Assembly: GCA_037925075.1 (NCBI GenBank)
Contig: JAXSNR010000001.1
Location: forward strand, 640,001-704,000
Source: Aquificaceae bacterium
Lineage (GTDB): Bacteria; Aquificota; Aquificia; Aquificales; Aquificaceae
Length of the DNA stretch: 64,000 bases
Direction of reading: 5' to 3'
Shown here: in pieces, positions 1 through 64,000 of the stretch
How positions within the stretch are numbered: position 1 is the first letter of the stretch
Layout of the letters: each line of letters starts with the position of its first letter
The notes under the pieces: model-generated
Databases searched by the model: none
What the model was told of the DNA's origin: nothing
What the model saw: only the letters and a program-made list of their open reading frames with translations
Position numbers and translations under genes: made by a program

Positions 1-117
1 CTTTGGAAGTTTGCCAGTGGACGCCCAAAGGGTCAGAGGCAAAGCACTGGATAAGCCTGTAGAGGCTCTGAAGCTGAAGGTTTTCGGACGCGGGTTCGAT
101 TCCCGCCGCCTCCACCA
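1..117 (+). ncRNA. ssrA: tmRNA, 3' portion (5' part outside window)
   Basis: Ends in the tRNA-Ala-like T-arm/acceptor GGACGCGGGTTCGATTCCCGCCGCCTCCACCA. No anticodon arm precedes it; the TAAGCCTGTAGA motif is typical of tmRNA. Confidence 0.9.
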
Positions 118-119
118 GA

Positions 120-899
120 TTAAAACTCCTCTAACTCTCCCTCCTCAAAGCTAACCTGTTTCATAGCGGATATTAGTCTTTCAAAAACCGTGTAAAAATC
201 CTCGTTCAAAACCCTTACGTATTTTCCGTAAGCCATCTGAAAGGCTTTTGAGACTATGTCTTCCTTTTGCAAGGCGTTTTTTAGCCCAAGCTCCTCATAC
301 CTTGTGTTTAAAACCTCCTTTGCTTCCAAAAGTACCTTAGCCCTCTCTTCCCTTTCCACCTCCGCTTCCTTTAAAGACCTTTCTAAGAAGGAATCCACCT
401 TTTTGAGAACCTTTTCAAAGGCATAGCCGGGGAATTTCTTGTCCGCCTCTCTGTCCACCACAAAGCCCACGGTGATAAGGTAAGCATCCTCTATAAACTT
501 TTCCAGCTTGTACTCGGGAAGGCTTGGATTCTTTTGAAGGTAAGACATAAATATCTCGTATGCCTGATGGGCTCTATCCTTTAGGGAAGGCACCTTTTCC
601 ACGTTTAGGGCTATTATGTAGTCCTTAGCCTCAGGTGGCAAGATTATGGCTGGGAATTCCTTCATGCCCAACTGCCTACCCGCCTCAAACCTGTGCTGTC
701 CGTTTATGACCTCATAGTAGCCATCTTCGGTGGGCACCACAGAGATGGGCTCTACAAAGCCTATCTTTTCCATAGACTCCATAAGCCTTTTTATGTGCAT
801 GTCAGAAAGCTCTCGCTGGATAGAAGGTATAAGAATCCTTTCCGCAGGGATTATGGTAAACTCTAATTCCAAGCCTCTTACAGGCTCATTGAACTTCAT
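120..899 (-). CDS. ParB/Sulfiredoxin N-terminal domain protein
   Basis: LMESMEKIGFVEPISV...YEVINGQHRFEA matches the ParB/Srx GxxR motif. Confidence 0.75.
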   Translation of the reverse strand: MKFNEPVRGLELEFTIIPAERILIPSIQRELSDMHIKRLMESMEKIGFVEPISVVPTEDGYYEVINGQHRFEAGRQLGMKEFPAIILPPEAKDYIIALNVEKVPSLKDRAHQAYEIFMSYLQKNPSLPEYKLEKFIEDAYLITVGFVVDREADKKFPGYAFEKVLKKVDSFLERSLKEAEVEREERAKVLLEAKEVLNTRYEELGLKNALQKEDIVSKAFQMAYGKYVRVLNEDFYTVFERLISAMKQVSFEEGELEEF

Positions 900-902
900 G
901 TT

Positions 903-1229
903 TTAACTTGCCTTTGCACCCTCCTTTATGTCTCTGTCTGGAACAATAAGGGAAAGATTTTCCCCGTCAGAAAGTGCCAGTACCATGCCCTGAGACTCCA
1001 CACCGAATATTTTTCTTGGCTTTAGGTTTGCCAGAATAAGCACCTTCTTTCCCACCAATTCCTCTGGGCTATAGTGCTTTGCTATGCCAGCCATCAAGGT
1101 ACGTTCTTCCTCTCCAAGGGAGACCCTTAATCTTAATAACTTTTCTGAACCCTCCACCCTTTCCGCGGAAAGCACCTTGGCAAGCCTTATGTCTAACTTT
1201 AAAAAGTCCTCTATGCCTACGAGTTCCAT
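903..1229 (-). CDS. metG: tRNA-binding OB-fold protein (methionyl-tRNA synthetase beta subunit / Trbp111-like)
   Basis: DFLKLDIR...SEKLL...AGI...NLKPRKIFGVESQGMVL tRNA_bind motifs. Confidence 0.8.
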   Translation of the reverse strand: MELVGIEDFLKLDIRLAKVLSAERVEGSEKLLRLRVSLGEEERTLMAGIAKHYSPEELVGKKVLILANLKPRKIFGVESQGMVLALSDGENLSLIVPDRDIKEGAKAS

Positions 1230-1241
1230 GGATATTATATT

Positions 1242-3554
1242 TTAATCTACCTTACCGCTACCGGGAACATGCCTCATAAACTCAATCAGTTCATAAACAA
1301 CCACATTTAGAGGGAAGAGATAATCTTCCTTCATTCCATCTTCGGTTTCTCTCCTTATAGTTATGTACACGTTTCTTTCCTTTGAGTACAGACTGAGCTT
1401 GCTAAAGGGAACCTGAAAGGCTTCGCTTTCGTACATGGAAAGGGCTATAAGAGTGAAAAGGAAAAGGTTGTGCTGTTGGGAATAGACCTCATCAGAAGAC
1501 CATCCTATCTTTTCCGTGTAAAAGACCTGAAGGGAGGGATGGTATATATCTTCAAACTCCCTTTGGGGGCTTGAGGGCTTTATGGCTATCGCCGCAGCAT
1601 CCTCTTCAAGCCTTATACCCAAAGCCTTGGCAAGGTCTTTGAACTGTTGAGTGTATATAACAAGGCAGTTTCTTTCTGCTTTCTTGGATACGTATGCGGT
1701 CTTTAGCTCCTTGTATCTTACAAAGATGGACTTTCTCTCAAACTCAGTCTCCGAACTAAGGTCCTTATAAAGAGTGCTGGCATAACCATCCTTTAGGGCA
1801 CTAATAAAGCAGAACCTACTCCTTTGGTCCTCAAGTCTTTCTTTTATGTATTTTCTTAGATTTTCCACATCTGCACCAAAGCTATCACACATAACAAAAA
1901 ACTTTTCCTCAAGCTGTATCTGAGCCTTTCCTTCCTTTGCATGTATGGTGTATAACTCGTACATGTAGTGCCTACTTGCGGAGGCTTGGGATAAATCACC
2001 CCTTTTGTAAAAGAAACGCGAGGAGGGTTTTTCAAGTAGAACATGAAGAACCACTTCCTCTGGAAGCTTAAAACCCTCATACTCAAAGTGTAGTATCTTA
2101 GAATCCTTGTAAAGACTTATGAGCATGTTTTTAAGGGATGAATCTGATATATTGGAAAGAAAGCGTTTGGTTATAGTCTGAAAGGGCAAGCCGTAGTAGT
2201 CATACACATCACTTATATAATCCCAAAAGTCATATTTTTGATCCTTTTCAAGGTCCGTGTTTAAAAGCAGAAGTACTCCTTCCATCTTGTCCTTCTGGTC
2301 CAGATTGCGTCTTAAAAAGCCGTTTATTCTTGCGGTAAAATACATGATAGCGTAGAGTAGATTAACAGACTCTTCGTGTTTTAGCTCTCTGGAATTACCT
2401 TCTAACTTTTTTAAGATATTAAAAAACCCTTCCCCTCCAAAAAGTTTGTGTATTTGTGCATTAACATCCTTTATGCTTATATTTACATCTCCAACATAAC
2501 GTTTCTTACTTATTAATTCAAGCTTATTTTTTAGCTCCTCTATATACTTCTCTGTACCATCTTCATAGAAAACAAAAAGCTCCAAGTCTCTGGCTGGCAC
2601 CTCGTAAAGTCCATAGGTCAAAGAAGTTTGTTTTTCTTTTGCCTCCTCCTTGAGAAAAACACCTACAAGCTTTTCGCTTTTTATCTCACCTTGAAGCACC
2701 TTTTTGACAAACTTTAACCAATCTTGGCGAAGTTTGGTAAGGTTTTCTTCCTTTAGAGCCTCATCAAGAAGTGCCTCCAAATCTTTTAGGCTTTTTCCTT
2801 CTTCTTCTAGATGGTATTCAAGGTCCTTAAGCTCCTTGTTTTCTGATAGCCTCTGCCACAGTTTTTGCTTTGTGTCTTGCTTTCTGGTGTACATGCTCAC
2901 GTTGGAGACCAAAATTACGTTCTCAAAGCGGTCAAAATTTACAGGAAACAGATAGTAGGCTAAGGTGGAATAGGGAAAGCGATAGTGGGAACCAAAAACG
3001 CCCTCTTTTATGTTTTTTAGCATCTCTTTAACATCTTTTAAGTAGTCCCTTACCCATTCATCTTCTGTGTTTTCAAGCCACTCTCTCAAAAGCTCCTCCC
3101 TTAGGTCATACTTTAGCTCCTCTGTAAGCTCCTCATCTTCGTGTCCCCTTACCCTCAAAAATACCATACCCGCATGGCTTGAAAGCTCAGAGGGATTACC
3201 TATATCCAACTCCACCACTTTAAACTGGGCTCTTTGGTCTCTTCTGTAAAAACTCGCCTTCTTGTCGGACTTTATAATCTTAAAAAGGTTTTGCCATTTG
3301 CTAATGATCCGTTGTTCATAAAGTGCCTTGTAAGGCACATGATAATCTATATTTTCAAGAAAGTCCTTAAACACTTGGTATGCTATTTTCTTATCTATCT
3401 TATCTATTAACATTTTGATAAGCTTTGCCAAGTTTTCCAAGTATTGAGGATTTTTGTTATAGAAAATCCCAGAGTACATGAAATCCCTACCAAGACGCTT
3501 ACCCTCCGCAAAGGCATCCATCCTATCGTCCCATTGTTTTCCCGGTATTTCCAT
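1242..3554 (-). CDS. Uncharacterised 770-aa protein with a putative divergent Argonaute-like MID-PIWI region
   Basis: Long ORF with a strong RBS. GLPFQTI...NMLISLYK resembles the pAgo MID motif, and the C-terminal LIALSMYESEAFQVPFSKL resembles the end of a PIWI domain. The family call is an inference. Confidence 0.55.
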   Translation of the reverse strand: MEIPGKQWDDRMDAFAEGKRLGRDFMYSGIFYNKNPQYLENLAKLIKMLIDKIDKKIAYQVFKDFLENIDYHVPYKALYEQRIISKWQNLFKIIKSDKKASFYRRDQRAQFKVVELDIGNPSELSSHAGMVFLRVRGHEDEELTEELKYDLREELLREWLENTEDEWVRDYLKDVKEMLKNIKEGVFGSHYRFPYSTLAYYLFPVNFDRFENVILVSNVSMYTRKQDTKQKLWQRLSENKELKDLEYHLEEEGKSLKDLEALLDEALKEENLTKLRQDWLKFVKKVLQGEIKSEKLVGVFLKEEAKEKQTSLTYGLYEVPARDLELFVFYEDGTEKYIEELKNKLELISKKRYVGDVNISIKDVNAQIHKLFGGEGFFNILKKLEGNSRELKHEESVNLLYAIMYFTARINGFLRRNLDQKDKMEGVLLLLNTDLEKDQKYDFWDYISDVYDYYGLPFQTITKRFLSNISDSSLKNMLISLYKDSKILHFEYEGFKLPEEVVLHVLLEKPSSRFFYKRGDLSQASASRHYMYELYTIHAKEGKAQIQLEEKFFVMCDSFGADVENLRKYIKERLEDQRSRFCFISALKDGYASTLYKDLSSETEFERKSIFVRYKELKTAYVSKKAERNCLVIYTQQFKDLAKALGIRLEEDAAAIAIKPSSPQREFEDIYHPSLQVFYTEKIGWSSDEVYSQQHNLFLFTLIALSMYESEAFQVPFSKLSLYSKERNVYITIRRETEDGMKEDYLFPLNVVVYELIEFMRHVPGSGKVD

Positions 3555-3557
3555 GTC

Positions 3558-6500
3558 TTACCCCTCCTCAAGAAGTTTATATATAAATTCTATGGGGAAT
3601 TTGGCAAACCTGCCACTTAACACCTCCTTGTAAGGATAGTCTTCTCCAAGAGGGATTATCGCATATTCCTTTACACCCTCTATGTTTTTACAGCTTGTGG
3701 TAATATCTAAGCCTCCCCCTAGCACATCCGCCCCACCTCTGCCCACTCTACTTGATATGGCAAACCTAAGATGATGATCTCCCTGATTACCCAAAACATG
3801 CTCTGTAAAGACCCATGCGTACACAGGAATTAAAAAGGTAATTCCATAAACTTCCCTTGTGGCAATTTCGTTCAGAAAATACTCTATATCCCTTGTTTTG
3901 TCCTCGTTGTGTTCATTTAGCTTGTCTTTTACTTTATTAAAGTAAAACATTGCCTTCTTTCTCTTTTCGTTATCAAAGCTTATGTGCAAAGTGCCCCATA
4001 AAAGCACGTAGGGATGATAGTATTCTATGTTTTCAAAGGTTTTGGGAACATCGTTGGTATATACAGAGATTCCAGAGGAGATCTCTTTTACCAAGAAATG
4101 TATATACTTTGCCAGTTCTTGATCCTTTGAGGATTCCATCATATAAACATCTTCAAGGAACTGCATTATGTTTTCGAGGTCAGAAAAGCGGTTCATCCTA
4201 TATACGGTGCTATGCTGTGCGGGAACGGGAACTATAACGGGACGGTCTGGAGTTTTTAGAAAGTCTTCTATTATCTTTTGAACTACAAAGTCAAGTTGAA
4301 GCTTTTGTTTGAGATGCTCCCTTTTGTAAAGGAGCCTTACCAAATTCTCGTCCTGATACTCCACAAGTTGTGTTAGCTTTTCAATAGTGTAATCTTTTTC
4401 TTTTTGAACCATGTATATAAGGTGTATGTACCTTGGCGTGTTTTCTGTTTTTTCATCGCCCCTTGCCCTTGATATGGCTTGAATGATTTCCACAAGGTTT
4501 TGTTCTATGCCCCAATCGGTTATGACCACAAAGATTCTATCCACAGGTTTATGAGGCCTGCTAAAGTCCAAGCCCCTTGAAACTGCGGAGGTGCCCATTA
4601 TAACATCTTGATCTCCCTCGTTTATGTCCCTCTGACTTTTTCTTGAACTTGCGGTTATGTATAGGTTGGAGACTTCTTTACTGTCAAAATACTGGCGAAG
4701 CTCCGCTATCATTTCCTTGTCTTGCACATACAAAAAGGCTGTGCTTTTCTTTTGTAGGTTGCCAATTATATAATCTCCTATTAGTTCAGCAAGTTTTACT
4801 TTTCCATCATCATTCAATTCCACATCAAGCATAAACTTTTTGTTTATGTACAAACCGCTTGCGGGATATCCATGCTTTGCGTATATCTCAAGAGGTATGC
4901 CCTTGTACGCAGTTTTCAATTCTGGCGTATAGTTGCAAAGAACAAGAGAATCGGGAATTACTTGGTAGGATTCAAACTCTCTCATAAGCCTCTCCAAAAG
5001 CTCGGGGGAGTATCCGTTGGCATCAAACAGGTACAAGTACGCCTTTCCGCCTTTTTCTTTTACCTTTGAAACAAAATCAAACATCCTTTGTATGGCATCA
5101 AGCCCATTTCTGTATCCATAAAACTCGTCAAGGATAATGTGAATGTGATAATTCTTTACCACCTTTGACCTAAGAAGTTTTTCAAGATGTTTAGAAGTGT
5201 TGCCGTAGTCCGTATCCACTATGGCTTGTATGGTGGAAAAGCTCCATATCTGTAAGTGTTTTTCGTCTACGGCTTTGAGTATTTTTTCCACAGTTCTTTT
5301 GAGTATGCCCTCTTTCTTTTCTACATCTTCATAACCTTGTCCTGTATGCCTTTTATACTTATTTTCCGAGTATGATTTTCTTTCGTATATGACTTTTACC
5401 TTGTCGGCACCAGACTTTTCTACTTGGTCCTTTTCCTTTTCTATAAGACTTACTCTTGTTGCCATGTACAGTACTATGTGCTTTCCTTGAGAGTTTAGTA
5501 TAAGGTTTCTCAGAGTTGATGTTTTTCCACTTCCTGCGGAATGAAGCAAAGCAATGGCTTTACAGTCTTCTTGAGAATTAAAAAATTCATTTAGCCTATC
5601 CTTTACATCGTCCCGGGCTTCCTGTATAGGGTTTGTCTGTATAAAAATGGTCTCTTTTTCCCTTTGTTTCATCTCCTCTATGTACCTTTGTATATCCTGC
5701 AAAGCCTCCTTTTCCAACCTTTTACTCTTTCCCGCTCTTTGACCTACGGTTTCATCAAGCTCCTCGTAAGCCCATTCTTTACTTTTAAGCTCTCTATAAA
5801 TCTCCTTTGCCCTTTGTTTGTAGCTTGAAAGCTTGGAAATGTCCCAGGGTTCAACTACAAAGCGTGTTCTCAGAGGCTCTGCGGCAGGATACAAAAGCTC
5901 AAGGCAAAGCTCCCTAAGGTCTTTTGTCCACATCTCCGTGAGATAATCCACCCCATAGCAAATCAGCTGAGAAAAGCCCTTTAGCTCCACAAATACATCT
6001 TGAAGTTCCTTAAGTGGCTCCTCAAGTAGTACGAAGTTTTTAACAAAGTTAAGAAAGTTCAACTCACCTAAGGAAATGCTAACTGGCACTCCTACATTTA
6101 CGACGGGTAGTCTTGGCAAGTTATCTACTCTGCCTCTGTCAAAGACATCCTTTAGCCAAGAGAGAAGTCCAGAAAGCTTAAAATCCACTATGTATAGGGT
6201 TCCATTTCTCCTATAGACAAGGTCCGCATTTCTCCACACTATGTCCGCGGACTCCTCTCCCATTTCGACCTTTTCAAGCTCTATGTTTTTTCCATCTCCC
6301 GCATAAAGAAGACCGCCGTAGTATCCAAGCATGTAGGTGGCAAGCACATATATTCTCTGTGCGGTTTCTGGTCTTATGTCAGTCCCAATCTTATCCCAGT
6401 CTTGTATGGGTCTTTCAAGCTCGCTTATAATTCCTTGCGGTAAGCCTTCAGACCTTAAAAAGTCAAAGAGATGCCCTTTAAAGCCTCTTATAAGCTCTGG

Positions 6501-6575
6501 CCTTGCCTTTTCTAAAAATCCAACCTTAAAAGCCCCCTCAAAGACGAAACCTGCAAGCTCGTCTATCTCCCTCAT
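3558..6575 (-). CDS. PD-(D/E)xK nuclease-SF2 helicase fusion protein
   Basis: N-terminal ADLV...VDFK...QLICY nuclease motif. Helicase motifs: Walker A HSAGSGKT, Walker B ILDEF, motif V SRGLDF, motif VI QAISRARG. Confidence 0.75.
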   Translation of the reverse strand: MREIDELAGFVFEGAFKVGFLEKARPELIRGFKGHLFDFLRSEGLPQGIISELERPIQDWDKIGTDIRPETAQRIYVLATYMLGYYGGLLYAGDGKNIELEKVEMGEESADIVWRNADLVYRRNGTLYIVDFKLSGLLSWLKDVFDRGRVDNLPRLPVVNVGVPVSISLGELNFLNFVKNFVLLEEPLKELQDVFVELKGFSQLICYGVDYLTEMWTKDLRELCLELLYPAAEPLRTRFVVEPWDISKLSSYKQRAKEIYRELKSKEWAYEELDETVGQRAGKSKRLEKEALQDIQRYIEEMKQREKETIFIQTNPIQEARDDVKDRLNEFFNSQEDCKAIALLHSAGSGKTSTLRNLILNSQGKHIVLYMATRVSLIEKEKDQVEKSGADKVKVIYERKSYSENKYKRHTGQGYEDVEKKEGILKRTVEKILKAVDEKHLQIWSFSTIQAIVDTDYGNTSKHLEKLLRSKVVKNYHIHIILDEFYGYRNGLDAIQRMFDFVSKVKEKGGKAYLYLFDANGYSPELLERLMREFESYQVIPDSLVLCNYTPELKTAYKGIPLEIYAKHGYPASGLYINKKFMLDVELNDDGKVKLAELIGDYIIGNLQKKSTAFLYVQDKEMIAELRQYFDSKEVSNLYITASSRKSQRDINEGDQDVIMGTSAVSRGLDFSRPHKPVDRIFVVITDWGIEQNLVEIIQAISRARGDEKTENTPRYIHLIYMVQKEKDYTIEKLTQLVEYQDENLVRLLYKREHLKQKLQLDFVVQKIIEDFLKTPDRPVIVPVPAQHSTVYRMNRFSDLENIMQFLEDVYMMESSKDQELAKYIHFLVKEISSGISVYTNDVPKTFENIEYYHPYVLLWGTLHISFDNEKRKKAMFYFNKVKDKLNEHNEDKTRDIEYFLNEIATREVYGITFLIPVYAWVFTEHVLGNQGDHHLRFAISSRVGRGGADVLGGGLDITTSCKNIEGVKEYAIIPLGEDYPYKEVLSGRFAKFPIEFIYKLLEEG

Positions 6576-6611
6576 ATAGAATATATAACAGCAAAACAGT
6601 GTATTTCCTAA

Positions 6612-7427
6612 CTAAAACCTTGCTTCGCAGACCTGTTCGTATTCTATAAGCTCGGTTATCTTTGGCTCTTTGCCACAAAGAGGGCAGTTTGGGTCTTTGC
6701 GAAGCTTTACCTTTCTGAAATCCATGGAAAGGGCATCCATTATAAGAAGCTTGCCCACTAAAGGCTCACCAATACCTAACAAGACCTTTATGGCTTCTGT
6801 TGCCTGAATACAACCCATTATGCCACCTATTGAGCCAAGGATTCCAGCTTCCTGGCAGGATGGCACAAGCCCGGGAGGTGGAGGCTCTGGATAAAGACAT
6901 CTGTAGCAAGGAGAGTTTTCTTTATCTCTGTAGTCAAAGACAGAGATCTGTCCTTCAAACCTAAGCATTGCCGCAGATACAAGGGGCTTCCCAAGAAAGT
7001 AGCATGCGTCGTTTATGAGAAACCTTGTGGGAAAGTTGTCGGTGCCATCCAAAACCACATCGTAGTCCTTTATGATATCCAGTATATTGGACTTGTTGAG
7101 CATGGTGTTGTAGGTTATCACCTTCACATCTGGGTTTAGCTTTTCCACAGTCATACGTGCGGACTCTACCTTTGGAACGCCTACCCTTTCCGTGTTATGA
7201 AGTATCTGCCTTTGTAGATTAGAAAAGTCCACCACATCAAAGTCCACTATACCTATGGTACCCACGCCTGCAGCCGCAAGGTAGTATATGGCAGGAGAGC
7301 CAAGCCCACCAGCACCTACAACCAACACCTTTGACTTCAAAAGCTTTTCCTGCCCTTTGCCACCAACTTCTGGCAGGATTATATGCCTTGCATACCTTTT
7401 TATCTGTTCTTCTGTGAACTGGAACAT
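6612..7427 (-). CDS. moeB: Molybdopterin-synthase adenylyltransferase (MoeB/ThiF family)
   Basis: RYARHIIL, GAGGLG, DVVDFSNLQRQ, DGTDNF, PCYRC and CPLC motifs. Confidence 0.9.
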   Translation of the reverse strand: MFQFTEEQIKRYARHIILPEVGGKGQEKLLKSKVLVVGAGGLGSPAIYYLAAAGVGTIGIVDFDVVDFSNLQRQILHNTERVGVPKVESARMTVEKLNPDVKVITYNTMLNKSNILDIIKDYDVVLDGTDNFPTRFLINDACYFLGKPLVSAAMLRFEGQISVFDYRDKENSPCYRCLYPEPPPPGLVPSCQEAGILGSIGGIMGCIQATEAIKVLLGIGEPLVGKLLIMDALSMDFRKVKLRKDPNCPLCGKEPKITELIEYEQVCEARF

Positions 7428-7428
7428 A

Positions 7429-7461
7429 GTTAATAAATTATAAGCAAGTCTATGCTAAGTG
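7429..7461 (+). repeat. 33-bp direct repeat, copy 1 (overlaps the moeB promoter)
   Basis: GTTAATAAATTATAAGCAAGTCTATGCTAAGTG, 31/33 identical to 13812-13844. Confidence 0.85.
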
Positions 7462-7465
7462 CCAA
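7437..7465 (-). promoter_or_regulatory. sigma70 promoter of moeB (near-leaderless)
   Basis: On the minus strand TTGGCA-17 nt-TATAAT, then 9 nt to the ATG. Confidence 0.6.
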
Positions 7466-7546
7466 AAGAATAAAAAAAGGGGAAGAAAGAAAAGGGAGGT
7501 GAGCAGGGGCTCTGCTCTATTTAGTTAAAAAGGCAGGAGCAGCCCC

Positions 7547-8890
7547 TCAGAAAATCCATTGGAACTGAAGGGTAACTGCATCGTTTTTTATGCTGTTCCT
7601 CTGCTTATCAAACTTTGTGTACTCAAGGGTCCACCGGAAGTTCTCGTTTATGAAGTAATAGTTAATACCTAAGCTTATTTGCTTTATGTTTCCCAAATAG
7701 CCTGTAGCACTTGTATTTGGACCCACAAAGTTTGTGGCATCTCCGTAGAGTCTTGCACTTACATCGGTTCCAACTTGCACTATTTGAGGCTTATACTCGG
7801 AATAGGTTATGTATGGCTCAAACTTGTGCTTAGACTTAGGATTTATCATATACCCTGTTTTCACAAGCCAGAAGTCGTTTTTTATACTTCTGTTAGGGTA
7901 AACATTGTTAGCACCATCAATTAGTACTAGCTTGTTAAACTTAACCTGTCCAAGTTCTGCGACAAAAGATATTGGGCCATAATGCCATGCAAAATCCACT
8001 CCATAGAACTTCATATCAGCTTTGTTATCAAGAATACTGTCAGCCAGAGCTTGTGTAGGTACTGATAGAGGGTTAGGTAGTAATAGATAGGGTATTCTTA
8101 CGTTAACCGTGCCAGCTCCGTTCTGAGGATTACCGTTGCCAAGAAAGCCTGGGGATATACCCTGTGTATCGGTTATTATATGTTGGTCTATCTTATTTTG
8201 AAAGGCATAGGATACTCCAAAGGTCATACCCTTTCTCTTTCCAAGGTATGTATCCCTGTAAAGCCAATTGTATATAGCAGGTTTGCCCTCTTGCTCACTA
8301 AGAGTTACAGTTCCTCGCAGGGCGACAAGTGGGCTATTAGAAGAATTGCCTCTAGCCTTCGAGAGACAGGTACCTACACCCGCGTTTGGCGCAGTAAAAC
8401 CACATAACGGAGTATTATTAGAAACTCCCACAATGGTATCATCCCACGGATTTCTAACGTTTTTAAAGCCCCCAAACAAACCAAAAAATCCATCAAAGGT
8501 AATTCTGGAATAACCCTGTCCTTTGCTTGCTGCTCTTATATGGGCGTAGCCACCAAAGGCTCTACAATTAACATCCCCAATAGCCAAGTGGGTCCACCTG
8601 AGCGTTGCATTTGTCCTGTCCAAATCTATGTTGTCATAAGCTCTTTGGAACTTCCCCCTACCCAGAGGAACTCTGGGATAGCCTAAGTATAGGTCAAGGG
8701 TTATACCTTTCATATCTGTCATGGCACTTGGAACGAGCACCGCATCCAGTTCGTGAATAGCTCCATTGTTCCTATTGCTCTGCCTCCTTCCATGTGTTGG
8801 TTATCCACCAAAAGGTGTATGTTAAAGGTTTTTTCCTAAACCTTTATCTCTCAAAACAAAGTAAGCTTCCCACAAATCTCTTGTTTTCTC
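7547..8890 (-). pseudogene. Outer-membrane porin (OprO/P-like beta barrel), 5'-decayed; intact frame 7547-8800
   Basis: C-terminal TLQFQWIF beta-signal and amphipathic strands, but no signal peptide. The upstream in-frame sequence reads as protein but has TAA stops at 8801-8803 and 8822-8824. Confidence 0.6.
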
Positions 8891-8891
8891 C

Positions 8892-9398
8892 TTACTGCAC
8901 TTTTATGTAGGCAAAACCCTTTGATTGCAGTTCTCCAATGGTAGCAACTCCAGAAGGCACTATCTTGGTGAATTCGTGAAGCTTATTAGCATCAAGCTTT
9001 AGTCTTTGCAAGGTTATGTTACATATATAAAAATCAACACCATAAGCCAACAGATCTTTTTCCATCTGGTAAAGTTCGTCAATCTTTATAACTTCTGTCT
9101 CCCATGGGCTACCAGAAAGGTCCTTCATAAAAAACTTAACACCCGCACCGTGAGCCACAACAACAATCTTTATCTTGAAGGGGTCATTGTCATAAACAGA
9201 CAGGTGATTTCTTATATTGCCCAACATTGCCTTGAACCGTGGTTCCTGAGGGAAATCACAGTGATAAACCACTCCTATCTTAGCCTCCTTTTTAATATCC
9301 TCCATCTTCACTTTAGGTGGAGCTGCTTCCGCAAGTTTGTTTATAAAGGGAACAGAAGCTAACACACTCGCTAATTTAAAAAAACCTCTTCTATCCAT
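8892..9398 (-). CDS. Tat-exported DsrE/DsrF-like protein
   Basis: Start MDRRGFF (Tat motif) after a GGAGGTG RBS. VVYH...VVAHGAG...FYICNITL...VPSGV...GFAYIK match the DsrE family. Confidence 0.8.
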   Translation of the reverse strand: MDRRGFFKLASVLASVPFINKLAEAAPPKVKMEDIKKEAKIGVVYHCDFPQEPRFKAMLGNIRNHLSVYDNDPFKIKIVVVAHGAGVKFFMKDLSGSPWETEVIKIDELYQMEKDLLAYGVDFYICNITLQRLKLDANKLHEFTKIVPSGVATIGELQSKGFAYIKVQ

Positions 9399-9441
9399 GT
9401 CATCACCTCCATAGGATTTAATCCTTCCGTAAGATATAAAA

Positions 9442-9458
9442 TGCAAGAACTATGCCAA
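9442..9458 (-). promoter_or_regulatory. sigma54 (-24/-12) promoter for the DsrE-like gene
   Basis: TTGGCATAGTTCTTGCA gives GG-N10-GC spacing, next to a sigma54 activator gene. Confidence 0.8.
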
Positions 9459-9521
9459 AACTGGTAATAAATATTTTGCTGATAAATCAGATATTTCCCA
9501 CTTGCTGTGTTGGATAAACCA

Positions 9522-9555
9522 TGTCAATTTGTCAAAGATCTTGCCATTTTGACAA
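9522..9555. promoter_or_regulatory. Putative enhancer (UAS) for the NtrC-family activator
   Basis: Two TGYCA-N3-TGWCA boxes (9522-9534, 9542-9554) about 65-95 bp upstream of the -24 element. Confidence 0.5.
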
Positions 9556-10860
9556 TTACATAAGATTATACTTCTTTAGCTTTCTGTAGAAGGTCCTCAA
9601 GGGAATATCCAAAAGTTCTGCAGCTTTCCTCTTGTCAAAATTAACTCTTCTCAATACTTCCTCAATCTTTATCCTCTCCGTTTCCTTAAGACTGTCAGGT
9701 TTTCTATGAAAGGATATGTTAAGATGATTTTCCTGGATCAAAGCTTCATCACATAGTAGTACTGCTCTCTCTATTATGTTCCTTAGTTCTCTTACATTAC
9801 CGGGATAATGGTAAGAAAGGAGAGCTGTTTTAGCTCTTTCCGTAAAGCCCTTTATTTTTTTATTGTACTTTCTACAGAATTTATCAAGAAAGTATTCAGC
9901 TAATTGTATTATATCTTCCTTTCTTTCCCTTAAGGGAGGGACTCTAATTTCAATTGTGTTTAGCCTGTAATATAAATCTTCTCGAAAAAGCCCTTCCTCA
10001 ACTAGCTTTTTAATATCTTTGTTTGTTGCACAGATAATGCGCACGTTACTCTCCACTTCTCTTCTACCGCCTAGTCTATAAAATTTCTTTTCCTCTATTG
10101 CCCTCAGAAGTTTAGCTTGCAGCTTTAGGTCAAGATCTGTTATCTCATCCAAAAAGAGCGTTCCCTCTTTGGCTAACTCCATAAAACCTGCTTTTTGATT
10201 GCTTGCACCGGTAAATGCTCCCTTTTCATAGCCAAAAAGCTCAGCCTCCAAGAGTTCATTGGGTATGGCGGATATATTTATGGCTACAAAGGGTTTATCT
10301 TTTCTATCACTCAGACTATGTATAAGTTTAGCAATAAGCTCTTTACCAACTCCGCTTTCTCCTTGTATTATAACGCTACAATCACTGCAAGCTATCCTTC
10401 CTATTATATCCATAACATTTTTCATTGCAGGGCTTGCTACTATCATATCCTCTTCCATCAACCTTTTTTCGCTTTTTAGGAGGCTGTTCTCCCTCTTCAG
10501 TCTTAACATGTCTTCGACCTTTTTTACTACAAGCTCAACCTCCTCTAGACTGCAAGGTTTTGCCAAGAAGTCAAAGGCTCCTAGCTTCATAGCCTCAACT
10601 GCTATCTTTATGGTTCCATGACCGGTGATAACAACCACTTCCTGAATACTATGATTCTCTTTTACCTTTTTAAGTATATCCATACCGTTCATATCGGGCA
10701 AAAGCAGGTCAAGTATGATTAGGTCATAATGCTGTTTATCAATGAACTCCATTGCTAAATTACCGCTTGAAACATGGTCGACGGAGTGCCCTTTTTCTCT
10801 TAGGAACTTGGATATCAACCAACCGTATTCTACCTCATCTTCGACTACAATTATCTTCAT
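9556..10860 (-). CDS. sigma54-dependent response regulator (NtrC/AtoC family)
   Basis: Receiver domain, GESGVGKE, ELFGYEKGAFTGA, FREDLYYRL, YPGNVREL and a Fis-type HTH. Confidence 0.95.
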   Translation of the reverse strand: MKIIVVEDEVEYGWLISKFLREKGHSVDHVSSGNLAMEFIDKQHYDLIILDLLLPDMNGMDILKKVKENHSIQEVVVITGHGTIKIAVEAMKLGAFDFLAKPCSLEEVELVVKKVEDMLRLKRENSLLKSEKRLMEEDMIVASPAMKNVMDIIGRIACSDCSVIIQGESGVGKELIAKLIHSLSDRKDKPFVAINISAIPNELLEAELFGYEKGAFTGASNQKAGFMELAKEGTLFLDEITDLDLKLQAKLLRAIEEKKFYRLGGRREVESNVRIICATNKDIKKLVEEGLFREDLYYRLNTIEIRVPPLRERKEDIIQLAEYFLDKFCRKYNKKIKGFTERAKTALLSYHYPGNVRELRNIIERAVLLCDEALIQENHLNISFHRKPDSLKETERIKIEEVLRRVNFDKRKAAELLDIPLRTFYRKLKKYNLM

Positions 10861-12758
10861 GCGTCTCCACTTTTAATATATACACGAAACTCACAGCCCT
10901 TATCTAAGTTTTCATACTCTATCCTACCACCAATATCCTCCACAAACCTCTTCGCAATCGACAAACCCAAGCCAAAACCTCTATCTTTTTTCGTATAAAA
11001 GGGTTGAAAAATATCCTCAGAGTCTACACCTGGACCTTCATCCTTTATCTTCCAAACTATGAAGGAATTAGCGTCTTCAATGTTCACGTAGACTTTACCT
11101 TGCACTGGAGATGCATCTATGGCGTTATCTATGAGGTTAATAAGAACCTGTTCCAGTTTCCATGGATATGTTAGGATTTTTGGGCGCTTTGTTTTTGCGT
11201 TTAGTTCCACGATTACCTTCTTATGCTTCGCTTTTAGATTGATTATATCTAACAAATCTTTTGTGAAGTTTACAGGGTTCATTTCCTGTGGCGCACCATC
11301 ATAGCTCTTTGCCATGTATAGCAACCTGCTTATGGTATTCTTTGCTCTTTCAACATTTTTAAGAACTACCTCTGCCATTTCCTTTACCTCTTTTTCATTG
11401 GACACATTCCTTATATACTCAGCATATGCCATTATAGAAGCAAGAGGGTTGTTGAGTTGATGTGCTAAGGAACATGCCATTTCTCCTGCCATAGCCAACT
11501 TAGAATACCATCCAACTAGAATTTCAAGATTCTTTCTCTCTGTAATATCCTTTATATGGAAAAGTGTATAATTCTTGTCCTCTAATTCAAGAGGTATTGA
11601 AGTTACACTGACACATTTAGTTTTTCCGCTTACGCTTACAGTAATTTCTGGTATGAACAGAAAAGAACCAGTAGTAAAGTGTTCACTCAAATTCTTTATA
11701 TCCATCTTCAGAACTTCACTGGGCATAATATCAAACATTTTTAAAAAATTCTCATTTACCATTTCTATGGTACCCATTTCATCTTCTACCAGTACAAGAG
11801 CGTCTCCAAGTTTATTAAATAGGTTTACATATACGCTTTTTTCTTTCTCAATTTTATCAAGAAGTTCCTGAAAGGCTTTTGCAAGCACGTAAACTTCTCC
11901 GTATCCATCAATTTCCAGATTCTTTCCACCTGCATAACTCATAACGGATAACTTTAAATCCTCAAGAGGTTTAAAAATCCTTTTCACGGTAAAAAAGCCT
12001 ATCAAAAGCAGTCCACTGCATAAAACTAAGTTTAATAGAAGAGAGGCTTTTAGGAAATCGTAAGCATTTTCATAAACAAAGTCTTCCGGTTCGCTTAACT
12101 CAATAAGCATGTCTGTATCTCTTATGTGAGTTTGAAAATTAAGCGCTTTTCCACTTGCTTGGTTGTTCAATAACAATATAGTTTGTCCATTAGTATCGGC
12201 TAATCTAATCGTGGCATTATGTATACCATATTGGTGGGTGTAATCTTTAAGCAAGTCTTTTAAATTCATAGAGCAGACTATAAAACCCATAGGTACATTG
12301 CTGTTTATATCAAATACCTTTAAGAGCATGTACTTCTCATCAGCATTTCCTGAATACATGCCCAACACTTCATCGGTCCATCCTAGTTTACTCAACATTT
12401 GAGGTAAACCTTCAAAGTTAATAAACCTTGTTTCAAGGTAAATGAGTTTACCCTTTGTATCATAATAGGCACACCCTTCAATATGTTCAATATCTCCTGT
12501 CAACCTCCATAGTATTTCTTTCAAGTTTACATTTAGGCTTCTGTACTTTGTTGTTATAGACTTAATTTTTATCTGTGTGGCTATGATATCTTCCTTAAAT
12601 CTATCTGCAAGAATCCTAGTTATAGCGCCCTTATTTTCTAGCCATGAAGTTCTAAGTTGTTCTTTCAACACATGAAAATAAATAAAAACAGAAAGAAGTT
12701 GAATAAAAATTATTAGAACAATAACCAATAGTATCCTATTTTTGATGCTTTGCTTCAT
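10857..12758 (-). CDS. Membrane sensor histidine kinase (PAS-like domain)
   Basis: Two TM segments; H-box LAHQLNNPL, N-box NLIDNAIDA, G-boxes DEGPG and GFGLGL. Confidence 0.9.
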   Translation of the reverse strand: MKQSIKNRILLVIVLIIFIQLLSVFIYFHVLKEQLRTSWLENKGAITRILADRFKEDIIATQIKIKSITTKYRSLNVNLKEILWRLTGDIEHIEGCAYYDTKGKLIYLETRFINFEGLPQMLSKLGWTDEVLGMYSGNADEKYMLLKVFDINSNVPMGFIVCSMNLKDLLKDYTHQYGIHNATIRLADTNGQTILLLNNQASGKALNFQTHIRDTDMLIELSEPEDFVYENAYDFLKASLLLNLVLCSGLLLIGFFTVKRIFKPLEDLKLSVMSYAGGKNLEIDGYGEVYVLAKAFQELLDKIEKEKSVYVNLFNKLGDALVLVEDEMGTIEMVNENFLKMFDIMPSEVLKMDIKNLSEHFTTGSFLFIPEITVSVSGKTKCVSVTSIPLELEDKNYTLFHIKDITERKNLEILVGWYSKLAMAGEMACSLAHQLNNPLASIMAYAEYIRNVSNEKEVKEMAEVVLKNVERAKNTISRLLYMAKSYDGAPQEMNPVNFTKDLLDIINLKAKHKKVIVELNAKTKRPKILTYPWKLEQVLINLIDNAIDASPVQGKVYVNIEDANSFIVWKIKDEGPGVDSEDIFQPFYTKKDRGFGLGLSIAKRFVEDIGGRIEYENLDKGCEFRVYIKSGDA

Positions 12759-13717
12759 TTAAAAACTCTGTCCGCCAAAAGGATTTTACTGTTATCTAAA
12801 ACATATCCCATTTCCTTTAACACGCTCTCATTTATAGATAGTTTAACCTTTGTTACCTTTTCAAAGGGTATATCCTCAACCCTTCTCCCTTTTATTATCT
12901 GATAAGCAATATAGGATGCTTGATAGCCCTGGTCATATCCGGAACTACCGTAAGCCACCGCACAACCTTTCATGGCATGTTCTGGAGACAAGCACACAAC
13001 CGGTATATGATAAAACCTTGCGTAGTGCAGTATGTAGGAAATTAAAAAATTATCTGTATAAAAACAAGGTGTGATCACAATAGCCTCAAACCCATCTTCT
13101 TTCATATGGCTTATTACATATTCAAGGTCCTGTACGTCCTTAACCATCAAGGGATAGATTTTTAATCCATGTTTTTCTCCAGCTTTTATAGTCAATCCAG
13201 TTGCATATTTTGAAGCTTCAAAGTTAGGCGTGCAGAAAACTAAAGCCTTTTTTATATGAGGGAACAATCTTTTGAATATTTCTATACGTTTTTCCATCAG
13301 CTCTGTATTTAGATTATCAACTCCTGTTATGCCTTCTATAGGTCTGTTTTCATTATCTACAAAACCCCAGACCTGTAAAGCAGTTCCACCCATTATCACA
13401 ATCGGAGGTCTAAAATCATCTTTTACCTTTTTAATGTAATAAGCTTCAAGGCTTCCACCTACCGCTACAAGGCTGAATTCCTTCTCCCTCTTTACTATCT
13501 CAATAGCTTTCTCTTCTAAACTTTTTAGACTATTTTCTCCATTGTATATTACAAATTCGACATCATGAAGCCCAAGATTTTTAAGTCCGTCCATGAAACC
13601 ATCCAGCTTAGTTAGCCTCCCTTCTCCAGATATTAGAACACCTATAACTATCTTCCTTTTACCAAACTCACAAGAAACAACCATAACAAATAGCAAAATT
13701 GTCAGGATAAGCTTCAT
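12755..13717 (-). CDS. ABC-type substrate-binding lipoprotein (ABC_sub_bind-like), probable co-sensor
   Basis: Lipobox-like VVSC and ITGV...KRIEIFKRLFP...QGYQA...IIKG...DIP pattern. It overlaps the kinase start and has no permease genes nearby. Confidence 0.75.
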   Translation of the reverse strand: MKLILTILLFVMVVSCEFGKRKIVIGVLISGEGRLTKLDGFMDGLKNLGLHDVEFVIYNGENSLKSLEEKAIEIVKREKEFSLVAVGGSLEAYYIKKVKDDFRPPIVIMGGTALQVWGFVDNENRPIEGITGVDNLNTELMEKRIEIFKRLFPHIKKALVFCTPNFEASKYATGLTIKAGEKHGLKIYPLMVKDVQDLEYVISHMKEDGFEAIVITPCFYTDNFLISYILHYARFYHIPVVCLSPEHAMKGCAVAYGSSGYDQGYQASYIAYQIIKGRRVEDIPFEKVTKVKLSINESVLKEMGYVLDNSKILLADRVFK

Positions 13718-13811
13718 GTTTAATAAAATATAATCATAATTCGGGAAATTGAGATCATATGAACTAACACAGAATACTTACACGAGCTATATTTCCCTAT
13801 TCATAGTGTGT

Positions 13812-13844
13812 GTTAATAAATTATAAACTAGTCTATGCTAAGTG
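13812..13844 (+). repeat. 33-bp direct repeat, copy 2
   Basis: GTTAATAAATTATAAACTAGTCTATGCTAAGTG, 31/33 identical to 7429-7461. Confidence 0.85.
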
Positions 13845-13976
13845 AGAAATTAAAACTTGTATAAACCTTCTATACAATGTTGGCAGGTTAAAGATAAAGG
13901 AACTCTAAAATATGAAGCAAAAACCCTAACATCAAAAAGGAGGCGCCCTTTGGCACCCCCTTAGACTTTTCCAATA

Positions 13977-15149
13977 CTAGGAACCAATGCATGCCTCTGG
14001 ATCAAAACAGCTCGGATAAGTGTGGTCCACTGTCCCATCGTTTCCTTCATCTATCTGTACTCCCCCAGTGGAGGTATAAATAATTCTTCCATTTATGCCA
14101 CCTGTTACCACAATTACTCCAGCGGATGGACAATCTATTCCTTCTCCGATAAGAAGAGGAGTTTGAGTCGTTAATGTGATCGTGCCATTGAAACAGGCAT
14201 CGCCGTAAGTGACTGTTCCATCTATTGTTATGCGTACTCCACTGGTAGTATCTTCAAATGTTAAAGTTAGTGGATTACCAGATGAGATACTAATGGTTGC
14301 CGACTCATTGGTATCTATATAGTCTGTATTACTTAAACCGCCTGAGATATAAATAATACCCTTTGTCGGCTCGCAGGTTTGATTAAACTGGGTAATCTGG
14401 ACACTTTCATTAAAGTTGTTTGCCTGAATCCTAATATTTTCATCCCATTTGCCATCCCTGTTTTTATCATTCTTAACTAAAACATCCGCTGTCCCAATTG
14501 TTATACTGTATTTATCAGGTACATCGCAGGAAGTAGAAAAGCTTTGGATTGAGCCTGTTAAATTCATGGACCACTCTTCTTCATGTTTGGGTACATTCTT
14601 TGTAGGTTCATATTCTCTATAAATATATTTGCCTGTACCATCAACACCGGTCATGCTGTATGTAAAGCTATTTCCTGATTCAGAATAGGATACTCTCCCA
14701 TGGAGATACTCTTTCCCTTGGTCGGTAGTCATGTAACAGTTATTAAAAGTTATTGTAAACCCATTTTGGGTACTATCCACTGTCATGGTCCCGCCACCAG
14801 AACACTGTGTAGTCTGTACTTCCTTAAGACCTTTTGTCTTTATTGAAGCAAGCTTTTGCCTCCTTTCCTTGAATGCGTTATAAAAGGTCACTATTGCCTC
14901 TTTTGTAGTCATCTTAGTATCAAAACCACTAGCTGAAGCTCCAGAAGCAAACATAAGGCCAAATTCACTCATGTCGATAGCCATATCAGATACCTGTACC
15001 CCTTTTCCAGCAGATGGCTGACCACCACCTCCATCACCTGTTCCGCCTCCACCACCAACTGCTCCGCCTCCACCACCGCCTCCGCAGGCTGTGAGGCCAA
15101 AGCTAAATAGGGCGACCGACACAAGGATGAGTAAAAGTTTTTTCCTCAT
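13977..15149 (-). CDS. Hypothetical lipoprotein with Gly-rich linker and beta-rich, Cys-containing domain
   Basis: MRKKLL...LTAC lipobox after a GGAGGTG RBS, followed by a poly-Gly linker. Confidence 0.75.
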   Translation of the reverse strand: MRKKLLLILVSVALFSFGLTACGGGGGGGAVGGGGGTGDGGGGQPSAGKGVQVSDMAIDMSEFGLMFASGASASGFDTKMTTKEAIVTFYNAFKERRQKLASIKTKGLKEVQTTQCSGGGTMTVDSTQNGFTITFNNCYMTTDQGKEYLHGRVSYSESGNSFTYSMTGVDGTGKYIYREYEPTKNVPKHEEEWSMNLTGSIQSFSTSCDVPDKYSITIGTADVLVKNDKNRDGKWDENIRIQANNFNESVQITQFNQTCEPTKGIIYISGGLSNTDYIDTNESATISISSGNPLTLTFEDTTSGVRITIDGTVTYGDACFNGTITLTTQTPLLIGEGIDCPSAGVIVVTGGINGRIIYTSTGGVQIDEGNDGTVDHTYPSCFDPEACIGS

Positions 15150-15329
15150 GGCAACCACCTCCATATGATATATATCAGTTATAATATAATATGAATTCTC
15201 TGATTAGTCAAGTAGGAATTACCCACTTTAGCTTTTGCTAAACAATGTAGTACACCCATATGACAACCTTGCTAAGGAGTCCGTGAAATTAGTCAGCTTT
15301 TCAACCCCACACCTTAGATTAGCAACGCT

Positions 15330-15647
15330 TCAAGGCTTATTAAATTTCTTCATAAACTCATTCATAAACTCATTTATTGCGTTTTCTACCTCGTCAAAGA
15401 ATCTTTCTAAATCTTCAAGTGCCGCCTGTCTGCCTCTTTCCATGGCTTCGTAGATTATATACTTTAGGTCGTCCGTCATGCCTTGGATAAGCTCATAGTA
15501 GTAGTCCTTTGTTTTGTCTATCTCTTCTTGTGTATGCTCTTCTGACATGAATTCTTCATGCTCGTCTATGATTTTGCCCACCTCCTTTAATAATATAACT
15601 TTAACTATATTTGTAAGCAAAAAACCATAAAGATAGTACCTTATCAT
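15330..15647 (-). CDS. Hypothetical acidic helical protein
   Basis: 105-aa ORF with protein-like composition; no recognisable motif. Confidence 0.5.
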   Translation of the reverse strand: MIRYYLYGFLLTNIVKVILLKEVGKIIDEHEEFMSEEHTQEEIDKTKDYYYELIQGMTDDLKYIIYEAMERGRQAALEDLERFFDEVENAINEFMNEFMKKFNKP

Positions 15648-15867
15648 AAAAGTAAGCCCGCTCTCTTCTAATTATTTCAACTCCACTCGGTAGGTTAGCA
15701 ACACCTATATGGAAGATTTTTAGTTAAGTTTTGCATGATTACAGACAATTCCTATGGGTTAGGACTTGTCTATAAGTATGGGCTTGGTAGCCGAAAAATT
15801 TTAGCCTTTACTAAACAAACAATGTACTATATTTAAATTATGACTTTTATCACGTTGGAGGTGCGCT

Positions 15868-16629
15868 ATGAAAAACGTCATATTCAATACGCCAGAGCAT
15901 AAGGTGGTCTTTTTTGAAGAACTAACCCCTGCATCTGCAGTGCAGGCAAATCAAGTCCTTATAATACACAGGGATGAAGGTATGCTTCTTGACCCGGGAG
16001 GCCATAAGGTTTTTTCAAAGCTTCTTTCGGACCTTTCAATTTACATACCACCGAGCCAGATAAAGTATATATTCCTTTCCCATCAGGACCCAGATATAGT
16101 AGCCTCCATAAACGGTTGGCTTATGACCACAAAGGCGGTCGCCTATGTATCCAAGCTCTGGATGAGGTTCTTGCCACACTTTGGATTGGATTCTCAACTG
16201 GAAGACCGAGTACTTTCCATAGATGATGGTGGGACGGTTCTTATCCTTGGCGGAGATTGCAAGCTTTATATAATTCCTGCCCACTTTATGCACTCCCCGG
16301 GCAACTTTCAGGTTTATGATCCATGTGCTAAAATTCTCTTTTCTGGAGACCTTGGAGCGTCTCTTGGTCAGGATTACTTTGTGGTGGAGGACTTTGACAA
16401 TCACATAAAATACATGGAAGGCTTCCACAGAAGGTACATGGCAAGCAACAAGGTACTTAGACTCTGGGCCAACATGGTAAGACAGTTGGACATTGAGATG
16501 ATTGTGCCACAGCATGGAGCTATCTTCAAGGGTAAAGAGATAGTAAATCGTTTTATTGAATGGATTGAAAACCTTGAGGTGGGCGTGGACCTTCTGACGC
16601 AGGAAAGATACCAAGTGCCTACCGGCTAA
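15868..16629 (+). CDS. MBL-fold oxygen-binding di-iron protein (ODP / FprA N-terminal-like)
   Basis: LLDPGG, SHQDPD, PAHFMHSPGN, FSGD and PQHG motifs; GGAGG RBS. Confidence 0.8.
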   Translation: MKNVIFNTPEHKVVFFEELTPASAVQANQVLIIHRDEGMLLDPGGHKVFSKLLSDLSIYIPPSQIKYIFLSHQDPDIVASINGWLMTTKAVAYVSKLWMRFLPHFGLDSQLEDRVLSIDDGGTVLILGGDCKLYIIPAHFMHSPGNFQVYDPCAKILFSGDLGASLGQDYFVVEDFDNHIKYMEGFHRRYMASNKVLRLWANMVRQLDIEMIVPQHGAIFKGKEIVNRFIEWIENLEVGVDLLTQERYQVPTG

Positions 16630-16725
16630 AAAGTTCAGAGTTTGTAGGATTTTGAACCAGCTGAGCTGGTTTTTATGATTCAAGGCTTTCCCTACTTGCA
16701 ATGAATGGCATAAAGCTCTATATAA

Positions 16726-19700
16726 ATGGTCATGGGGGATTTTGTTCATCTACACCTTCATACCCAGTATTCCCTTCTGGATGGTGCCATAAAGGTAAAG
16801 GACTTAGCAAAGAGGGCAAAGGAGCTAAACTACAAGGCCGTTGCCATCACAGACCATGGGAACCTTTTTGGTATTCTGGACTTTTACAAAAGCATGAAGA
16901 AGGTGGGCATAAAGCCCATAATAGGCATGGAAGCTTACTTTACCACCGGATCTCGCCACGATAGGAAAGGCAAGGGTTCCGAAGACAATATAACGGACAA
17001 GTACAACCACCACCTTATACTTATTGCAAAAGATGATAAGGGACTGAAAAACTTAATGAAACTCTCTACCCTATCCTACAAAGAAGGCTTTTACTACAAG
17101 CCAAGAATAGATTACGAGCTTCTCAGTCAGTATCATGAGGGGCTTATAGCCATAACTGCCTGTTTGAAAGGTGTTCCAACCTACTACGCAAGCATTGGGG
17201 AAGAGAAAAAGTCAGAGGAATGGGTAAAAAAGTTTCTTGACCTTTTTGGTGAAGACCTTTATCTTGAACTTCAGTCTAACTCCTTACCTGAGCAAGAAAA
17301 AGCCAACAGAACGCTTGTAGATATAGCCAAGAGGTTTGGGGTAAAGCTAATTGCTACCAATGACTCCCATTATCTTATGCCAGAAGACAGGCTTGCCCAT
17401 CAGGTGCTTATGGCAATTCAGATGAAGAAGACTCTTATGGAAATACAGCAAGGTGGTGGTTTCAAGTGTGCCAATGAAGGGCTTCATTTTGCCTCTCCAG
17501 AAGAGGTATGGGAAAAGTTTCGTGGAAAGTTCCAAGGATGGGAAGAGGCACTTATAAATACCCTTGAGGTGGCGGAAAAGACCGCAGACAGCTTTGAAAT
17601 TTTGGAGGGTGGCTCTTATCTTATGCCTCAATTTTTCACCGATGGTACCTCCCTTGGAGAATTTCTAAAAAACCTTGCAATAAAAGGCTTAAGGCAAAGA
17701 ATTGCACAGGGTTTGGTATCCGACAGTAAAGAATACTGGGACAGGCTTGAATACGAGCTTGATGTGGTCTCCCGTATGGGCTTTGAGGGCTACTTTTTGA
17801 TAGTTCAGGACTTTATAAACTGGGCAAAATCACAGGATATTCCCGTGGGTCCTGGTAGAGGTTCTGCCGCTGGATCCCTCCTTGCCTTTGCACTGGGCAT
17901 AACGGACGTGGACCCCATAAGGCATGGACTTTTGTTTGAAAGGTTTTTGAACCCAGAAAGGGTTTCCATGCCAGACATTGACGTAGATTTTTGCATGGAA
18001 AACAGGGATAGGGTCATAGAGTACGTGAAGGCTAAGTATGGCTCTGAAAATGTCGCACAGATCATTACCTACAACATAATGAAGGCAAAGCAAACCCTAA
18101 GGGATGTTGCCCGTGCCCTTGGCATACCCTATCAGACCGCAGATACCTTAGCCAAACTTATACCACAGGGTGACGTTCAAGGCACATGGCTTTCTTTGGA
18201 GGAGATGTTCCTCACACCAATAGAAGAGCTTCTTGAAAAGTACGGAAGGCACAGAACAGACATAGAGGAAAATGCCACACGTTTCAGGAGGCTATGCGAG
18301 GAAAATCCGGAAATAAAAAAGCTTGTGGAGATTGCTTTAAGGCTTGAAGGTCTTACAAGACACACTTCACTACATGCGGCGGGTGTGGTGATAGCACCAA
18401 AGCCTCTTGAGGAGCTACTGCCCTTGTACTACGACAAGGATGGAGCGATCGCAACACAGTTTGACATGGCAAAGCTTGAAGAGCTTGGCCTTATAAAGAT
18501 GGACTTTTTGGGGCTTAAAACCCTTACAGAGCTCCAAAGAATGAGGGAACTTATAAAAGAAAGGCACCATATAGACATAAATTATCTGAACCTATCCCTT
18601 GACGATGAAAGGGTTTATAAACTTCTCAAAGAAGGCAATACCACGGGAGTTTTCCAGTTAGAAAGCTCTGGCATGAAAAACCTTCTCAGAAGGCTTGCAC
18701 CCGATAGCTTTGACGATATTGTGGCTGTGCTTGCCCTCTACAGACCTGGACCACTAAAGAGCGGTCTTGTGGACAGCTACATAAACAGAAAGCACGGAAA
18801 GGAACAAGTGAGATATCCTTTTCCAGAGCTTGAACATGTCCTCAAAGAGACTTACGGCGTATGGGTTTATCAGGAGCAGATCATGAAAGCCTCCCAGATC
18901 CTTGCTGGCTTTACACCCGGCGAAGCTGATACCCTTAGAAAAGCCATAGGCAAGAAAAAGGCAGACCTTATGGCTCAGATGAAGGAAAAGTTCATAAAAG
19001 GTGCGGTAGAAAGCGGCTATGACGAGACAAAGATAACTCAGTTATGGGAAGACATAGAAAAGTTTGCCAGCTACTCCTTTAACAAATCTCACTCGGTAGC
19101 CTATGGCTATCTCTCTTACTGGACAGCCTACGTAAAGGCACACTACCCAGAGGAATTTTTCTGCGTAAAGCTATCCACGGAAAAGAACGACAAGAAGTTT
19201 ATAAACCTTTTGAAGGATGCAAAAAACCAAGGCTTCAGGCTGTTGCCACCAGACATAAATAGAAGTGGTATGGATTTTGTTATAGAGGCTACAAAGACAA
19301 TAAGGTTTGGGCTTGCCCGCATAAAGGGAGTTGGCGAAGATACCGCAAGGTTAATAGTGGAAAGCAGAAAAAGACCCTGGACTTCTTTTGGAGACTTTGT
19401 AAGAAGTATGGACAACAAAAAGGTGAACAAAAAGACCCTTGAAGCCCTCATAAAGGCGGGAGCCTTTGACAACTTTGGAGAAAAAAGATGTGAACTCCTT
19501 CAAAGGTTGGAAGGAGGCTCCGCACTTCTCGGTAAAGGACTGTTTGTCACAAAGGAAGAGAAAAGGGAAGAGGACTATTCTAAATATGAAAAGGAAGTGC
19601 TTGGCTTTTATGTATCTTCACACCCACTTGACCCGTACGAAAAGCTTCTCAAGGGTAAGGTGTCAGAGCTTGAAGTATTGGAAGAGGTAGAAGAAGGTAC

Positions 19701-20196
19701 TTATACCTTCGCAGGGGCTATAACAGAGCTAAAAGTGAAGAAGACTCAAAAGGGCAACTACGTTGCCCTGTTTAACCTTGTGGACAAAACAGGCATGGCA
19801 CAGGTCTTTGTCTTTCCAGAGACTTATTCACAGAACAGCGAGAAGATAAAGGAAGATATGGTAATCGTTGGTAAGTTTGATGTGGATATGGATCAAGAAA
19901 CAGAAGATGTAAAACTTTTACTAAGAGAAGTCTATACACCAGAAGAATTTTTAAGGAGTGAAGGAATGAAAATAAAGTTAGTTTTCCTTAAAGAGCTTAA
20001 AGAAGAAGCACTCTTGAAGTTAAGAGAGCTGATAAAAGAATGTGAAGATCCAGAAGGAAAAGAGCTTACCCTTGAACTTAGAATAAACGGATACACAACG
20101 CTACTTCATGCAGACCCAAGAATAAAGGTTGGAACGCATATATTAAAACTAAGGGACAAGTTTAGAGAAATGGGAATAAATTTAGAGGTTTCATAA
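16726..20196 (+). CDS. dnaE: DNA polymerase III alpha subunit
   Basis: PHP domain HLHLHTQYSLLDG, GPGRGSAAGS, MPDIDVDF, FNKSHS. Confidence 0.98.
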   Translation: MVMGDFVHLHLHTQYSLLDGAIKVKDLAKRAKELNYKAVAITDHGNLFGILDFYKSMKKVGIKPIIGMEAYFTTGSRHDRKGKGSEDNITDKYNHHLILIAKDDKGLKNLMKLSTLSYKEGFYYKPRIDYELLSQYHEGLIAITACLKGVPTYYASIGEEKKSEEWVKKFLDLFGEDLYLELQSNSLPEQEKANRTLVDIAKRFGVKLIATNDSHYLMPEDRLAHQVLMAIQMKKTLMEIQQGGGFKCANEGLHFASPEEVWEKFRGKFQGWEEALINTLEVAEKTADSFEILEGGSYLMPQFFTDGTSLGEFLKNLAIKGLRQRIAQGLVSDSKEYWDRLEYELDVVSRMGFEGYFLIVQDFINWAKSQDIPVGPGRGSAAGSLLAFALGITDVDPIRHGLLFERFLNPERVSMPDIDVDFCMENRDRVIEYVKAKYGSENVAQIITYNIMKAKQTLRDVARALGIPYQTADTLAKLIPQGDVQGTWLSLEEMFLTPIEELLEKYGRHRTDIEENATRFRRLCEENPEIKKLVEIALRLEGLTRHTSLHAAGVVIAPKPLEELLPLYYDKDGAIATQFDMAKLEELGLIKMDFLGLKTLTELQRMRELIKERHHIDINYLNLSLDDERVYKLLKEGNTTGVFQLESSGMKNLLRRLAPDSFDDIVAVLALYRPGPLKSGLVDSYINRKHGKEQVRYPFPELEHVLKETYGVWVYQEQIMKASQILAGFTPGEADTLRKAIGKKKADLMAQMKEKFIKGAVESGYDETKITQLWEDIEKFASYSFNKSHSVAYGYLSYWTAYVKAHYPEEFFCVKLSTEKNDKKFINLLKDAKNQGFRLLPPDINRSGMDFVIEATKTIRFGLARIKGVGEDTARLIVESRKRPWTSFGDFVRSMDNKKVNKKTLEALIKAGAFDNFGEKRCELLQRLEGGSALLGKGLFVTKEEKREEDYSKYEKEVLGFYVSSHPLDPYEKLLKGKVSELEVLEEVEEGTYTFAGAITELKVKKTQKGNYVALFNLVDKTGMAQVFVFPETYSQNSEKIKEDMVIVGKFDVDMDQETEDVKLLLREVYTPEEFLRSEGMKIKLVFLKELKEEALLKLRELIKECEDPEGKELTLELRINGYTTLLHADPRIKVGTHILKLRDKFREMGINLEVS

Positions 20197-20544
20197 AAGG
20201 GGGAATACGGGGAAGGTTTTTATATCTCCGCCAGAGTCTAAAATATGTATATGAGTGCTTACATATTCAAGAAGGTACGCTATATCTATACCTCTAAAGC
20301 AATTTCTACAAGGTTGAAGCTGTCCATAAACCATCTTTAAAACCCTTATACAGCTATCTCTTCTTCCGCAAAGGTAGTGATTGTAAGCTATGGCAAGCCT
20401 TATAAGCCCTTGGTAGCAGTTTCTTGAAAATTTGTCTTCCTTTGGAAAAAGCCTCCATATGTCTTCAAGCACCTCATGTGCTGAATAAAAATCTCCACTA
20501 TCCCAAAGCCTTTTTACTTCTTGCAGAAGCTCCTTCTCGCTCAA
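20191..20544 (-). CDS. DUF309 family protein
   Basis: FYSAHEVLEDIW...YQGLI motif. Confidence 0.8.
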   Translation of the reverse strand: MSEKELLQEVKRLWDSGDFYSAHEVLEDIWRLFPKEDKFSRNCYQGLIRLAIAYNHYLCGRRDSCIRVLKMVYGQLQPCRNCFRGIDIAYLLEYVSTHIHILDSGGDIKTFPVFPLL

Positions 20545-20831
20545 GTCTTCATTCCTATGGCAAAGCCCACCGCAAAACTGCCAGCGAAGGCAAGCTTCCT
20601 GATAAGACCTTGCACAAACTCCGTAAAGCCCTCAAACATACCCTTGAAAAACACAAAAAGCTGTCCCCAATGCACCTCTATTATTCCCTTGCTTGCAAGC
20701 CACATCAGAGACAAAATGTACAAACCAAGCAGGAGAAGGAAGAGGTTAAGCACCCTTTTTATCGCAAAGCCCACTACAAAGCCGGCAAAGCCAGCATATC
20801 CCATATCCAGTAGCATATCGCCCCAGTTCAT
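20541..20831 (-). CDS. FUN14 family membrane protein
   Basis: GFVVGFAIKRV...GIIEVHW...GSFAVGFAIG pattern. Confidence 0.75.
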   Translation of the reverse strand: MNWGDMLLDMGYAGFAGFVVGFAIKRVLNLFLLLLGLYILSLMWLASKGIIEVHWGQLFVFFKGMFEGFTEFVQGLIRKLAFAGSFAVGFAIGMKT

Positions 20832-21943
20832 TGATATCTAAACACGCTTGGGTTGAGGATATCTGGATAGCTTGTGGTCATTTCGTAGTCAAAGAGCTGT
20901 TTTCTTATCCTCTCAAGGTCTGACCTTGTGGGTTTGAAGGGATAGCTCTTTATATCACTTACTGAGCTGTCTCCAAAGGGCCTGTTGCAGGCGACCTCTG
21001 TGGTCTTACCCCTACATCCCGAGGTCATAAAGGGTCTTCCACTCCAGAAGAGCTCTTCAAAGGTGTCCTTGTCTATTCCAAAGTCCAACACCTGACCCTT
21101 TTCGTTAAACTTCATATCCTCGTAACGGGCGATTTGGTTGTCTATAAGGTATCTTGCAAACTGCACCCTTCTGTACTGAGGTGCTGGGCATGGCTTTTCC
21201 TTTTCCATCATGGAGCCTTCTTCTGGCCAGAAGGAGAAAAGATGCGTCCTTGCTCCAAGGTCTCTAACCTTTTGTATGGTTTCTATCATCTCCTGCTCTG
21301 TTTCACCAAGGCCTACCACAAGATGGCATCCCGCATATCCATCTCCCATCACATCGCACGCCCATTCAAGCACCTTCCAGAAGGTCTCCCATCGGTGAGG
21401 GCTGTTCATAGGCTTACCGCGTAGCCTTTCAAAAACCTCAGGCGTTCCACAGTCTATGGCGACCGTAACCGTATCCGCACCAAGCCTTTTGTAATCTTCC
21501 ATATCCTCATAGGTGGTGCCAGTGGCGTTTATCAGGAGAGATACAAAAAGCTGGTCTCCAAGCTCAGAGAGAACCCTTTTTAGCACGTACTTGGTGTCTC
21601 TAATTGCTCTTGGATGGGTTATCTGGGCTATGCAAAGCCTTTCCACATGCCCAACCTTTTTGGCTCTATCTATGATATCCTCCAACTTTACAGTAGGCCA
21701 TTCAACCCTTATAAAGTTCTTCTTTGAGTACTCCATCTCCCTTGCCTTCTGAAGTCCACAGTAGGCACAAGTCGCATGGCACCCAGATGGATACGTAAGA
21801 AGTGTATTTATACAGCTAAGCCTTGTATTCCTGTAAAACTGCCCCGGGACTATACCAAGAGTCATGGCGGCAGCCATGCTTATCTGAAGATATTCGGGGC
21901 TTTCCTTTTGCTCTGTTAGCCTTTCAAGAACCAGCCTATCCAT
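20828..21943 (-). CDS. Radical SAM protein, LipS2-like lipoyl synthase subunit
   Basis: CHATCAYC radical SAM motif; C-terminal TSGC...CNRP motif characteristic of LipS2. Confidence 0.7.
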   Translation of the reverse strand: MDRLVLERLTEQKESPEYLQISMAAAMTLGIVPGQFYRNTRLSCINTLLTYPSGCHATCAYCGLQKAREMEYSKKNFIRVEWPTVKLEDIIDRAKKVGHVERLCIAQITHPRAIRDTKYVLKRVLSELGDQLFVSLLINATGTTYEDMEDYKRLGADTVTVAIDCGTPEVFERLRGKPMNSPHRWETFWKVLEWACDVMGDGYAGCHLVVGLGETEQEMIETIQKVRDLGARTHLFSFWPEEGSMMEKEKPCPAPQYRRVQFARYLIDNQIARYEDMKFNEKGQVLDFGIDKDTFEELFWSGRPFMTSGCRGKTTEVACNRPFGDSSVSDIKSYPFKPTRSDLERIRKQLFDYEMTTSYPDILNPSVFRYQ

Positions 21944-22017
21944 CCTTACACCTCCAGAAAGTTATTATAAGCCTTCACAAAGCCACACCTTTAAAATCTT
22001 CTTATAACTTTATAAGC

Positions 22018-22440
22018 TTATCTTTTGCCTTTCTTTTCCAGCACAATCTTTGAGACTTTGGCTGCCTTTTGAGGGTCCATAGCCTCCAATATGGCAGCGG
22101 CCTGCCTTTCTTTTAGATTTAACAAAACCTCAGCGGCGAGGCTTGGTTCAAGGTTATTCATTATTGCACCTGCCTCATCGGGAGATGCCTTGTTAAATAT
22201 ATCCACAAGTTTTTTAACCTCAGGTCTTTGCTCCTCCTTTTGCGTGGGTACTTTCTTGAGTTCTTCAAGTTTTTTACGCTCTTCTTCTATTCTTCTTAGC
22301 TTTTCTTCAAGGTCTCTTGAAATGGAGCTAATTTCCTCTTTTGCCTTTTTTTCCTTTTCTTCTTTGAGCTTTTTCTGGATTGCGGACTGAGAAAGGGCAA
22401 AACTGGAAACCAACAACAGGAAAATAATGCCTCTAAGCAT
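22018..22440 (-). CDS. MotE/MgtE-N-like flagellar accessory protein
   Basis: Signal peptide, coiled coil and KLVDIFNKASPDEAGAIM...AAAILEAMDPQKAA. Confidence 0.7.
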   Translation of the reverse strand: MLRGIIFLLLVSSFALSQSAIQKKLKEEKEKKAKEEISSISRDLEEKLRRIEEERKKLEELKKVPTQKEEQRPEVKKLVDIFNKASPDEAGAIMNNLEPSLAAEVLLNLKERQAAAILEAMDPQKAAKVSKIVLEKKGKR

Positions 22441-22840
22441 TTCTATACCTTTGCCTTATAAGGTACATAAATCCCAGATTTTGTGATTCAAGATTTAGAT
22501 TTTTGGCCATGTTTTCCTTTTCTTTGTTTAAACTTATTATGTCAAGAGCTTTGATGTCCCTGTAAGCCTGTTTGAGCTTTTCCTTCTTTTCTTCCTTCAA
22601 AAGCTTCAGTTTGCGAAGTTCTTCTGTAAGTTCCCTCTTCCTTGCCATAAGGGCCCTGTACTGGAAAAGGAGTCCTTCGGAAAAGGACTCTTTTATCTCT
22701 TCATTTATGCTATCCGCGTTATTTTCTAAAAGCCTTATCTCCTTCTTTATTATCTCAATCCGCATGTTTATCTCCTTCAATTCCCTTGCCCTCGCTTCCT
22801 TTATACCATCCTTAATCTTTATTATCCTTTTAATAGACAT
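22433..22840 (-). CDS. Flagellar FliJ-like coiled-coil protein
   Basis: Start at MSIKRIIK; length, coiled coil, AYRDIKALD motif and position next to the MotE-like gene fit FliJ. Confidence 0.55.
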   Translation of the reverse strand: MSIKRIIKIKDGIKEARARELKEINMRIEIIKKEIRLLENNADSINEEIKESFSEGLLFQYRALMARKRELTEELRKLKLLKEEKKEKLKQAYRDIKALDIISLNKEKENMAKNLNLESQNLGFMYLIRQRYRNA

Positions 22841-22899
22841 AAGAAAATTATAAACCCTGTATTCAAAAGGTGTAAGTGTCTTGCTATAATGAAAAAGAG

Positions 22900-24426
22900 A
22901 TGTTTTGTCGTGTAAAAAGCGGTGGCATATTGGGGATAGAGGGATTTGAGGTGGATGTGGAGGTAGATATTGCCAACGGTTTACCACAGTTCTCCATAGT
23001 AGGACTTGGAGATAAGGCCATCAACGAAGCCAAAGACAGGGTAAGGTCTGCCCTCAAAAACTCCGGCTTCCAGCTACCACTAAAAAGAATAACCGTAAAC
23101 CTTTCTCCCTCACATCTAAAAAAGCAGGGAACCCACTATGACCTACCTATAGCCTTGGGCATTCTCAAGCTTTCCACAGGTATAGATTTCCCAGAAGATT
23201 GGGTGGTTCTCGGTGAGCTGTCCTTAGATGGTAAGATAAACGCGGTCAAGGGTGTCCTTCCTGTGGTCTTGTCTCTTAGAAATCTTGGTTATAGACGTTT
23301 TGTGGTTCCAGATGGCAACGCAAGAGAAGCCAGCCTTGTGGATGGTGTGGAGGTCTACGCCTTTGAAAGTTTGAGAGATGTGGTAGACTTTTTGTCTGGA
23401 AACCTTTCCAAAAATCCCATAGAGGGCAAAGTAAAGGATATATTTAATCAAGAAAACTCCTTTGATATGGATTTTAGTGAGGTCTACGGCCAACATCAGG
23501 CAAAAAGAGCCATGGAAATATCTGCAGCGGGGTTTCATCATGCTTTGCTGGTAGGACCACCCGGAGCTGGTAAAAGCATGCTTGCCAAGAGACTCATCAC
23601 CATATTGCCACCCTTGACCTTTGAAGAGGCTGTGGAGATAACGCGCATATACAGCGTGGCAGGTCTTTTGAGTAGTGAAAATCCTCTCATAACAAAAAGG
23701 CCCTTTAGAAACCCTCTTACAAATGCCTCGGACTCTGCCCTAGTAGGTGGTGGCTCGGTACCTCAGCCGGGTGAGGTCTCTCTTGCCCATAGGGGGATCT
23801 TGTTTCTTGATGAGTTTCCAGAGTTTAGCAGAAAGGCCATAGAAGCCCTTAGACAACCTTTGGAGGACGGAAGGGTCACCGTATCAAGAGTAGGTGGTAG
23901 GATAACTTTTCCTGCGGAGTTTCTCCTCGTGGTGGCTATGAACCCATGTACATGCGGTAACTACGGAAATCCCTACAAAGCCTGCGTATGCACACCCATG
24001 CAGTTAAAAGCCTATCAGTCAAAAATATCCGGTCCAATAATGGACAGGATAGACATCAAGGTATGGGTATATCCAGTAGATAAAGAAGATTTACTAAAGA
24101 TTTCCTCAGGAGAAAGCTCAGCCCAAATCAGGGAAAGGGTTATAAGGGCAGTTCAAATCCAGAGAGAAAGGTTTAAAAACAGCCAGACAAAGTACAACTC
24201 CCGCATGACCAACGAGGAAGTGAAAAAACACTGCCCCATGACTCAAGAAGCCCATTCCTTGCTAAAAGGTGCCATAGAGAGGCTAAAGCTTACCGGCAGG
24301 GGTTATATAAAAACTCTAAAGGTGGCAAGAACCATAGCAGACCTTGAAGGAGAAGAAAAGATATCAAGCCACCACATAGCAGAAGCCCTTCAGTTTAGAA
24401 TAGACGAGAAGAAACCTACACTATGA
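22900..24426 (+). CDS. comM: YifB/ComM family Mg-chelatase-like AAA+ ATPase
   Basis: GLPQFSIVGL, ITVNLSP, GPPGAGKSM, PGEVSLAHRGILFLDE, NPCTCG. Confidence 0.92.
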   Translation: MFCRVKSGGILGIEGFEVDVEVDIANGLPQFSIVGLGDKAINEAKDRVRSALKNSGFQLPLKRITVNLSPSHLKKQGTHYDLPIALGILKLSTGIDFPEDWVVLGELSLDGKINAVKGVLPVVLSLRNLGYRRFVVPDGNAREASLVDGVEVYAFESLRDVVDFLSGNLSKNPIEGKVKDIFNQENSFDMDFSEVYGQHQAKRAMEISAAGFHHALLVGPPGAGKSMLAKRLITILPPLTFEEAVEITRIYSVAGLLSSENPLITKRPFRNPLTNASDSALVGGGSVPQPGEVSLAHRGILFLDEFPEFSRKAIEALRQPLEDGRVTVSRVGGRITFPAEFLLVVAMNPCTCGNYGNPYKACVCTPMQLKAYQSKISGPIMDRIDIKVWVYPVDKEDLLKISSGESSAQIRERVIRAVQIQRERFKNSQTKYNSRMTNEEVKKHCPMTQEAHSLLKGAIERLKLTGRGYIKTLKVARTIADLEGEEKISSHHIAEALQFRIDEKKPTL

Positions 24427-25006
24427 TTTAAATTCTACACCCTATTTCTAAGTAGGGTGTTTTTGACGACTTTTTAAAGGCGAATTCCACAGGGAATTAC
24501 ATATCCATTGACAAAACCTCATATATGACAAATATCATATTTGTAAGTAGTGTTTTTTACGTGATTTTTCAAACAGCGAATTTCACAGTTTTTCAGTTTT
24601 ACAAGGGGATTACATACCCTGTGAAATTCTTTTAGCACTATTTCTAAATAGCGCTTTTTCCGTTATTTTTTGACAAGGTGAAAAATCAAAAAATCATGGA
24701 AAAATCCATACTTAGAATACAGAGGTGTGAAATTGTGTAATTCACCTGAAGTAATTGATTATCAAGGATTTGTGTATTGAATAAAATAAAGGAATATAAA
24801 GCTTTTCAAAAAGGGGGTGAAATTACACTTTCCGCAAATGCCTGATTTTCAAAGATTTAGTAAAAAGGGTGTGAAATTCGTGGGGCTCCATTATTATCAC
24901 TGTATAGAAAAAAAATAAAGAGTAAAAATAATAAAGAGGGATTTCCACATGTGAAAAACAATCTAAGAGCCCTATGCCAAAAACAGATGCCCTGAAAACT
25001 TAAGCC
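24427..25006. other. Candidate replication origin (oriC)
   Basis: About 580-bp AT-rich non-coding gap with repeated (T/G)GTG(A/G)AAWW DnaA-box-like 9-mers in both orientations, an IHF consensus site and a DnaA-trio-like tract. Confidence 0.55.
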
Positions 25007-26014
25007 TTATGTCAAACTCTCTGTGTGAAAAAGCCTTTCGTATCCTAAGTCTCCAAGCAGTTGGTAATCCTTTTTTATGTCCCTTCCAGCTCTTGTGAGA
25101 TAACCACCCACCATCATGGCGTTGGTCATAAGCACAGCCATACCGTGAAAATCTCTTAAATTCTGTTCTCTCCCCCCACAAAGCCTAAGCTCCGCCTTTG
25201 GGTTTGTAAACCTAAACATGGCTATTATTTTCAAAGCTTCCAAGGGTTTTACACCTGGAGCCTTTTCCAGAGGAGTACCCTCTATGGGCATAAGGAAGTT
25301 AAGAGGTATGGAATCCACTTCCAGCTTTCTGTATGTTAGTGCAAGGTCTACCCTATCTTCATCAGATTCTCCCATACCAAAAATACCACCACAGCACGTG
25401 GAAAGCCCAACAGACTTTATCCTCTTTATAGTTTCATACCTTTCTTTCCATGTATGTGTGCTTACTATCTTAGGAAAGAAGTTTTCTGAGGTCTCAAGGT
25501 TATGGTTTATCCTTTTAACGCCCGCTTCCTTTAACTTTTTTAAAGATTCCTCATCAATGGTTCCGGCGGAAACGCATACATTTATGGGAAGCTCTTCCCT
25601 TTTTATTTCTTCCACACCTTCGCATATCCTTTCTATTTCCTCCTGTGTGGCGGATTTACCACTAAGAACAATGCAGTACCTATTTGCACCGAATTCCACA
25701 CCTCTGTATGCACCTTCCAGCATCTCCTCCTTAGGTACAAGGTTGTATATGTTTATGGGAGTTTTGTAAAACTTTGACTGGGCACAGAATTTGCAATCTT
25801 CGGAACAGGCACCGCTTTTGGCGTTTATGATGGAGCAAAACTCTATCTTATCCGGTGGATGAAAGTGGTTTTTTACCTTCTGTGCTAAATAAACCATTAA
25901 TGCTATGTATTCATCGGGTATATGCAACAATCTCAAAGCGGTGTCTCTATCTATAGGCTCGTAGGCTATAGCCTTTTCGGTTATCTCAAAAAGAAAGCTC
26001 TCTATTCTATCCAT
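25007..26014 (-). CDS. bioB: Biotin synthase
   Basis: NAKSGACSEDCKFCAQS, INHNLET, CCGGIFGMGE. Confidence 0.95.
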   Translation of the reverse strand: MDRIESFLFEITEKAIAYEPIDRDTALRLLHIPDEYIALMVYLAQKVKNHFHPPDKIEFCSIINAKSGACSEDCKFCAQSKFYKTPINIYNLVPKEEMLEGAYRGVEFGANRYCIVLSGKSATQEEIERICEGVEEIKREELPINVCVSAGTIDEESLKKLKEAGVKRINHNLETSENFFPKIVSTHTWKERYETIKRIKSVGLSTCCGGIFGMGESDEDRVDLALTYRKLEVDSIPLNFLMPIEGTPLEKAPGVKPLEALKIIAMFRFTNPKAELRLCGGREQNLRDFHGMAVLMTNAMMVGGYLTRAGRDIKKDYQLLGDLGYERLFHTESLT

Positions 26015-26043
26015 GTAAGCCTCCTATGGTAATTTTTAAGCTA

Positions 26044-26292
26044 TTAAATATATATCTCTTGTGTGAGTTCGCCTTGATAATTTAATCTGTCAAGGATAGC
26101 CTTGCCTCTCATGGATGTTATAAGGATCTCAAAAACCTTTTTGAAGGAGTACACCTTTATGAAGTCATCTGTAATTTCAATCTTCTCGGGAGGCTTACCT
26201 TCTTCCAGAATTATTATATTCTTGTATGATAGCTCTTCCTTCTCGTAGACTCTCGTGGGTTTTAAACTATTTTCCTTATTCCTATATGGCAT
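26044..26292 (-). CDS. Hypothetical protein
   Basis: 82-aa ORF upstream of bioB; start uncertain. Confidence 0.5.
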   Translation of the reverse strand: MPYRNKENSLKPTRVYEKEELSYKNIIILEEGKPPEKIEITDDFIKVYSFKKVFEILITSMRGKAILDRLNYQGELTQEIYI

Positions 26293-26297
26293 GACAG

Positions 26298-26663
26298 GTG
26301 CTTGTGATGAGGGTCAGGTTTAGAGTTTGGGTTTATAGCAAAGAGGGAAAAAGGCTTAGCAAGGATGACCTTATAAATTTCCGCGAGCCTTTGTATGTGG
26401 GTATGAGGTATGTGGTGGAGTTTAAGTACCTTGAGGCGACCAAGTGGCTTATGCTTTCAGAGGATTGTATGGAAAAGTACCTGCTTTTGGCACTTCTTAA
26501 TCTTTCTCTTGGTCAGGAATCTCAAGCCTTTGAGTTTTTGCAAGAAGCTAAGAAACATAAAAAAATCACGGATTATCTTTTTGCTGTAGAAAAGCCGGAG
26601 GAGGGTATAAGGGTGTTTATTGAAAAGCCAGAAGCCTCCTTGCCTGATTTTCTATTATCCTAG
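26298..26663 (+). CDS. Hypothetical protein
   Basis: 121-aa ORF with native-looking codon use. Confidence 0.55.
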   Translation: MLVMRVRFRVWVYSKEGKRLSKDDLINFREPLYVGMRYVVEFKYLEATKWLMLSEDCMEKYLLLALLNLSLGQESQAFEFLQEAKKHKKITDYLFAVEKPEEGIRVFIEKPEASLPDFLLS

Positions 26664-28461
26664 TAAAGGCTTTGGGAAGATCGCTTAGATTTTTTATCCT
26701 TATGGCACTTCCCTCAAAGTAATACTCGCTGTAATTTCTCTCTATGCCAACACCGATGCCTATTATGGGTATTCTTGCCTTTATTTGCCTTATGAGGTTT
26801 TTTAGCTCCTGACCCCTTAGCCCCCTTGTAGGCTCTCCATCGGAAAAAACCACTATACAACCCTTTATACCCCTTTTTAGGCAAAAGCTCTGCACATCTT
26901 CGTAGGAGTACAAAAGGGCTTTTTCAAGGTTTGTGCCTCCACCAAGCATGTGAAAAAGCTCAACTATCTTCCACTTCACACTTCTATAATCTTCTGAAAA
27001 CTCCTTTAGTCTAAAAACTCTATCTGAAAACACATCTATAGAGAAGGGCATCCTCAGGCTTTCTATGACTTCAGAAAAGAGTATAAGGGCTTTTATGGCA
27101 TTTCCCATCTTGTCCTCTCTTTTCATAGAAGAGGATATATCTATAAGAAGCTTAAAGGAAAGCTCCTTTCTAATCGGTTGCTGTCTTCTCATGTATATTC
27201 TTCCTCTGCCAAGAGGTGCTTCCACGCTTAGGCTTTTGTTGTCAATCCTTCTACCAAAGAAGTGTTTTCCACTCCAGTTTTCTTCTTCTTGTGGCATTAG
27301 CTTGACCAACTTTCTTTTTAGGGCTTCCACGTGCGGAAGAATTTCTGAAAGCCTTCTTCTGTATGCCATGAAGTCCTCTTTGCCAAGTCCGTAAGCCTTT
27401 TCGTAAAGTTTGTCCTCTTGTGTTTTTTCCCTTGTACTCTTTCCAAAGCCAGATTCACTAGAAGAGGTGGATTGCTCTTGCCAGCCTTTTAGGATAAAGC
27501 TTAAAAATCCTCTGTGTTCTATATCCACCTCAAGGGTTTTGGGTAAAAAGTGCCTTATAAACCCCACGTCCCTTTCTATCATATCTATGTAAGACATCTG
27601 CCTTAGGTAATCCTTCATCCAGTCTGGAACAGCTCTTAGGCTTTTGAGTATTTCCCTTCTTTCTACCTCTGGTATATCCACCGCACTTTTTTCTTTGTTT
27701 TGTCTTATGAGTTCTTGAAGATGTTCCGGTAGTTTTTTTAAAAGGTCTGTCATAATCCTTCCCTTGTGGGCATCTTTTCTTACCTTTCCCCTTGCCTCTT
27801 CCAAAAGTAGGTCAATAAAGTTTATTTCTTGTGCCTTTTCTATCTGTGCCATGTATTTGCCAAATAAGTCTTCCATAATCAGATCGTAGGCGTCTTTGCA
27901 CTTTGAAGTTAAATATTCTTGAAGAAACCTTTGGGCTTCCTTTTGATATTGTCCTTCTCCCAGCCAGTTTTCCAAAAAGGACAGGGCAAAAAGGTGGTGG
28001 GGATAGTAGGTTTTCAGGTCCTTTAGAATTGCCTTGTACCGCTTCTTTATGGCGTTTTGACTATTTGGATGCTTTTTTATGAGACCTTCATCTGTTTTTA
28101 TGGACTCCAAAACAGAATAAAGCACCAAAAAGGATGTGGGAGTAAAACCAAACTTATAAAACTCCCTCTGCCCAAGCCTCCACAGATAAAGGTCCGTGCT
28201 AAAAAGGTATTCTATCTCATGCCTTATGGTGTCTATGGCTTCCTCTTCTGGTTTTCCAGACAGCTCCTGAAGGTAAAAAACAACTCCATAGGGTCTTTTT
28301 ACCGGTTCTGGCACCTCTTCCATCTCCCCCTTTGCCCACATTTCTGTAAGGGGTAGAAACTTTGGGTCATAGCCTGCTCCCCATCCCTCGTAGCTTGCTT
28401 GAACCTCTATGTGGTATTCTTCAGAAAGAAGCCTTTCTATTATCTTCCAACGCTCTTTCAC
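26617..28461 (-). CDS. VWA (MIDAS) domain protein, NorD/CbbO/CobT-like
   Basis: C-terminal LLIDISSSM, GGGT and FSDGEP MIDAS motifs. Confidence 0.8.
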   Translation of the reverse strand: MKERWKIIERLLSEEYHIEVQASYEGWGAGYDPKFLPLTEMWAKGEMEEVPEPVKRPYGVVFYLQELSGKPEEEAIDTIRHEIEYLFSTDLYLWRLGQREFYKFGFTPTSFLVLYSVLESIKTDEGLIKKHPNSQNAIKKRYKAILKDLKTYYPHHLFALSFLENWLGEGQYQKEAQRFLQEYLTSKCKDAYDLIMEDLFGKYMAQIEKAQEINFIDLLLEEARGKVRKDAHKGRIMTDLLKKLPEHLQELIRQNKEKSAVDIPEVERREILKSLRAVPDWMKDYLRQMSYIDMIERDVGFIRHFLPKTLEVDIEHRGFLSFILKGWQEQSTSSSESGFGKSTREKTQEDKLYEKAYGLGKEDFMAYRRRLSEILPHVEALKRKLVKLMPQEEENWSGKHFFGRRIDNKSLSVEAPLGRGRIYMRRQQPIRKELSFKLLIDISSSMKREDKMGNAIKALILFSEVIESLRMPFSIDVFSDRVFRLKEFSEDYRSVKWKIVELFHMLGGGTNLEKALLYSYEDVQSFCLKRGIKGCIVVFSDGEPTRGLRGQELKNLIRQIKARIPIIGIGVGIERNYSEYYFEGSAIRIKNLSDLPKAFTRIIENQARRLLAFQ

Positions 28462-29306
28462 TTTTCTCCTATCACCATTATGGCTCCCGGTCTTTTTATG
28501 CGCGGAGCGACTATTTCCATCACTCTAAAGTTATGCACCATGTTGGTAGATTCCACATAAGCAAGACTAAAGTCAAGCCCTATCACAAGGTCCATGTTTT
28601 GAGGTCCTGCGGAAATAAGAAGAGCCTTCTTTTCAGGCATTATAGGTGTGTGATATACCTCTGAGACAAGCTTTTTAATCTGCTCCATCTCAAGCAGTCC
28701 CGTGTTGTGATAGACCCTGTTAAGTTTAAAATAGTCCTTAGGATTTAGAATAAGGTAGTAGGGTCCATAAAAGCCCATCTCCGAAAGCTTTGATATTCCA
28801 AGTGATACATCGTTAAAGGCATTGCCAAGCACATCCCAGTCGCTCATGGACATGCTTTGCCTTCCCTCTACCGTCAAAAGACCTTCAATCTCCAGCTTCT
28901 GATTTCCGTGAATTATCAAGGTATCTTCCGCAACCGCGGTTGCAAAGGTGGCAGCTGATGCCTGAGAGATATCAATAGGTAGGTTAAACTGTCTGAAGTA
29001 TTCAAGGTCCCTCCATGTTATGGAAAAGGGTTTGTAGATGGTGGGAAGAGTTATATGTCTTCTTTTTCCTGTCCTTACTGGCTCGCAAGCTTCGCTTTCC
29101 TCACCTGGTCTTACTTCACAAACTCCAGGCTCCACGCCCAGATAAACATCGTAGGATATTACTTGATGTCCCACGCCTATGGGACCTACGACCGGCATAA
29201 ATCTCCTACATATTAAAGTTTTTTGGGCTACATCTATAATTGCCTTTTCAAGCTGTTCCCATTCTTCAAATGTTAGTGGTGATTGGTCTTTGCCTAAAAA
29301 GTCCAT
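28458..29306 (-). CDS. Family 1 encapsulin shell protein (Linocin M18-like)
   Basis: MDFLGKDQSPLT..EW, RRFMPVVGPIG, F.ITWRDLE, AVAEDTLIIHG, GFYGPYYL. Confidence 0.9.
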   Translation of the reverse strand: MDFLGKDQSPLTFEEWEQLEKAIIDVAQKTLICRRFMPVVGPIGVGHQVISYDVYLGVEPGVCEVRPGEESEACEPVRTGKRRHITLPTIYKPFSITWRDLEYFRQFNLPIDISQASAATFATAVAEDTLIIHGNQKLEIEGLLTVEGRQSMSMSDWDVLGNAFNDVSLGISKLSEMGFYGPYYLILNPKDYFKLNRVYHNTGLLEMEQIKKLVSEVYHTPIMPEKKALLISAGPQNMDLVIGLDFSLAYVESTNMVHNFRVMEIVAPRIKRPGAIMVIGEK

Positions 29307-29321
29307 CCTTCACCTCCTACT

Positions 29322-30362
29322 TTAAATTATACGCCAGTATTCCTCAAAAGCTATCCACGTCTTTGGAATTATTTCCCTTAGGTTGTCCCACCTTTTCATG
29401 TGCCTTTTTCTCTTTTCTGATGCCCTCCAAAGGGTATGCCCAAAAACCTCCTGTGCTTCTTCTTCAAACGCCTCTAAAGCCCCTTCCAATATAGCTTTAC
29501 CCGCCATGTCTCCTGATAGGACCGCATTGGCTATTCCGCTACCGGTTATAGGATGGCAAAAACCGCCCGCATCTCCAACAAGCAAAACTCTGTTTCTAAC
29601 CAAAGGAAGTAGTCCATCCGCAGGTATCCACCCTCCCGTCCTCTTTAATATCTCCTCTTTCACTATACCTTCTTCTACCACTTCCTCTATAAACCTTCTT
29701 AGGCTTTCCATCACATTAACCCCGTAATCGGGATCAACGCCCACGCCTACGTTGGCAAGCCCTCCCTTTGGAAAAACCCAACCATAACCACCGGGAATGT
29801 AATCCCTGAAGTATATAAGAAGGTCATCAAGTGGCTTGGTGAGTTTCATGGTAGCCTGAGCGGTGGTAAGAAAGTTTTCTGTTCTTTTGCCCGTGAGCCT
29901 TGCTACCTTTGAACGCGGTCCATCTGCACCTACTACAAAGTCCGCCTTTACCGAGAATCTTTCTCTTGTATCTATGTTCTCAAGCCATACAAGACCATCC
30001 TCAAAGCTCAAAAACTGGGTCCTAAGCAAATAAATTACACCCCTATCCTGTGCAAGCTGGGCTATGTGATTGTCAAAGATTTCCCTGTTTAAGACAAAGC
30101 CCTCAGACCACATGCTTACCACTTCGCCCCAAGGTGTGAAATGCACCATGTTTTTTACCTTTTGGGCTATGGCTTCCTGTGGGAAAAACTCCTTGAACTG
30201 GTGCTTTAGCTGTATAGGAACAAACTCTGCACATTGCACAGGCTTTCCTATGCCTTTTTTTATATCCACCACTAGCACCCTTTTGCCAGCCCTTGCAAGC
30301 CTGTAGGCACAAGAAGACCCAGCTGGACCTCCTCCTACTATGAGTACATCAAACCTTTTCAT
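29322..30362 (-). CDS. Geranylgeranyl reductase-family FAD oxidoreductase (LipT-like)
   Basis: GGGPAG, PVQCAE, GADG, GYGWVFPK, VGDAGG..HPITGSGI. Confidence 0.85.
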   Translation of the reverse strand: MKRFDVLIVGGGPAGSSCAYRLARAGKRVLVVDIKKGIGKPVQCAEFVPIQLKHQFKEFFPQEAIAQKVKNMVHFTPWGEVVSMWSEGFVLNREIFDNHIAQLAQDRGVIYLLRTQFLSFEDGLVWLENIDTRERFSVKADFVVGADGPRSKVARLTGKRTENFLTTAQATMKLTKPLDDLLIYFRDYIPGGYGWVFPKGGLANVGVGVDPDYGVNVMESLRRFIEEVVEEGIVKEEILKRTGGWIPADGLLPLVRNRVLLVGDAGGFCHPITGSGIANAVLSGDMAGKAILEGALEAFEEEAQEVFGHTLWRASEKRKRHMKRWDNLREIIPKTWIAFEEYWRII

Positions 30363-30627
30363 GTTTTTTGTTGAAAAAACTTGAAGGCTTAAACCCTATA
30401 CTGTGTCTTCCTTCCACATACATCTCTATACCCGTTTTGGGATTTTTTATAAACCTTCCGCTAAGCTTCCTTATCTTGAAAATGCCAAAACCCCTGAGTT
30501 CAAGTCTACCTTTTTCAAGAACTATATTAACAATCTCCTCAAAAAAACTGTCAACAAAGAGTTTTGCATCTGCCCTGTTTATGTTAAACTTCCTTCTAAG
30601 GCTTTCTATCAGGTCTGCTTTTTTCAT
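30349..30627 (-). CDS. HU/IHF family DNA-binding protein
   Basis: MKKADLI...LELRGFGIF...NPKTG...FKPS. Confidence 0.9.
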   Translation of the reverse strand: MKKADLIESLRRKFNINRADAKLFVDSFFEEIVNIVLEKGRLELRGFGIFKIRKLSGRFIKNPKTGIEMYVEGRHSIGFKPSSFFNKKHEKV

Positions 30628-31054
30628 TCTTTTCCTCCACATAAAAGGTTCTTACTCGCGAGTTCTTACTCGTGGCAACTGCTCTGTCTTCTTTTCTGTA
30701 GTAAATTATCTCTTCTGCTTCAACAAAGTTTTGACCCTCTTCCACCTTTGCTTTACCTTTGAGGGTTATGGTATCCTCTTTTAGGTCATAAACCATTTTG
30801 TCCGCCGAACCTTTTCTGTTTCCCTCCGTGTATCTTACTCTCCCTTCCGCTTCTATTAGCTTTGCCTTTTTGCTTTCATCAAGGTGTATAACCACCTTAT
30901 CTGCTGTAAGAAGTGCGTTTCCTCTGGTTAGCCTCACATTTCCGGAATAAACTATTTTTTCTTTTTCGTAGGTTAGGCTATCCGCTTCACCCACTATGGG
31001 CTGTGCAAAAAGCATAAGAGGTAAAAGGCTTGTAAAGAGTATTAACTTCTTCAT
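30596..31054 (-). CDS. lptA: LPS transport periplasmic protein LptA
   Basis: Signal peptide and OstA-like YSGNV.LTRG...ADKV; lies downstream of lptC/kdsC. Confidence 0.85.
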   Translation of the reverse strand: MKKLILFTSLLPLMLFAQPIVGEADSLTYEKEKIVYSGNVRLTRGNALLTADKVVIHLDESKKAKLIEAEGRVRYTEGNRKGSADKMVYDLKEDTITLKGKAKVEEGQNFVEAEEIIYYRKEDRAVATSKNSRVRTFYVEEKNEKSRPDRKP

Positions 31055-31542
31055 TCCATGCTTACCTTCGCCCTATTAATTATAACCCTCAGGGGTTTTA
31101 GTTCTATTTCAAACCCCCTACCTTTTATAAGGTTATTACCCTGCCATATCTCCACCTCTCCATCCCCCCATATCTTACCTTCCCTCAGGTTTACATAAGC
31201 GGACTGTGTCCTTGCCCTAAGGTCTTCAGACTTTACCTCCACTCCCTGCGTTAGCCTTCCTTCGCCCGAATGTCTGTCTATGTACGCCTGATTAGCTCTT
31301 ATATTAGCCTCCTCCGAAAAAAGCTCCGTTCGAGAAAGCTTAACATCCTTACCCACTACTTCAAGGGTCTTGCCCCTTATGGTCCACTCAATGCCCGTCT
31401 TGCTGTAGGCTTTTATGGTCACACCTTCAAGATGGTTTACCATTTCTTCTTGTTTTTTGTAGGACACAAAGCTATTTACGTATAACTTAAGAGTGTAAGC
31501 AAGAAAGATGATAAGAATACTAAAAAGCAAGCTCCTAAGCAT
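31051..31542 (-). CDS. lptC: LPS export protein LptC
   Basis: N-terminal TM plus beta-jellyroll pattern; kdsC-lptC-lptA synteny. Confidence 0.75.
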   Translation of the reverse strand: MLRSLLFSILIIFLAYTLKLYVNSFVSYKKQEEMVNHLEGVTIKAYSKTGIEWTIRGKTLEVVGKDVKLSRTELFSEEANIRANQAYIDRHSGEGRLTQGVEVKSEDLRARTQSAYVNLREGKIWGDGEVEIWQGNNLIKGRGFEIELKPLRVIINRAKVSME

Positions 31543-32056
31543 AATAATAGCTTATTATCTCCTCCCATTGTCCCCTTAGCTTTAGTAGAAACTCTATTGC
31601 ATCCCTCACCGCACCATGTCCACCTTTTGACTCTGTTATGTAGAGGGCATGTCTTTTTATCTCCTCTGGTGAATCTACCACAGCCATGGGAAAGCCAACT
31701 CTTCTTAGAATTGGAAGGTCCACATAATCATCCCCGAGAAAGGCAATTTCCTCTGGGTTCAGTGAGAGCCTGCTCATGATGTCCTCAAGGATTGGAAGTT
31801 TATGGCTATAGCCAAGATGCACCTCATCCACCTCTAACTCCATTAGCCTGTTGATAAGTGCCTTACTTTTCCTGCCAGATATTACACCAACCTTTATACC
31901 AGCCTTCTGAGCCAGCTTTATACCAAGCCCATCTTTTACGTTAAAGACCTTTATCTCTTCACCCCTTGATGTGTAGTAAAGCCTTCCATCAGTAAGAACA
32001 CCATCCACATCAAGAAGAAGAAGCTTTATTTTCAAAGCCCTTTCTCTAAGGTCCAT
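31535..32056 (-). CDS. kdsC: KDO 8-phosphate phosphatase
   Basis: LLLDVDGVLTDG, FNVKDGLG, GDDYVD, GGHGAVRD. Confidence 0.92.
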   Translation of the reverse strand: MDLRERALKIKLLLLDVDGVLTDGRLYYTSRGEEIKVFNVKDGLGIKLAQKAGIKVGVISGRKSKALINRLMELEVDEVHLGYSHKLPILEDIMSRLSLNPEEIAFLGDDYVDLPILRRVGFPMAVVDSPEEIKRHALYITESKGGHGAVRDAIEFLLKLRGQWEEIISYYYA

Positions 32057-32057
32057 C

Positions 32058-33155
32058 TTAAGCTTTTGCGTAGCTTTCCTTTAACCTTTTTATCCTCCAA
32101 AGGGCTCTGCTATCTTCTGGTGCGATAAGGCTGTATGCTTTTCCGTAAGCTCCTATCCTTCCAGTCCTTCCTATCCTGTGTATGTAAACCTCAGGGTCTT
32201 CTGGTATGTGATAGTTTATTACAAGGCTCACCCCCTTTATATCAAGCCCCCTTGATGCCACGTCAGTTGCCACCACTATTTTGACCTTACCTTCTCTAAA
32301 AAGTCTTAGGGAGTTTTCCCTTTGCCTTTGAGTCATATCTCCATGAAGGGAAACCACATTAAAGCCTCTTCTTTTTAGCTCCTCCGTTATATCCTTTGCG
32401 TCCTTTTTGGTTTTTACAAAGACTATAACCTTTTCAAGCAGGTGTTCTCTGAGTATCTTTTCCAGTTCAGAGAGCTTCTGACCAGAGGAGTTGAGTTTTA
32501 TGAGCCTTTCTTCTATTTTTGGCTTTAGCTCCTCAGTTATAACTTTGACGAATTTATAGTCTCTTCTGAGGTGTTTTTTGGCGAGCTCTTCCACCTCTCT
32601 TGGTATGGTTGCGGAAAATAGGAAGGTTTGCCTCTCTTTTGGAAGCTGGGATATGATCCATTCAATGTCTTCTATGAAGCCCATATCAAGCATTCTGTCT
32701 GCCTCATCAAGGACAAAGTACTTAAGATTATCAAAGTTAAAAAGTCCTCTCATGGTAAGGTCCTTTATTCTTCCGGGCGTCCCTACCACGATGTTTGGTG
32801 TTATCTTCCAAAGCAGTTCAAGGTCCTTTTGTACAGGAGTCCCACCGTAAAAGCTAAAAACCTTAAGCCCCTTGTACTTTGAAAGTTGATATAACTGCTC
32901 CTTCACCTGAAGGGCAAGCTCTCTCGTTGGTGCCATAATGAGAGCTGTGGTCCCTTCCTCTCTTTTGCTTTTTTCTATTATGGGTATGCCAAAGGCTGCG
33001 GTCTTTCCAGTTCCCGTTGCCGCCTGACCCATTATGTCGTAGCCCTTGAGAGCCAAAGGTATGGCTTCCTTTTGAATGGGTGTGGGTTTTTCAAAGCCCA
33101 TATCTTTCAGAGCCCTTTGTACAAAGTCGCTTAGCTGTGAAAAGTCAAAATCCAT
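32058..33155 (-). CDS. DEAD-box RNA helicase
   Basis: PTPIQ, ATGTGKT, PTRELA, DEAD, SAT, HRIGRTGR. Confidence 0.95.
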   Translation of the reverse strand: MDFDFSQLSDFVQRALKDMGFEKPTPIQKEAIPLALKGYDIMGQAATGTGKTAAFGIPIIEKSKREEGTTALIMAPTRELALQVKEQLYQLSKYKGLKVFSFYGGTPVQKDLELLWKITPNIVVGTPGRIKDLTMRGLFNFDNLKYFVLDEADRMLDMGFIEDIEWIISQLPKERQTFLFSATIPREVEELAKKHLRRDYKFVKVITEELKPKIEERLIKLNSSGQKLSELEKILREHLLEKVIVFVKTKKDAKDITEELKRRGFNVVSLHGDMTQRQRENSLRLFREGKVKIVVATDVASRGLDIKGVSLVINYHIPEDPEVYIHRIGRTGRIGAYGKAYSLIAPEDSRALWRIKRLKESYAKA

Positions 33156-33325
33156 TTTCTCCTCCTTTTTATGTCCTATTTAATTATATGCGTTGGTGGG
33201 TAAATTACCAGTATAAGGAAATTCTAATTTTGAAATGTTAGAAGGGATTATTTGAAAATTTGAATGGATGCTTATTCTCTACAGTTTTATATTCTAAATG
33301 TGAAATTACTAAGGAGGTGCAAGAA

Positions 33326-36300
33326 ATGGAGCTTACAAGGCGAAGCTTCCTAAAGGTGGCTGGTGTATCCGCGGGAGCTACCCTTACTGGTAGCCTCGGT
33401 TTTGACCTAAAGCCTGCCATGGCAAGGGTTAGAGACCTTAAGATTTCCAGTGCTAAGGCTGTGAAAAGCATATGTCCCTACTGTTCTGTTTCCTGTGGAG
33501 TTATCATATACACCCTCACAGACGGTGCTATGAACGTAAAACCAAGGGTTATACATGTGGAGGGCAATCCAGATGATCCGGTAAACAGAGGAACCTTATG
33601 TCCTAAGGGTGCAACCATTAAGGATTTTATAAACGCTCCCAAAAGGCTCAAAAAACCTCTTTACAGACCAGCTGGTGCCAAGGAATGGCAGGAGATAAGC
33701 TGGGAGGAAGCCCTTGACAAGATTGCCAAACTTATAAAGGATACGAGGGACAGAACCCTTATAGAAACCGATGAGCAAGGTAGGGTGGTTAACCGATGCG
33801 AAAGTATAGCATGGGTTGAAGGCAGTACCATAGCCAACGAGGAAGGCTACCTATGGGTAAAGATGGGGGTAGCCTTAGGGCTTGTTGCCCGAGAGACTCA
33901 GGCGCGAATATGACACGCACCCACGGTGGCCAGTTTGGCCCCAAGATTCGGAAGAGGTGCAATGACCAATGGTTGGAACGATATTAAGAACGCGGACCTC
34001 ATCCTTGTTATGGGTGGGAACCCTGCGGAAAACCATCCCTGTGGTTTCAAGTGGGCAATAAAAGCCAGACAGGAGAGGGGAGCAAAGATTATCTGTGTGG
34101 ACCCAAGGTTTAACAGAACCGCTGCGGTTTCTGACATATTCCTGCAAATAAGGCCTGGCTCAGACATAGCCTTTATGGGAGGTCTTATAAACTACGTGCT
34201 TCAGAACAAAAAGTACAACGAGGAGTATATAAAGCACTTTACCAACGCTGCGTACATAGTAAAAGATACCTACAACTTTGACCCTCAGACTGGTCTTTTC
34301 TCTGGATACGACCCAGAAAAGAAAAAGTACGACCAGTCGCTGTGGGGCTACGAGCTTGATGAAAAAGGTATGGCAAAGAAGGATATGACCCTTGAACATC
34401 CAAGATGCGTTTTCCAACTTATGAAGCAGTTCTATTCAAGGTATACACCAGAGGTGGTGGAGAAGATAACGGGTATACCAAAAGACAAGTTCCTTGAAGT
34501 AGCAAAGCTTGTAGCAGAAACAGGCGCACCTGATAAAGCTATGACCCACCTCTATGCTCTTGGATGGACCCATCACTCCTTTGGAACACAGCTAATAGGC
34601 TCCATGGCAATACTTCAGCTACTTCTTGGAAACATAGGGGTTCCAGGTGGTGCTATAAATGCTCTCAGGGGGCATGCTAATGTGCAGGGTATGACAGACC
34701 TTGCGGGAGAGGGTAGGTTCCTACCGGGTTATCTTAGACCTCCAAGGGCGGACCAACAAACCCTCAAGAATCACATAGAAGCAAACACTCCAAAAGCTGT
34801 TGATACCTCAATGAACTTCTGGGCAAACTATGGAAAGTTCTACGTAAGCCTTCTCAAGGCATGGTACGGAAATGCTGCAACTCCAGAAAATGAATTCGCA
34901 TACCACTATCTACCCAAGATAGAAAAGCTCATATCTATGGACGAGATACTGGATAGGATGTACAGGGGTAAGATGGAGGGCTTTGTATCTGTAGGTATGA
35001 ACATTCTGGCAAGCAATCCAAACGTAAAGAAAATAGCAGAAGGTCTTGGGAAGCTCAAATGGATGGTTGTCGTAGAAGTTTTTGAAACTGAGATGGCAAG
35101 CTTCTGGAAGTATGTGGATGATCCATCAAAGGTTAAAACGGAAGTCTTCCTCCTACCATCAACCCTGTTTGCGGAAAAGGAAGGCTCTTTTACCAACAGT
35201 GGAAGGGTCATAAAGTGGAAGTATAAGGCTGTAGATCCTCCGGGTGAGGCTAAGGATGAGCTTTGGATAGCTGGTCAGCTTTGGATGAGGCTCAAAAGCC
35301 TCTACAAGAAGGAAGGAGGTAAGTTCCCAGACCCCATACTTAACCTTACTTGGAACTTCCAAAACCCCTACCATCCAACCGCTGAAGAGGTGCTAAGAGA
35401 GATGAACGGCTACGCTCTTGCAGACCTTACAGACGATAAGGGTAATGTGATAGTTAAGAAGGGAGAGAGAATCCCCGGCTTTGGTGTACTAAAGGATGAT
35501 GGAACAACCGCATGCGGTATGTGGCTTTACTCTGGCATTTTCCCTCAATCGGGCAATAGGGCAAAATCCACGGACACATCCGACCCATCTGGTTTGGGAG
35601 TTTATCCCGGATATGGTTTTAGCTGGCCTGCAAACAGGAGGATACTCTACAACAGGGCTTCAGCAGACCCAAGCGGTAAGCCATGGAGTGAAAAGAAGAA
35701 ATACCTGTGGTGGAACGAGGCAGAAGGTAAGTGGGTGGGCTATGATGTGCCAGACATAAAGCCAGACCTCACGCCTGATTATGGACCCTTTATAATGCTA
35801 CCAGAAGGAAGAGGAAGGCTCTTCTGTGCTCCCCTTGTGGATGGGCCCTTCCCAGAACACTATGAACCCGTGGAATCTCCGGTGGAAAACATACTCCACC
35901 CCAAAACACCTTATAACCCCGTGATAAAGATATACAAGTCTGACCTTGACCTGTTGGGCAATCCTAAGGAATTCCCCTATGTGGCAACAACCTACAGGGT
36001 TGTGGAACACTTCCACTATTGGACGAAGCATATATACGGTACCTCTGTTCTTGTACCCAACATGTTTATTGAGATTCCAGAGGAATTGGCAAAGGAGTTG
36101 GGCGTTAAGGAAGGTGATAAGGTAAGGGTTGTTACCGCAAGAGGTTCTGCGGAGGGATATGCCCTTCCCACAAAGAGGATAAAGCCTCTCACCATAAACG
36201 GCAAGAAGGTATATACGGTAGGTATTCCCATACACTGGGGCAACGAAGGTGTGGTAAAGGGTGCCCTTGCCAACATGATAACGCCCTTTGTCTGGGACCC

Positions 36301-36361
36301 CAACTCCCAAACCCCAGAGTTTAAGGGCTTTCTATGCAAGGTTGAAAAGGTAAAAGCATAA
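33326..36361 (+). CDS. fdnG: Formate dehydrogenase-N alpha subunit, selenocysteine-containing (UGA at 33911-33913)
   Basis: Tat signal TRRSFLK and CPYCSVSC...CPKG. QARI-U-HAPTV joins ORFs 33260-33913 and 33926-36361 in frame. LRGHANVQG motif present. Confidence 0.95.
33925..33942 (+). promoter_or_regulatory. Bacterial SECIS hairpin
   Basis: GG-(U bulge)-GGCCA-GUU-UGGCC-CC, starting 11 nt after the UGA. Confidence 0.85.
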
Positions 36362-36372
36362 GGAGGTGAAAA

Positions 36373-37263
36373 ATGGCTACCGTGACCACAGAAGGAACCG
36401 TAGGATTAGGTTTGAGGCGGGTATCCGCCTCCAAATCTCCAGACCAAAGCATAAAGCAGGCTGACCAACTTGCCATACTTGTGGATATATCAAGCTGTAT
36501 AGGCTGTAAGGCATGTGAAGCTGGATGCTCCCAATGGCATGACCTAAAGCCATCTCTAAACGTGGGACAAGGGATGTTCTTTGGGTATCAATCTGGCCCC
36601 GGTCTTGCTCCCAACCTCTTTATGTATATGCGTTTTCAGGAGCATGAAACTCCCAACGGGCTCGTTTGGGCAATAACCAAGTATCAATGCATGCACTGTG
36701 CGGACCCGGGCTGTCTCAAGGCATGCCCATCCCCAGGTGCAATAATTCAGTATGCAAACGGAATAGTGGATTTTGACCATTCTAAGTGTATAGGCTGTAA
36801 GTTTTGTCTTTCTGGTTGTCCCTTTGATGTGCCAAGGTACGACGCCAACAACAAGCCATGGAAATGCAACTTCTGTATAGACAGAGTTTCTGCCGGCCTT
36901 GAGCCCATGTGTGTAAAAACCTGTCCAACAAACGCCCTGCACTTTGGCACAAAAGAGGAGATGCTCATAAGGGCTAACAAGCTATTGCAAGGTTTAAAGA
37001 AGAGAGGTTTTGAAAAGGCTTCCATTTACGACCCGCCGGGTGTAGGAGGAACTGGATACATTTACCTTCTACCTCATGGAGATAAGCCTGAGATGTACGG
37101 GCTTCCAAAAGAAGCAAGCATATCTCCCTTGGTAAGCCTCTGGAAGGGTCCAGTAAAACTTATAGGGTCAATAGTGCTCTGGGGCACGCTTTTGGGTGCC
37201 TTTCTACAGCTTATACTCTTTGGACCCATAAAGGTAGGAAAAAAGCATAAAAAGGAGGGTTAG
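36373..37263 (+). CDS. fdnH: Formate dehydrogenase Fe-S beta subunit
   Basis: CIGCKAC, CMHC..PGC..AC, CIGCKFC...CPF, KCNFC, and a C-terminal TM. Confidence 0.95.
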   Translation: MATVTTEGTVGLGLRRVSASKSPDQSIKQADQLAILVDISSCIGCKACEAGCSQWHDLKPSLNVGQGMFFGYQSGPGLAPNLFMYMRFQEHETPNGLVWAITKYQCMHCADPGCLKACPSPGAIIQYANGIVDFDHSKCIGCKFCLSGCPFDVPRYDANNKPWKCNFCIDRVSAGLEPMCVKTCPTNALHFGTKEEMLIRANKLLQGLKKRGFEKASIYDPPGVGGTGYIYLLPHGDKPEMYGLPKEASISPLVSLWKGPVKLIGSIVLWGTLLGAFLQLILFGPIKVGKKHKKEG

Positions 37264-37265
37264 TC

Positions 37266-37898
37266 ATGGAAGATGTGAGAAATCTTGAAGAAGTTGAAAT
37301 AGAGAGGTTTTCAGCCTTTGATAGGTTTGTGCATTGGCTTACAGCCATACCCTTTGTTTATCTGTTTCTCTCGGGTCTTGGTATGTATTCTCCTAAGTTT
37401 GCGTGGCTACTTCCTTTTCTCGGGGGCAAGGAGTTTTCCGCATGGCTTCATAAATGGGCTGGTGTGGTTTTTGCGGTGGGTGTTTTTCTGATGTTTTTAA
37501 GGTGGGCAAGGGACTTTGTCCTTGATAGCGATGACATGAAGTGGCTTTCTAATGTAAAACACTACATAAAGGGAGAAGAAGAGAAGCTTCCAGAAGCCGG
37601 TAAATACAACGCGGGGCAGAAGCTTTTTGGCTGGATAGTCTTTTTAGGTGGTGCCTTGTTTTTGATAACGGGTATAGTTATGTGGTTTCCTGAGAGCTTT
37701 CCCGCAAACATAGTAAGGTTGTCCATACTCCTTCATGAGATTGCCTTTATTGTGGTAGGTGCAGGTTTTATAGTGCATGTGTATATGGGCACAGTTGGGG
37801 TTCCCGGCTCACTGTCTAGTATGATAACGGGCAAAGTTTCTGCCCTTTGGGCTATGAGCCATCATCCTAAGTGGTTTAGAGAGGTTATGAGGAGGTAA
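37266..37898 (+). CDS. fdnI: Formate dehydrogenase cytochrome b556 gamma subunit
   Basis: RFVHW, LHKWAG, GKYNAGQK, HVYM, HHPKW. Confidence 0.95.
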   Translation: MEDVRNLEEVEIERFSAFDRFVHWLTAIPFVYLFLSGLGMYSPKFAWLLPFLGGKEFSAWLHKWAGVVFAVGVFLMFLRWARDFVLDSDDMKWLSNVKHYIKGEEEKLPEAGKYNAGQKLFGWIVFLGGALFLITGIVMWFPESFPANIVRLSILLHEIAFIVVGAGFIVHVYMGTVGVPGSLSSMITGKVSALWAMSHHPKWFREVMRR

Positions 37899-37902
37899 GT
37901 GT

Positions 37903-38418
37903 GTGAAAAGGCTTTTGCTGACTGCACTTGGAGGCTTATGCCTCCTTTCTTTTTCAAAAGCCCAGGACCTAAGGGCAAGTGCTGATCTTATAAATTCAAA
38001 AGGAGAGGTGATAGGGAAGGCGGTGCTCGTGGAAACAAACCTTGGAGTTCTCATAAAGATAGAAGCTTCTGGATTGCCTAAGAACTCTGAACTGGCACTG
38101 CATATTCACGAGGTTGGCAGGTGTGATCCGCCAGACTTTACATCCGCCAAAGGACACTTTAATCCTATGAGCAAGAGGCATGGTCTTTTGAATCAAGAAG
38201 GTCCTCATGCAGGAGACATGCCAAATGTATTTACTGATGGAGATGGTAAGTTAAGGGTTAATGTGCTTAACACCCTCGTTACCTTGCAAAAAGGTAAGGC
38301 AAACAGCCTGATTAGAGAAGGAGGGACCTCCCTCGTTATACACGCCCATCCAGACGATTACAAGTCAGACCCTGCTGGTCATGCTGGGCCAAGAATAGCC
38401 TGTGGAGTTATAAGATGA
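37903..38418 (+). CDS. sodC: Cu/Zn superoxide dismutase, periplasmic
   Basis: Signal peptide, HIHE, GHFNP, HAGDMPN, RIACGVI. Confidence 0.92.
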   Translation: MKRLLLTALGGLCLLSFSKAQDLRASADLINSKGEVIGKAVLVETNLGVLIKIEASGLPKNSELALHIHEVGRCDPPDFTSAKGHFNPMSKRHGLLNQEGPHAGDMPNVFTDGDGKLRVNVLNTLVTLQKGKANSLIREGGTSLVIHAHPDDYKSDPAGHAGPRIACGVIR

Positions 38419-39182
38419 ACATCTTTAAACAAAGAGAGAAGGAGTACGCCCTTGAAAGGTTAAGGGCTTTAAAATCAAAGCATCCGGAGGCTTCTGAGCT
38501 CCTTGATTTTTATTCACATATTCTTGAATACCAGAAAGAGGTCTATGAAGCCCTTGAAGGAAAAGAACCCAATTGGCGAAAGAGCATGAAGTGGTTTTAT
38601 AAGCTACTAGAAATATGCGAGGAAAAGGGAACAAGTCAGATCTCCGAAAGGTCAAGGGAATTAAAGCAGATGGAAAGGGACAGAGTGGGTGGTATGATAG
38701 ATAAGTTTCTCAAGGAGAAGAAGGCGGAGGACGTAGACAGGTTTTTATTTCTTGCCTTCCTTGGCCCCTTTTATGAACGCATGGCGGAAGGCATGGATGT
38801 GGACAGGGAGGGCTGGCTGAAGACCAAGTGTCCCGTTTGTGGCTTCAAGCCACATATATCCTACATAGCGGACAGGGAAGAGGTGGAAGGTGGTAGGTTT
38901 CTCGTTTGTGTTTTGTGTGGAACCGATTGGATATACAACAGAAACAGGTGTGTGAACTGTGGAAACGAAGAGGACAATGCTATTGATTACTATTACAGTG
39001 AAGAAAATAGGGCTGTTCAGCTACAGTGCTGTCATAAGTGTGGTCATTACATTAAGATTGTGGATATGCGACTTGATGGTCTTGCGGTTCCAGTGGTGGA
39101 TGATATAGCCACGCTTGTCCTTGACCTGTGGGCAAGAGATAGGGGTTTTGTTAGGTTTGAGAGGAATATCTTTGGTTTATGA
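38415..39182 (+). CDS. fdhE: Formate dehydrogenase accessory protein FdhE
   Basis: CPVCG, RFLVCVLCGTDW, CVNCG, CHKC..YIK, DDIAT..LD. Confidence 0.92.
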   Translation: MNIFKQREKEYALERLRALKSKHPEASELLDFYSHILEYQKEVYEALEGKEPNWRKSMKWFYKLLEICEEKGTSQISERSRELKQMERDRVGGMIDKFLKEKKAEDVDRFLFLAFLGPFYERMAEGMDVDREGWLKTKCPVCGFKPHISYIADREEVEGGRFLVCVLCGTDWIYNRNRCVNCGNEEDNAIDYYYSEENRAVQLQCCHKCGHYIKIVDMRLDGLAVPVVDDIATLVLDLWARDRGFVRFERNIFGL

Positions 39183-39700
39183 TAAACAGGAGAGCTCTTC
39201 TTAGTTTTCTCCTTTCTATACCTGTTGTGGGCAGGGCAAGGGCGATGGATATTGAAGTTCACGGTTGCATCATAAAGGTAGATAGACTGTACAGAGTAGA
39301 GGAAGAAAGAATGCTCTTCCAATGGGTCAAGGATGAAGGTTCAGGGGTTTACTCTGTGGGTTTTATGCAAATACTTTCCTCGCTTATATATCCCCTTTAT
39401 GCTATAAGGATAAAGCCTGTTGGCACTGTGGTAGAGTTTGATGGGAACCTTGCGGTAGTGGAGTCTGGTAAAAGGGTTTCCACCTTTCCAAGCCCGCTTA
39501 GTGGGAAGGTGGTAGATTCTAACAAGTCTTTGGAAAAGGAGCCTTCCCTAATAGTTAGCAAACCCTACGAAAGCTGGATCGTAAAGATAAAGGCTGAAAA
39601 GCCCGAGGAACTCAAAAAGCTAAAAAGGGCTGAGGACATACGGGAGATTTTAAGGCGTATAATAGTCAAAGAAAAGATAGAATGCCTGCCCAAAAGATAG
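39179..39700 (+). CDS. GcvH/LbpA-like lipoate-binding protein with Tat-like N-terminus
   Basis: VESGK lipoylation motif, SPLSGKV, PYESW, N- and C-terminal Cys; NRRALL signal. Confidence 0.75.
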   Translation: MINRRALLSFLLSIPVVGRARAMDIEVHGCIIKVDRLYRVEEERMLFQWVKDEGSGVYSVGFMQILSSLIYPLYAIRIKPVGTVVEFDGNLAVVESGKRVSTFPSPLSGKVVDSNKSLEKEPSLIVSKPYESWIVKIKAEKPEELKKLKRAEDIREILRRIIVKEKIECLPKR

Positions 39701-39795
39701 GGAGAGTTTGATGCGCTGGTGCGGTCCCGGGACTTCAAATCCCGTGAGGGGTCCTGTTAGGGGTCCCTGGAGGGTTCGATTCCCTCACTCTCCCG
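39700..39795 (+). tRNA. selC: tRNA-Sec (anticodon TCA)
   Basis: 8-bp acceptor stem GGGAGAGT/ACTCTCCC, anticodon loop CT-TCA-AA (TCA at 39735-39737), long variable arm, GTTCGATTC T-loop. Confidence 0.95.
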
Positions 39796-39811
39796 ATTTA
39801 TAATAGGAATT

Positions 39812-40147
39812 ATGAGGGTGGCTGATTACATAAAGGAAGGGCTTAAGAACATGGTGGAGGAACTGCCAGAGGGATATCAAGAAATTGGAAAGTGCACCTC
39901 TGGTTGTCATTCTGTGAGGTTCTTCATGAAGGGTCTCCCCAAAAGGGTAGAGGATGTAAAGTTTAAAGCAACAAACAGATGCAAGAAGCTCCTCGCGGTT
40001 GCGGACTTTGTAGCTGAAAGGGTCAAGGAAAAGGGCAAGGTGGAGGTAAGCGAGGAGGAAGTGCTCTCATACTTCTCTGATGAAAAAGAGCAGGACAAGC
40101 TGAAGGATAGGCTAAGGATGGTAAAGACTGCTCTGGGGCTCAAGTAG
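39812..40147 (+). CDS. NifU/IscU-N-like small protein
   Basis: CTSGC, VEDVKFKATNRC...AVAD resemble the U-type scaffold fold. Confidence 0.55.
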   Translation: MRVADYIKEGLKNMVEELPEGYQEIGKCTSGCHSVRFFMKGLPKRVEDVKFKATNRCKKLLAVADFVAERVKEKGKVEVSEEEVLSYFSDEKEQDKLKDRLRMVKTALGLK

Positions 40148-40181
40148 TGTAGAAGGTACCTCACAGAATATAATTAAACCT

Positions 40182-42101
40182 ATGGAGAAGGTTAAGCTAA
40201 GGGTAAACGGTAAAGAACTTTTTGTAGACAAAGACACACCTCTGGGTGAGGTTTTCAAAACCCTTGGTATAGAGGATGCCATAGGTGGAAAATCTAGCTC
40301 AAGGCTTATAGACCTTCTTACACCCATAAGGGAAAGCACGGAAATAACCCCCATTTTTAAACAGGACCCAGAGAGCCTTGAGATAATGAGACATACCCTT
40401 TCTCACATAATGGCGCAGGCTTTGAAAGAGCTCTATGGCTACGACAGGGTTCATCTTGGAGTGGGTCCCACCACAGAAGAAGGCTTTTATTACGATGTGG
40501 AGGTGGAAGGCTACACCATAAGCTCAGAAGACCTTCCAAAGATAGAGGAGAAGATGAGGGAGATAATCAAAAGAAACTACCCCCTTTTTAGAAGGGAGCT
40601 TTCAAGGGAAGAATCCATAAGGCTGTTTTCAGAGATGAAGGAAAAATACAAGCTGGACATCATAAACAGAATAGACCCACAGGAAACCATATCCGTGTAC
40701 GGTCAGGATGGTTTTACGGACCTCTGCAGAGGACCTCACGTCCCTTCAACGGGTATGGTGGGAGAGTTTAAGCTTACCCATGTGGCTGGTGCCTACTGGA
40801 TGGGAGACTCCTCAAGGCCCATGCTTCAGAGGATATACGGCGTAGCCTTTTGGGACAGGAAAGAGCTTGAGGAAAGGCTGAGGTTTTATGAAGAAGCCAA
40901 GAAAAGGGACCACAGAAGACTTGGCAGAGAGCTGGAGCTTTTTCTGATAGATGATGAGGTAGGTGCTGGGCTTGTCATATGGCTTCCAAAGGGCGCAATC
41001 CTAAGAAGGACCCTTGAGGATTACTGGAAAGAGGAACACATAAAAAGAGGATACCAGCTTGTGTACACACCCCATGTGGGTAATGCCAAGCTATGGCAAA
41101 CAAGCGGACATTTAGACTACTACAGGCCCAACATGTTTTCCCCCATGGAGATAGAGCATGAAGAGTACTTTGTAAAACCTATGAACTGCCCTTTTCATGT
41201 GGCCATATACAAAAGCAAAGTGCGTAGCTACAAGGAGCTTCCTATTAAGCTTGCGGAGCTTGGTACCGTATACAGGTACGAGATGTCTGGAGTTTTGCAT
41301 GGGCTTATGAGAGTAAGAGGCTTCACGCAAGATGACGCCCACATAATATGCACTTCCGAGCAGGTGGAGGAGGTGATACAGGAAACCCTTGAGTTTGCGG
41401 TTGAAATGCTCAGAGACTTTGGCTTTGAGGACTTTAAAGTTTACATCTCCACAAAACCTTCTGACTCCATAGGCTCTCCAGAGCAGTGGGAGCTGGCTGA
41501 AGGTGCCCTCAAAAAGGCGGTGGAAAAGGTAGGGCTACCCTATGAAATAGACGAGGGTGGTGGAGCCTTTTACGGACCAAAGATTGACGTTAAGATAAAG
41601 GATGCCATAGGCAGGCTTTGGCAGTGCTCCACCATACAGTTTGACTTTAACCTTCCAGAACGTTTTGAAATGGAGTATGTGGGACCAGACAACAGAAGGC
41701 ACAGGCCCTACATGGTTCATAGGGCTATCTTTGGTTCCATAGAGAGGTTTGTGGGTGTTCTTTTGGAGCATTACGCCGGGCTTTTGCCCCTGTGGCTCTC
41801 TCCCGTTCAAGTTAAAGTCATACCCATATCTCTAGAAAAGCACGGGGACTACGCAAGAGAAGTTGAAGCTTTACTAAAGCATAAGGGCATAAGGGTGGAG
41901 ATGGACCTCAGAGAAGAAAGGCTCAACGCACGCATAAGGGATGCAGAGCTTCAGAAAATCCCCTATGTGGTGGTCTTGGGAGACAAGGAGATGCAAAACA
42001 AAAGCCTATCGGTGCGTAGCAAGAGGGAAGGAAACTTGGGCTTTATGACCTTGGATCAATTCTTGCACATGCTAACCGAGAAGGTAAGAAACAGAGAATA
42101 A
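40182..42101 (+). CDS. thrS: Threonine--tRNA ligase
   Basis: RHTLSH, DLCRGPH, RDHRRLG, KPMNCP, RVRGFTQDDAH. Confidence 0.98.
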   Translation: MEKVKLRVNGKELFVDKDTPLGEVFKTLGIEDAIGGKSSSRLIDLLTPIRESTEITPIFKQDPESLEIMRHTLSHIMAQALKELYGYDRVHLGVGPTTEEGFYYDVEVEGYTISSEDLPKIEEKMREIIKRNYPLFRRELSREESIRLFSEMKEKYKLDIINRIDPQETISVYGQDGFTDLCRGPHVPSTGMVGEFKLTHVAGAYWMGDSSRPMLQRIYGVAFWDRKELEERLRFYEEAKKRDHRRLGRELELFLIDDEVGAGLVIWLPKGAILRRTLEDYWKEEHIKRGYQLVYTPHVGNAKLWQTSGHLDYYRPNMFSPMEIEHEEYFVKPMNCPFHVAIYKSKVRSYKELPIKLAELGTVYRYEMSGVLHGLMRVRGFTQDDAHIICTSEQVEEVIQETLEFAVEMLRDFGFEDFKVYISTKPSDSIGSPEQWELAEGALKKAVEKVGLPYEIDEGGGAFYGPKIDVKIKDAIGRLWQCSTIQFDFNLPERFEMEYVGPDNRRHRPYMVHRAIFGSIERFVGVLLEHYAGLLPLWLSPVQVKVIPISLEKHGDYAREVEALLKHKGIRVEMDLREERLNARIRDAELQKIPYVVVLGDKEMQNKSLSVRSKREGNLGFMTLDQFLHMLTEKVRNRE

Positions 42102-42889
42102 TGCTTGGAAGGGTTGCAGTCCATGTATGGGAAGAGGATTACCACTACTTGCGGTATGTGAGGTTTATCCTCTCTGGGCTCAGCACAAAGCCTCACTTTC
42201 TTTTTGTGGAGGAGGAAAACCTCCTTGGAGACCTTGTGAACTTCTTCTCAAAGCCTTCCGAAGAGAGGGAGCATGCCATAAGGAAACACATAGGTGAACT
42301 CTTTCAAGATTATGAGTTTTATACGCTAACCGGCTCTCCTCGCGATACCTTAGACCATCTTCAGAAAAACTATGACCTGGTTTTTGTAAAGTACAAAAAA
42401 CACTTCTTTCGTAGGTCTATGCCCGAGTGGATAATCTCTAAAACCGACAGCCTCAAGCTTTGGGTTTACAAGGAAGGAGCCATCCCGAGCATAAAAAGGG
42501 TATGTCTTCCAGTGGATTTCTCCGAAAGGTCTGTTAAACAGGTGGAATTCGTCCTTAAGCTAAGGGAGTTTTTATCCTTTGAATTTGACTTGGTTTATTC
42601 CATCAATATAAGTAGGCTGAAAAATAAGCTAGATAGCGGTGACTACTCAAAAAGCTTAGAGGATAAGGTAGGAGAAGCAAGGCACATGTTTACCGATATG
42701 TTTGGTGGTAAGGAGATGAATTTAGTACTTTTGGAAGGAGACCCATACAAGGAGATGGTAAGGTTTATAAACTCTTCCAATTATGACTTGGTGGTTGTGG
42801 GCAGGAGAGGTAGAGGCATGAGAGAAAGGATAGGAAGCGTCTCCCTTCATCTTATAAGGAGTTTGAAATGCCCAGCGCTTGTCCTGTGA
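42101..42889 (+). CDS. Universal stress protein family
   Basis: LPVDFSERS...DLVVVGRRG...IGSVS...CPALVL. Confidence 0.85.
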   Translation: MLGRVAVHVWEEDYHYLRYVRFILSGLSTKPHFLFVEEENLLGDLVNFFSKPSEEREHAIRKHIGELFQDYEFYTLTGSPRDTLDHLQKNYDLVFVKYKKHFFRRSMPEWIISKTDSLKLWVYKEGAIPSIKRVCLPVDFSERSVKQVEFVLKLREFLSFEFDLVYSINISRLKNKLDSGDYSKSLEDKVGEARHMFTDMFGGKEMNLVLLEGDPYKEMVRFINSSNYDLVVVGRRGRGMRERIGSVSLHLIRSLKCPALVL

Positions 42890-43509
42890 GCAGGCTCGCT
42901 AAGGTGTTTCTTGCGCCTCTCTGTCCAACGGTTAAAAGGGTTTTCAGGAGTTTGTTTCGTGTGGAAGCCTTCGGGCTTGAAAACATCCCCTCAGAACCCT
43001 GCATAGTGGCAAGCAACCACAGGAGCCACCTTGACCCCCCTGTTCTCAACAGCCTTTTTCCAGAGCCTTTGAGATTTCTTGCCAAGGAAGAGCTCTTTAG
43101 GGTGCCCGTGATTGGAAAAATACTTCCCCATATGGGTGCCTTGCCCGTCAGGCGAGGTTCTGGAGACTTGGAAGTGCTTGAACTTGCCCTTGAGCTCATG
43201 CACTTTGGCTGTAAGGTTTGTATATTCCCAGAAGGGACGAGGGCAAACCCCGGGCAGTTTCTCAAGCCAAAGCTAGGTGTTGGTTTTTTAGCCATAAAAA
43301 GCCAAAGACCAATACTCCCAGTGTACATAGAAGGTACAGACAAGGTTTTTCCTAAGGGTGCTAAACTTCCAAAGCCCGGACATCCCATAAGAGTCTTTAT
43401 AGGTAAAAGCAGGGTTTACCACGAAGAGGATAATCTAAAAGGCTACAGAAGGGTGGCGGAGGATATAATGGAAAGCATAAAGGAGCTTGCCCGTGCCAAG
43501 GGTAGTTAG
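42868..43509 (+). CDS. plsC: 1-acyl-sn-glycerol-3-phosphate acyltransferase
   Basis: NHRSHLD and FPEGTR motifs. Confidence 0.9.
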   Translation: MPSACPVSRLAKVFLAPLCPTVKRVFRSLFRVEAFGLENIPSEPCIVASNHRSHLDPPVLNSLFPEPLRFLAKEELFRVPVIGKILPHMGALPVRRGSGDLEVLELALELMHFGCKVCIFPEGTRANPGQFLKPKLGVGFLAIKSQRPILPVYIEGTDKVFPKGAKLPKPGHPIRVFIGKSRVYHEEDNLKGYRRVAEDIMESIKELARAKGS

Positions 43510-43906
43510 CATAGTAGGAGAGCACAATGTAGGGAAGACCACCTTCATAGAGGCCCTTATACCCCACCTGAGGGCAAAGGGTCTAAAGGTTGGATACCTA
43601 AAGCACGACCCAAAGGGTCACGGTATAACCGACAAAGAAGGGAGCGATACGAACAGGGTTTTTAGGATTGCGGACAAGGTTGGGCTCTTGTCTCCAGACA
43701 GGCTAACCCTTTGGGAAAAAAGAGAGGATGACCCCTTGAAGGTGGTGGAGGAGTACTTTTCGGACTTTGATGTGGTGATTTTGGAAGGCTGGAAAGGGCT
43801 AAAGGGCATAAAAAGGGTGGTCCTTGGAGGGCTTGAACTTGAGGGTCTAAAGATAGAAGGTCTCAAAGACCTGCAAAAGGTAGTAGATTATATACTGGAA
43901 GATTAA
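43487..43906 (+). CDS. mobB: Molybdopterin-guanine dinucleotide biosynthesis protein B
   Basis: VGEHNVGKTT, LKHD, DKEGSDT, DVVILEGWK. Confidence 0.85.
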   Translation: MPVPRVVSIVGEHNVGKTTFIEALIPHLRAKGLKVGYLKHDPKGHGITDKEGSDTNRVFRIADKVGLLSPDRLTLWEKREDDPLKVVEEYFSDFDVVILEGWKGLKGIKRVVLGGLELEGLKIEGLKDLQKVVDYILED

Positions 43907-43922
43907 AAAAGGAGGCACCAAC

Positions 43923-44492
43923 ATGGTATGCATAACCCATCTTGAGCTTTGTCCCTATTGTAAAAGGATAGCACTTAGGGTTTGTGAGTACGATGAGCCG
44001 TACCCAAGGGTGGAGGCTGAGTGTCAATGTTGTGGCTACAGGGCATACGATGTGCCCATGAGGCTCACTCAGGAAGATTTTAGAAACATACTTGACAAGC
44101 TTGGAAGAAAGCTCATAGGTGAGGTTTGCATAGATGACCGATGCGCCTCTACAAGGGTGATAAGGCTAATAAAGGAGGGCAGTTATGCGGAATACCGGTG
44201 CCTTGAGTGTGGTTCCGAGTGGAACAGTGATGAATTGCAAAAGGCCATAGATAGGGTAAAGGGGGTACAAAGTGGTCTAAAAAACGGAAACAGGCTTATG
44301 GAGCTTCTAAAGGCTGGTGAAGGAGAGTGTCCCCTGTGTGGATGGGATATTGGTCATATGCATGTGGGATATGCGGTCTCCATTGAGTGCTTTGTCTGTG
44401 GCTATCATACAGATACGAAAGAAGTTTTACCTCAAGTTGACCCCTCAACCCTTGAATGTCCCGAGTACGAAAGGTCAGAGGAGACAGGTTGA
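43923..44492 (+). CDS. Hypothetical multi-CxxC (zinc-ribbon) protein
   Basis: About six Cys pairs; GGAGG RBS. Confidence 0.7.
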   Translation: MVCITHLELCPYCKRIALRVCEYDEPYPRVEAECQCCGYRAYDVPMRLTQEDFRNILDKLGRKLIGEVCIDDRCASTRVIRLIKEGSYAEYRCLECGSEWNSDELQKAIDRVKGVQSGLKNGNRLMELLKAGEGECPLCGWDIGHMHVGYAVSIECFVCGYHTDTKEVLPQVDPSTLECPEYERSEETG

Positions 44493-44977
44493 GGGTGCCC
44501 CACCAAGAGTTTATAAGGTACGAAGGCTGGAAGGAGCAGTTTTTGAAAGATTACGAAAAGATAAACTCAAGGGATATACATAAGCTGGCTCAGGAGATTG
44601 AGGAAATGTATCCAGAACAAGAAGAAAGGCTTTTTAAGGCTTTGATATCCATGTATGTGGGAGGTTATGAAAAGAGATTGGAAGACCCGGAGATAAGATA
44701 CTGGACCAACTGGGCTGGTATAAAGACCTACAGAACCTTTAATGGGTTTCCACAGCTTTCAGATATGGAGCTTGCCTTTGCCTTTTATGCCATGGGTAAG
44801 GTTTTTGTCCCACTTCTTTTACATGAGAAGGGTGTAAAGTCCAAAAGCTTCAAAGGCCTAAGCCAAGAGGAGCAGGAGAAGGCGGTGATGGAAGAGTTGG
44901 AAGTAATATGGGAGAACCATCTCATAAGAGTGCTTCAGATACTGCCCTTCCTTGGGTTTAACTCTATGAGCATATAA
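44489..44977 (+). CDS. Hypothetical protein
   Basis: TTG start overlapping the upstream TGA, with a GAGGAG RBS. Confidence 0.65.
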   Translation: MRVPHQEFIRYEGWKEQFLKDYEKINSRDIHKLAQEIEEMYPEQEERLFKALISMYVGGYEKRLEDPEIRYWTNWAGIKTYRTFNGFPQLSDMELAFAFYAMGKVFVPLLLHEKGVKSKSFKGLSQEEQEKAVMEELEVIWENHLIRVLQILPFLGFNSMSI

Positions 44978-46659
44978 AAGCCATCCTTGTTGGGAAGAGC
45001 CTTTACCCTCCAACCATGAAGCTCCGCTATGTGCCTTACTATGGCAAGCCCAAGCCCCATGCCCTTTGGGTTTTCAGAGTGGTAGGGCAGGAAGATAAGC
45101 TCCTCTTTGCCCTCTTCTATGCCCACCCCATCATCCCTGTAAGTTATTGTGCCTTCTCTCAACTCAACCCATACACCTTTCGCGCCCCACTCAAGGCTAT
45201 TGTTAAAGAGGTTAAAAAACATGTCTCTAAGTAGTCCTTCATCTCCAACCACCTTTAGACTGCCAACCACCTGAATGGAGAGGTCTTCATAGAGCTTTGA
45301 CATCTGCCTGAGCATTTCTCCCAGGTCCAACTCTCTGAATTGAGGCTCTGTATCTGTGGAGAGACTTCTAAATTGTTCAATGGTTTTCTTTACCCTTTGA
45401 ATCTCAAAAAACATAAGCTCCGCCATCTGGGCAACACGGTCCATATCACACTGCCCCTTTTGCAAAGACCTTATGAGCCTCTCTAAGTTAAGGCTTATGG
45501 GAGTCAGAGGGTTTTTTATCTCGTGGGCTATTCTTTTAACCGCCATCTGCCAAGTTTTGAAACGCTCCGCAAGTATAACCGCCTCAAGGTCTTCGTACAC
45601 CATAACCGTACCCAGTTCCAGCTCAACCACACTTTGCCTTACGTTGCTCTTTTTAACTATCTCCTCATAGGTCCTGTTTTGAAACCTTTCACCTTCTTTT
45701 GATATAAACACTATGCCTACAGGCAAGGCGTTAAAAAGGCTTAGAAGAATCTCCTTTTCCCTGTTTAGCCTACTGTACAAGACCCTTAGCTCTTCCTTCA
45801 TACTGGCAAAACTTTTGGCAAGCTCTTGAACCTCATCTCCTGTCTGAGGTATATCCACCTTGACCTCAAAATTGCCCTTTGCCAGCTCTTTTGCCCTTTG
45901 TGAAAGCTTCTCTAAGGGTAGGCTGATGTACCTTGCCACCAGATTACCAAACCATACCGCGGAAAGAAAGGAAATAAAGCCTGCAAGCACTATAAAATAC
46001 ACATAAACCCCACCTATTATGTCCCTTGCTTTTACCATGTTTCTTAGCTCGCCCGCGGTCTGGGAGATGTCCTTCATCAGAGAGATTATTTTTGAACTTC
46101 TTGTTATGCTTATGCTGTAGCCATCAATACACAATATAGCGGCCCTTTCGGTAAAAAGCTCTTGGCATTTTGAGTCCTTTTCAACCTTAACACCTTCCAA
46201 AGATTCAAGCACTTGAAGGTCCACTTCTCTTTCCTTCAAAAGCTCTGCCATTTTTCTGTAGCCTTCCGCTCTTCTTTTTTCTTCTTCTTCTATAACAAGC
46301 TTCAAGCCTTCTGATTTTCTTGCCACTTCTTTTAGCTGTCCGCTCACAAAGGACTTTGTGGACTGAAGGAGTATTATGGCACTTACCATGTTTAGAAAGA
46401 TCAGAGGTATTATCATATAAAGCAAAAGGCTTGTGGAGAGCTTGCGTCTCAGAGGACCTTTTCTGCCAGTAAGGTATGTCTTTATAAACTTCCTGAAAAA
46501 TATTACAAAAACCACAAAGAGGACAAGTAGGTCAAGGTTTATAACCAAAAGCACAAAGGGATAGCTAATGCCCCATATATTCCTAAGATTGTCCAAAAAG
46601 GCTATGTTTATGATAGTAAAGACAGAAAGGAAAAGAAAGAAGGCAAGATAAAGCCTCAA
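44935..46659 (-). CDS. NtrY-like sensor histidine kinase
   Basis: TM segments, HAMP domain, WQMAVKRIAHEIKNPLTPI, GMGLGLAI. Confidence 0.85.
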   Translation of the reverse strand: MRLYLAFFLFLSVFTIINIAFLDNLRNIWGISYPFVLLVINLDLLVLFVVFVIFFRKFIKTYLTGRKGPLRRKLSTSLLLYMIIPLIFLNMVSAIILLQSTKSFVSGQLKEVARKSEGLKLVIEEEEKRRAEGYRKMAELLKEREVDLQVLESLEGVKVEKDSKCQELFTERAAILCIDGYSISITRSSKIISLMKDISQTAGELRNMVKARDIIGGVYVYFIVLAGFISFLSAVWFGNLVARYISLPLEKLSQRAKELAKGNFEVKVDIPQTGDEVQELAKSFASMKEELRVLYSRLNREKEILLSLFNALPVGIVFISKEGERFQNRTYEEIVKKSNVRQSVVELELGTVMVYEDLEAVILAERFKTWQMAVKRIAHEIKNPLTPISLNLERLIRSLQKGQCDMDRVAQMAELMFFEIQRVKKTIEQFRSLSTDTEPQFRELDLGEMLRQMSKLYEDLSIQVVGSLKVVGDEGLLRDMFFNLFNNSLEWGAKGVWVELREGTITYRDDGVGIEEGKEELIFLPYHSENPKGMGLGLAIVRHIAELHGWRVKALPNKDGFYMLIELNPRKGSI

Positions 46660-47327
46660 TGCATTTCCTTCTCCTTTATGTGTTGGTGTTTGACCACCTC
46701 GCCTTCAGACCAGTATATGGTCATCTCCGCTATGTTTTCCGCATGGTCTGCCATCCTCTCAAAGTGCCTTGCTATAAAGGAAAGATGCATGGACCTTCTT
46801 ATGTTTCTTGGATCTTCAAGCATATAGGTGATCAGTTCCCTTTGCACCTGATGGTACAGCTCATCCACCATGTCATCTCTTTCTATGACCTTTTTGGCGA
46901 GGGCAGTATCCCTTTGGAAGAAGGATAATACCGCGTCCTCTATCATGCCCTTTACGTTGGCAGCCATCAGGGTAAGGTTTATATAAGGCTTTAGGGGTGG
47001 CTCTTGTGCAAGAAGTATGGACCTCTCTGCTATGTTTTCAGCCTCATCTCCTATCCTTTCAAGGTCGGAGACTATCTTGTACATACCCATTATAAGCCTT
47101 AGGTCCACCGCCTCTGGCTGGTAAAGGGCTATCATCCTTATACACCTTCTTTCTATCTCCACCTCCATCTGGTCAATCTGGTCATCACCCTTTATGACCT
47201 CCTCCGCCAACTCCACGCTTTGCTTGTTGAGGGACTCTATTGCCTTATCCACCGCATCTTTAACAAGCCCTGCCATCTTGAGAACAAGATTCTTTGTTTC
47301 CTCAAGCTCCTGAAATAGTTTCATCAT
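46656..47327 (-). CDS. phoU: Phosphate signalling protein PhoU
   Basis: QPEAVDLR, DLERIGD, ERMADHAENIAE. Confidence 0.95.
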   Translation of the reverse strand: MMKLFQELEETKNLVLKMAGLVKDAVDKAIESLNKQSVELAEEVIKGDDQIDQMEVEIERRCIRMIALYQPEAVDLRLIMGMYKIVSDLERIGDEAENIAERSILLAQEPPLKPYINLTLMAANVKGMIEDAVLSFFQRDTALAKKVIERDDMVDELYHQVQRELITYMLEDPRNIRRSMHLSFIARHFERMADHAENIAEMTIYWSEGEVVKHQHIKEKEMH

Positions 47328-47374
47328 AGCCTCCTTTAATTATAGTATTTTAAGGGCTCTTTGTTAAGATTCTG

Positions 47375-48160
47375 TTAAAGGCTTTCTCTGTCCAGCCTAA
47401 GTTCCACAAGCTTGTCCTCAAGTTTTAGGGTAAGTACTATTTCCTTATGATTTTCCCTTTTGCTAAGGAGCAAAGCTTTTGAGTCTGCAAGTACTTCCTG
47501 CGGTTCGCCTTCTTCAATTATCTTTCCCTTGTGTATTTTTATGACCCTGTCTGCGAGTCTTAGTGCTTCTTCCTTGTCGTGGCTTACCATAAGAGCTGGC
47601 ACTGAGGAGTTTCTTTGAAAGCTTTTTAACTCCTTTTGGAGGTCCTCCCTCAGTTCTGGGTCAAGGGCGGAAAGGGGCTCATCCAAAAGAAGAACCTTTG
47701 GTTCTCTTGCGATGGCTCTTAAAAGAGCTACCCTCTGTTTTTGCCCTCCTGAAAGCCTATCTGGCTTTTTGTACCTTAGGCCTTCCAGCCCAGCCATTCT
47801 CAAAAGCTCCAAAGCCCTTTCTTTGTCCCTTTTTTTCATGCCGTACATCACATTATCCATCACCGCCATGTTGGGAAACAGGGCGTAGTCCTGAAAAACA
47901 AAGCCCACATCTCTCTTTTGGGGCGGAAGGTTTATCCCTTTTTTTGAGTCAAACCATACCTGACCATCTACCTCTATATATCCTTCCTCCGGAGTTTCAA
48001 GCCCTGCGATGCATCTCAGGAGGGTTGTTTTTCCACTGCCAGACTGCCCAAGTATGACAAGGAACTCTGTCCCTTTTGCTTGGAGGTCCACATCAAGCCA
48101 AAAATCCCCCTCAAAGCCGTGAAGTAGCTTCCTCACTCTTGCCCTTATCACAGGCTCCAC
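47375..48160 (-). CDS. modC: Molybdate ABC transporter ATPase
   Basis: GQSGSGKT, LPPQKR, LSGGQKQR, LLLDEP; follows modB. Confidence 0.88.
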   Translation of the reverse strand: MEPVIRARVRKLLHGFEGDFWLDVDLQAKGTEFLVILGQSGSGKTTLLRCIAGLETPEEGYIEVDGQVWFDSKKGINLPPQKRDVGFVFQDYALFPNMAVMDNVMYGMKKRDKERALELLRMAGLEGLRYKKPDRLSGGQKQRVALLRAIAREPKVLLLDEPLSALDPELREDLQKELKSFQRNSSVPALMVSHDKEEALRLADRVIKIHKGKIIEEGEPQEVLADSKALLLSKRENHKEIVLTLKLEDKLVELRLDRESL

Positions 48161-48816
48161 CTCCTGTTGACCGCATATAGCATCACAAGACTTATGAAGG
48201 ATAGCATAAAGAGAAGGCTCGCATAAACATGTGCTGTTTTGTAGTCTATGGCTTCCACCGCATCGTATATGGCTATGGAGACCACGCGAGTCTGCCCTTC
48301 TATGTTCCCACCCACCATAAGCACCACGCCAAACTCTCCAATGGTATGCGCAAAGGAAAGCACTATCCCAGTTAGCACAGAAGCCTTCATATTGGGAAGT
48401 ATTACTCTGAAAAGTGTTTCTATCTTTGACCTTCCAAGGGTCCAGCTGGCTTCTATGATGTTTTTGGGTACGCTCCTAAAACCAGAGGTTAAAGGGTGTA
48501 CCATCATAGGAAGACTGTATATAACTGACGCTATAACTATCCCTTCAAAGTGGAATACAAGCTGACGATCAAAGACCTTGTACCATAGGGGGCCAATAAA
48601 TCCCTCCTTGCTGAAAAGCAAAAGAAGGTAAAAACCCAACACAGTTGGGGGTAAAACGAGAGGAAGTGTGGTCAGAGCTTCTATCACAAGCCCTAACCTG
48701 CTTTTTGTATAGGCAAGGTAGTAGGAGATGGGAATACCTATTATGAGAAGTACAAGGGTGGTAAGAAGGGAGAGCTTTACCGTAAGCCATATGGGGACAG
48801 GGTTTATATCCGTCAT
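48148..48816 (-). CDS. modB: Molybdate ABC transporter permease
   Basis: LPLVLPPTVLGFYLL, FAHTIGEFG, GGNI. Confidence 0.93.
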   Translation of the reverse strand: MTDINPVPIWLTVKLSLLTTLVLLIIGIPISYYLAYTKSRLGLVIEALTTLPLVLPPTVLGFYLLLLFSKEGFIGPLWYKVFDRQLVFHFEGIVIASVIYSLPMMVHPLTSGFRSVPKNIIEASWTLGRSKIETLFRVILPNMKASVLTGIVLSFAHTIGEFGVVLMVGGNIEGQTRVVSIAIYDAVEAIDYKTAHVYASLLFMLSFISLVMLYAVNRRWSL

Positions 48817-49574
48817 CGCCCCACCTCGCCCGGCAAAAGGAAGCCGTATTTAACTAAGATTTTTCTTGCCTCCGGAGATCCCACAAAGTGGTAAAACCTT
48901 TTCACACTTTTGAACTTCTCTCCTTCTTTGGTAATTCCATAGCCTTGAGCAAGTCTTTCGTGTTTTTCCTCTGGAATCAACCAGTATTTGCCCTTCGCCT
49001 GCATCTGGGGGGCTAATGCCAAAGATAAGGCTATTATGCCAACTTCCGCCGCACCTGAATACACAAAACTAGCAGTCTGAGATATGTTGTCTCCAAGTAC
49101 AAGCTTATCCTTTATCTTTTCAAAGACTCCGTATGCCTGTAGTGCCTCCTTTGATGCCCTTCCGTAGGGTGCATGCTCCCAGTTGGCTATGGCAATCCTT
49201 TTAACCCTTGGGTCAAGAAGAACCTCAGGAAACTTTGAAGGGTCAAGGGGAGAGTCTTTTCTGGTCCAAACCACTATTCTACCGACCGCGTACAGCTTTG
49301 GCTCCGTTGTTATATAACCCTCCCTGTAAAGCTCCTCCACATACTTCATGTTGGCGGAGAAATATATGTGAAAGGGTGCACCCGCCCTTATCTGTGCAAA
49401 GCCCTTGCCAGAAGAGCCAAAGATAAGCTCTATCTTGTCCTCGGGATACTTCTTCTCATAAAGCTCTACGATTTCTTTTAGTGCGTACTGCAGGTCTGCC
49501 GCTGCGAAAACCCTTATAAGCTCTGCACGAGAAAAACCAAAAACACAAAAAAGCAGGAAAACCAATATCTTCAA
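48813..49574 (-). CDS. modA: Molybdate ABC transporter substrate-binding protein
   Basis: FAAADL, FGSSG, GAPF..YFSAN, HAPYG. Confidence 0.92.
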   Translation of the reverse strand: MKILVFLLFCVFGFSRAELIRVFAAADLQYALKEIVELYEKKYPEDKIELIFGSSGKGFAQIRAGAPFHIYFSANMKYVEELYREGYITTEPKLYAVGRIVVWTRKDSPLDPSKFPEVLLDPRVKRIAIANWEHAPYGRASKEALQAYGVFEKIKDKLVLGDNISQTASFVYSGAAEVGIIALSLALAPQMQAKGKYWLIPEEKHERLAQGYGITKEGEKFKSVKRFYHFVGSPEARKILVKYGFLLPGEVGR

Positions 49575-50557
49575 ATTAATACCTCCTCGGTGGTTTTTTT
49601 CTCATATCCGGGCAAGTAAGAAAGGAGTCTAGTATGTGCCTTGCCTCTAAGGAAGTCAAGAAGTCTCAGAAAGTTGCTTTCATCTTCCAGCTCTTCCCTA
49701 TAGCAAAGACAGTAGTCCTCCCAAGTTATTCCGATAAATTCAAGCCCGTACTCAAGGGCATAGGCTTTTGTGGTAATGCCCGCATCTCCAAAGCCTTCCC
49801 TTAGACTAAAGGCTACCTTCTCATGTCCCCCAGAAACAACCCTGAATTTCTCTATTTCCATGTGCGCCCTCAGGTTTTCAAATACCCTCCTTGCGCCGCT
49901 TCCTTCTTCCCTCACAAGCCAAAGCCTTTTTCTAAGCTCTTCCATATGCCACCTTTCCCTTATGGCTATTCCCTCTTCCCAAGAAAAAAGCCTCAAAACC
50001 TTGTATCCTTTTCCAAGAAAGTCCTTTATTAACCTTATGTTTTCTTCAAAGGTTCCCATATGAACACCTGCCATATGGACCAGGTTGGCTTTTAAAAGTT
50101 CAAGAGCCTTCATGCTGGAAAGGTTTATCACCAAAAGCCTTATGCCCTCCTCTCTGAGAGCCTCAGATACGAGCCTGAAGGATGGATCACAACCTGCAAA
50201 GGTGTAAAGGGGTGTATACCTTCTTCTAAACCACTCCACTTTGCCCGCCTTAAAGTATCCTTCTGGATATTCTTTTGCTTCCAAAAGGTTTAAAGGAAAT
50301 AAAATTCTTCTGTTTCCTATGCGGTAGCTTACAAACAGACCTTCTGTAAAGCCAGGAAAGGTGGTAAGCTCTTCATCACCGAAAAGCTCCTCTACACCGC
50401 ATCTTAGTGCCCTTGCGAGTCTTATGGCGTAGTCTACGGAAGGCACCGCCCTGCCGGACTCTATGGAGCTTATGGTGGTTCTTGGAATGCCTGTAAGCCT
50501 TGCAAGCTCCTCCTGAGACAGGCCGAGCCTTTGTCGTGCTTCTTTTAGCCTGCGCAT
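49571..50557 (-). CDS. XRE-HTH regulator fused to a molybdate-binding PBP-like domain
   Basis: N-terminal HTH_3; AGCDP, SSMKAL, HMAGVH, REEGSGAR PBP_like motifs; first gene of the mod operon. Confidence 0.85.
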   Translation of the reverse strand: MRRLKEARQRLGLSQEELARLTGIPRTTISSIESGRAVPSVDYAIRLARALRCGVEELFGDEELTTFPGFTEGLFVSYRIGNRRILFPLNLLEAKEYPEGYFKAGKVEWFRRRYTPLYTFAGCDPSFRLVSEALREEGIRLLVINLSSMKALELLKANLVHMAGVHMGTFEENIRLIKDFLGKGYKVLRLFSWEEGIAIRERWHMEELRKRLWLVREEGSGARRVFENLRAHMEIEKFRVVSGGHEKVAFSLREGFGDAGITTKAYALEYGLEFIGITWEDYCLCYREELEDESNFLRLLDFLRGKAHTRLLSYLPGYEKKTTEEVLI

Positions 50558-50566
50558 CGACTGTAT

Positions 50567-50595
50567 ATCATAATACTATGACGAAAAATCGTCAA
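50567..50595 (-). promoter_or_regulatory. sigma70 promoter with overlapping palindromic operator
   Basis: TTGACG-17-TATGAT; TGACGA-N4-TCGTCA at 50579-50594. Confidence 0.7.
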
Positions 50596-50608
50596 GCCCC
50601 TTAGCCAT

Positions 50609-51262
50609 TCAATCTCCACATCTCAGTACAAAGGCTTGAACCTCCACAAGGCCCTCTTTTAGCATGTCTAAATCCCTTGCGGCAGAGTAAGATAGGTCAA
50701 GAACTCTCCCGGGCTTAAGAGGTCCTCTGTCTATAACCTTTACCACCACCTCCTTGCCCTTTTTGAGGTTTCTGACCCTGAGGAGGCTACCAAGGGGTAG
50801 GTCTGGGCTTGCGGCGTAGTAGCCGTAGGTATCGTACTTCATTCCGTAAGGAGTTTCCCTACCATGATAAGCTTCTGTGTAGTAGCTGGCAAGCCCCCTT
50901 ATTGTAACAGGGCATGTTCTTTTGTCATCCACGCCACACCTCTGAATTTCAAGCCTTGCGGGAAAGGGTTTATCCCCAAGAAGACCTTTAAACTTTTCAG
51001 GCACGCATACGCCTTTAATATCCTCTCTTCTGAAAACCGCTATGGTGATGCTTTTGCCAGTGGATAAGCTAACCACCCTTACCCTGCTTCCACTCTGGAC
51101 TAAACTGCTGTACGCCCTGTCTCCCTCACAGTAAAAACCTTCAGTGTGTAGGACCTGGGGGCAGTTAACCTTTAGCTCTTCTCTACCTTCTATAGACCTC
51201 TCCTGCACCACCACAGAACAGGAAAGGGCAAATACAGGCACCAAAAGTAAAAACCTTTTCAT
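50609..51262 (-). CDS. rlpA: RlpA-family lytic transglycosylase lipoprotein
   Basis: LSC lipobox; GLASYY...LPLGS...VIDRGP...RVLDLSYSAA. Confidence 0.85.
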   Translation of the reverse strand: MKRFLLLVPVFALSCSVVVQERSIEGREELKVNCPQVLHTEGFYCEGDRAYSSLVQSGSRVRVVSLSTGKSITIAVFRREDIKGVCVPEKFKGLLGDKPFPARLEIQRCGVDDKRTCPVTIRGLASYYTEAYHGRETPYGMKYDTYGYYAASPDLPLGSLLRVRNLKKGKEVVVKVIDRGPLKPGRVLDLSYSAARDLDMLKEGLVEVQAFVLRCGD

Positions 51263-52149
51263 AACCTTTTGAATATTATGGACAAAAGAAGCCCGTTTAT
51301 GTTTTGCACCAAGCTAAAAAGAGCACCCGGAAGGGCGGACTCTGGTGGAAAATACCTCAATGCAAGAACAGTAGCCAGCCCCGAGTTTTGCATGCCCACC
51401 TCTATGGAGAGGGTTTTTGCGTAAGCCCTATCAAGCCTTGCCACCCTTGCAAAGATGTACCCAAGAAGGAAGCCCAAAAGGTTATGAAGCACCACGAGCA
51501 GGAGTATTTGTAAAGTTAAGCCTTTTAGCCTCTCCGCATTAAGGGCAAAAACGGTGGCGATTATGACCCCGATAAAAAACACCGCAAGGTACGGCAGAAG
51601 TCCTTCAAGGTACATCACCCTTGGGAAAAATTTTCTGATAAAAATGCCCGCAACCACAGGCAGGAGGACTATAAGAAGAAGGTCCATAAACATGGACGCT
51701 AAGGGTACATCAACCCTCTTGCCTACGAGCACGTAGGTAAGGAAAGGGGTCATTATGGGAGAGATAAGGGTGGAGAAGGTGGTCATGCTTACCGAGTAGG
51801 CAAGGTTTCCACCTGAGAGGTAAGTTATCACGTTGGAGGCGGTGCCTCCGGGTGCAGACCCAACCAAGACAGACCCATACATAACCTTTTCCTCAACCCT
51901 GAGCAAAAGGGCAAGGCTGTATCCCAGCAAGGGCATGATGGTAAACTGCAAAAGTCCGGCGTACAGCACCCTTAGGGGTTTTCTAAAAACCTCGGAAAAC
52001 TCTTCTCCCTTTAGCGTTAAGCCCATGCTTAGCATGATAAGGGTAAGAAGGTATGGCACAGCGGGCTTTAGGTTTGAGAAAAGTTCTTTTGCATAAAGCC
52101 CCAAGAGGCTAAAGATTATTAGCACACCTACGGTTAGTATTGCCTGCAT
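51259..52149 (-). CDS. Bile acid:sodium symporter family transporter
   Basis: IMLSMGLTL, QFTIMP, PGGTASNV, SIEVGMQNSGL. Confidence 0.92.
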   Translation of the reverse strand: MQAILTVGVLIIFSLLGLYAKELFSNLKPAVPYLLTLIMLSMGLTLKGEEFSEVFRKPLRVLYAGLLQFTIMPLLGYSLALLLRVEEKVMYGSVLVGSAPGGTASNVITYLSGGNLAYSVSMTTFSTLISPIMTPFLTYVLVGKRVDVPLASMFMDLLLIVLLPVVAGIFIRKFFPRVMYLEGLLPYLAVFFIGVIIATVFALNAERLKGLTLQILLLVVLHNLLGFLLGYIFARVARLDRAYAKTLSIEVGMQNSGLATVLALRYFPPESALPGALFSLVQNINGLLLSIIFKRL

Positions 52150-52166
52150 ACTGCTATAATATATCC

Positions 52167-52988
52167 ATGAAGCTTCTGCTCCTTATTCTTTTGATTTTTA
52201 ACATCACCCTTGCCAAGGTTGTGGCGCGTATAGATAAGGAGCAAATAACCTCCGCGGAGCTTCAGCAAGCCTTTAACGCCTATTGGAGAGAAATACTTCA
52301 TCTTCCCATAGCCAGGTCTACCCCCAGAGACCTCCAGGAATTTCTCGTGGAGTATGTGAGGAGCAAAATAATACAGATGGAAGCCAAGAGGATGGGCATA
52401 TCTGTGACCTCAAGGGAGTTTGAAGAGTATGTGGAGAAACACGTGGGCACAAAGAATCTAAGTGATGTGGCAAGGGAGCTTATAACTATGGAGATACTGA
52501 GCCAGAAGATAATAAACAGGGTGGCAGGAGACCTCGATATCAAGGAAGGACAGATAACCGCTTACTACTACCTTAACCTAAGGGATTTTAAACTTCCTGC
52601 GCAGGTCCTTTTGGAAAGGTACACCACCGATAGCCTTGACACAGCCAATGAGGTATACTACAGCCTTTCAAGGGGTCAACCTCTGAAGGGAGAGGGTGTG
52701 AGGGTGGGTCAGCCCATGTGGTATTCTATTCAGACACTGCCAGAAGTAGTAAGACGCCAGCTTTATCCCTATGAGATGGGTAGGGCTACGAAGCCTATAG
52801 AGGTTGGTGGAAGCTATGTTATCTTCAGGGTGGCGGATAGAAGGGGAAGTGGTATAATGCCCCTTGAGGAGGCAAAGCCTATAGTAAGGGAAAAGCTCCT
52901 TAGGGAAAAAAGGCAGGAGGTATTCCAAAAATGGTTTCAGGAAGCTTCAAAAAGGTACTCTGTGGAGTTTTACTTTGGACAGCTCTGA
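52167..52988 (+). CDS. SurA/PrsA-like peptidyl-prolyl isomerase chaperone
   Basis: Signal peptide, VVARID.EQIT, AKRMGISVT, degenerate parvulin domain. Confidence 0.75.
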   Translation: MKLLLLILLIFNITLAKVVARIDKEQITSAELQQAFNAYWREILHLPIARSTPRDLQEFLVEYVRSKIIQMEAKRMGISVTSREFEEYVEKHVGTKNLSDVARELITMEILSQKIINRVAGDLDIKEGQITAYYYLNLRDFKLPAQVLLERYTTDSLDTANEVYYSLSRGQPLKGEGVRVGQPMWYSIQTLPEVVRRQLYPYEMGRATKPIEVGGSYVIFRVADRRGSGIMPLEEAKPIVREKLLREKRQEVFQKWFQEASKRYSVEFYFGQL

Positions 52989-53773
52989 GCTTTCCCGCGG
53001 TCTTGGTGGATAGGGTGGTTGCCTTTGTAAATTCAGAGCCTATTCTTGAAAGCGACATAAAGATGGGTATGCTATACTATGCTACCTCAGACAGGAAACA
53101 GATTCTCAACAAGCTTTTGGAAGACATGCTCTTTTATCAGTTTCTTACGGGAAGAGGCTTGCAAGCCCCTTCTGAACTTATAGAGGAAGCTCTCCAAAAC
53201 ATTGCAAAGGCCAACAAAACAACCCTTGAAGGCATAGCCCAAGAGCTTGCAAAAGAAAGCCTCAGTCTTCAGGACCTTAGGAGATTCTTAGAAAGAGAAC
53301 TTCTTGCCACACAAGGGCTTAGTGCTTTCCTTGAGAGAGAAGTTAAGGTCTCTAATGTGGAGCTTGAGCTGGAAAGACTAAAAAGCGGTAATGTAAAGGT
53401 GGTTAGGGAAATAGAACTTCTTGTGATTGACAGAAAAGATGAAGGGAAGTTAAGGACAACCTTTAGCCCAGAGAAGGGGCTTGAGAAGCTGGCTCAGGAG
53501 ATGGGCTTGAGCTTAGAAAAACTGAAGGTTGGAAAGGGTGAGTTGGTTGAGCCCTTAGACAGAGAAGTTTGGAAAGTAAATGTGGGTGGGCTTGCTTTTG
53601 CTGAAGACAAGGAGCATATATACATGGCCAGGGTTTTGTCGCAGGAGGAGGTAGTTGAGGGTAAAAGCGCGGAGGAACTAAAGCAGGAAATCCTTCTAAG
53701 AAAGTTGGAAGCCAGAAGAAAGGAGCTTCTTGAAAGGCTAAGAAAGAACAGCTTTATAAAGATAGTCCAATAA
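52931..53773 (+). CDS. SurA N-terminal domain chaperone
   Basis: VDRVVAFVNSEPILESD...IAKAN...LRKNSFIKI. Confidence 0.75.
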   Translation: MVSGSFKKVLCGVLLWTALSFPAVLVDRVVAFVNSEPILESDIKMGMLYYATSDRKQILNKLLEDMLFYQFLTGRGLQAPSELIEEALQNIAKANKTTLEGIAQELAKESLSLQDLRRFLERELLATQGLSAFLEREVKVSNVELELERLKSGNVKVVREIELLVIDRKDEGKLRTTFSPEKGLEKLAQEMGLSLEKLKVGKGELVEPLDREVWKVNVGGLAFAEDKEHIYMARVLSQEEVVEGKSAEELKQEILLRKLEARRKELLERLRKNSFIKIVQ

Positions 53774-54535
53774 CTCTGTAAGGTTGTCAAAAACAAGGTC
53801 TGGTCTAAATTGAGCCTTTAAAAGCTCTTCCCTCTTGTACTTACCTGTGGTCATGAATACGGTCTTTATGCCAAGATCCTTTGCACCCATCAGGTCTGTG
53901 TATAGGTCGTCGCTCACCAGATATATCTCATCACCCTTTAGACCTTCTAAGGCATACTTTATAAACTCTTCAGAAGGCTTTCCAAGGTTTGGCAAATCCT
54001 CACGGTAGTTGCAAGCGTAGGCTATAGCAAGGGCAACAGAACCAGCACCAAGAAAGTAAAGCCCGTCGTCGTCTTTTACTATCCTACTGAGGTTTATGGG
54101 AATTATCCTTGCTCCACTAAGGAAGACTGCGGAGGTTGCGGTCTTAAGTTTTCCAAAGTCCAAGTTTTTGTCCTGACCTATAACTACCGCGTCTACCCTA
54201 TGGTCCTGAACCACTTCAAAGCCAAGAGCTTTTAGGTATTCTTCAACGACTGGCATACCTACAAAGAACACCCTCTTTATGCCATGCCTTTTAAGATAGT
54301 CTCCAAGAAGGGACAAGGGAGATATAAACTCCTCATCTTTAAGTTCAACACCCTTTTCTCTCAGTTCCCTCAGAAGTTTTTCCGGTGGCCTTGTGGAGTT
54401 GTTGGAAACCAATCTAAAGGGAACCTTTAGCTTCCTAAGGTTCTCAAGGAAGTTTATTGTATCTTCAAAAGGGTTTAAAGCCTTGTCCTTTACCAGAACA
54501 CCGTCAAGGTCCAGTAATAAGATGGGAAGGCTCAT
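53738..54535 (-). CDS. HAD-IIA family hydrolase (NagD-like)
   Basis: LDLDGVL, SNNS, GKPS, SDDLYTDL, TGKY. Confidence 0.88.
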   Translation of the reverse strand: MSLPILLLDLDGVLVKDKALNPFEDTINFLENLRKLKVPFRLVSNNSTRPPEKLLRELREKGVELKDEEFISPLSLLGDYLKRHGIKRVFFVGMPVVEEYLKALGFEVVQDHRVDAVVIGQDKNLDFGKLKTATSAVFLSGARIIPINLSRIVKDDDGLYFLGAGSVALAIAYACNYREDLPNLGKPSEEFIKYALEGLKGDEIYLVSDDLYTDLMGAKDLGIKTVFMTTGKYKREELLKAQFRPDLVFDNLTELLDYLYKAVLS

Positions 54536-54771
54536 TGCCTAAAGGGTATGCTGATCCAGAGCTCGTCAAAATCATCCACACCCTTTCTTATATCTACCTC
54601 TATCTTATTAACCTCAAATTGGGAATACTTGGAAAATACATATATAAGGTCATCCCTTAGCTTTTCAACAAAATTGGGTGGAAGGCCCTTCCTTTCGTAG
54701 GAGAGAACCAGGGTAAGCCTCCTTTTAGCTTCATCCTTGCTCTTACCCCTGTTAAAGAGAAACCCCCACAT
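54532..54771 (-). CDS. minE: Cell division topological specificity factor
   Basis: SKDEAKRRLTLVLSYER; downstream of minD. Confidence 0.92.
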   Translation of the reverse strand: MWGFLFNRGKSKDEAKRRLTLVLSYERKGLPPNFVEKLRDDLIYVFSKYSQFEVNKIEVDIRKGVDDFDELWISIPFRQ

Positions 54772-54776
54772 CCTTC

Positions 54777-55565
54777 TTATCTCCCTAAGAGTCTTTCAAA
54801 AAGTCCTTTTTTCTCGCCGTATCGGATCATGGGAACATCTTCACCTTCGAGCCTTCTTGCCATGTCCATGATGGCTTTTGAAGCGTTGTATTCCTTTGAA
54901 AGAACTATGGGTTCTCCTCTGTTGGTAAAGTCCACAAGCTTTGGCTCTTCTGGCACTATACCTATAGGTTGGGCTTTTAGTATATCTACTATGTCCTCTA
55001 CCGAGAGCATCTCACCCTTTTTAACGCTTTCCCACTTTATCCTGTTGATCACAAGATAGTACTCCTTTTTGCCCATGTTTTCCAAAAGTCCTATTATCCT
55101 GTCTGCATCCCTTATGGAAGAAACTTCAGGGTTTACCACCACCAAGGCAATGTCTGCGGGCAAGGCGGCTATCTGAAAACCCTGTTCTATACCAGCGGGG
55201 GAGTCTATAAATATGTAATCGTATTCACCAGATTCTTTTATTCTGTTTATTAGCTCTACCCACCTGTCTCTGTCTATAGCGTCTTTGTTTTTTGTCTGGT
55301 TTGCGGGAAGAAGCCATAGGGTTAGCCCTCTCTTGTCCTTTACAAGAGCCTTATGAAACTCAACTCTACCCTCAAGTACATCAAGCACATCGTAAACTAT
55401 CCTGTTTTCAAGCCCCAGTATCATATCAAGGTTTCTCAGACCTATGTCTGCATCTACCGCAAGAACTCTTCTGCCAAAGCTTGCAAGAGCAATACTTAAG
55501 TTGGCGGTTATAGTGGTTTTACCTACACCCCCCTTTCCAGATGTAACCACAAAAACTTTACTCAT
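54777..55565 (-). CDS. minD: Septum site-determining protein MinD
   Basis: TSGKGGVGKTT, DIGLRNLD, DSPAGIEQG, C-terminal amphipathic helix. Confidence 0.97.
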   Translation of the reverse strand: MSKVFVVTSGKGGVGKTTITANLSIALASFGRRVLAVDADIGLRNLDMILGLENRIVYDVLDVLEGRVEFHKALVKDKRGLTLWLLPANQTKNKDAIDRDRWVELINRIKESGEYDYIFIDSPAGIEQGFQIAALPADIALVVVNPEVSSIRDADRIIGLLENMGKKEYYLVINRIKWESVKKGEMLSVEDIVDILKAQPIGIVPEEPKLVDFTNRGEPIVLSKEYNASKAIMDMARRLEGEDVPMIRYGEKKGLFERLLGR

Positions 55566-56141
55566 CTAGACCCTCTCAAGTATTATATTACCATCTTCGA
55601 CCTTTGCAATCTCAGGATAGCCCGGAGATTTTCTTTCCTCCTCATCCATTATGGCAACCTTCTTTCCTATTCTAATCTGCTGTGGCTCCATTTCCAGGGC
55701 AACTACAACTGCCTTTTCGTCTCCTAGAGCTCCTGCTATAGCTATGCCTCTAAGCTTTCCCATAACTATAATGTTACCCGTTGCCACTACCTGTGCATCC
55801 TTGTTTACATCACCCAAAATTAGTATGTCCCCGTTGTGCTCCACCCTTTGTCCTGACCTTAGATGCCTTTGAACCACTAAAAGCCTCTCCTTCCTACTTG
55901 TTTCTAAGCCTGCAAAGCTTAATCTTTTTACGCTTTTTATGTTCCTTTCCGTAAGAGCCTTTTCTATCTTTTCAATCTCTCCCCTCTTAAGCAATCCCTT
56001 TCCATCTATAAGTACATAACTCCCTTCAAAAAGCTTTGAGGAAACCTTATGCTCTATTTCTTCTACCAGGGAATTTATATCCCCTCCTTCTTTTATCTCT
56101 ATCACCACAACAGGAAGATTGATACCCTTTATCTCCACCAT
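55566..56141 (-). CDS. minC: Septum site-determining protein MinC
   Basis: LRSGQ, GDVN, GNIIVMGKLRG.AIAG. Confidence 0.93.
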   Translation of the reverse strand: MVEIKGINLPVVVIEIKEGGDINSLVEEIEHKVSSKLFEGSYVLIDGKGLLKRGEIEKIEKALTERNIKSVKRLSFAGLETSRKERLLVVQRHLRSGQRVEHNGDILILGDVNKDAQVVATGNIIVMGKLRGIAIAGALGDEKAVVVALEMEPQQIRIGKKVAIMDEEERKSPGYPEIAKVEDGNIILERV

Positions 56142-56146
56142 GTTTT

Positions 56147-56222
56147 TGGCTCCGGGGGAGGGACTCGAACCCCCAACCTGACGGTTAACAGCCGCCTGCT
56201 CTGCCCGTTGAGCTACCCCGGA
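56147..56222 (-). tRNA. tRNA-Asn (GTT)
   Basis: Reverse complement TCCGGGGTAGCTCAA...CTGTTAA...GGTTCGAGTCC...CCCGGAGCCA, 76 nt. Confidence 0.95.
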
Positions 56223-56270
56223 TTCAATAATATATTATACACCCATTTAATCCTTTGGTATACTTTTATC

Positions 56271-57416
56271 GTGCTGAGAAACTGGGATGGGTGGATTGTT
56301 TTTAGCGTGGTTTCTTTGTTTCTGGTGGGGGAGGTTGTAATAATCAGCGTTAACTTAGTTCCGTATTTTATGGACTCTTACAAAAATCTTGGCATATACA
56401 AAAAACCACTCCTTCAACTTATGGTTTTCTCCTTTGGTTTTATGCTGGCAAGTTTTCTTGCAAGGTTTGATTACAAAAAATACATGAGCGGAGCTTTTCC
56501 GTATCTTTTTGCCCTTTCTGCTGTTTTTAGCCTCTTGGTAGTCTTTTTGAAAAAGATACTAACTGGAAAGTCCATTGATAGGTGGCTTTTGGAGGGAAGT
56601 ATCCAGCCCATGGAGTTTGCCAAGATTGCCCTTGTTGTGTTCCTCTCCTACTATATAGTGCGAAAAGGAAACCTAAGGCAATGGAAACATCTTTTCTGGG
56701 CTTTACTTTTCCCCATTTTTATGGTTCTTTTGCTTCTTGCACAACCCGATAAGGGTGGAGCGGTTTTTATACTTCTGATAACATCCCTTATGGTTTATGT
56801 GGGTGGTGTTCCCAAAAGGGTCTATTTCATAGTGATTCCTATATTTTCTTTTATGGCTTACCACATACTTACCTCAAAAGGCTATGTGGCAGAGAGGCTT
56901 TCCGCGTGGAAAGACCCTTTTCTGGACGCAGAAGACAGTGGATACCAGATAATACAGTCCCTTTATGCCCTTGCTAAGGGTGGGTTCATAGGAATAGGCA
57001 TGGGTCAAGGTCTTCAAAAACTTGGACCTTTGCCGGCTTCCGATACAGACTATGTGATTGCTATTGTAGGGGAGGAGATGGGCTTTTTGGGTGTTCTTCT
57101 TGTCATAATCCTCTACGCTATACTGGTGGGAAGATTGCTATGGTATGCCTTAAGGGCTAGGGGGCAAATGGAAAAGCTTCTACTTTTTGGAACCGCCATG
57201 AACCTTGCTCTTTCCTTTCTTTGGAACCTTGCCATGGCTTCAAACCTTATACCTCCAAAGGGGATAGCCCTACCCTTTGTAAGCTATGGCTCTTCTAACC
57301 TTCTCGCATCCCTGATTTTTCTTGGTATAGCCCAGTCGGTTGTAAACCATCAGGAAGGGACCTTCTTCAGTGAATCAAGAACATCATCCACACTTACCGC
57401 CTTTAAACATGCATAG
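56271..57416 (+). CDS. ftsW: SEDS family peptidoglycan polymerase (FtsW/RodA)
   Basis: IQPMEFAK, QPDKG, GYQIIQS, TDYV.AIVGEEMG, PKGIALPFVSYGSS. The GTG start is chosen because the longer ORF would overlap tRNA-Asn. Confidence 0.85.
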   Translation: MLRNWDGWIVFSVVSLFLVGEVVIISVNLVPYFMDSYKNLGIYKKPLLQLMVFSFGFMLASFLARFDYKKYMSGAFPYLFALSAVFSLLVVFLKKILTGKSIDRWLLEGSIQPMEFAKIALVVFLSYYIVRKGNLRQWKHLFWALLFPIFMVLLLLAQPDKGGAVFILLITSLMVYVGGVPKRVYFIVIPIFSFMAYHILTSKGYVAERLSAWKDPFLDAEDSGYQIIQSLYALAKGGFIGIGMGQGLQKLGPLPASDTDYVIAIVGEEMGFLGVLLVIILYAILVGRLLWYALRARGQMEKLLLFGTAMNLALSFLWNLAMASNLIPPKGIALPFVSYGSSNLLASLIFLGIAQSVVNHQEGTFFSESRTSSTLTAFKHA

Positions 57417-58294
57417 GTTCCTGTTTTGCATAACTTAGGGTTTGGCGAACAGGGTGAGCAGTGAAGTTGGGGCTTTAGATATTCACCTATCAATGGATAA
57501 AAGCCATATTCTGGTGAGGTTGAAGTATATACGCTGATGGCAGGAATTCCAAGGGCGTTGGCTATATGCACGGGTGCTGAGTCGCAAGAGATGACAACCT
57601 TTGACAGACTTATTACAGCCATAAGCTCTCTCAGAGTGGTTTTGCCCACGAGGTTTATGGAAGGGGTCTCTTCAAAAATGCCTGCCTTGTCTTTATCCCT
57701 CTCCACTCCAATCACCACCGAAGGAATCTCTAACCTTTTGGAAAGCTCCACCCATCCTTCAAGGTTCCACTCTTTTAGCCTAAAGTTGGAAAAGGGAGAA
57801 AGCACCACAAAAGCCTCTGGAAGGCTAAACTTTTCCTTTACTTGCTCTTTTTCTTCCTCCGATACATACAGGTAAGGCCTTCTTTCAAAGCTCCTTATAC
57901 CCAAGGATTTCAAAAGCTCAAGGTTTCTGTCCACCTCATGTATTCCCCATCTGTGCTTCACCGTGTGCGTGTAAAGCCATCTTAGCTCCGACCTGTCAAA
58001 GCCAATCCTTACCGGCACGCCCGCAAAGAAGAGTATAAGGGCACTCCTTGCAGAAATGTGAGGGCTTATAGCTATATGGTAATCCTTGATCCTTTCAACT
58101 ATTTCAAAACTTTCCCAAAGACCCTTATCAAAGGTTATAAGCTCTACATCCAATCCCTTTAAAAGGTCTTTTATAAAGCTCCTTCCCACAAAGGCTATCT
58201 GTGAGGAGGGAAAGCACCTTTTAAGCGTCCTTATAAGGGGAGTGGTGAGAACCACATCCCCAAGGTAAGCGGTTTGCCATATGAGGACCTTCAT
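57350..58294 (-). CDS. Glycosyltransferase family 9 (LPS heptosyltransferase-like)
   Basis: QTAYLGDVVLTTP, HEVDRNL, KEW, DSAPVHIA.ALG. Confidence 0.88.
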   Translation of the reverse strand: MKVLIWQTAYLGDVVLTTPLIRTLKRCFPSSQIAFVGRSFIKDLLKGLDVELITFDKGLWESFEIVERIKDYHIAISPHISARSALILFFAGVPVRIGFDRSELRWLYTHTVKHRWGIHEVDRNLELLKSLGIRSFERRPYLYVSEEEKEQVKEKFSLPEAFVVLSPFSNFRLKEWNLEGWVELSKRLEIPSVVIGVERDKDKAGIFEETPSINLVGKTTLRELMAVISLSKVVISCDSAPVHIANALGIPAISVYTSTSPEYGFYPLIGEYLKPQLHCSPCSPNPKLCKTGTYACLKAVSVDDVLDSLKKVPS

Positions 58295-58719
58295 CTAATC
58301 CCAGATATACTGGCTATCTTCCACTTCTTTTCATCCTTTATCACTATAAAGGTAAATATCTTTTCAACGCCCCCCTTGTCTATAACCTTCACCATAACCT
58401 CCGCGTGCTTGTCATCTATTTTGCTTGCATCAAGCACTTTAACCTTCTTTATGTTCTCTCCCATGGAAGACAAAAGACAGGCAAGCACTTCCGATGGCTT
58501 CATCTCGGTAAGCTGTAGGGGAAGCTTTACATCCTGCACTAAGGCATCCCTAAAGGGAGGGTACAAAAGCTTTACCGCCTCTTTGCCTTCACCATCTCTT
58601 ATCTCTTCAATAAAGTCCTTTACAAGGTTTCTTGCGGACTTTTCTGGGTTTTCTCCGCAAGCCCTGAAAACAAAAAAGGCAAGGAGTACAGCTCCAACCG
58701 CAAGGGCAACCTTTTTCAT
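58291..58719 (-). CDS. Hypothetical exported protein (NTF2-like / DUF4878-like)
   Basis: Signal/lipoprotein-like N-terminus and C-terminal KWKI; coupled to both neighbours. Confidence 0.6.
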   Translation of the reverse strand: MKKVALAVGAVLLAFFVFRACGENPEKSARNLVKDFIEEIRDGEGKEAVKLLYPPFRDALVQDVKLPLQLTEMKPSEVLACLLSSMGENIKKVKVLDASKIDDKHAEVMVKVIDKGGVEKIFTFIVIKDEKKWKIASISGIR

Positions 58720-60143
58720 ACTTTTACCTCCTCTATGAGATACTTATGGATAGCTTGTGAAGCTTTTCTTCCCTCCGCTAAAGCCCTCACCACCGTATCC
58801 CCACCGTTTACCGCATCTCCCCCTGCAAAAAGCCCCTTTATGGAAGTTCTAAAGCCCTCATCCACTTTAATAGTTCCCCACTTGGTAAGCTCAAGACCGG
58901 GCATATCCTCGTAAGCTACAGGGTTTGCCTTCTGACCTATGGCAAAGATCACAGAGTCGCACTCTATTATGTGCTCGGAACCTTCTATAGGTACGGGTCT
59001 TGGTCTTCCACTTTCGTCAGGCTCACCAAGTGCCATTCTTATGCATTTTAGCCCTGCCACTTGTCCCTCATTGTTTCCAAGTATTTCCACAGGTTGAGTT
59101 AGCCAGTGTATTATGGCTCCCTCTTCTGATATGTGATCCCACTCCTCTTGGCGTGCGGAGGAGGTCTCCCTGGTTCTTCTGTAGACCACATGCGTCTCCA
59201 CTCCAAGCCTGAGGGCTGTTATGGCACAGTCCACCGCGGTAAAGCCACCGCCTATGATGGCTGTTTTTCTTCCAAGGTTTACGGGCGTTCCGCCTTCTGG
59301 GAAAAGGTCTCCCCTAAAAAGCCCTACCCTTGCGAGCACCTCTATGGCGGAATAAACACCTTTGAGGTGGTCTCCCTTTATACCAAGAGAGCCCCTACCA
59401 GCACCAACACCAAGAAAAACCGCATGGTATTTTTCCAAAAGCTCCGAAAGTTTTACAGTCCTCCCTACCACATAACCAAAGAAGAACTTAACACCCAACC
59501 TCTCAAGCCTTCTTATCTCCCACTCTAACACATCCCTTGGAAGCCTAGCATGGGGTATGCCATATGCCATAACACCACCCGCCTTTGAAAGGGCTTCAAA
59601 GATGTGGACTTCATGCCCTAACCTGGCAAGGTCGTAGGCACAGGCAAGCCCGGCAGGTCCAGCCCCAACAACCGCCACCCTGTAGCCCATAGGCTCCGCC
59701 CTTTTGCCATCAACCTCAAGCCCCGATATTCTCACAAAGTCTCCCACAAACTTCTCCAAAGCCCCTATGCTTACAGGTAGTCCTTTATTTTTTCTGCCTC
59801 TGACCGTGTCGTAGTAGAGAATACATGAGCCTTCACATTGCCCTTCTTGAGGACATATCCTTCCGCAGATGGATGGAAAGGGGTCCGTTTCTATTATCTT
59901 TTTATACGCTCCAATTAGGTCTCCTTCTGTTATCTTCTTTATAAAGCCCGGTATATCCACGTGAATGGGACATCCCTTTATACACCTCTGGTCCGCATCC
60001 TTACAAAAAAGACATCTTTGTGCCTCGTCAAGGGCAAGGCTCACCGAGTAGCCAAAGGCGTACTCTCTAAAGGTCTTTACCCTCTCAGAGGGAGGCATAA
60101 GAGGTTCTGTGTTTCTGTCTTCGTATCTTATACGCTTAGCCAT
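58716..60143 (-). CDS. gltD: Glutamate synthase small-subunit-like NAD(P)H oxidoreductase (GltD/SudA)
   Basis: EAQRCLFC, CP...DIP, CGRICPQ..QCE, GAGPAG, AGGD...G.TVV.A. Confidence 0.85.
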   Translation of the reverse strand: MAKRIRYEDRNTEPLMPPSERVKTFREYAFGYSVSLALDEAQRCLFCKDADQRCIKGCPIHVDIPGFIKKITEGDLIGAYKKIIETDPFPSICGRICPQEGQCEGSCILYYDTVRGRKNKGLPVSIGALEKFVGDFVRISGLEVDGKRAEPMGYRVAVVGAGPAGLACAYDLARLGHEVHIFEALSKAGGVMAYGIPHARLPRDVLEWEIRRLERLGVKFFFGYVVGRTVKLSELLEKYHAVFLGVGAGRGSLGIKGDHLKGVYSAIEVLARVGLFRGDLFPEGGTPVNLGRKTAIIGGGFTAVDCAITALRLGVETHVVYRRTRETSSARQEEWDHISEEGAIIHWLTQPVEILGNNEGQVAGLKCIRMALGEPDESGRPRPVPIEGSEHIIECDSVIFAIGQKANPVAYEDMPGLELTKWGTIKVDEGFRTSIKGLFAGGDAVNGGDTVVRALAEGRKASQAIHKYLIEEVKV

Positions 60144-60199
60144 TAGTTAATAATTATATGCGTAGAAGGTGAATTGTAGCAAAACTTACAAGAGACCCC

Positions 60200-60228
60200 T
60201 TGACAAATGAAAAAGATTTGCATATAAT
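60200..60228 (+). promoter_or_regulatory. Consensus sigma70 promoter with a Fur/PerR-like inverted repeat
   Basis: TTGACA-17-TATAAT; CAAAT-N7-ATTTG at 60204-60220. Confidence 0.75.
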
Positions 60229-60263
60229 ATATATAACCAAAAACCTTAAAGGAGGTGTTAGAC

Positions 60264-60695
60264 ATGAGCAAGAGCCTAAAAGGAACAAAGACCCTTGAGA
60301 ACCTTAAGCATGCCTTTGCGGGAGAATCCCAGGCAAACAGAAGGTACCTCTACTTTGCCAGAAAGGCGGACATTGAGGGCTATCCAGACATAGCCAACAT
60401 TTTCAGGGAAACCGCGGAAGGTGAAACAGGGCACGCCTTCGGGCACATTGAGTTTATGGAAAAGTACGGCGGTGGTGACCCTGCTACCAACATGCCCATA
60501 GGCACCATGGAACAGAACCTCGAAGCTGCAATAGCGGGAGAGACCTACGAGTACACGGAAATGTATCCCGGCTTTGCAAGAGTGGCAAGGGAAGAAGGCT
60601 TTGAGGACATAGCTGAATGGTTTGAAACCCTTGCAAGGGCGGAAAAGTCCCACGCAGGAAGGTTCCAAAAGGCTTTGGAGTCTCTTAAGGGATAA
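60264..60695 (+). CDS. Rubrerythrin (short form, no rubredoxin domain)
   Basis: [32 protein letters not shown]. Confidence 0.92.
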
Positions 60696-60749
60696 TCTCA
60701 AGTCCTCAGGGGGCGCCCGCCCCCAATTTAAAAACATAAGGAGTGTATC

Positions 60750-62039
60750 ATGCAAGAGCTTGCCCTCGGTGGAGTAAAGGATTTTGAGTTCAATATAAAG
60801 GACCCCAACTTCTTAAAGGAAGAAGCTTTATGGGAAGAGGCAAAAAGGGTATATTCCAAGTGTAAGGATTGTAGGATGTGCGTTACTTATTGTCCCTCTT
60901 TTCCTGCCCTTTTTGATGCGGTGGACAGACACGAGGATAATATTGAAAAGCTTACCAAAGAAGAGCTTGCTCTTCCCTTAGAGCTTTGTTTTCACTGCAA
61001 ACAGTGCTACTTTAAATGCCCTTACACACCACCTCACGAATGGAAAATAGATTTTCCCCACCTTTCCCTTAGGTACAAGGTTTGGAAGTTCAAAAACAAG
61101 GGAGCAAAGCTCACCGACAAGTTTATGCTAAACACAGACCTTGTGGGAAAGCTCTCTCTACCCTTTGCTCCCATAGTTAACAAGGTTAACAACATTCCAA
61201 TCTTCAGGGTGATCATGGAAGGACTTATGGGGGTGGACAGAAGGGCAAAACTTCCCACCATAAACTCAGAAACCTTTGTAAGCTGGTTTAAGAAAAACAG
61301 AAAGCCTGTTAAGGGAGAAAATGGTAAAGTTGCCCTCTTTTATACCTGTCTTCTTAACTACAACTACCTTGATAGGGGTAAAGCCTTAATCAAAGTCTTT
61401 GAGAAAAACCATATATATGTGGAGCTTCCAGAACAGCAGTGTTGTGGCATACCATTTTTTGACATAGGTGATATAGACTCAGCCATAGAAAAGGCTAAGT
61501 TTAACGTGCAAAGGCTAAAGCCCTACGTGGATGCGGGTTTTGATATAGTGGTCCCTGTGCCTACCTGTGCCTTGCAGATAAAGTACGAATATCCACTGCT
61601 TTTGCCCGACGATCCAGATGTGAAGGCGGTTTCCCAAAGGGTCTACGATGTGCATGAGTACCTTTTTAAGCTACATCAAGAAAAGAGGTTTAACAAAGAC
61701 TTTAAGGTTTCTTTGGGAAGCATAGCCTACCATATTCCCTGTCATCTCAAGTCTCTCAATGTGGGCTATAGAGCAATAGCACTCATGAGGCTTATACCTA
61801 ACACAAAGGTCCAAATCATAGAAAGGTGCTCAGGGCATGATGGCACCTTTGGTGTTCGTAAGGAAACCTTTGATATGTCTGTAAAGGTGGGTTCAAGGCT
61901 TTTTGAAGATATGAAAAACTCAGGTGCGGACCTTTATGTGTCCGACTGCCCGCTTTCAGGAAATCATATAGAGCTAATGACTGGCAAAAGGGTCTACCAC
62001 CCTCTTGAAGTGTTGGCAATGGCTTACGGAGAGGACTAA
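60750..62039 (+). CDS. Fe-S oxidoreductase (GlpC/HdrD-like, CCG domains), rubrerythrin-associated
   Basis: CKDCRMC..YCP, CFHCKQC..KCPY, QCCG, HIPCH, CSG, SDCP. Confidence 0.88.
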   Translation: MQELALGGVKDFEFNIKDPNFLKEEALWEEAKRVYSKCKDCRMCVTYCPSFPALFDAVDRHEDNIEKLTKEELALPLELCFHCKQCYFKCPYTPPHEWKIDFPHLSLRYKVWKFKNKGAKLTDKFMLNTDLVGKLSLPFAPIVNKVNNIPIFRVIMEGLMGVDRRAKLPTINSETFVSWFKKNRKPVKGENGKVALFYTCLLNYNYLDRGKALIKVFEKNHIYVELPEQQCCGIPFFDIGDIDSAIEKAKFNVQRLKPYVDAGFDIVVPVPTCALQIKYEYPLLLPDDPDVKAVSQRVYDVHEYLFKLHQEKRFNKDFKVSLGSIAYHIPCHLKSLNVGYRAIALMRLIPNTKVQIIERCSGHDGTFGVRKETFDMSVKVGSRLFEDMKNSGADLYVSDCPLSGNHIELMTGKRVYHPLEVLAMAYGED

Positions 62040-62048
62040 AATTCTCCT

Positions 62049-62414
62049 GTGGAAAGAAAAAGGTACATTGAGGCTATTGGTAAAACCATAGAAAGGATAT
62101 TGGGGAGGGAATGCCTTATAGTCTTCTTTGGTTCTGTGCTAAGGGAGGATTTTGGTAGGACTTCAGACATAGATGTGGCTGTTTTCTGCTCTGAGCCTTT
62201 GACTTATAGGGAATACCTTAAAGTTCTTTTGGAGCTTGAGACCCTTCCCTTCCTTAGAGACATAGACCTTGTGGACCTGTGGCGCGTAAACTCCGCGGAT
62301 TTTTTGAGTAAAATAGTTGAGGAGGGGTACTTTTGGAAAAGCTCAGAAGGTCTTATAACGCTTTTGAAAGGGCGTTTAAAAGGTTTGAGGAGGTCAGAAA
62401 TCAAAACCTTATGA
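62049..62414 (+). CDS. Minimal nucleotidyltransferase (MNT antitoxin-like)
   Basis: FFGSVLR...SDIDVAV...DIDLVD. Confidence 0.85.
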   Translation: MERKRYIEAIGKTIERILGRECLIVFFGSVLREDFGRTSDIDVAVFCSEPLTYREYLKVLLELETLPFLRDIDLVDLWRVNSADFLSKIVEEGYFWKSSEGLITLLKGRLKGLRRSEIKTL

Positions 62415-62611
62415 GCTTTTTCACGGAAGATTTTTACACGGAAATAGTGGTAAAACGTTTTGAATACCTTTATGAAGCCCTATGGAAGACTGCCAAGGAG
62501 TTTTTGAGGGTCAGGGGTATTGAATGCTACTCTCCAAGGTTAAGGGACAGGCTTTTGCAAGAGGATATATACAGGCTCTTTATGGAGCTACTTCTTAGGC
62601 TAAAGCCATGA
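62333..62611 (+). pseudogene. HEPN (HI0074-like) protein, internally deleted
   Basis: VKRFEYLYEALWKTAK...SPR is present, but the protein is only 92 aa and has no R-X4-6-H motif. Confidence 0.6.
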
Positions 62612-64000
62612 GGTTTTTTCCTTTGGGCATAGCCGGGCATGTGGACCATGGAAAGACCTCTCTTGTGAAGGCACTCACTTCCATAGACACGGACAGACTG
62701 CCGGAGGAAAAGAGAAGGGGTATGAGCATAGATATAGGCTTTGCCTTTCTGGACTTTCCGGAGAAAAATCTCAGGGTTGAGATAATAGACCTGCCTGGGC
62801 ATGAGAGGTTTGTAAAGAACGCCATATGTGGGCTTGCTCCCGTGTGGGGGCTTTTGCTGGTGGTGGATGTGGGTGAGGGTGTGATGCCACAAACTGTGGA
62901 ACACCTCAGGCTTGCAAAGAGCTTTGTGTTGCGGGAGTTAGTCCTTGCCCTTACCAAGATAGACAGGGTGGATGCACAGATCGTTGAGCTTGCAAAGGAG
63001 GAAGCCCTTGATATGCTTGCCTCTGAAGGTATGGAAGCTTTTGGGGTTTTTCCCGTTTCCGCCTTAAAAGGTGAAGGTCTTGAAAAACTTAAGGCTGGTA
63101 TAGGGGAGTATGCTAACAAACATATAAGGGATAGGGACAAGCACCTTTTTAGGTTTTTTGTGGATTCCGCCTTTAGTGTAAAGGGCTATGGGACGGTGGT
63201 AAGGGGTAGCTGTGTCTCTGGTAGCGTGGCTGAGGGGGATGTCCTTATTCTTGAGCCTCTTGGCAGGCCTTGTAGGGTTAGAAGGATGCAAAACCATGGA
63301 GTGTTTGTAAAAGAGGGAAGGGCCGGAGAAAGGTTAGCTTTAAACATTCCAGACCTTGAACCAAAAGAGGTGGAAAGGGGTTATTTTCTCGTAAAGGGCA
63401 TAAAAGCCTCCAATAGATTAATAGTGAAGATTGAAGGACAGATACCTAAAGGGGTTTCCTACCTTTTCCTTGGTATGCGTGAGGTCTCCTTCTTGCACAG
63501 ACACATGCATGAGGATTTTTATTTGCTTAGACTTTCAGAGGCTGTGCCTGCGGTCAGGGGCGATAGAGGACCGGTGCTAAGCTCCTCTGGGAAGCATGTG
63601 GGCTCATACGAGGTGGTCCATCCCCTGCCTGTGAGAAGCTCCAAGATGTTTATCAGGGAAAACCTAAGCCTTCTTTTGGAACATCCGGAGGAGTACCTTC
63701 TCCTTGAGAGAGCTACAAGGGGGCTTAGCCTTGAAGAGCTTTTTTCCTTCTACGGCTTAAAAGTCCAACCACCAAAATATCCAAAAGTGGGAGGGAAGTT
63801 TTACCATCCCGAGTTGTTAAAGGGTCTCTCTGAAAGGCTAAGAAGCCTTCTTTCCATGAAGGGTGGGGCTGTGCCCCTTTCTGAGGCTCTTTCTAAGCTG
63901 AAGGTCTCTCAGGACCTTCTTGGGCTTATACTTGAAAAAAGCGGTGATTTAAAAGTGGTTGAAGGCTACCTGCTGGATACAAAAAGGGCAAGGCTTGAGG
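62608..64000 (+). CDS. selB: Selenocysteine-specific elongation factor, partial (runs off the window)
   Basis: Manual translation: MRFFPLGIAGHVDHGKTSLVKALTSIDTDRLPEEKRRGMSIDIGFA...DLPGHERFVKN. Absent from the ORF track, apparently because it runs off the window end. Confidence 0.93.
   Translation, partial: MRFFPLGIAGHVDHGKTSLVKALTSIDTDRLPEEKRRGMSIDIGFAFLDFPEKNLRVEIIDLPGHERFVKNAICGLAPVWGLLLVVDVGEGVMPQTVEHLRLAKSFVLRELVLALTKIDRVDAQIVELAKEEALDMLASEGMEAFGVFPVSALKGEGLEKLKAGIGEYANKHIRDRDKHLFRFFVDSAFSVKGYGTVVRGSCVSGSVAEGDVLILEPLGRPCRVRRMQNHGVFVKEGRAGERLALNIPDLEPKEVERGYFLVKGIKASNRLIVKIEGQIPKGVSYLFLGMREVSFLHRHMHEDFYLLRLSEAVPAVRGDRGPVLSSSGKHVGSYEVVHPLPVRSSKMFIRENLSLLLEHPEEYLLLERATRGLSLEELFSFYGLKVQPPKYPKVGGKFYHPELLKGLSERLRSLLSMKGGAVPLSEALSKLKVSQDLLGLILEKSGDLKVVEGYLLDTKRARLE

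Follow-up and report, generated by a model that had tools for sequence, protein, structure and literature searches.

A divergent, predicted Argonaute-fold protein encoded beside a likely nuclease-helicase in Aquificaceae, a probable guide-directed pair against foreign DNA

Several described systems couple a divergent Argonaute to a DNA motor. DdmDE of Vibrio cholerae consists of an inactive, sequence-unrecognizable Argonaute and an SF2 helicase-PD-(D/E)xK nuclease, and the pocket metal of DdmE is held by the side chains of Q376, E401, K674, and E678 (bioRxiv 10.1101/2024.05.10.593530). In ApsAB of E. coli ST38, an Argonaute-like gene recognized by structure only comes after one for a helicase-nuclease, and aromatic, Q, and K residues of a MID-like motif in ApsB are needed for anti-plasmid activity (PMC11096173). 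In a third case, pPIWI-RE, a divergent, often inactive MID-PIWI protein is encoded together with a nuclease of the restriction fold and an SF2 helicase (Burroughs et al. 2013, PMC3702460).

Here, we analyzed a window of 64,000 nucleotides from an Aquificaceae bacterium (contig JAXSNR010000001.1), a hot-spring organism in which one protein of interest, P0001, is unannotated. The locus is organized as follows.

903..1229, minus strand: tRNA-binding-domain gene, downstream flank (Pfam tRNA_bind, 3e-29)
1242..3554, minus strand: P0001, a predicted Argonaute-fold protein of 770 residues; intact open reading frame, single copy in the genome
3558..6575, minus strand: P0002, a putative nuclease-helicase of 1005 residues, upstream of P0001 and ending 3 nt before it
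6612..7427, minus strand: thiF-family gene, upstream flank (Pfam ThiF, 4e-88)

The preliminary description of this DNA dealt with positions 1242-2600, which are residues 319-770 (the last 452 residues) of the minus-strand P0001 frame, and it missed the feature that explains P0001, namely, the co-encoded nuclease-helicase. The pair resembles DdmDE in being a two-gene unit of a probably inactive, sequence-unrecognizable Argonaute and a likely SF2 helicase-nuclease fusion, and it resembles ApsAB in its gene order, in an Argonaute recognized only structurally, and in a MID-like aromatic/Q/K motif. By this analogy, the pair likely works like DdmDE and ApsAB; nevertheless, it is not a member of either, since its nuclease is located at the other end of the helicase. 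No description of the pair was found in the literature searched.

We consider it probable that P0001 and P0002 form a guide-directed system against foreign DNA, in which a divergent, non-cutting Argonaute loads a nuclease-helicase. P0001, likely unable to cut, would likely grip the 5' end of a short guide and use that guide to locate foreign DNA of matching sequence; it would then load the adjoining P0002, which would unwind and then degrade the target. By analogy with DdmDE and ApsAB, the guide may be 5'-phosphorylated and probably DNA, stacked on W444 and held by Q459, N476, K475, and K483; P0001 would physically recruit the helicase, and the role of the pair would be anti-plasmid or anti-phage. 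The same analogy suggests a pocket metal ligand from a side chain, with E711 or E755 as candidates. A side-chain ligand is proposed because the C-terminal tail of the P0001 family is variable in an alignment of 30 sequences, which the side-chain ligands described for DdmE would suit as a model.

The AlphaFold model of P0001 (pLDDT, 85.4; pTM, 0.85) predicts an Argonaute-fold protein with a Rossmann-like MID domain followed by an RNase H-ordered PIWI domain, with the following parts.

2625..3554, minus strand: N-terminal lobe, residues 1-310, mostly helical apart from approximately 113-135
1269..2624, minus strand: L2-MID-PIWI-like core, residues 311-762, from the VIA comparison with A. fulgidus Ago
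2097..2591, minus strand: MID domain, residues 322-486, Rossmann-like, from the VIA match to MIWI MID 4p1z
1269..2057, minus strand: PIWI domain, RNase H-ordered, residues 500-762, from the secondary structure of the model and conservation

In Foldseek, all informative titles among the matches listed were Argonaute, Piwi, or short-Ago complexes (best E, 8.2e-8). VIA comparison against 48,161 chains gave 19 Argonaute, Piwi, or short-Ago names in the top 20 (Z, 10.2 to 7.4), whereas nothing clearly unrelated appeared above Z 6.1; the best match to an Argonaute structure reached Z 11.1 (rmsd, 4.6; 349 aligned). The likeness is modest, which tells against our reading, with a TM score of 0.30 by query and at most 0.46 by target, rmsd of 4.4 to 7, and 6 to 13% identity. 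Residues 312-762 aligned with residues 11-418 of the 1w9h chain, the entire A. fulgidus Ago (Z, 10.3; rmsd, 4.9; 333 aligned), and the MID domain aligned with 4p1z (Z, 7.2; rmsd, 3.2; 117 aligned). The secondary structure of the PIWI domain in the model runs through strands 500-510, 530-540, and 543-555, helix 561-574, and strands 579-585 and 609-617. A MID-PIWI-like region had been proposed from the sequence, to be refuted if the predicted structure lacked a Rossmann-like MID followed by an RNase H-fold domain; the predicted model has both, and the Foldseek and VIA results point the same way.

The same proposal held that the N-terminal 320 or so residues might replace N/PAZ or APAZ, which was borne out in part. 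The first strand of long Argonautes finds its counterpart at residues ~113-135 (3218-3150), with alignments starting at 113-128 and VIA pairing 113-114 with residue 3-4 of TtAgo and residue 34 of hAgo2; the remainder was not recognized. Residues 165-285 gave a weak hhalign match to the L1/PAZ region of a canonical pAgo (P, 0.008), and no PAZ was recognized in the lobe by comparison of the full-length model. The short-Ago-like core begins at approximately residue 311, and its start is L2-like.

In sequence searches, P0001 had no match in Pfam, PADLOC, NCBIfam, or PHROGs and no PDB sequence match, with either the single protein or the profile as the query. Pfam Piwi (PF02171) matched 0 of 25 family members and nothing in P0001's own genome. 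Widening the profile for a third homologue search added nothing to the 12 proteins already found, and no relative was found in viral contigs. In hhalign against 14 canonical pAgos, neither the complete family profile nor its PIWI portion gave a significant match; the MID stretch gave a probability of 1.7% (P, 0.028) against 14 canonical Aquificota pAgos. That no sequence profile significantly joins the family to Argonautes was counted against our reading. A generic aromatic..Q..N..K pattern occurs in 14/14 canonical pAgos and 27/30 family members, and the MID motif alone is weak evidence because the pattern also matches 226 of the 739 long open reading frames of the genome; it is the structure prediction, not the motif, that confirms the MID-PIWI reading. 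A stricter pattern that hit P0001 only (1/739) was set aside as circular, being derived from the family.

To describe the pocket, columns were counted in the alignment of 30 family sequences (mean identity, 32%), and residues were mapped onto Argonautes by secondary-structure order and weak hhalign.

2234-2097, minus strand: putative MID pocket motif Y441, W444, Q459, K475, N476, S480, K483, K486 (column counts, 30 sequences)

W444, Q459, K475, N476, and S480 are kept in all 30 members, positions 483 and 486 are K/R in all 30, and T460 is present in 29. The weak hhalign register equates W444, Q459, and N476 with Y439, Q454, and N472 of a canonical pAgo, so that the canonical Y-x3-K becomes W-x3-(R/S), the Lys position being R in 13 and S in 12 of the 30 members (S448 here). 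The earlier suggestion of an unusual guide 5'-end preference is not supported: W444 would be a conservative stacking change, and a pocket that keeps Q459, N476, and two basic residues would suit a 5'-phosphate no less than any other end. The changed pair, with S448 in this protein, was also counted against our reading, and the equivalent Lys was essential in ApsB (PMC11096173).

These counts bear out what had been noticed earlier in the segments GLPFQTI (455-461; 2192-2172) and NMLISLYK (476-483; 2129-2106), that the MID Gln, Asn, and Lys are retained (the last as K/R483) while the first Tyr and Lys are altered; VLHVLLEK, ending at K509, and LIALSMYESE..VPF (702-717) are likewise present. The accompanying claim that the DEDX residues are altered stands for three of the four positions, while the first is not lost. 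By strand order in the 30 sequences, there is no conserved acid at the end of PIWI strand 4 (A586; A19, T4, Q3, P2, S2), in the Glu-finger loop after strand 3, or seven residues past the C-terminal proline. An invariant Glu, E508 (2033-2031; 30/30), lies at the end of PIWI strand 1, the first catalytic Asp position of canonical pAgos, and is the only acid found of the DEDX tetrad of long-A slicing pAgos. Slicing by P0001 is therefore unlikely, since only one tetrad position looks acidic, and the non-slicing protein suggested previously is probable. Elsewhere in the PIWI domain, S710, R735, and E755 are invariant, and E711 (E28/D2) and K719 are nearly so.

P0002 (model pLDDT, 84.8) is predicted to comprise three parts.

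5781..6575, minus strand: likely PD-(D/E)xK-type nuclease domain, residues 1-265, with E13, D118, D131-x-K133, and Q203-x3-Y207
4221..5627, minus strand: SF2 helicase core, residues 317-785, with Walker A at 345-352, D483-E484, and Q699-R703-R705-G706
3561..4220, minus strand: C-terminal alpha/beta domain, residues 786-1005, from the conserved tail and the model

The N terminus is likely a PD-(D/E)xK-type nuclease domain, a label based on its motifs, as the domain matched no library. N116, D118, K133, Q203, and Y207 are invariant in 30/30 sequences, and G9, D118, Q203, and Y207 are found in 19/19 diverse homologues; in the distant ones, S/T takes the place of K133. Sequence comparison of the nuclease-domain profile with solved structures gave no match, and there was no Pfam match, the best repeated hit being DUF2800 (2/19; E, 0.18; not significant). 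The missing library match and the lost Lys were likewise counted against our reading. The helicase core has the two RecA domains, Walker A, DE, and motif VI of SF2; its motifs are invariant, and Pfam Helicase_C is found in 28 of the 30 members. In VIA, the motor matched the Ino80 ATPase (Z, 18.9; rmsd, 4.0; 348 aligned), a score on a par with those of RecG and further SF2 motors. The 50 VIA rows listed for the P0002 model did not include DdmD, an absence that excludes nothing. The 36 nt separating thiF from P0002 leave little room for a conserved leader RNA, and Rfam gave no match in them.

Several differences set the pair apart from DdmDE and ApsAB. DdmD is XPD-type and has the helicase first and the PD-(D/E)xK nuclease last, whereas P0002 has nuclease-like motifs at 13-207 and its motor at 317-785; ApsA, of ~1450 residues, also has a C-terminal nuclease (PMC11096173), the reverse of the order in the 1005-residue P0002. 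The P0001 model matched the 657-residue DdmDE chain 9ezy_B with Z 5.9 (rmsd, 5.4; 269 aligned), compared with Z 10 to 11 for canonical Argonautes. The DdmDE Argonaute is a long-C pAgo with C-APAZ and INS domains, whereas P0001 has no evident large PIWI insertion, and the hosts are Vibrio cholerae and Aquificaceae, respectively. ApsB reportedly lacks an RNase H fold (PMC11096173), in contrast to the RNase H-ordered PIWI of the P0001 model, and its reported motif is Y-x3-K..QG..K against W-x3-(R/S)..Q-T in the P0001 family. The ApsAB supplements searched (PMC11096173) contain no Aquificae names and none of six plasmid-homologue accessions.

Homologues of both proteins are present in 37 of 178 phylum genomes, with 4 further genomes carrying the Argonaute-fold protein only (all partial matches) and 6 the helicase only. 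Judged by profile, 28 of the 30 loci, a set with some redundancy, have the two genes side by side. Across 18 loci, pairwise identities of the two proteins rise and fall together (rho, 0.94), and the two trees agree in broad outline, as kinship alone could yield; the helicase tree is a quick one in which long branches meet and is of no use for the direction of transfer. The distribution bears on whether the pair might instead serve repair or replication, with the MID pocket binding 5'-phosphorylated DNA ends or forks without a guide and loading an AddAB-like nuclease-helicase, which we regard as unlikely. In favor of such a role, the pair is single copy; in the window's genus it keeps a constant place, flanked by the housekeeping genes thiF and the tRNA-binding gene, and neither an integrase nor another defense gene adjoins it. 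It has no third conserved gene beside it in 30 loci and is present in 18/24 genomes of this genus and in 7/7 and 8/11 of other genera. The Q-x3-Y motif of P0002, which resembles that of RecB/AddB nucleases, also favors it. The stable position and high frequency (18/24) were counted against the defense reading, as they also suit a housekeeping role. Repair is opposed by an empty site, in which the tRNA-binding gene directly follows thiF, in 3 of the 4 congeners where thiF was found, near-complete genomes among them, and by the scarcity in other families (Ago profile, 1/50, 0/8, 0/2, and 0/28 genomes). Both genes are broken together in one genome (G076), both fall in the lowest GC tenth of the genome's 739 long open reading frames, and helicase homologues are plasmid-borne, all of which tell against repair. 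The empty site, the low GC, and the plasmid homologues, together with the many differing neighborhoods of the pair outside the genus, also point to accessory behavior; thiF is the immediate upstream neighbor in 11 of the 30 loci.

Somewhat less likely again is guide-triggered suicide, in which target recognition would unleash indiscriminate DNA degradation by the partner, as in several short and long-B pAgo systems. Obligate pairing suits a sensor with an effector, and the Ago chains of SPARDA, SPARTA, and SPARHA, tied with one another, come no more than ~2 Z units below the best VIA match. Apart from this question, long-B and short pAgos (RsAgo, AfAgo, and these systems) are the best Foldseek matches of P0001 and have, as P0001 probably does, an inactive PIWI, the AfAgo chain being wholly covered by residues 311-762. 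They differ in that they are recognized by Pfam Piwi, which misses the P0001 family, have conserved C-terminal ends where the P0001 tail is variable, and carry APAZ fusions or small effectors, whereas P0001 has a helicase partner. The conserved C terminus of long-B and short pAgos enters the guide pocket. No APAZ-bearing effector was recognized: P0002 had no APAZ family match by sequence, its C-terminal domain being barely covered by the fold searches. A processive SF2 motor fused to a nuclease better suits targeted, directional degradation, as in DdmD. The literature bears on both sides: activation of toxic effectors is common among inactive Argonautes (PMC13618286), whereas ApsAB showed no cell killing (PMC11096173).

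We find it improbable that the system is RNA guided or RNA targeting, acting on transcripts or R-loops with a logic nearer the pPIWI-RE model. The pair resembles pPIWI-RE in joining a divergent MID-PIWI protein to an SF2 helicase and a likely restriction-fold nuclease; among named families, pPIWI-RE comes closest in the Atlas feature search (0.94, just under unnamed clusters at 0.95), DEAD-box RecA2 domains head the PDB sequence matches to the helicase profile (E, 1e-4), and the altered pocket is compatible with more than one guide type. However, RNaseH_pPIWI_RE, MID_pPIWI_RE, and pPIWI_RE_X (PF13032, PF18157, and PF13111) matched 0 of 25 members at E 0.1, and pPIWI-RE is described as comprising three genes, among them a stand-alone REase and a Cys-rich DinG helicase, whereas the pair has two genes, a fused nuclease, and a motor that is not DinG-like, with no Cys column above 45%. 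The invariant R and E of pPIWI-RE lie in the PIWI sheet extension; P0001 also has an invariant pair, R735 and E755, which in the model lies C-terminal to the extension strands. Many DNA translocases figure among the tied structural matches of the motor, and PD-(D/E)xK domains mostly cut DNA. Finally, it is very improbable that P0001 still slices through a rebuilt site combining E508 with E533, E616, E711, or E755, since, despite the conservation of E508, E755, and E711, the strand-4 and Glu-finger positions lack an acid, E533 and E616 vary (22/30 and 24/30), and a dedicated nuclease partner travels with P0001.

If guide-directed degradation of foreign DNA is correct, the pair would add one more independent case, next to DdmDE, ApsAB, and pPIWI-RE, in which an inactive Argonaute is coupled to a helicase-nuclease, and it would be a compact, probably thermostable two-gene DNA degrader useful for plasmid curing or DNA deletion. 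The invariant W-Q-K-N-S-K pocket and lone E508 offer a handle for mutational tests of guide reading by a degenerate MID. Within the family of the window genome, the Argonaute-fold protein, which none of the libraries searched (Pfam, PADLOC, NCBIfam, PHROG) detects, occurs in 39 of 89 genomes versus 13 of 89 for canonical pAgo; therefore, Argonaute censuses undercount.

More tentatively, and leaning slightly against it, we consider that the pair may be the thermophilic branch of a separate, widespread, profile-invisible class of Argonaute plus motor, in which a nuclease-first SF2 helicase accompanies a hyperdivergent clade of Argonautes across Aquificota, Cyanobacteriota, Pseudomonadota, and perhaps Bacillota, with a Trp-based pocket, a rebuilt metal site, and guide-controlled processive DNA destruction at 60 to 80°C. 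An archaeal range is not claimed, as the helicase was found in 1 of 401 genomes of the phylum of the archaeal-labeled G178, namely, G178 itself. The 1000- to 1190-residue neighbors of cyanobacterial and proteobacterial helicase homologues (for example, WP_011316674.1 and WP_180047513.1) had no significant hhalign link to the P0001 family (P, 0.14 to 0.69) and are tied to it by collinear motifs and Atlas feature similarity alone. A metagenome scan with a single cyanobacterial protein found none, and one with a two-sequence alignment found 7 loci. P0002 helicase homologues with a large unannotated neighbor extend to cyanobacterial and proteobacterial plasmids, and one plasmid homologue is followed by HNH and WYL genes.

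The motifs quoted in the preliminary description were found at the coordinates given there, within 1242 to 2600, a segment that encodes residues 319 to 770 of a 770-aa ORF (P0001) whose partner gene (P0002) adjoins it. The features of the window that concern the pair and its surroundings are as follows.

1-117 (+), tmRNA 3' end, identified by Rfam and cut by the window edge
120-899 (-), 259-aa ParB_N-domain protein, adjoining the tmRNA
903-1229, tRNA-binding-domain gene, one flank of the pair, with the ParB-like gene and then the tmRNA 3' end beyond it
1242-3554 (-), Ago-fold gene P0001, intact 770-aa ORF
3558-6575 (-), partner gene P0002, 1005-aa ORF ending 3 nt short of the Ago-fold ORF on the same strand
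6612-7427, thiF-family gene, the other flank of the pair
7547-13717 (-), gene cluster encoding a possible outer-membrane protein (397 aa), a protein with a twin-arginine-like leader (184 aa), a sensor kinase and a sigma-54-type response regulator, labeled by reading translations
39700-39795 (+), tRNA-Sec
56147-56222 (-), tRNA-Asn

At 0.39 to 0.41, the GC content of both cassette genes lies below the genome's 0.445 and ranks in the bottom tenth of 739 long ORFs. ARAGORN reported no tmRNA at 1-117. Since the cassette lies two genes away from the tmRNA, and congeners without the cassette keep the same arrangement, the tmRNA is probably not the insertion target. The ParB_N-domain gene is present in some congeners (G058) and absent from this site in others (G055 and G052).

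An AlphaFold2 model of P0001, built from 25 sequences, had a pLDDT of 85.4 and a pTM of 0.85. Foldseek matched it to Argonautes, Piwis and short-Ago complexes, the best being RsAgo (E value, 8.2e-8), with TM scores of 0.30 by query and at most 0.46 by target. In an independent structure search of 48,161 chains, 19 of the 20 best rows (Z 10.2 to 7.4) were named Argonautes or Piwis and one had an uninformative title; the first clearly unrelated chain appeared at Z 6.1. Further comparison gave Z 11.1 for MILI (rmsd 4.6, 349 aligned residues) and Z 10.3 for both TtAgo and AfAgo; residues 312 to 762 cover the whole AfAgo chain, and residues 113 to 128 align with the very start of long Argonautes. 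The N-terminal lobe may contain a reworked N/L1/PAZ or a novel element. These values exceed typical chance, put by the search tool at Z 7 to 8, yet they are not high, and a common fold seen in a predicted model would be no proof of function. The MID-PIWI-like region proposed from the sequence alone is nonetheless recovered in the predicted structure, as isolated MID domains align to residues 322 to 486 (Z 7.2, rmsd 3.2, 117 aligned residues) and are followed by PIWI strands running in RNase H order.

Sequence searches with P0001 yielded no significant match in Pfam, PADLOC, NCBIfam or PHROGs, nor did searches of 25 family members against Pfam or of the family against PDB sequences. A profile comparison with 14 canonical pAgos of the same phylum was not significant overall, and the MID stretch alone reached a probability of 1.7% (P 0.028). 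Likeness to the MID motif would by itself be poor evidence; a generic aromatic..Q..N..K pattern matches 226 of the 739 long ORFs of this genome.

Conservation was counted over 30 family sequences with a mean identity of 32%, in which Y441, W444, Q459, K475, N476, S480, E508, S710, R735 and E755 are invariant. The Gln, Asn and Lys of the MID pocket, described as apparently retained, are indeed kept, with Q459 and N476 among the invariant residues and Lys in 27 and Arg in 3 sequences at positions 483 and 486. A weak alignment pairs W444, Q459 and N476 with Y439, Q454 and N472 of a canonical 706-aa pAgo (L063), suggesting that the stacking Tyr has been replaced by Trp. The accompanying Lys, four residues past the Trp, is mostly Arg (13) or Ser (12, including the window's copy), with Asn in 3, Ala in 1 and Lys in only 1, so that the alteration proposed for the first Tyr/Lys can be specified. 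The C-terminus is freely variable, whereas the ends are conserved in the canonical pAgo set. In DdmE, a pocket metal is coordinated by side chains, a late Lys and Glu among them (10.1101/2024.05.10.593530); solely by analogy, we infer E711 (Glu in 28 and Asp in 2 sequences), K719 and E755 as candidate ligands in P0001. Regarding the DEDX residues, thought to be altered, the first position, placed by strand order, keeps the invariant E508 at the end of strand 1, the site of the first Asp in canonical pAgos. No conserved acid was found in the loop after strand 3, at the end of strand 4 (A586) or at the position seven residues past the C-terminal proline. With the tetrad positions placed by strand order, P0001 is read as non-slicing. 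Overall, the preliminary observation is confirmed and its interpretation partly supported.

The partner P0002 (model pLDDT, 84.8) carries invariant Walker A (345-352), D483-E484 and Q699-R703-R705-G706 motifs, and Helicase_C was matched in 28 of 30 members. Residues 317 to 785 match SF2 motors at Z 18.9, tied among Ino80, RecG, HrpB and others. No Cys column within the motor reaches half of the 40 alignment rows, indicating that it is not DinG-like. Within the first 265 residues, N116, D118, K133, Q203 and Y207 occur in 30 of 30 sequences and E13 and D131 are nearly invariant; a more diverse set of 19 homologues keeps G9, D118, Q203 and Y207 invariant, with K133 changed to Ser or Thr in the distant ones. 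We take this pattern to resemble that of RecB/AddB-type PD-(D/E)xK nucleases; neither Pfam nor PDB sequences gave a confirming match.

DdmD (10.1101/2024.05.10.593530) and ApsA (PMC11096173) carry their nuclease at the C-terminus, whereas P0002 has its nuclease-like domain at the other end. ApsB is reported without an RNase H fold and with a Y-x3-K..QG motif (PMC11096173), in contrast to the RNase H-ordered PIWI model and W444 of P0001. pPIWI-RE comprises three genes with a DinG helicase (PMC3702460), unlike the two genes found here. As the pair lacks at least one defining feature of each system, it belongs to none of these described families, although by analogy it most likely works like DdmDE/ApsAB. 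No Aquificae names occur in 14 of the 15 ApsAB supplementary files, nor any of six plasmid-homologue accessions in 11 of the 15. A literature search, which could miss a mention in subscription papers or bioRxiv supplements, found no published description of the pair.

Among 178 genomes of the phylum, the Ago profile was found in 41 (39 of 89 in the window's family), the helicase profile in 43 and both in 37. The four Ago-only genomes all have partial matches. In two of the six genomes with the helicase alone, a 754- or 790-aa ORF with collinear motifs adjoins it (hhalign P 0.003 and 0.11); the other four have a non-adjacent 1087-aa protein (four of five handles searched) like the cyanobacterial neighbor (probability 88.5). 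These four (G146, L100:6413-15793; G140; G142; G145) belong to one genus of another family, with a helicase of about 1160 to 1190 aa and this probable cyanobacterial-type partner; three also carry a canonical pAgo. Of the 178 genomes, 21 contain canonical Piwi, the window's genome not among them; two of the 21 belong to the 41 matched by the Ago profile.

Across 30 loci, some redundant, the profiles place the two genes side by side in 28 and the helicase leads in 27, while no third gene is conserved with them; thiF lies directly upstream in 11, and the remaining loci show many different neighborhoods. Over 18 loci, the pairwise identities of one protein track those of the other (rho 0.94), and the two trees agree broadly, which kinship alone can explain. 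Five of seven congeners lacking the helicase were searched; thiF was found in four, and in three of these the tRNA-binding gene directly follows it, which marks an empty site. Several loci are disrupted. In G041 (L103:11021-17946) the Ago-fold gene precedes the helicase, as in cyanobacteria, and is split into 292- and 579-aa ORFs, with what we presume from motifs to be part of a HerA-like ATPase on the upstream side and a cluster containing an ATPase on the downstream side. Both genes are in pieces in G076 (L059:6964-12465), and the Ago-fold gene is in two in G064 (L040:10001-12357). G052 retains, away from thiF, a 295-aa remnant fusing the Ago-fold gene start and end (L061:9248-10135), without helicase and directly before a 1120-aa ORF. 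Two full copies of the pair (G063:C54 and G063:C28) occur in an assembly 74% complete with 4% contamination, possibly reflecting mixed strains.

An inactive Argonaute with its pocket preserved, inherited together with a motor that has a nuclease-like domain, and the accessory-cassette behavior make a guide-loaded sensor the simplest reading. P0001, with its strictly kept 5'-end pocket, would carry a guide and put the processive DNA-degrading P0002 onto foreign DNA; we consider this somewhat probable, every functional step being modeled on DdmDE and ApsAB. The strongest alternative, in which P0001 senses DNA ends in repair without any guide, would suit the pair's stable housekeeping position in the window's genus and seems unlikely beside that accessory behavior. 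Abortive infection is slightly less likely still, RNA or R-loop targeting appears quite improbable, and residual slicing by P0001, given the missing acids, very improbable.

Clear helicase homologues were found on cyanobacterial plasmids (six records; hhalign 99.3%) and, through these, on Acinetobacter, Cupriavidus and Acetobacter plasmids; no relative was found on viral contigs. An unannotated 1012- to 1191-aa ORF lies directly upstream of the helicase in six of seven plasmid loci opened, the seventh having a truncated helicase beside a transposase. These neighbors show, by eye, the motif order of the P0001 family, with which we infer a kinship that no profile comparison made significant. An Atlas search with the homologue P0006 returned first unnamed 1000-aa clusters of Cyanobacteriota and Bacillota (0.95), then pPIWI-RE clusters (0.94). 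Close homologues (P0009, P0010, P0053, P0054 and L041; 38 to 69% identity) come from archaeal-labeled assemblies and, with the helicase in 1 of 401 genomes of the phylum concerned, likely reflect mis-binning or sporadic transfer in hot springs. The same two-gene block, 97 to 99% identical, occurs near integrase/recombinase genes on plasmids of four cyanobacterial genera (L083 and L084: 4436-11142), which suggests recent movement. On an Acinetobacter piscicola plasmid (L088:2100-11700), a methyltransferase lies upstream of a large hypothetical gene and the helicase homologue, with HNH endonuclease and WYL genes coming next, and the Acetobacter locus has a third co-oriented ORF overlapping the helicase end.
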